Of a stretch of 5,613 bases of DNA, positions 1 through 5,613 are shown one piece after another (position 1 is the first letter of the stretch; every line of letters starts with the position of its first letter). This DNA comes from a virus. The DNA is taken from the IMG/VR virus record IMGVR_UViG_3300045988_015716, one strand, 5' to 3'. The position numbers and the translations under genes were made by a program. The notes beneath the pieces were generated by a model. That model was given only the letters and a program-made list of their open reading frames with translations, made no database searches and was not told the origin of the DNA.

Positions 1-79
1 AAACAAAAGATATGCTTGGTAGGACAGACGTGCCATACGAAGACTATCTAAAAGCAAAAGAACAAGCAGTAAAAAAAAC
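1..79. repeat. Terminal redundancy, left copy (identical to 5535-5613); signature of a circular assembly
   Basis: Base-by-base comparison: aaacaaaagatatgcttggtaggacagacgtgccatacgaagactatctaaaagcaaaagaacaagcagtaaaaaaaac occurs at both ends of the window. Confidence 0.95.
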
Positions 80-104
80 ACGCAGGGCTATGGGTAAAAT
101 CTAA
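1..104 (+). CDS. 3' end of the VP4 replication-initiator gene (continuation of 4619..5613 across the circular junction); first full codon at 3, stop TAA at 102-104
   Basis: Position 1 equals position 5535. The frame of the 4619 ORF continues as TKDMLGRTDVPYEDYLKAKEQAVKKTRRAMGKI*. The joined gene (4619-5534 plus 1-104) is 1,020 nt, i.e. 339 aa plus stop. Confidence 0.9.
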   Translation, partial: TKDMLGRTDVPYEDYLKAKEQAVKKTRRAMGKI

Positions 105-113
105 TCTGGTGTC

Positions 114-168
114 AGTCCGCCAAGTACCTAACAAGGCAATACTTGGCGGACTTCTTTATATTATATTT
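114..168 (+). terminator. Strong hairpin plus T-rich tail, 10 nt after the VP4 stop; candidate intrinsic terminator or ssDNA structural element
   Basis: Perfect 13-bp stem: agtccgccaagta (114-126) pairs with tacttggcggact (140-152), with a 13-nt loop. It is followed by tctttatattatattt. The loop is large for a classic terminator, hence moderate confidence. Confidence 0.45.
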
Positions 169-227
169 GTTGTAGTCGTAGTAGTAGAGTACGTTGAAAA
201 GTTGAAAACAACAATTTTACAACATAG

Positions 228-254
228 ATAAATTATTTTTATATAAAATTATAT
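228..254. other. 27-nt pure A/T tract between iteron clusters 1 and 2 (possible DNA-unwinding element)
   Basis: ataaattatttttatataaaattatat contains no G or C. It is flanked by GTTGAAA clusters. Confidence 0.5.
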
Positions 255-299
255 GTTGAAAGAAATGTTGAAAAATTGTTGAATTGTTGAGAATATGAC

Positions 300-327
300 A
301 AGTTGCACAAAAAGCATTGTGCAACTT
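300..327. promoter_or_regulatory. 11-bp perfect hairpin between iteron clusters 2 and 3; candidate origin stem-loop
   Basis: aagttgcacaa (300-310) pairs with ttgtgcaactt (317-327), with loop aaagca (311-316). The 3' arm plus downstream sequence reads CAACTTTATGTTGAAAAC (322-339). Confidence 0.6.
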
Positions 328-392
328 TATGTTGAAAACTTGTTGAAAGTGTTGAAAGTGTTGAAAACACGCCTGCAGCGGGCATCTGTGGG

Positions 393-426
393 ATTTGTCA
401 AAAGTCACAAGTGACCCTTGACAAAT
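393..426. promoter_or_regulatory. 34-bp nested palindrome overlapping the -35 element (operator-like, or an ssDNA hairpin)
   Basis: atttgtcaa (393-401) is the reverse complement of ttgacaaat (418-426). An inner palindrome gtcac-aa-gtgac lies at 404-415. 14 of 16 possible pairs form. Confidence 0.55.
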
Positions 427-446
427 CGCACAGAAACAAGTAAAAT
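418..446 (+). promoter_or_regulatory. Near-consensus sigma70-type promoter driving the peptidase and downstream genes
   Basis: TTGACA (418-423), a 17-nt spacer, then TAAAAT (441-446). The predicted transcription start near 453 lies just before the SD AAGGAGG (454-460) and the ATG at 468. Confidence 0.55.
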
Positions 447-467
447 AGACCATAAGGAGGCGATAAA

Positions 468-854
468 ATGTTAATCTTCAGAATGAACAGCGACAGCCAA
501 GAAAAAGTAGAAAAACACTTCAAAGTAAAAGAATTTGCATGTAAAGACGGAAACGACCTGGTATTGATTGACGAAAAATTGGCAAACCTACTGGAAAACA
601 TTCGAGAACATTTTGAAAAGCCTGTCCATATCAATTCAGCATTCAGAACAGAAAGTTGGAACGATGCAGTTGGAGGCCGTAGATACAGCAGACATTTAGC
701 AGGAGAAGCGGCAGACATTTGGGTTAAAGACGTAAAGCCGCATAACGTAGCTTTATACGCCGACAGCGTACTAGGTAAAACAGGTGGAATCATCTGCTAT
801 ACAAATTTTGTGCATATTGACGTTAGAAAATCGTATTACAGAAAGGGGGTATAA
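468..854 (+). CDS. Zinc peptidase of the M15 family (Peptidase_M15_3 / YcbK-MepK-like peptidoglycan peptidase), 128 aa; probable lysis enzyme
   Basis: SD AAGGAGG at 454-460. Motifs match the family: SAFR-x5-N-x3-GG-x4-S-x-H-x6-D (SAFRTESWNDAVGGRRYSRHLAGEAAD) and GGIICYTNFVHIDVR. Inferred zinc ligands are H76, D83 and H116. No signal peptide or TM segment is present. Confidence 0.85.
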   Translation: MLIFRMNSDSQEKVEKHFKVKEFACKDGNDLVLIDEKLANLLENIREHFEKPVHINSAFRTESWNDAVGGRRYSRHLAGEAADIWVKDVKPHNVALYADSVLGKTGGIICYTNFVHIDVRKSYYRKGV

Positions 855-855
855 A

Positions 856-963
856 ATGGCAATCATCAGAGTAAAAGACTTGCAGGAGGCTTTAAAGCTC
901 ATCAAGCAGGTGCTGGAAATGATGGACAAAATTTACCACGCAGTTGTCAAAGAAGAGGAGTAA
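856..963 (+). CDS. Hypothetical small protein, 35 aa (MAIIRVKDLQEALKLIKQVLEMMDKIYHAVVKEEE); absent from the ORF track
   Basis: ATG at 856 lies 6 nt after the G-rich SD GGGGG (845-849) and 1 nt after the peptidase stop. Its TAA (961-963) forms part of the next gene's SD region. It exactly fills an otherwise noncoding gap in a compact genome. I recognise no similarity. Confidence 0.4.
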   Translation: MAIIRVKDLQEALKLIKQVLEMMDKIYHAVVKEEE

Positions 964-975
964 AGGAGAAAAACA

Positions 976-1197
976 ATGAAACATTGGAACGTGCGAGACC
1001 AGACCACAGAAACATTAGAGAACCTCTTGATGAGGAAATATACAGAAATCAAAAACGATGCAAAAGCGGCAACCATGGCCGCAACAATCGAAGAGGCGAA
1101 ATATTACATTGAAGCAAAATTTCGAGCAAAAGCATTTGCAAATGAAATCGAAATCGAGCTGATAAGACGGAGGATAAACGATGGGCAAGAGAAGTAA
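976..1197 (+). CDS. Hypothetical protein, 73 aa, predicted all-helical and charged; function unknown
   Basis: SD AAGGAGA at 963-969 lies 6 nt before the ATG. The ORF is co-oriented and tightly packed, and its 3' end overlaps the next gene by 17 nt. No recognisable motif. Confidence 0.6.
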   Translation: MKHWNVRDQTTETLENLLMRKYTEIKNDAKAATMAATIEEAKYYIEAKFRAKAFANEIEIELIRRRINDGQEK

Positions 1198-1300
1198 GGT
1201 TTACCACAAAAAAGACGCAAAGATCTTCAATAAGACCGCAAAGAAAACCAAAACCATCAACCTGTCACCCAAAGCAATGCGGGGCGGCACTCGGCTGTAA
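1181..1300 (+). CDS. Small highly basic DNA-binding/packaging protein, 39 aa (gokushovirus VP8-like, analogous to phiX174 protein J); absent from the ORF track
   Basis: SD GGAGGA at 1169-1174 lies 6 nt before the ATG. The product is MGKRSKVYHKKDAKIFNKTAKKTKTINLSPKAMRGGTRL, with 10 K, 3 R and only 1 acidic residue. The C-terminal ...MRGGxRL resembles the conserved end of gokushovirus VP8 proteins as I recall them. Confidence 0.6.
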   Translation: MGKRSKVYHKKDAKIFNKTAKKTKTINLSPKAMRGGTRL

Positions 1301-1313
1301 AGGAGAAAAAACA

Positions 1314-1556
1314 ATGAAACGCAAATTTTACGCAATCTATGATAAGCTGGCAAGCCGTTACACCTACCTTTTCGAGTCTGAAAACAACATGACGGCGACC
1401 CGTCTTTTTCAGGGTGAAGCGGCACGAAAAGACGGCGTGATTAACAACAACCCGGAAGACTTCAAACTTTATGCCGTTGGCGAGTTTGACGACATCAACG
1501 GCGAATTTGCAAACCACTCTGAGAAAGTATGTGACGCAATCAAACAGGAGGAGTAA
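1314..1556 (+). CDS. VP5-like nonstructural protein, 80 aa (gokushovirus VP5, proposed protein C analogue)
   Basis: SD AGGAGA at 1301-1306. It sits immediately upstream of VP3, as in gokushoviruses. The pattern F-x-I-x-D-K...A-x-R-x-F...NPEDFxLYxVGEFDDxxGEF matches my recollection of the VP5 family. Confidence 0.65.
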   Translation: MKRKFYAIYDKLASRYTYLFESENNMTATRLFQGEAARKDGVINNNPEDFKLYAVGEFDDINGEFANHSEKVCDAIKQEE

Positions 1557-1557
1557 C

Positions 1558-2022
1558 ATGGAGTTTTACAGTGCATTCAATCCGCCTAAAAGCGAACCAA
1601 CGTGTGCAGGAGAAAAAACACGAAAAACTTACAGATGGGCCGAAAACGAAAACGGCGAAAAAGATCTGGTGGAAGACGAAGAAATCAACATCGCAGACGA
1701 GATTGAAAGTTACCATGAAGAAACCAAAATCAGCAACATCATCCGACGAGCAACATTTGACGTAAACGCCGCAAACATGCTTCTCGGCGATAACGGCAAC
1801 AACGGCGCAGACATGACGACAATGCCGGAAAACCTGATGGAAGCGCAAAACATTGTTGTAAAGGCCAAACAGGCATATGCGAACCTAACGCCAAAACAGA
1901 AAGCAGAATTCAACGGAATGAGCGACTTTATGAGAAGCGCAGGGACAGAAGAATGGGCCAAAAAGCTGGGCTTCATCACCGAAAAACCGGCAAAGGAGGA
2001 GCCAGTAAATGAACAGAAATAA
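1558..2022 (+). CDS. VP3 internal scaffolding protein, 154 aa
   Basis: The true start is taken as ATG 1558, with SD AGGAGGA at 1546-1552 and 1 nt after the VP5 stop, rather than the track's 1471. The protein has an acidic centre. The C-terminal ...MPENLMEAQNIVVKAKQAYANLTPKQKAEFNGMSDFM resembles the conserved VP3 motif (MP..x..EAQN...F..LP...R..F.N.P..F). It lies directly upstream of VP1 and overlaps it by 14 nt. Confidence 0.75.
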   Translation: MEFYSAFNPPKSEPTCAGEKTRKTYRWAENENGEKDLVEDEEINIADEIESYHEETKISNIIRRATFDVNAANMLLGDNGNNGADMTTMPENLMEAQNIVVKAKQAYANLTPKQKAEFNGMSDFMRSAGTEEWAKKLGFITEKPAKEEPVNEQK

Positions 2023-3700
2023 CGAAAGACATTTCAACAACATTCCGCAGATGAAGACAAGCCGAAGCCGTTTCAAGATGAAGCAGGACATCAAGCTCAC
2101 ACTGGATGCAGGCAACCTTATTCCATTTTACGTAGCAGAAACGTTACCGGGAGACACTTTCAGCGTAGATACCAAGGGCATTTGCAGAATGGCCACGCCA
2201 ATCTATCCGGTGATGGATAACTGCTATCTGGACATCTATTACTTCCATGTACCTATGCGAATTGTATGGGACCACGCAAAACAGTTCTTCGGTGAAAACG
2301 ACAGCACACCATGGACACAGCAGACAGAATACAAAATCCCAAAACTCAAAATCCAAGGAAGCGAAGGAGCAAAAACTGACCAAAAAATTCCACACGAGGG
2401 AAGCATTGCGGATTATTTCGGAATTCCAATCAATCTTACAACCGAAAAAGGTCTTAATGTAAAAGGAGAAATTAACGCACTACCGTTTAGAGCTTATGCC
2501 AAAATCTGGAATGAATGGTTTCGAGACCAAAATGTAGACAACCCAGCAATCTGCCCAACTGGAGACGATACAGAAAGAATGGCCATCGGAGGAGAATGGG
2601 GAAAACTCACAAAAAACGACATTCTTAAAAATGCATACAAAGGTTCAGAGCCACTGTGGGTAAATAAGTTCCATGACAGGTTCACAAGCGCTTTGCCGTT
2701 CCCTCAAAAAGGCGAAGCAACGCTAATTCCAATGAGCGGAAACGCACAAGTATATCTCGGACAAAACATCGGAGACAAAAGTACCGACACAATCTATCTC
2801 CGAAATTACACAAACAACATTCAGGGTGACCAAGTAGCACAGGCGTACAACATGAACGGAAACGCAGTGCTGAAAGGCGCACAAAGCAAAACAGGAGAAT
2901 CATTAAGCGTAAGCAACAACCTTTATGCAGACCTCAGCAACGTAACGGGAGCAACCATCAATGATCTTCGTCAAGCCTTTGCGGTGCAACAGTTCATGGA
3001 AGCCGATGCTAGAGGCGGCACACGTTACCGGGAAATCATCCGCAATCATTTTGGAGTGGACATCGACGATAAAACCGTACAAATCCCAGAATATTTGGGC
3101 GGTCAGCGGTACATGATTAACGTCAATCAGGTCGTACAGACAAGTGCAACAGACAGTAAGAGTCCACAGGGCAACGCCGCCGCAATCTCCGTGACGCCGT
3201 TTATGGAAAACAGCTTTACCAAGAGCTTCCAAGAGCACGGTTATGTAATTGGCGTATGCTGTATCCGAAATGATAACACGTATCAGCAGGGCATTGAAAA
3301 GCTTTGGAGTCGAACCGAAAAATTTGACTTCTACTGGCCAGAATTTGCACATCTAGGAGAGCAGGCAATCCTTAACAAAGAAATCTATGTACAGGGAACC
3401 GAAGACGATGAAAAGGCGTTCGGCTATCAGGAGGCATACAGCGAATACCGAATGACGCCTAACCGTGTATGCGGTGCATTCCGAAGCAACGCCACACAGT
3501 CGTTGGATGCATGGCACTATGCAGACAACTACAAAAGCCTTCCGACATTGTCGCAGGAATGGCTTGCAACGGACAAATCCGTCATTGACCGAACAATTGC
3601 AGTGCAGAACCAACCGCAATTTATCATGGACGTACTTGTAGAAAACGACGCAGTCAGACCCATGCCAATCTACGGCACGCCAGGTCTGACCAAACTGTAA
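2009..3700 (+). CDS. VP1 major capsid protein (Microviridae F/VP1 family), 563 aa
   Basis: SD AAGGAGGA at 1993-2000. The N-terminus SRSRFKMKQDIKLTLDAGNLIPFYVAETLPGDTF and the block INDLRQAFAVQQFMEADARGGTRYREIIRNHFGV are hallmark conserved microvirus capsid motifs. The size is typical of gokushovirus VP1. Confidence 0.95.
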   Translation: MNRNNERHFNNIPQMKTSRSRFKMKQDIKLTLDAGNLIPFYVAETLPGDTFSVDTKGICRMATPIYPVMDNCYLDIYYFHVPMRIVWDHAKQFFGENDSTPWTQQTEYKIPKLKIQGSEGAKTDQKIPHEGSIADYFGIPINLTTEKGLNVKGEINALPFRAYAKIWNEWFRDQNVDNPAICPTGDDTERMAIGGEWGKLTKNDILKNAYKGSEPLWVNKFHDRFTSALPFPQKGEATLIPMSGNAQVYLGQNIGDKSTDTIYLRNYTNNIQGDQVAQAYNMNGNAVLKGAQSKTGESLSVSNNLYADLSNVTGATINDLRQAFAVQQFMEADARGGTRYREIIRNHFGVDIDDKTVQIPEYLGGQRYMINVNQVVQTSATDSKSPQGNAAAISVTPFMENSFTKSFQEHGYVIGVCCIRNDNTYQQGIEKLWSRTEKFDFYWPEFAHLGEQAILNKEIYVQGTEDDEKAFGYQEAYSEYRMTPNRVCGAFRSNATQSLDAWHYADNYKSLPTLSQEWLATDKSVIDRTIAVQNQPQFIMDVLVENDAVRPMPIYGTPGLTKL

Positions 3701-3710
3701 GAAAGGAGAA

Positions 3711-3736
3711 AGCCCGGGAAACCGGGCTAATTTTAT
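3711..3736 (+). terminator. GC-rich hairpin with GNRA tetraloop plus a short T tract between VP1 and VP2; weak terminator/attenuator and/or RBS-bridging structure
   Basis: agcccgg (3711-3717), loop gaaa, then ccgggct (3722-3728): a 7-bp stem with 6 G:C pairs. It is followed by aattttat. Confidence 0.45.
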
Positions 3737-4615
3737 ATGGGACTCTTAGGAGCAATTGCAAGTGCAGTAATACCAAGCATTATTAACTACGGAGTAGGCA
3801 AATTATTTGGAAGTTCTAATACCTACGGACAAACAAGCAACCAAAACAGCCAAAGTAATGCAGGAAATTGGTCAAGCGGAGGAGGAATCAGCCAAGGCTA
3901 TGGCTACGGATGGAGCCAAGGCGGAACGAATGACGCAGTACAAAACCAAACATTACAAAACCAGTTTAACCGCAATTTAACGAGCATGGGCGCACAAGGC
4001 ATTGCAAATGCACTTGGAGCAGGTGCACAAATGCTGTATAATTACGGAATGGCAAACAAGCAAGCGGGGTTCAACGCAAGCCAAAACAAAATCGCAATGG
4101 ACTACAATTCCGCAGAAGCACAAAAAAACCGTGACTGGCAAGAAATGATGTCAAATACCGCATACCAGAGAGCAATGGCAGACATGAAAGCGGCAGGGCT
4201 TAACCCTATCTTAGCGGCAAATCTTGGAGGAGCAAGCACACCAGGAGGAGCAGTAGGAACAATCTCAGGTGCAAGCATGGGATTGCAGGGAGCAAGCGCC
4301 GCCAGCATCTCAGCGCTTGGCAATGGAGTACTGGGAAGTAACTACAACATGAGCCAAAACGAAAGCTGGAATATGAGCCAATGGCAGCAGATTTCAGAGG
4401 GATTTTCCAATATGATCTCAACTGGAAGCAGTACACCAACAAAGTTGAAAGGTGTAGTAAATGATGTCATTGACAGCGCCGCAAAAGGTGCACAAGGCGC
4501 AGGAAGACAGAAAAAAGGCGTAAAAAAAGCCGCAGAAAGAAGCACATCAACGGCCGGAGCACGCTTTGGAGAGGGCGCAACAAAGCCCGGCAAAAACGGA
4601 TATACAGGAGGATAA
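3737..4615 (+). CDS. VP2 minor capsid / DNA pilot protein, 292 aa
   Basis: The conserved block AEAQKNRDWQEMMSNTAYQRAMADMKAAGLNPILAA is typical of gokushovirus VP2. The N-terminus is a hydrophobic helix (GLLGAIASAVIPSIINYGVGKLFG), followed by a G/S/N/Q-rich region. It lies after VP1. Confidence 0.85.
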   Translation: MGLLGAIASAVIPSIINYGVGKLFGSSNTYGQTSNQNSQSNAGNWSSGGGISQGYGYGWSQGGTNDAVQNQTLQNQFNRNLTSMGAQGIANALGAGAQMLYNYGMANKQAGFNASQNKIAMDYNSAEAQKNRDWQEMMSNTAYQRAMADMKAAGLNPILAANLGGASTPGGAVGTISGASMGLQGASAASISALGNGVLGSNYNMSQNESWNMSQWQQISEGFSNMISTGSSTPTKLKGVVNDVIDSAAKGAQGAGRQKKGVKKAAERSTSTAGARFGEGATKPGKNGYTGG

Positions 4616-4618
4616 CAG

Positions 4619-5613
4619 ATGGGGTGCTATAAACCGTTAATTCGGTTTTATGTGCCCGACGATCCGGAAGCGTCTGGGCACATTTACACGCTCAGACGCT
4701 TTGCCGTTGAACGGGCAAAAAATCCTAAACTCACATACGAAGATTTAATTTACAGAAAAGACGTGATGTTGATCCCATGCGGGCAGTGTATTGGATGCAA
4801 AATCCAAAAACGGCAAGACTGGGCAACCCGCATTGAAATGGAGGCAAAAACATGGCCGAAAGAATCGGTCTGGTTTGTTACGCTGACTTACGACAATGAA
4901 CACATTCCCGGAGTAAATCACGAAACAGGCGAAGTAGTAAGGGGTGCAATGTATCTGAGACGCAAAAAGGAGCCTGAATTAGCCGTTAATCAAACACTCT
5001 GGTATGAAGACATTCAAAACTTCTTAAAACGTCTCAGAAAGGCTTACAGCGGCCAATTACGCTATTTCGTAGCTGGAGAGTACGGAGAAAGAACAGGAAG
5101 ACCACACTATCACATGATATTATTTGGTTACCAGCCGGAAAAACTTGAACCATACAGCAAAGTGAAGCCAGACGAATACATGGTTGATAGCAGAATAACA
5201 AGATGCTGGGGGTTAGGCATCCATAACCTCATCAATCCGACACAAGGCGGCTACAGCTATGTAGCAGGATACGTAACCAAAAAATTCGATGACGAGACAC
5301 TAGAACACATCAAAAACGGACTACAGCCACCATTCGCACAAATGAGCAGAAATCCGGGTCTTGGATATGAGTACTACCAAGAACACAAAGAAGAAATCTG
5401 GAAAAAAGGATACATCCAACTAGACAACGGAAAACGAGCCAGTATTCCTAGGTATTTCCAAGAAATGCAAAGAATAGAAGACCCTCGAGTACTTTGGGAG
5501 CTAAAAAAACAAAATCAGCAAAGGGCAATAGACAAAACAAAAGATATGCTTGGTAGGACAGACGTGCCATACGAAGACTATCTAAAAGCAAAAGAACAAG
5601 CAGTAAAAAAAAC
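4619..5613 (+). CDS. VP4 replication initiator (HUH rolling-circle endonuclease, phiX174 protein A-like). Partial in the window: it continues through the circular junction to base 104, for 339 aa in total
   Basis: SD AGGAGGA at 4606-4612 lies 6 nt before the ATG at 4619. My manual translation shows no stop up to 5613. Motifs found: PCGQCIGC (4775-4798), motif 1 FVTLTY (4874-4891), HUH motif HYH (5105-5113), and the double-tyrosine motif YVAGYVTKK (5258-5284; compare YVAKYVNK in phiX174 protein A). Confidence 0.93.
   Translation, partial: MGCYKPLIRFYVPDDPEASGHIYTLRRFAVERAKNPKLTYEDLIYRKDVMLIPCGQCIGCKIQKRQDWATRIEMEAKTWPKESVWFVTLTYDNEHIPGVNHETGEVVRGAMYLRRKKEPELAVNQTLWYEDIQNFLKRLRKAYSGQLRYFVAGEYGERTGRPHYHMILFGYQPEKLEPYSKVKPDEYMVDSRITRCWGLGIHNLINPTQGGYSYVAGYVTKKFDDETLEHIKNGLQPPFAQMSRNPGLGYEYYQEHKEEIWKKGYIQLDNGKRASIPRYFQEMQRIEDPRVLWELKKQNQQRAIDKTKDMLGRTDVPYEDYLKAKEQAVKK
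5535..5613. repeat. Terminal redundancy, right copy (identical to 1-79)
   Basis: See the left copy. The offset is 5,534 nt. Confidence 0.95.

Follow-up and report, generated by a model that had tools for sequence, protein, structure and literature searches.

Gokushoviruses are the dominant microviruses of animal guts; their origins are undefined, and their known biology is entirely rolling-circle and Rep-driven. What is the role, in such a genome, of a dense array of direct repeats placed in non-coding DNA? The window analyzed here is the whole 5,613-nt stretch of IMG/VR record IMGVR_UViG_3300045988_015716, whose only genes are those for an M15 endolysin, orf73, VP5, VP3, VP1, VP2 and VP4, the last a Rep protein of the rolling-circle HUH type. 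The initial annotation of this stretch assigned the array an origin-like architecture, with Rep iterons, an unwinding tract and a nick-site stem-loop of the kind found in CRESS viruses and rolling-circle plasmids. The origin-like architecture is upheld by our analysis, but the type of origin appears to be different: we consider it likely, judging from sequence comparison, that positions 153-367 are a chromosomal-origin-type DnaA assembly module carried by a clade of gut gokushoviruses. The comparison suggests that this phage and over 100 relatives recruit host DnaA. Our search of the open-access literature turned up no paper that connects DnaA boxes with Microviridae or gokushoviruses, and none that defines a gokushovirus origin.

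Anatomy of the repeat array and its surroundings

Exact copies of GTTGAAA lie on the + strand at 193, 201, 255, 267, 331, 342, 351 and 360, and the one-base variants GTTGAAT (278) and GTTGAGA (286) bring the co-oriented repeats to ten, with start-to-start spacings of 8, 12, 11, 8, 11, 9 and 9 nt. The exact motif has 10 matches genome-wide on both strands, compared with 1.43 expected, a number reached by none of 200 shuffles. The 9-mer TGTKGAWAA, allowing at most one mismatch, has 20 matches (7.3 expected; shuffle maximum, 12), nine of them co-oriented within 192-367. The repeat array is therefore real (within 175 nt, eight exact copies and two near ones; 1.4 expected genome-wide), with the correction that two further copies, not one as first counted, occur elsewhere, at 4444 (+) and 2032-2038 (−). 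Also present as first described are the uninterrupted A/T run at 228-254 and the 11-bp hairpin, which is perfectly paired (arms 300-310 and 317-327, 6-nt loop); the 3' arm of this hairpin is itself a degenerate eleventh box.

The array forms half of a larger non-coding module that spans 215 nt (153-367; Table 1). Read 5' to 3', the module opens with an A/T tract and (TAG)n; after a gap of 4 nt come an 8-nt box and, directly adjoining it, one of 9 nt, and then a spacer of 44 nt and co-oriented box arrays. The TAG block (TTGTTGTAGTCGTAGTAGTAG, 167-187) was overlooked in the initial annotation and is the best-conserved part of the element in relatives; it is trio-like because 5'-TAG-3' equals 3'-GAT-5'. 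The spacer includes the 228-254 A/T run together with one reverse box-like site (216-224). The run had been proposed as the unwinding element; it is rather part of a fixed-length spacer and not the likely unwinding site.

Table 1. Features of the module and its flanks, in window coordinates
Positions	Strand	Feature	Remarks
114-152	+	GC-rich 13-bp hairpin followed by a T-rich run	arms 114-126 / 140-152, 100% complementary
153-166	+	A/T tract TCTTTATATTATAT, candidate unwinding tract	directly 5' of the TAG block; 13/14 A/T
167-187	+	TTGTTG TAG TCG TAG TAG TAG, DnaA-trio-like block	three perfect trios adjoin the boxes
188-191	+	4-nt gap AGTA, trios to first box	
192-208	+	tandem box pair CGTTGAAA (8 nt) abutting AGTTGAAAA (9 nt)	slots +4, +12
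209-253	+	A/T-rich spacer, 44 nt between box ends	fixed length, variable sequence
254-293	+	box cluster 2: TGTTGAAAG (254), TGTTGAAAA (266), TGTTGAATT (277), TGTTGAGAA (285)	slots +66, +78, +89, +97
300-327	+	perfect 11-bp hairpin with degenerate box TGTGCAACT at 318-326	slot +130
330-367	+	box cluster 3: TGTTGAAAA (330), TGTTGAAAG (341), TGTTGAAAG (350), TGTTGAAAA (359)	slots +142, +153, +162, +171
385-446	+	24-nt inverted repeat 385-408 / 411-434 and promoter TTGACA-17-TAAAAT (418-446)	outside the conserved module

On the left, the GC-rich hairpin starts 10 nt past the VP4 stop codon (102-104) and is likely the VP4 terminator, marking the left boundary of the module; in relatives it is replaced by GC-rich palindromic (CG/CA)n tracts. 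On the right, the inverted repeat overlaps the −35 element of the only strong sigma-70-type promoter of the genome, which drives the M15 endolysin gene (ATG at 468). The stretch 385-446 shows no conservation in relatives.

Conservation among gut gokushoviruses

The spacing of the module is base-exact in at least 106 gut gokushovirus genomes, in which the Rep proteins are 33-50% identical. By blastn, 152-372 is the sole non-coding stretch conserved, with 68-89% identity, in 41 GenBank gokushovirus records. A comparison of motif, copy number and phasing among relatives was strongly positive: in 88 elements the box slots, counted from the TAG block, are fixed at +4, +12, +66, +78, +89, +97, +130, +142, +153, +162 and +171, while the spacers vary. 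The TAG block is invariant, bar two bases, in all elements examined, including sets not chosen for this block; in the single TAG-TAA-TAG variant of the family the central A is retained. An invariant (AAC)TTGTTG lies 5' of the trios and is left unexplained by the origin model.

The flanks of the TAG block are constrained as well. The 14 nt on its 5' side have a median A+T content of 93% in the 88 family elements, and the next 50 nt upstream 42%. The gap between trios and boxes is 4 nt in almost all of these elements, most commonly GGAG, with G making up 47% of gap bases. Slot +66 is filled in 87 of 88, across a spacer with a median A+T content of 75% and a sequence that is often locally palindromic. 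At position 4, the boxes themselves carry T or G and no other base. Slots +4, +78 and +142 switch among TGTTGAAAA, TGTGGAAAA and canonical TGTGGATAA, with T/G counts of 44/44, 60/27 and 39/33, respectively: slot +4 is of the TGTGGAAAA type in 44/88 elements, slot +78 is canonical in 20 relatives, and slot +142 is TGTGGAAAA in 31. This family consensus, TGTGGAAAA, is one mismatch from the canonical box. A Spo0A '0A box' (TGTCGAA) was also considered and rejected, given that it occurs once in 88 elements and that position 4 is T or G. The 300-327 hairpin is kept in part, with TTGTGCAAC present in about 60-85% of relatives and a 5' arm and loop that vary or are absent.

The element usually lies just past the VP4 gene, 36-366 nt from its stop codon, and in 14 of 79 genomes it is inverted with respect to every gene. 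Chp2, phiMH2K and SpV4 lack it, as do the cultured gokushoviruses and sister clades, one of the latter with the same genome size; the module is accessory. Judged by the inversions and the absence of a conserved single-strand fold, it behaves as an autonomous duplex-level unit.

Comparison with bacterial chromosomal origins

In bacteria, the basal unwinding system (BUS) comprises one or more DnaA-boxes, a gap of ~4 bp, and then at least three consecutive trios with a central A (preferably 3'-GAT-5') on the 5' tail, with the best trios proximal to the box (Pelliciari 2021, PMC8287927). Order and strand in the phage are the same as in the BUS of B. subtilis, formed by incC DnaA-boxes 6 and 7 plus trios (Richardson 2016, Pelliciari 2021, 2023). 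The window reads TAG TCG TAG TAG TAG at 173-187, with the three box-adjacent trios perfect; the gap follows at 188-191, the boxes start at 192 and 200, and the distal box is 12 nt from the trios, compared with about 12-13 in the bacterial system. Beyond the trios, the DNA is AT-rich (153-166), which is also where the AT-rich region of an oriC unwinding system is located. The combination of a 4-nt gap with tandem boxes of 8 and 9 nt is the same in the window as in B. subtilis, S. aureus, C. acetobutylicum and Acetohalobium. The origin of B. subtilis reads 5'-..TAGTAG GGCC TGTGGATT TGTGGATAA, and that of C. acetobutylicum 5'-TAGTAGTAG GGAG TGTGGATT TGTTGATAA (Table S1, PMC8287927). The phage family consensus, TAGTAGTAG GGAG TGTGGAAA AGTTGAAAA, is identical to the C. 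acetobutylicum origin at 31 of 39 positions, the family median at 28/39, and the window at 26/39. Many dnaA-dnaN origins also have further boxes at +66, +78 and +97, as in the phage. The identity of layout with real chromosomal origins is thus, like the anatomy and conservation of the module, a matter of direct observation.

There are also clear differences. The phage module, unlike the BUS, resides on a ~5.5-kb single-stranded-DNA genome with no dnaA or dnaN, so it is not a chromosomal oriC; the claim is of the same kind of module in a different replicon. The phage array is more regular than the usual BUS, with 10 or 11 boxes in a single orientation, almost all of them the T-variant TGTTGAAAA. 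Its A/T tract is just 14 nt, shorter than the AT-rich 27-mer of B. subtilis, and it has the extra TTGTTG 5' of the trios. Under the published rule, a box lies within 0-16 bp of the trios and has at most 2 mismatches to TTATCCACA or to a species-specific motif (PMC8287927). The trio-proximal boxes of the window, CGTTGAAAA and AGTTGAAAA, show 3 mismatches to TGTGGATAA, the E. coli consensus, and 1 to TGTTGAAAA, either of which standards may not be that of the host; they fall within the rule only when the Clostridial/Mollicute variant is the standard.

The sequence TGTTGAAAA has been noted before as a variant DnaA box, in Ruminococcus, Clostridia and Mollicutes. The origin of Ruminococcus albus 7 contains TGTTGAAAA-ACC-TGTTGAAAA, and a Butyrivibrio origin box reads TGTTGAAA. 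TT(T/A)TCAACA is the proposed Mollicute DnaA box (PMC3322544), and 'ttttcaaca' has been quoted from DoriC as a DnaA-box motif used for some species (PMC2671203). We searched metagenomes with a composite pattern taken from the phage, TAGTAGTAG-N4-TGTKGAWWWGTKGAWAA, and obtained 114 non-phage matches, 70 of which include dnaA. In 69 of these 70, the 3' end of dnaA lies 96-286 nt beyond the boxes, which is the position of a dnaA-dnaN origin, and 30 of the chromosomal origins found with the pattern have T-type boxes. G/T and A/T degeneracy had been built into the pattern to admit canonical origins, and its origin matches are therefore partly by design. The register of further boxes is the part of the origin evidence that is independent of the pattern: extra co-oriented boxes are found at +65 to +67 in 40 of the 70 origins, and also at +77/78, +89/90 and +97, in register with the phage. 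In the dnaA-dnaN interval of one gut Clostridia chromosome we found TAGCCGTAGTCTTAG-GGGT-TGTTAAAT-TGTTAAAAA; the L429 strain version, with a GGAT gap and boxes TGTTAAAA-AGTTAAAAA, is identical to window 173-208 at 27 of 36 positions.

The metagenomes also yielded a contig, L396, in which a 464-nt microvirus segment is joined to a Clostridia dnaA region. We rejected it as proof of a host, as a possible chimera: its junction is no more than a shared 14-nt GAGTTTTCCACAAA, a second, unexplained junction lies 67 nt short of the contig end, and the insert is missing from six native contigs. A scan of a genome collection with TTGTTGTAGNNGTAGTAGTAG gave, among the matches listed, no host; most of these lie antisense to Thr-rich linker repeats of Ruminococcus and Oscillospiraceae proteins, and the element is carried among them by L239 alone, a microvirus contig of 5.8 kb that was binned with a Prevotella MAG.

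It is instructive to compare the module with other DnaA-dependent systems. The left half of E. coli oriC has a DUE, R1, an IHF site and then an array of low-affinity sites. As in this half-origin, in datA and in the B. subtilis DBCs, the consensus-capable slots of the phage (+4, +78, +142) are flanked by weaker co-oriented sites 8-12 nt apart, and as in E. coli oriC an A/T-rich spacer, of ~44 nt in the phage, splits the origin-proximal box pair from the array. This likeness in affinity hierarchy is one of sequence, and unlike in E. coli oriC no IHF or HU site was identified in the phage module. P1 oriR, pSC101, F, RK2 and R6K are mobile replicons that borrow host DnaA via DnaA boxes; all are theta replicons with one to a few such boxes beside the iterons of a plasmid Rep. 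We know of no report of a chromosomal-type trio block in origin register for any of these. The phage differs from plasmids of the P1/pSC101 type in encoding no second initiator, its own Rep being of the rolling-circle HUH type.

Possible modes of action and their alternatives

How could such a module act in a phage? The mechanism that we favor would take place on the double-stranded replicative form. Host DnaA would bind the co-oriented 9-mers, ten or eleven in number, whose sequence TGTTGAAAA differs from TGTGGATAA by a T in place of G. From the tandem boxes at 192-208, a DnaA-ATP oligomer would be led over the 4-nt gap onto the TAG trios at 173-187, and the duplex would open at the trios and in the adjoining A/T tract. 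Host helicase and primosome could then be loaded at the opened duplex, and the host replisome would copy the replicative form; alternatively, the opening might supply the phage Rep with single-stranded DNA. These steps, from DnaA binding through duplex opening to downstream use, are what we infer from the sequence, and the DnaA reading is directly testable by existing DnaA footprinting and strand-separation assays. The module probably goes back to the dnaA-dnaN oriC of a host among the Bacillota/Clostridia, whether captured from it or modelled on it; this host type also fits the TTGACA-17-TAAAAT promoter and an AAGGAGG ribosome-binding site.

A conserved module with bacterial-origin anatomy would imply a second, host-initiator-dependent step in the replication or persistence of these phages. 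Its sequence would also hint at the hosts of a group for which none is cultured, namely Bacillota/Clostridia whose DnaA boxes are of the T-variant. In addition, a natural DnaA-box/DnaA-trio array that is compact, highly regular and under phage selection provides material for studies of box affinity, box spacing and trio cooperation.

Several points count against an origin function: why a rolling-circle phage would need DnaA to open its DNA is not obvious, and relatives replicate in the absence of the module; every box in this window has T at position 4, and the two trio-proximal ones depart from the E. coli consensus at 3 positions; only 14 nt of A/T tract lie beyond the trios; the (AAC)TTGTTG sequence has no place in the model; and the M15 and orf73 genes co-occur with arrays in one sample (see below), so that a phage-encoded binder is conceivable.

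A bolder form of the proposal is that the captured chromosomal-type origin from a Clostridia host drives DnaA-dependent theta 'minichromosome' replication of the double-stranded form, in parallel to or ahead of VP4 rolling circle. We regard this as possible but doubtful. If true, a microvirus that looks lytic would be able to persist like a plasmid, in a carrier state coupled to the cell cycle of its host, and this would be the first virus known to us to rely on a BUS-type origin of the bacterial kind while encoding no dedicated initiator for that origin.

DnaA might instead bind the array without opening the duplex. The replicative form would then act as a DnaA sink that stops host initiation, as datA and the B. 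subtilis DnaA-box clusters do, or DnaA would serve as a transcription factor coupling a phage promoter to the replication state of the host. DnaA-box clusters do act in titration and autoregulation, the replicon is multicopy and each genome has ten or eleven boxes, the sole strong promoter follows the array at a distance of 50 nt, and the module is dispensable in sister clades. However, neither a sink nor an operator needs TAG trios, an exact 4-nt gap or an A/T tract, and these are the parts most strictly conserved, matching the unwinding module of real origins base for base; moreover, in 14 genomes the array is inverted and lies elsewhere relative to promoters. We therefore consider a role confined to DnaA binding unlikely.

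The model of the initial annotation, in which the repeats are iterons of VP4 at a rolling-circle double-strand origin, with a nick in or near the element at (AAC)TTGTTGTAG or in the hairpin loop, now appears quite improbable. Its appeal lies in the location of the element just after the VP4 gene and in the undefined state of gokushovirus origins, and DnaA opening and Rep nicking could act jointly. CRESS viruses and pMV158-type plasmids, like the phage, combine a hairpin with nearby direct repeats in a small circular HUH-Rep replicon. In contrast to those systems, the phage repeats do not co-vary with Rep: one motif and one register persist across VP4 proteins that are 33-50% identical. The 300-327 hairpin, perfect in the window, has an arm and loop that are variable or missing in relatives. 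Orientation to rep is not fixed, and the inversion in 14/79 genomes means that the nick site would there fall on the non-coding strand. Close relatives with the same Rep family (the sister clade, Chp2, phiMH2K and SpV4) have VP4 and lack the array, and the same layout is found in chromosomes that have no VP4. A search for the VP4 nick site, as a 9- to 11-mer common to the coding strands of array-bearing and array-less clades, returned only words resembling ribosome-binding sites.

The comparison with phiX174, a member of the same virus family, is similar in outcome. The phiX174 origin is a 30-bp sequence inside gene A, nicked at CAACTTG^A, and the AACTTG hexamer found in relatives of the phage recalls this site; the window itself reads ATTTG. 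The first 18 nt of the conserved 30-bp origin (CAACTTGATATTAATAAC...) have 0 matches with up to 3 mismatches, and the phage element is intergenic, about 215 nt long and repeat-based.

Binding of the repeats by a small phage protein such as orf73 (976-1197), as a repressor or in a partition-like centromere akin to the ten-iteron parC of plasmid R1, is very unlikely. In one sample chosen by VP1 similarity, M15 and orf73 co-occur with arrays in 15/15 and 14/15 genomes, respectively, vs 0/29 without arrays, and no known function was found for orf73. Yet 16 of 79 array-bearing genomes, most of the inverted subclade among them, gave no orf73 relative in an iterative profile search. No partition ATPase is present, and the trios, the gap and the identity of layout with chromosomal origins are left unexplained.

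Still less can be said for action of the element as single-stranded DNA, either as a complementary-strand origin, with hairpins read by RNA polymerase, primase or DnaA as in the 'ABC primosome', or as a packaging signal. The + strand at 105-470 does fold very stably as DNA (−69.5 kcal/mol, z = −10), and a stem of 209-225 with 265-281 would make two boxes double-stranded. This strong fold is peculiar to the present genome: z is −7.5 to −10 for the window alone, whereas 41 diverse family members have a median z of −1.1 (range −7.5 to +0.4), computed against mononucleotide shuffles. The boxes are not consistently paired in the family, orientation flips in 14/79 genomes, and what is conserved is linear sequence and spacing. 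On the basis of the median z we rejected a conserved single-strand structure, a complementary-strand origin and a packaging signal as the function of the family. Rfam covariance models gave three chance-level matches (E 0.3-0.9), none of them in 153-367.

Among the further alternatives raised by the initial annotation, binding sites for a host factor come closest to the evidence, whereas a stack of −35-like TTGAAA or UP-like elements serving the downstream promoter is the least credible reading of all: TTGAAA is one base from TTGACA and the array does lie upstream of that promoter, but no hexamer is paired with a −10 partner, and no promoter-like site is present, on the + strand of 166-367, the array is inverted in 14 genomes, and the conserved unit is a 9-mer that includes the GT 5' of TTGAAA.

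The intergenic repeat array and its conservation

The window begins and ends with the same 79 nt (1-79 = 5535-5613), indicating that it is a circularly permuted, complete gokushovirus genome of ~5534 nt, with the VP4 gene crossing the end-to-start junction. All genes are on the + strand, and the repeat array lies within the sole sizeable intergenic region (105-467).

Genes and intergenic borders of the window
Feature	Position	Strand	Remark
M15 endolysin	468-854	+
orf73	976-1197	+
VP5	1314-1556	+
VP3 scaffold	1471-2022	+
VP1 capsid	2009-3700	+
VP2	3737-4615	+
VP4 Rep	4619 across junction to 104	+
GC-rich hairpin terminator	114-152		left border of intergenic region
sigma-70-type promoter TTGACA-17-TAAAAT	418-446		right border; only strong promoter
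AAGGAGG ribosome-binding site			ahead of ATG at 468

The initial annotation described ten co-oriented repeats, which we recovered as eight exact GTTGAAA copies on the + strand within 193-366 plus GTTGAAT (278) and GTTGAGA (286). GTTGAAA occurs 10 times in the window against 1.43 expected, and none of 200 shuffled sequences reached ten; two copies, rather than the single one claimed, fall outside the region. The A/T run (228-254) and the perfect 11-bp hairpin (300-327) are as described there. The 9-mer TGTKGAWAA (≤1 mismatch) has 20 matches versus 7.3 expected; nine of the 20 lie in 192-367, all in one orientation. The 21 nt at the start of the interval, TTGTTGTAGTCGTAGTAGTAG (167-187, the TAG block), had drawn no comment. 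Read 5' to 3', the module consists of an A/T tract (153-166), TAG TCG TAG TAG TAG (173-187), a 4-nt gap, tandem boxes CGTTGAAA and AGTTGAAAA, a spacer, and the arrays.

With the intergenic region as blastn query, 152-372 and little else matched 41 GenBank gokushovirus records (68-89% identity) from pig, human, monkey, lemur, dog, mink and raccoon faeces. In a five-way alignment divergence falls in the spacers and the two flanks, and the TAG block and repeats are invariant. We obtained further elements from pattern scans and a VP1-based IMG/VR search and analysed 88 distinct elements; a later, complete scan gave about 106 microvirus contigs (4.2-6.1 kb) with the element. The comparison of motif, copy number and phasing among relatives that the initial annotation proposed shows that repeats and box offsets are kept: in all elements, boxes lie at +4, +12, +66, +78, +89, +97, +130 (degenerate), +142, +153, +162 and +171 from the end of the TAG block, and the 44-nt spacer from +12 to +66 is constant in length and variable in sequence. 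Conservation of the TAG block is just as strong in sets that were not chosen for having it, and its one variant, TAG-TAA-TAG, retains the central A. Neither an array nor any other clustered repeat was found in same-size genomes with VP1 43-47% identical, or in Chp2, phiMH2K and SpV4.

Of 79 complete genomes, 65 have the module oriented as in the window, starting 36-366 nt past VP4; in the other 14 it runs opposite to all genes. In a 13-member subclade it lies between VP2 and VP4. The single-strand fold of the window is very stable (z = -10), but the family median is z = -1.1 and boxes are not consistently paired, so a stable fold was rejected as a family property. Because the fold is not conserved and the module is found in either orientation, selection acts on a linear sequence-and-spacing code that works either way round. 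Such a code fits protein assembly on duplex DNA, and it argues against a viral-strand nick site, a complementary-strand origin, and two earlier suggestions, a stack of -35 promoter elements and a packaging signal; packaged-strand polarity in the inverted subclade is an assumption of this argument.

Several local features were also observed. A 17-bp stem peculiar to this genome, and not a family feature, pairs part of the spacer (209-225) with boxes +78/+89 (265-281) at 94% complementarity, and would make two boxes double-stranded when the DNA is single-stranded; 209-225 is also complementary to 328-345. A 24-nt inverted repeat (385-408/411-434, 88% complementary), centred on the inner palindrome GTCAC-AA-GTGAC, overlaps the promoter's -35 hexamer; it looks like an operator or attenuating hairpin and is not conserved in relatives. 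In many relatives the place of the window's 13-bp hairpin terminator is taken by alternating CG/CA repeats (CGCGCGCACGCGCGCGTGTACGCG...) over 40-60 nt. These tracts, palindromic and Z-DNA-prone, lie 20-80 nt upstream of the TAG block (for example 330-400 in relative L001 and 470-520 in relative L003) and directly adjoin the A/T tract.

Comparison with chromosomal origins

[quoted passage not shown] We reversed the Table S1 sequences of that study, which are printed 3'->5', for comparison. The phage consensus is identical to the C. acetobutylicum origin at 31/39 ungapped positions (family median 28/39; window 26/39).

Trios, gap and tandem boxes, 5'->3' (bacterial rows from PMC8287927 Table S1; phage row from this analysis)
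Origin	Trios	Gap	Box 1	Box 2
B. subtilis	..TAGTAG	GGCC	TGTGGATT	TGTGGATAA
S. aureus	TAGTAGTAG	GTGC	TGTGGATT	GGTGGATAA
Acetohalobium	..TAATAG	GGGC	TGTGGATT	TGTGGAAAA
C. acetobutylicum	TAGTAGTAG	GGAG	TGTGGATT	TGTTGATAA
Phage family consensus	TAGTAGTAG	GGAG	TGTGGAAA	AGTTGAAAA

Relative to TTATCCACA in reverse complement, the phage repeat TGTTGAAAA has two substitutions: T for G at position 4 and A for T at position 7, the latter already permitted by the B. subtilis motif. The origin of Ruminococcus albus 7 contains TGTTGAAAA-ACC-TGTTGAAAA and that of Butyrivibrio TGTTGAAA; TGTTGATAA is listed for C. acetobutylicum and C. thermocellum, and two Chlamydia genomes have 'AAAAGTTGT', which is TGTTGAAAA read 3'->5', as their species motif (PMC8287927 Table S1). 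The proposed Mollicute box is TT(T/A)TCAACA (PMC3322544), and 'ttttcaaca' is a DnaA-box motif quoted from DoriC (PMC2671203). At position 4 of the box, the phage family has only T or G: slots +4, +78 and +142, about one per cluster, alternate between TGTTGAAAA and TGTGGAAAA, slot +78 is the canonical TGTGGATAA in 20 genomes, and the remaining slots are strictly T, as are all boxes of the window. This switching is what interchangeable DnaA-box variants of differing strength would be expected to look like. Spo0A-type TGTCGAA is essentially absent from the family's boxes.

A composite pattern made from the phage consensus, TAGTAGTAG-N4-TGTKGAWWWGTKGAWAA, returned 120 stretches from the metagenome collection: six phage copies and 114 others. 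A dnaA gene was detected in 70 of the 114 (tblastn, with a B. subtilis DnaA sequence as query), one dnaA ORF being assigned to Bac_DnaA by Pfam; stretches without dnaA are mostly too short to extend to it. Sixty-nine of the 70 dnaA genes are encoded on the opposite strand and terminate 96-286 nt (median 185) past the boxes, which is the Bacillota dnaA-dnaN origin position. One or both boxes are T-variants in 30/114. Since G/T and A/T degeneracy was built into the pattern, it matches origins partly by construction; the informative result, independent of the pattern, is that the next co-oriented boxes of the chromosomal origins lie at +65 to +67 (40/70), +77/78, +89/90, +97 and +160/168, the register of the phage. 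Aligned in this register, chromosomal and phage sequences correspond element by element. An abundant gut Clostridia bacterium (six native contigs) carries TAGCCGTAGTCTTAG-GGGT-TGTTAAAT-TGTTAAAAA in its dnaA to dnaN interval and a mixture of TTATCCACA, TTTTCCACA, TGTTGATAA and TTTCAACA in its rpmH-dnaA spacer; the version in strain L429, with gap GGAT and boxes TGTTAAAA-AGTTAAAAA, is identical to window 173-208 at 27/36 positions. The invariant TTGTTG 5' of the trios (AACTTGTTG in most relatives) is not accounted for by the origin model.

Plasmid and phage origins with DnaA boxes are well known. Our literature searches found no relevant report combining Microviridae or gokushoviruses with DnaA or DnaA boxes, and no link between DnaA-trios and any phage genome; a complete trio/box module of chromosomal type on a single-stranded-DNA phage with rolling-circle replication appears to be previously undescribed.

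Possible use of the module by the phage

By analogy with the chromosomal module, whose established behaviour this is and from which we infer it for the phage, host DnaA would occupy the boxes on the replicative form, the tandem pair (192-208) would guide a DnaA-ATP oligomer onto the TAG trios, and the duplex would open at the trios and the 14-nt A/T tract. As the use of this opening we rank first the loading of host helicase and primosome, after which the host replisome would amplify or maintain the replicative form, and second, exposure of single-stranded DNA for VP4. Third comes titration of DnaA, or transcriptional coupling, with no productive opening. That trios, gap and A/T tract are strictly conserved favours real opening over binding alone. 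A much less probable alternative is that the array would be bound by a phage-encoded protein. In a sample chosen by VP1 similarity, the M15 endolysin was present in 15/15 and orf73 in 14/15 array-bearing genomes, and both in 0/29 array-less sister genomes, so that module, peptidoglycan peptidase and orf73 may have been acquired jointly; 16 of 79 array-bearing genomes, however, have no detectable orf73.

Modules on other contigs

One metagenome contig (L396:1-800; compare L429:2489-3000) has 67 nt of unexplained origin, then a 464-nt microvirus segment (VP4 3' end, terminator and whole DnaA-box module; 97% identical to sequences L029 and L068), then the dnaA-dnaN-recF-gyrB-gyrA region of the abundant gut Clostridia bacterium. 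Phage and chromosome meet in a shared 14-nt GAGTTTTCCACAAA within a DnaA-box cluster, and the insert is missing from the six native contigs; L396 is either an assembly/amplification chimera or a recombinant formed at oriC.

Matches to the TAG-block pattern in Ruminococcus/Oscillospiraceae genomes (L125-L244) were discarded as antisense of Thr-rich linker coding repeats, unrelated to the element; such (GTA/GTT)n runs are common in both groups among the matches listed, and are a trap for pattern searches.

Seventeen larger 'viral' IMG/VR contigs (9-140 kb, including L437, L463, L443, L495, L500, L513, L521 and L480/L504/L514) bear the same composite of TAG trios, 4-nt gap and tandem boxes, some using TGTTGAAAAGTTGAAAA. 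Several also have co-oriented box arrays at +55, +67, +78, +90 and +101, and no dnaA within the stretch retrieved. These contigs may be further mobile elements that have an origin-type module, or else bacterial fragments wrongly classed as viral.

Follow-up and report, generated by a model that had tools for sequence, protein, structure and literature searches.

How does a peptidoglycan peptidase encoded by a microvirus reach the cell wall, when neither the enzyme itself nor the rest of the genome seems to provide a passage through the membrane, and does it act in lysis, in entry or in some other process? The question, raised in an earlier note on this DNA, concerns the open reading frame 468..854 (+ strand) of a 5613-nt virus sequence that was analyzed here in its entirety (hereafter, the window). 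With its 79-nt direct terminal repeat, the window represents a complete circular genome of ~5534 nt. Profile searches identify this genome as that of a gokushovirus, with matches to the Phage_F capsid, Chlamy_scaf and Phage_ORF5 families, a pilot protein and a Rep protein whose gene wraps across the 79-nt repeat. All supported genes are on the + strand: the M15 peptidase gene, identified by both Pfam and PHROG matches (468..854, 128 aa), orf35, encoding an amphipathic 35-aa peptide and starting 1 nt after the peptidase stop codon (856..963), orf73, encoding a 73-aa ‘WNVRDQ' protein (976..1197), orf39, encoding a basic 39-aa protein (1181..1300, phrog_10695), VP5 (1314..1556, Phage_ORF5), the scaffold protein VP3 (likely start, the ATG at 1558; Chlamy_scaf), the capsid protein VP1 (2009..3700; Phage_F, E 4e-150), the pilot protein VP2 (3737..4615; PHROG 8742, E 1e-60) and the Rep protein VP4, which begins at 4619 and wraps round to 104. 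The order VP4, intergenic region, peptidase, small ORFs, VP5, VP3, VP1, VP2 is shared with human-gut microvirus records, and megablast against deposited phage genomes detects patchy similarity only.

The peptidase ORF runs from an ATG to a TAA codon and encodes a 128-aa protein (14.7 kDa, pI 8.5) with no additional domain; a longer N-terminus is precluded by the TAA codon at 453-455, which is in the same frame. Direct reading of the sequence reveals a strong Shine-Dalgarno element, AAGGAGG (454..460, +), located 7 nt 5' of the ATG, and GGAGG-type elements precede most of the genes in this genome. Immediately upstream lies a sigma-70-like promoter site (418..446, +) that consists of TTGACA at 418-423, a 17-nt spacer and TAAAAT at 441-446. 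With 11 of the 12 consensus positions, it matches better than any other sigma-70-like site in the genome; it is a consensus match only, and promoter-like sites genome-wide (9 found vs 8.0 expected) do not exceed the count expected by chance. The closest relative (L011) has the same site without a single change, and the TAAAAT element is retained in two more distant genomes (L012 and L015).

The family assignment of the encoded protein is confirmed. The match to Pfam PF08291 (Peptidase_M15_3) spans positions 1-108 of the 108-position profile (E 3.3e-25, 88.7 bits vs the cut-off of 23.2), PHROG 894, a family annotated as ‘endolysin', matches as well (E 4.5e-37), and the score with Pfam M15_2, 25.5 bits, falls just under the cut-off of 27. 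The motifs SxH-x6-D and FVHIDVR that had been read from the translation are found exactly at S74-R-H76-x6-D83 and F114-V-H116-I-D118-V-R120. The former is the zinc-binding motif H76-x6-D83 (SRHLAGEAAD; 693..716, +, with the H76 codon at 693-695 and the D83 codon at 714-716), and the latter includes H116-I-D118-V-R120 (813..827, +), which supplies the third zinc ligand, H116 (codon 813-815), along with invariant acidic and basic residues. All these residues, H76, D83, H116, D118 and R120, as well as R60 and S74, are invariant in an alignment of 38 sequences with identity down to 42%, and likewise across 122 sequences. The AlphaFold2 model of the protein (pLDDT 97.8, pTM 0.90) has the predicted LAS (Hedgehog / DD-peptidase) fold: in a Foldseek search of the PDB, the M15-type enzyme 1LBU ranks first (E 8e-5, prob 1.0), followed by other proteins of this fold, namely, Hedgehog N-domains, VanXYc, ChiX, LysECD7 and Ply500. 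A profile search against the PDB also retrieves 1LBU (E 7e-10), with H76 and D83 falling on its H-x6-D motif (chain residues 154 and 161), and H116 aligns with the second histidine of the Hedgehog HVH zinc motif. Taken together, the profile match, the invariant ligands and the fold identify an M15_3 / LAS-type zinc peptidoglycan peptidase, as the earlier note maintained, from which we infer that the product is, with high probability, an active M15-type peptidoglycan peptidase.

The likeness to characterized enzymes is limited. The zinc D-Ala-D-Ala carboxypeptidase of Streptomyces albus G (1LBU, MEROPS M15A), the best match among the solved structures, shares the H-x6-D motif and the preceding arginine with the microvirus protein but is a secreted enzyme of 213 aa with an extra N-terminal domain, with ~20% identity and TMq of 0.56, and its substrate specificity cannot be transferred to the microvirus peptidase. 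The L,D-endopeptidase MepK (YcbK) of Escherichia coli belongs to the same clan and has the H-x6-D ... H motif in common with the window's protein, and some homologues are named ‘YcbK (DUF882 family)' at JGI. Orthology with MepK has to be rejected, however, given that both relevant cut-offs are missed, that of Pfam M15_2 and that of the NCBIfam MepK equivalog (NF053624; 29.8 bits vs 185). MepK is exported, whereas the window's peptidase has no export signal.

Neither the gene nor its presumed role is new, and the novelty attributed to them in the earlier note was overstated. Roux et al. described M15_3 peptidases in 11 human-associated Microviridae in 2012, showed that their homologues have holins as neighbors in prophages and suggested that the peptidases function as endolysins (PMC3394797), and the gene is annotated in dozens of GenBank records (for example, KX513868, ‘peptidase M15', and MG945781, ‘similar to peptidase'). 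According to Kirchberger et al. (2022), peptidases are among the accessory genes linked to lysis in many microvirus families (PMC9239249), and an M15 metallopeptidase is encoded by cultured Roseobacter microviruses of the Occultatumvirinae (PMC11499846). The window's peptidase is like those of the human-gut Gokushovirinae/Alpavirinae in the Pfam family, the gene order, the proposed endolysin role, the lack of an annotated holin and the placement in one tree clade, but is only 44-56% identical to the deposited phage records; all members found of its own sub-clade (77-92% identity) come from Logan, ENA and JGI assemblies or from two nr entries, ‘MAG TPA: peptidase [Microviridae sp.]'. With both the gene and its presumed role on record since 2012, the contribution of the window is limited to a new sub-clade and to the comparative case made here.

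The statement that such enzymes lack functional characterization holds for the microvirus M15_3 peptidases, for which no activity data were found in the searched literature, but not for microvirus peptidoglycan hydrolases in general: Ebor Gp7, the only experimentally verified one in that literature, was reported in 2025 to be active on sacculi (PMC11980548). Like the window's peptidase, Gp7 is an accessory peptidoglycan hydrolase of a microvirus, but it belongs to a different, amidase-like family (the HHpred template is 6SSC, the Ts2631 amidase-type endolysin), and the Ebor genome also encodes a 45-aa predicted membrane protein (PMC11980548). With regard to the missing holin of peptidase-bearing microviruses, the same literature yielded no analysis beyond the remark made in 2012.

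The distribution of the gene is not sporadic, as the earlier note had it, but rather covers a whole clade of gut gokushoviruses. A search of 5.8 billion proteins retrieved 163 homologues of the peptidase, including 27 that are 77-92% identical to it and are encoded on contigs of 1-6 kb, mostly ~5-6 kb, that is, of microvirus size. In a neighbor-joining tree of 122 sequences (midpoint-rooted, with no bootstrap support), all 51 microvirus peptidases fall into one clade, apart from the 71 tailed-phage sequences. Furthermore, the gene is present in every sampled genome with a VP1 ~50% or more identical to that of the window and is missing in the group with 43-47% identity, a pattern that fits a single old acquisition followed by vertical retention. 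Some exchange of the peptidase between microviruses has occurred as well, as indicated by a genome (L012) with a peptidase 77% identical to that of the window but a VP1 only 45% identical, and a similar case has been described by Kirchberger et al. (PMC9239249). The Nei-Gojobori dN/dS values for comparisons with three relatives, 0.11, 0.12 and 0.23, show that the gene is kept under purifying selection.

Outside the microviruses, close relatives are found among the endolysins of tailed phages. The M15 endolysins of this kind (PHROG 894), such as those of the Faecalibacterium phage FP_oengus, of Vibrio podophages and of phi29-like gut podoviruses, show 45-48% identity to the window's peptidase and share every invariant residue, and the best matches in a BFVD search are tailed-phage ‘peptidase' proteins with predicted folds nearly identical to that of the microvirus enzyme (TM 0.93-0.95). 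The two groups are identical at the catalytic and conserved positions and differ only at I109 (G in the tailed phages), Y124 and the C-terminal YRKGV, the last contrast being in part an artefact of tblastn HSP truncation; with the differences so confined, the group-specific residues were rejected as a hint of a new function. An endolysin role is thus suggested by homology, given that annotated endolysins are found at this level of identity, and the same role has been proposed before for microvirus peptidases (PMC3394797, PMC9239249). The tailed-phage enzymes differ in being accompanied by holins and, in some cases, in being modular (341-349 aa), whereas the microvirus protein consists of the catalytic domain alone and comes without a holin. 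As for the donor lineage sought in the earlier note, a single-protein scan of bacterial genomes detected three weak loci only, the best one (48%) in a Peptococcaceae MAG, and was uninformative with respect to either donor or host. Among the close tailed-phage relatives in the sample, that is, phi29-like podoviruses, FP_oengus and Vibrio podophages, the Vibrio endolysins are at about the same distance as those of the Firmicutes-type phages, which makes the hint at the host weak.

M15A domains also occur in virion-associated entry lysins of tailed phages, a fact that speaks against the endolysin reading. Under the entry scenario, a few copies of the peptidase, located in or on the virion, would digest peptidoglycan locally during DNA delivery. 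In tailed phages, such domains reside within large tail or baseplate proteins of 800-1200 aa, including Gp5 OB-fold proteins, and Ebor Gp7, although from another family, has been detected in trace amounts in virions (PMC11980548). The window's peptidase, in contrast, is a free-standing protein that is not fused to a structural protein and has no capsid-binding module, and the closest family is classed as endolysin by PHROG. Its gene occupies a variable, accessory slot, with the long Rep-proximal intergenic region on one side and a conserved module of small genes on the other, and in one genome (L004, KT264790), this slot holds unrelated ORFs of 89 and 56 aa instead. Most related gokushoviruses infect their hosts without a peptidase, so the enzyme is dispensable in the sister clades, and there is little room to spare in a T=1 capsid. 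An entry function therefore seems very unlikely.

For an endolysin, the question of access to the wall comes to the fore. No signal or SAR sequence is present in the peptidase: its N-terminus, MLIFRMNSDSQEKVEKHFKVKEF, contains no Kyte-Doolittle window that reaches 1.6, residues 1-23 are polar or charged, and residues 2-5 form a strand of the fold in the AlphaFold2 model. Together with the in-frame stop codon upstream, these features bear out the original reading that the protein lacks a signal sequence. With respect to the canonical holin-endolysin(-spanin) cassette, the muralytic enzyme is present, by homology only, and no holin was found by two hydropathy criteria in the + frames. The Kyte-Doolittle scan of every + frame detects two hydrophobic segments, the N-terminus of VP2, MGLLGAIASAVIPSIINYGVGKL (3737..3805, +), which is a candidate membrane-breaching element, and a part of ORF 109..231; a search for stretches of 16 or more residues without a charge, the second of the criteria, detects ORF 109..231 alone. 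The VP2 segment is conserved in two relatives (L011 and L014) and is the sole conserved membrane-type segment encoded in the genome. The claim that the VP2 N-terminus is the only TM-like segment accordingly stands for conserved segments and has to be amended for ORF 109..231, which is TM-like as well but not conserved.

ORF 109..231 was examined as a holin candidate and rejected. This 40-aa ORF begins with GTG directly after the Rep stop codon and contains AILGGLLYIIFVVVVVV, but its span overlaps that of a perfect 13-bp hairpin (114-152), a TTGTTGTAGTnGTAGTAGTAG motif accounts for the VVVVVV run, and the underlying DNA motif (TTGTTGTAGTnGTAGTAGTAGAG, with GTTGAAA repeats) is conserved in relatives at the nucleotide level. 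In KT264791, KX513868 and KT264790, stop codons interrupt the frame upstream, and in the closest relatives, the ORF has either diverged to a non-TM sequence (L011) or is absent (L014). With a core that consists of a hairpin arm and a conserved DNA motif, this region appears to be non-coding and was treated as such.

The scan of all + frames for short overprinted TM ORFs that the earlier note called for yielded no conserved candidate, and no ORF of the phiX174 E type, short, overprinted and with an N-terminal TM segment, exists in any + frame of the window. The comparison with protein E and other amurins is nonetheless apt because, in each case, the presumed lysis function belongs to a very small phage devoid of a holin-endolysin-spanin set; the difference is that E of phiX174, a small membrane protein encoded by an overprinted gene, blocks MraY, whereas the window's protein belongs to a family of muralytic enzymes.

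The absence of a membrane partner is not a peculiarity of the window. Among 33 peptidase-bearing microvirus genomes drawn from GenBank, Logan/ENA and IMG/VR, only one contains a convincing small TM ORF (L007, 39 aa, just 5' of VP5), with two more hits being dubious, and none of the 16 peptidase-bearing genomes in a second sample, drawn by VP1 similarity, contains a TM ORF, so that 48 of the 49 peptidase-bearing gut gokushovirus genomes in the two samples combined lack a convincing one. This survey left aside the distant environmental microviruses (L142 and L148-L161) because their T-rich coding strand gives rise to many spurious hydrophobic ORFs. As a positive control, the same criterion was applied to 62 tailed-phage loci, and in 48 of these, it detected a same-strand ORF with a TM-like segment within 2 kb of the peptidase gene. 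Many of these ORFs are obvious holins; the main exceptions are the 15-kb phi29-like podoviruses, in which a Holin_SPP1 gene lies 5.6 kb away in the genome. The lack of a recognizable membrane partner is real and clade-wide, in line with the initial observation that the window encodes no holin. Gut gokushoviruses without the peptidase, for the most part, also lack TM ORFs (~28 of 29). The TM mini-ORFs, of 38-39 aa, are rare (L004, L007 and L139 only, among ~80 genomes) and occur with or without the peptidase, so the possibility that peptidases and small TM ORFs are alternative lysis modules is unsupported.

Being based on hydropathy, the TM scan could miss an unconventional membrane-active protein, such as the amphipathic 35-aa peptide encoded next to the peptidase. 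Conceivably, orf35, or VP2 produced in excess and acting through its N-terminal helix, might permeabilize the membrane and release the peptidase, thus serving as a holin without a classical TM segment. The tight coupling of orf35 to the peptidase gene, the high hydrophobic moment of its heptad-patterned product (muH 0.67, mean H 0.08) and its conservation across the group with the LDKIYHA core are compatible with such a role, as is the status of the VP2 N-terminus as the only conserved hydrophobic segment. The small-gene module adjacent to the peptidase slot, which encodes the ~35-aa peptide with the LDKIYHA core, the ~73-aa ‘WNVRDQ' protein and the ~39-aa basic protein, is, however, conserved across the group, and all three genes are present in the peptidase-less L004; accordingly, orf35, orf73 and orf39 are core genes rather than partners of the peptidase, and orf35 (856..963) was rejected as a peptidase-specific partner. 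Besides, the net charge of the orf35 product is -1, unlike that of known membrane-lytic phage peptides, and neither VP2 nor H is known from experiments to function as a holin. A dedicated partner of this kind hence appears unlikely.

A scenario that dispenses with access to the wall altogether is that the peptidase stays in the cytoplasm and hydrolyzes peptidoglycan precursors, that is, D-Ala-D-Ala, UDP-MurNAc-pentapeptide or the stem peptide of lipid II, acting as an enzymatic amurin. Wall synthesis would then be starved, and growing cells would lyse without a holin, in a catalytic version of single-gene lysis. In favor of this scenario, ~49 genomes offer the enzyme no means of export, the closest solved structure, 1LBU, is a D-Ala-D-Ala / muramoyl-pentapeptide carboxypeptidase, and VanXY-type enzymes are among the fold matches. 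VanX acts on cytoplasmic precursors. A block of peptidoglycan synthesis is also the typical mode of lysis by small phages, according to two sources (PMC3394797; bioRxiv 10.1101/2023.10.16.562596). Evidence to the contrary comes from the tailed phages, in which homologues with 45-50% identity and the same catalytic and conserved positions are accompanied by holins and hence act on the mature wall; such near-identity of the active sites with those of holin-dependent enzymes disfavors a switch to precursors, and no sign of neo-functionalization is apparent, considering that only I109, Y124 and the C-terminal YRKGV set the microvirus enzymes apart. Peptidase or amidase endolysins of tailed phages that build up in the cytoplasm are not known to cause lysis by themselves. 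Finally, a precursor hydrolase with a strong Shine-Dalgarno element, encoded in the first position after the promoter, would be predicted to trigger lysis very early. Altogether, this mechanism seems very unlikely.

The scenario that we favor is an endolysin without a holin of its own. In the absence of a signal peptide, a SAR domain and a holin, access to the wall must depend on a lesion from another source. Such a source seems to be at hand: peptidase-less gokushoviruses have no TM ORFs either, and yet, cultured gokushoviruses without a peptidase lyse their hosts (PMC7062461), which implies that a core, non-holin lysis route exists. Under this scenario, an ancestor of the gut gokushovirus clade would have acquired the peptidase gene from the tailed-phage/bacterial pool, and the clade would have retained it vertically, in a variable accessory slot. 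The product, a soluble, single-domain zinc metallopeptidase made in the cytoplasm, would cut peptide bonds in peptidoglycan and serve as the phage endolysin for progeny release, reaching the wall through a membrane lesion made by something else, most likely, by the core lysis function that is also used by the peptidase-less gokushoviruses. The peptidase would then ride on this core function and complete or speed up the breakdown of the wall. The candidates for the source of the lesion that are visible in the sequence are the N-terminal hydrophobic helix of VP2 and the amphipathic 35-aa peptide, both of which may be considered for this role. What argues against the endolysin reading, in addition to the M15A domains of entry lysins, is that a strongly translated gene located first after the promoter is not matched by any gating protein, so that the timing of lysis is left unexplained. 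For the scenario as a whole, in which the enzyme's muralytic activity, its part in lysis and its way through the membrane are all deduced, we estimate a probability of roughly 60%.

Gokushoviruses are among the most abundant ssDNA phages in the gut and in the environment, and the puzzle of holin-less lysis in this group is a general and already recognized one. A 5.5-kb genome in which every ORF can be enumerated, and which combines a conserved muralytic enzyme with the lack of a membrane protein, is a compact system for addressing the question of how endolysins gain access to the wall. In particular, the peptidase could be used to find out whether cell lysis by an M15 enzyme is possible from the cytoplasmic side, and should it prove to attack precursors after all, this would amount to a class of single-gene lysis not previously known in small phages. 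On the practical side, the enzyme is a candidate for a small, single-domain lysin.

An exact 79-nt direct repeat occupies both termini of the window (1-79 and 5535-5613), which shows the contig to be a complete circular genome of ~5534 nt, with the Rep gene running from position 4619 across the ends to position 104. Ten nucleotides past the Rep stop codon lies a perfect 13-bp hairpin (114-152; arms AGTCCGCCAAGTA and TACTTGGCGGACT, 13-nt loop), which may act in transcription termination or as the origin for the complementary strand; at the matching position, KT264791 and KX513868 contain another hairpin, CCCAGTACC...GGTACTGGG.

The intergenic region that hosts this hairpin (105-467) also contains, at 158-372, a dense array of at least 10 copies of the repeat (A/T)GTTGAAA(A), together with the motif TTGTTGTAGTCGTAGTAGTAGAG within the same interval. 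The array and the motif show 77-83% nucleotide conservation in KT264790/91, KX513868, MG945233 and MT135277, gokushoviruses with VP1 only ~50% identical to that of the window, and they could represent iterons bound by Rep, an origin, or an array with a regulatory role. On the reverse strand of the array, a gene caller yields spurious ‘FQHFQH' ORFs. Further downstream, the -35 box (TTGACA) of the peptidase promoter is embedded in an inverted repeat (385-434; 24-nt arms, 88% complementary, 2-nt gap) that is retained in the closest relative, L011, and is not conserved in L012, L014 or L015. This element could be an operator or else an ssDNA hairpin serving as a promoter or primer site.

The predicted endolysin itself, an M15_3 peptidase (468-854, plus strand), is far better conserved than the capsid protein: its identity to the homologs in L012/L013 and L015/L016 is 77% and 64%, respectively, compared with 45% and 43% for VP1. 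This disparity suggests that divergent gokushoviruses have exchanged the peptidase region or, alternatively, that VP1 evolves very fast. Related peptidases, 44-47% identical to that of the window, are also encoded in an abundant group of ~15-kb gut contigs (L053, L055, L057, L067, L068, L076, L085-L095 and L100). Judging from Pfam matches to the Gp16 ATPase, Phi29_MCP, the connector and the protein-primed PolB, L100 is a phi29-like podovirus; this Pfam-based assignment applies to L100 alone, and the remaining contigs, similar in size and in their peptidase, presumably belong to the same group. The holin of L100 (Holin_SPP1) is encoded 5.6 kb away from the endolysin, that is, the two genes are not adjacent.

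One nucleotide past the peptidase stop codon, a 35-aa ORF begins on the plus strand (856-963); its product is a heptad-patterned amphipathic helix, with a muH of 0.67, in which an LDKIYHA core is conserved. Almost every gut gokushovirus examined has this ORF, the peptidase-less KT264790 among them, and its sole family match is a weak one, to phrog_4305. Next on the same strand are two conserved genes, one for a 73-aa ‘WNVRDQ...' protein (976-1197), which runs into the start of the other (1181-1300), for a 39-aa protein of very basic character (phrog_10695; ...INLSPKAMRGGTRL; net charge of +12) that is probably a J/VP8-like DNA-binding protein. The longest ORF for the scaffold protein VP3 overlaps the VP5 gene by 86 nt (1471-1557); the VP3 calls of 154 aa in relatives, together with an ATG at 1558 that directly follows the VP5 stop codon, suggest 1558 as the true start. 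Between VP1 and VP2, a GC-rich hairpin (3711-3728; AGCCCGG GAAA CCGGGCT) has a terminator-like score on both strands.

Rare ORFs of 38-39 aa in three other gokushoviruses (KT264790, 5148-5264; L007, 5057-5176; L139, 171-287) encode an N-terminal TM helix followed by a charged tail, e.g. MNIIIWIGCIASLIAICSASFALIAMGIDIIKNWKEKE, and are candidates for E-like single-gene lysis proteins or holin-like proteins of gokushoviruses. In KT264790 and L007, the two genomes compared in this respect, the ORF is located directly upstream of VP5, and the L139 peptide is a homolog of that from KT264790; L007 carries the peptidase, and the other two lack it. In the window, a 40-aa plus-strand ORF with a GTG start (109-231) and a very hydrophobic core, AILGGLLYIIFVVVVVV, has a holin-like appearance. 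The ORF was rejected as a holin: its coding sequence consists of one arm of a hairpin and the conserved DNA motif noted above, and no relative retains it as an ORF. Automated holin finders are easily misled by it.
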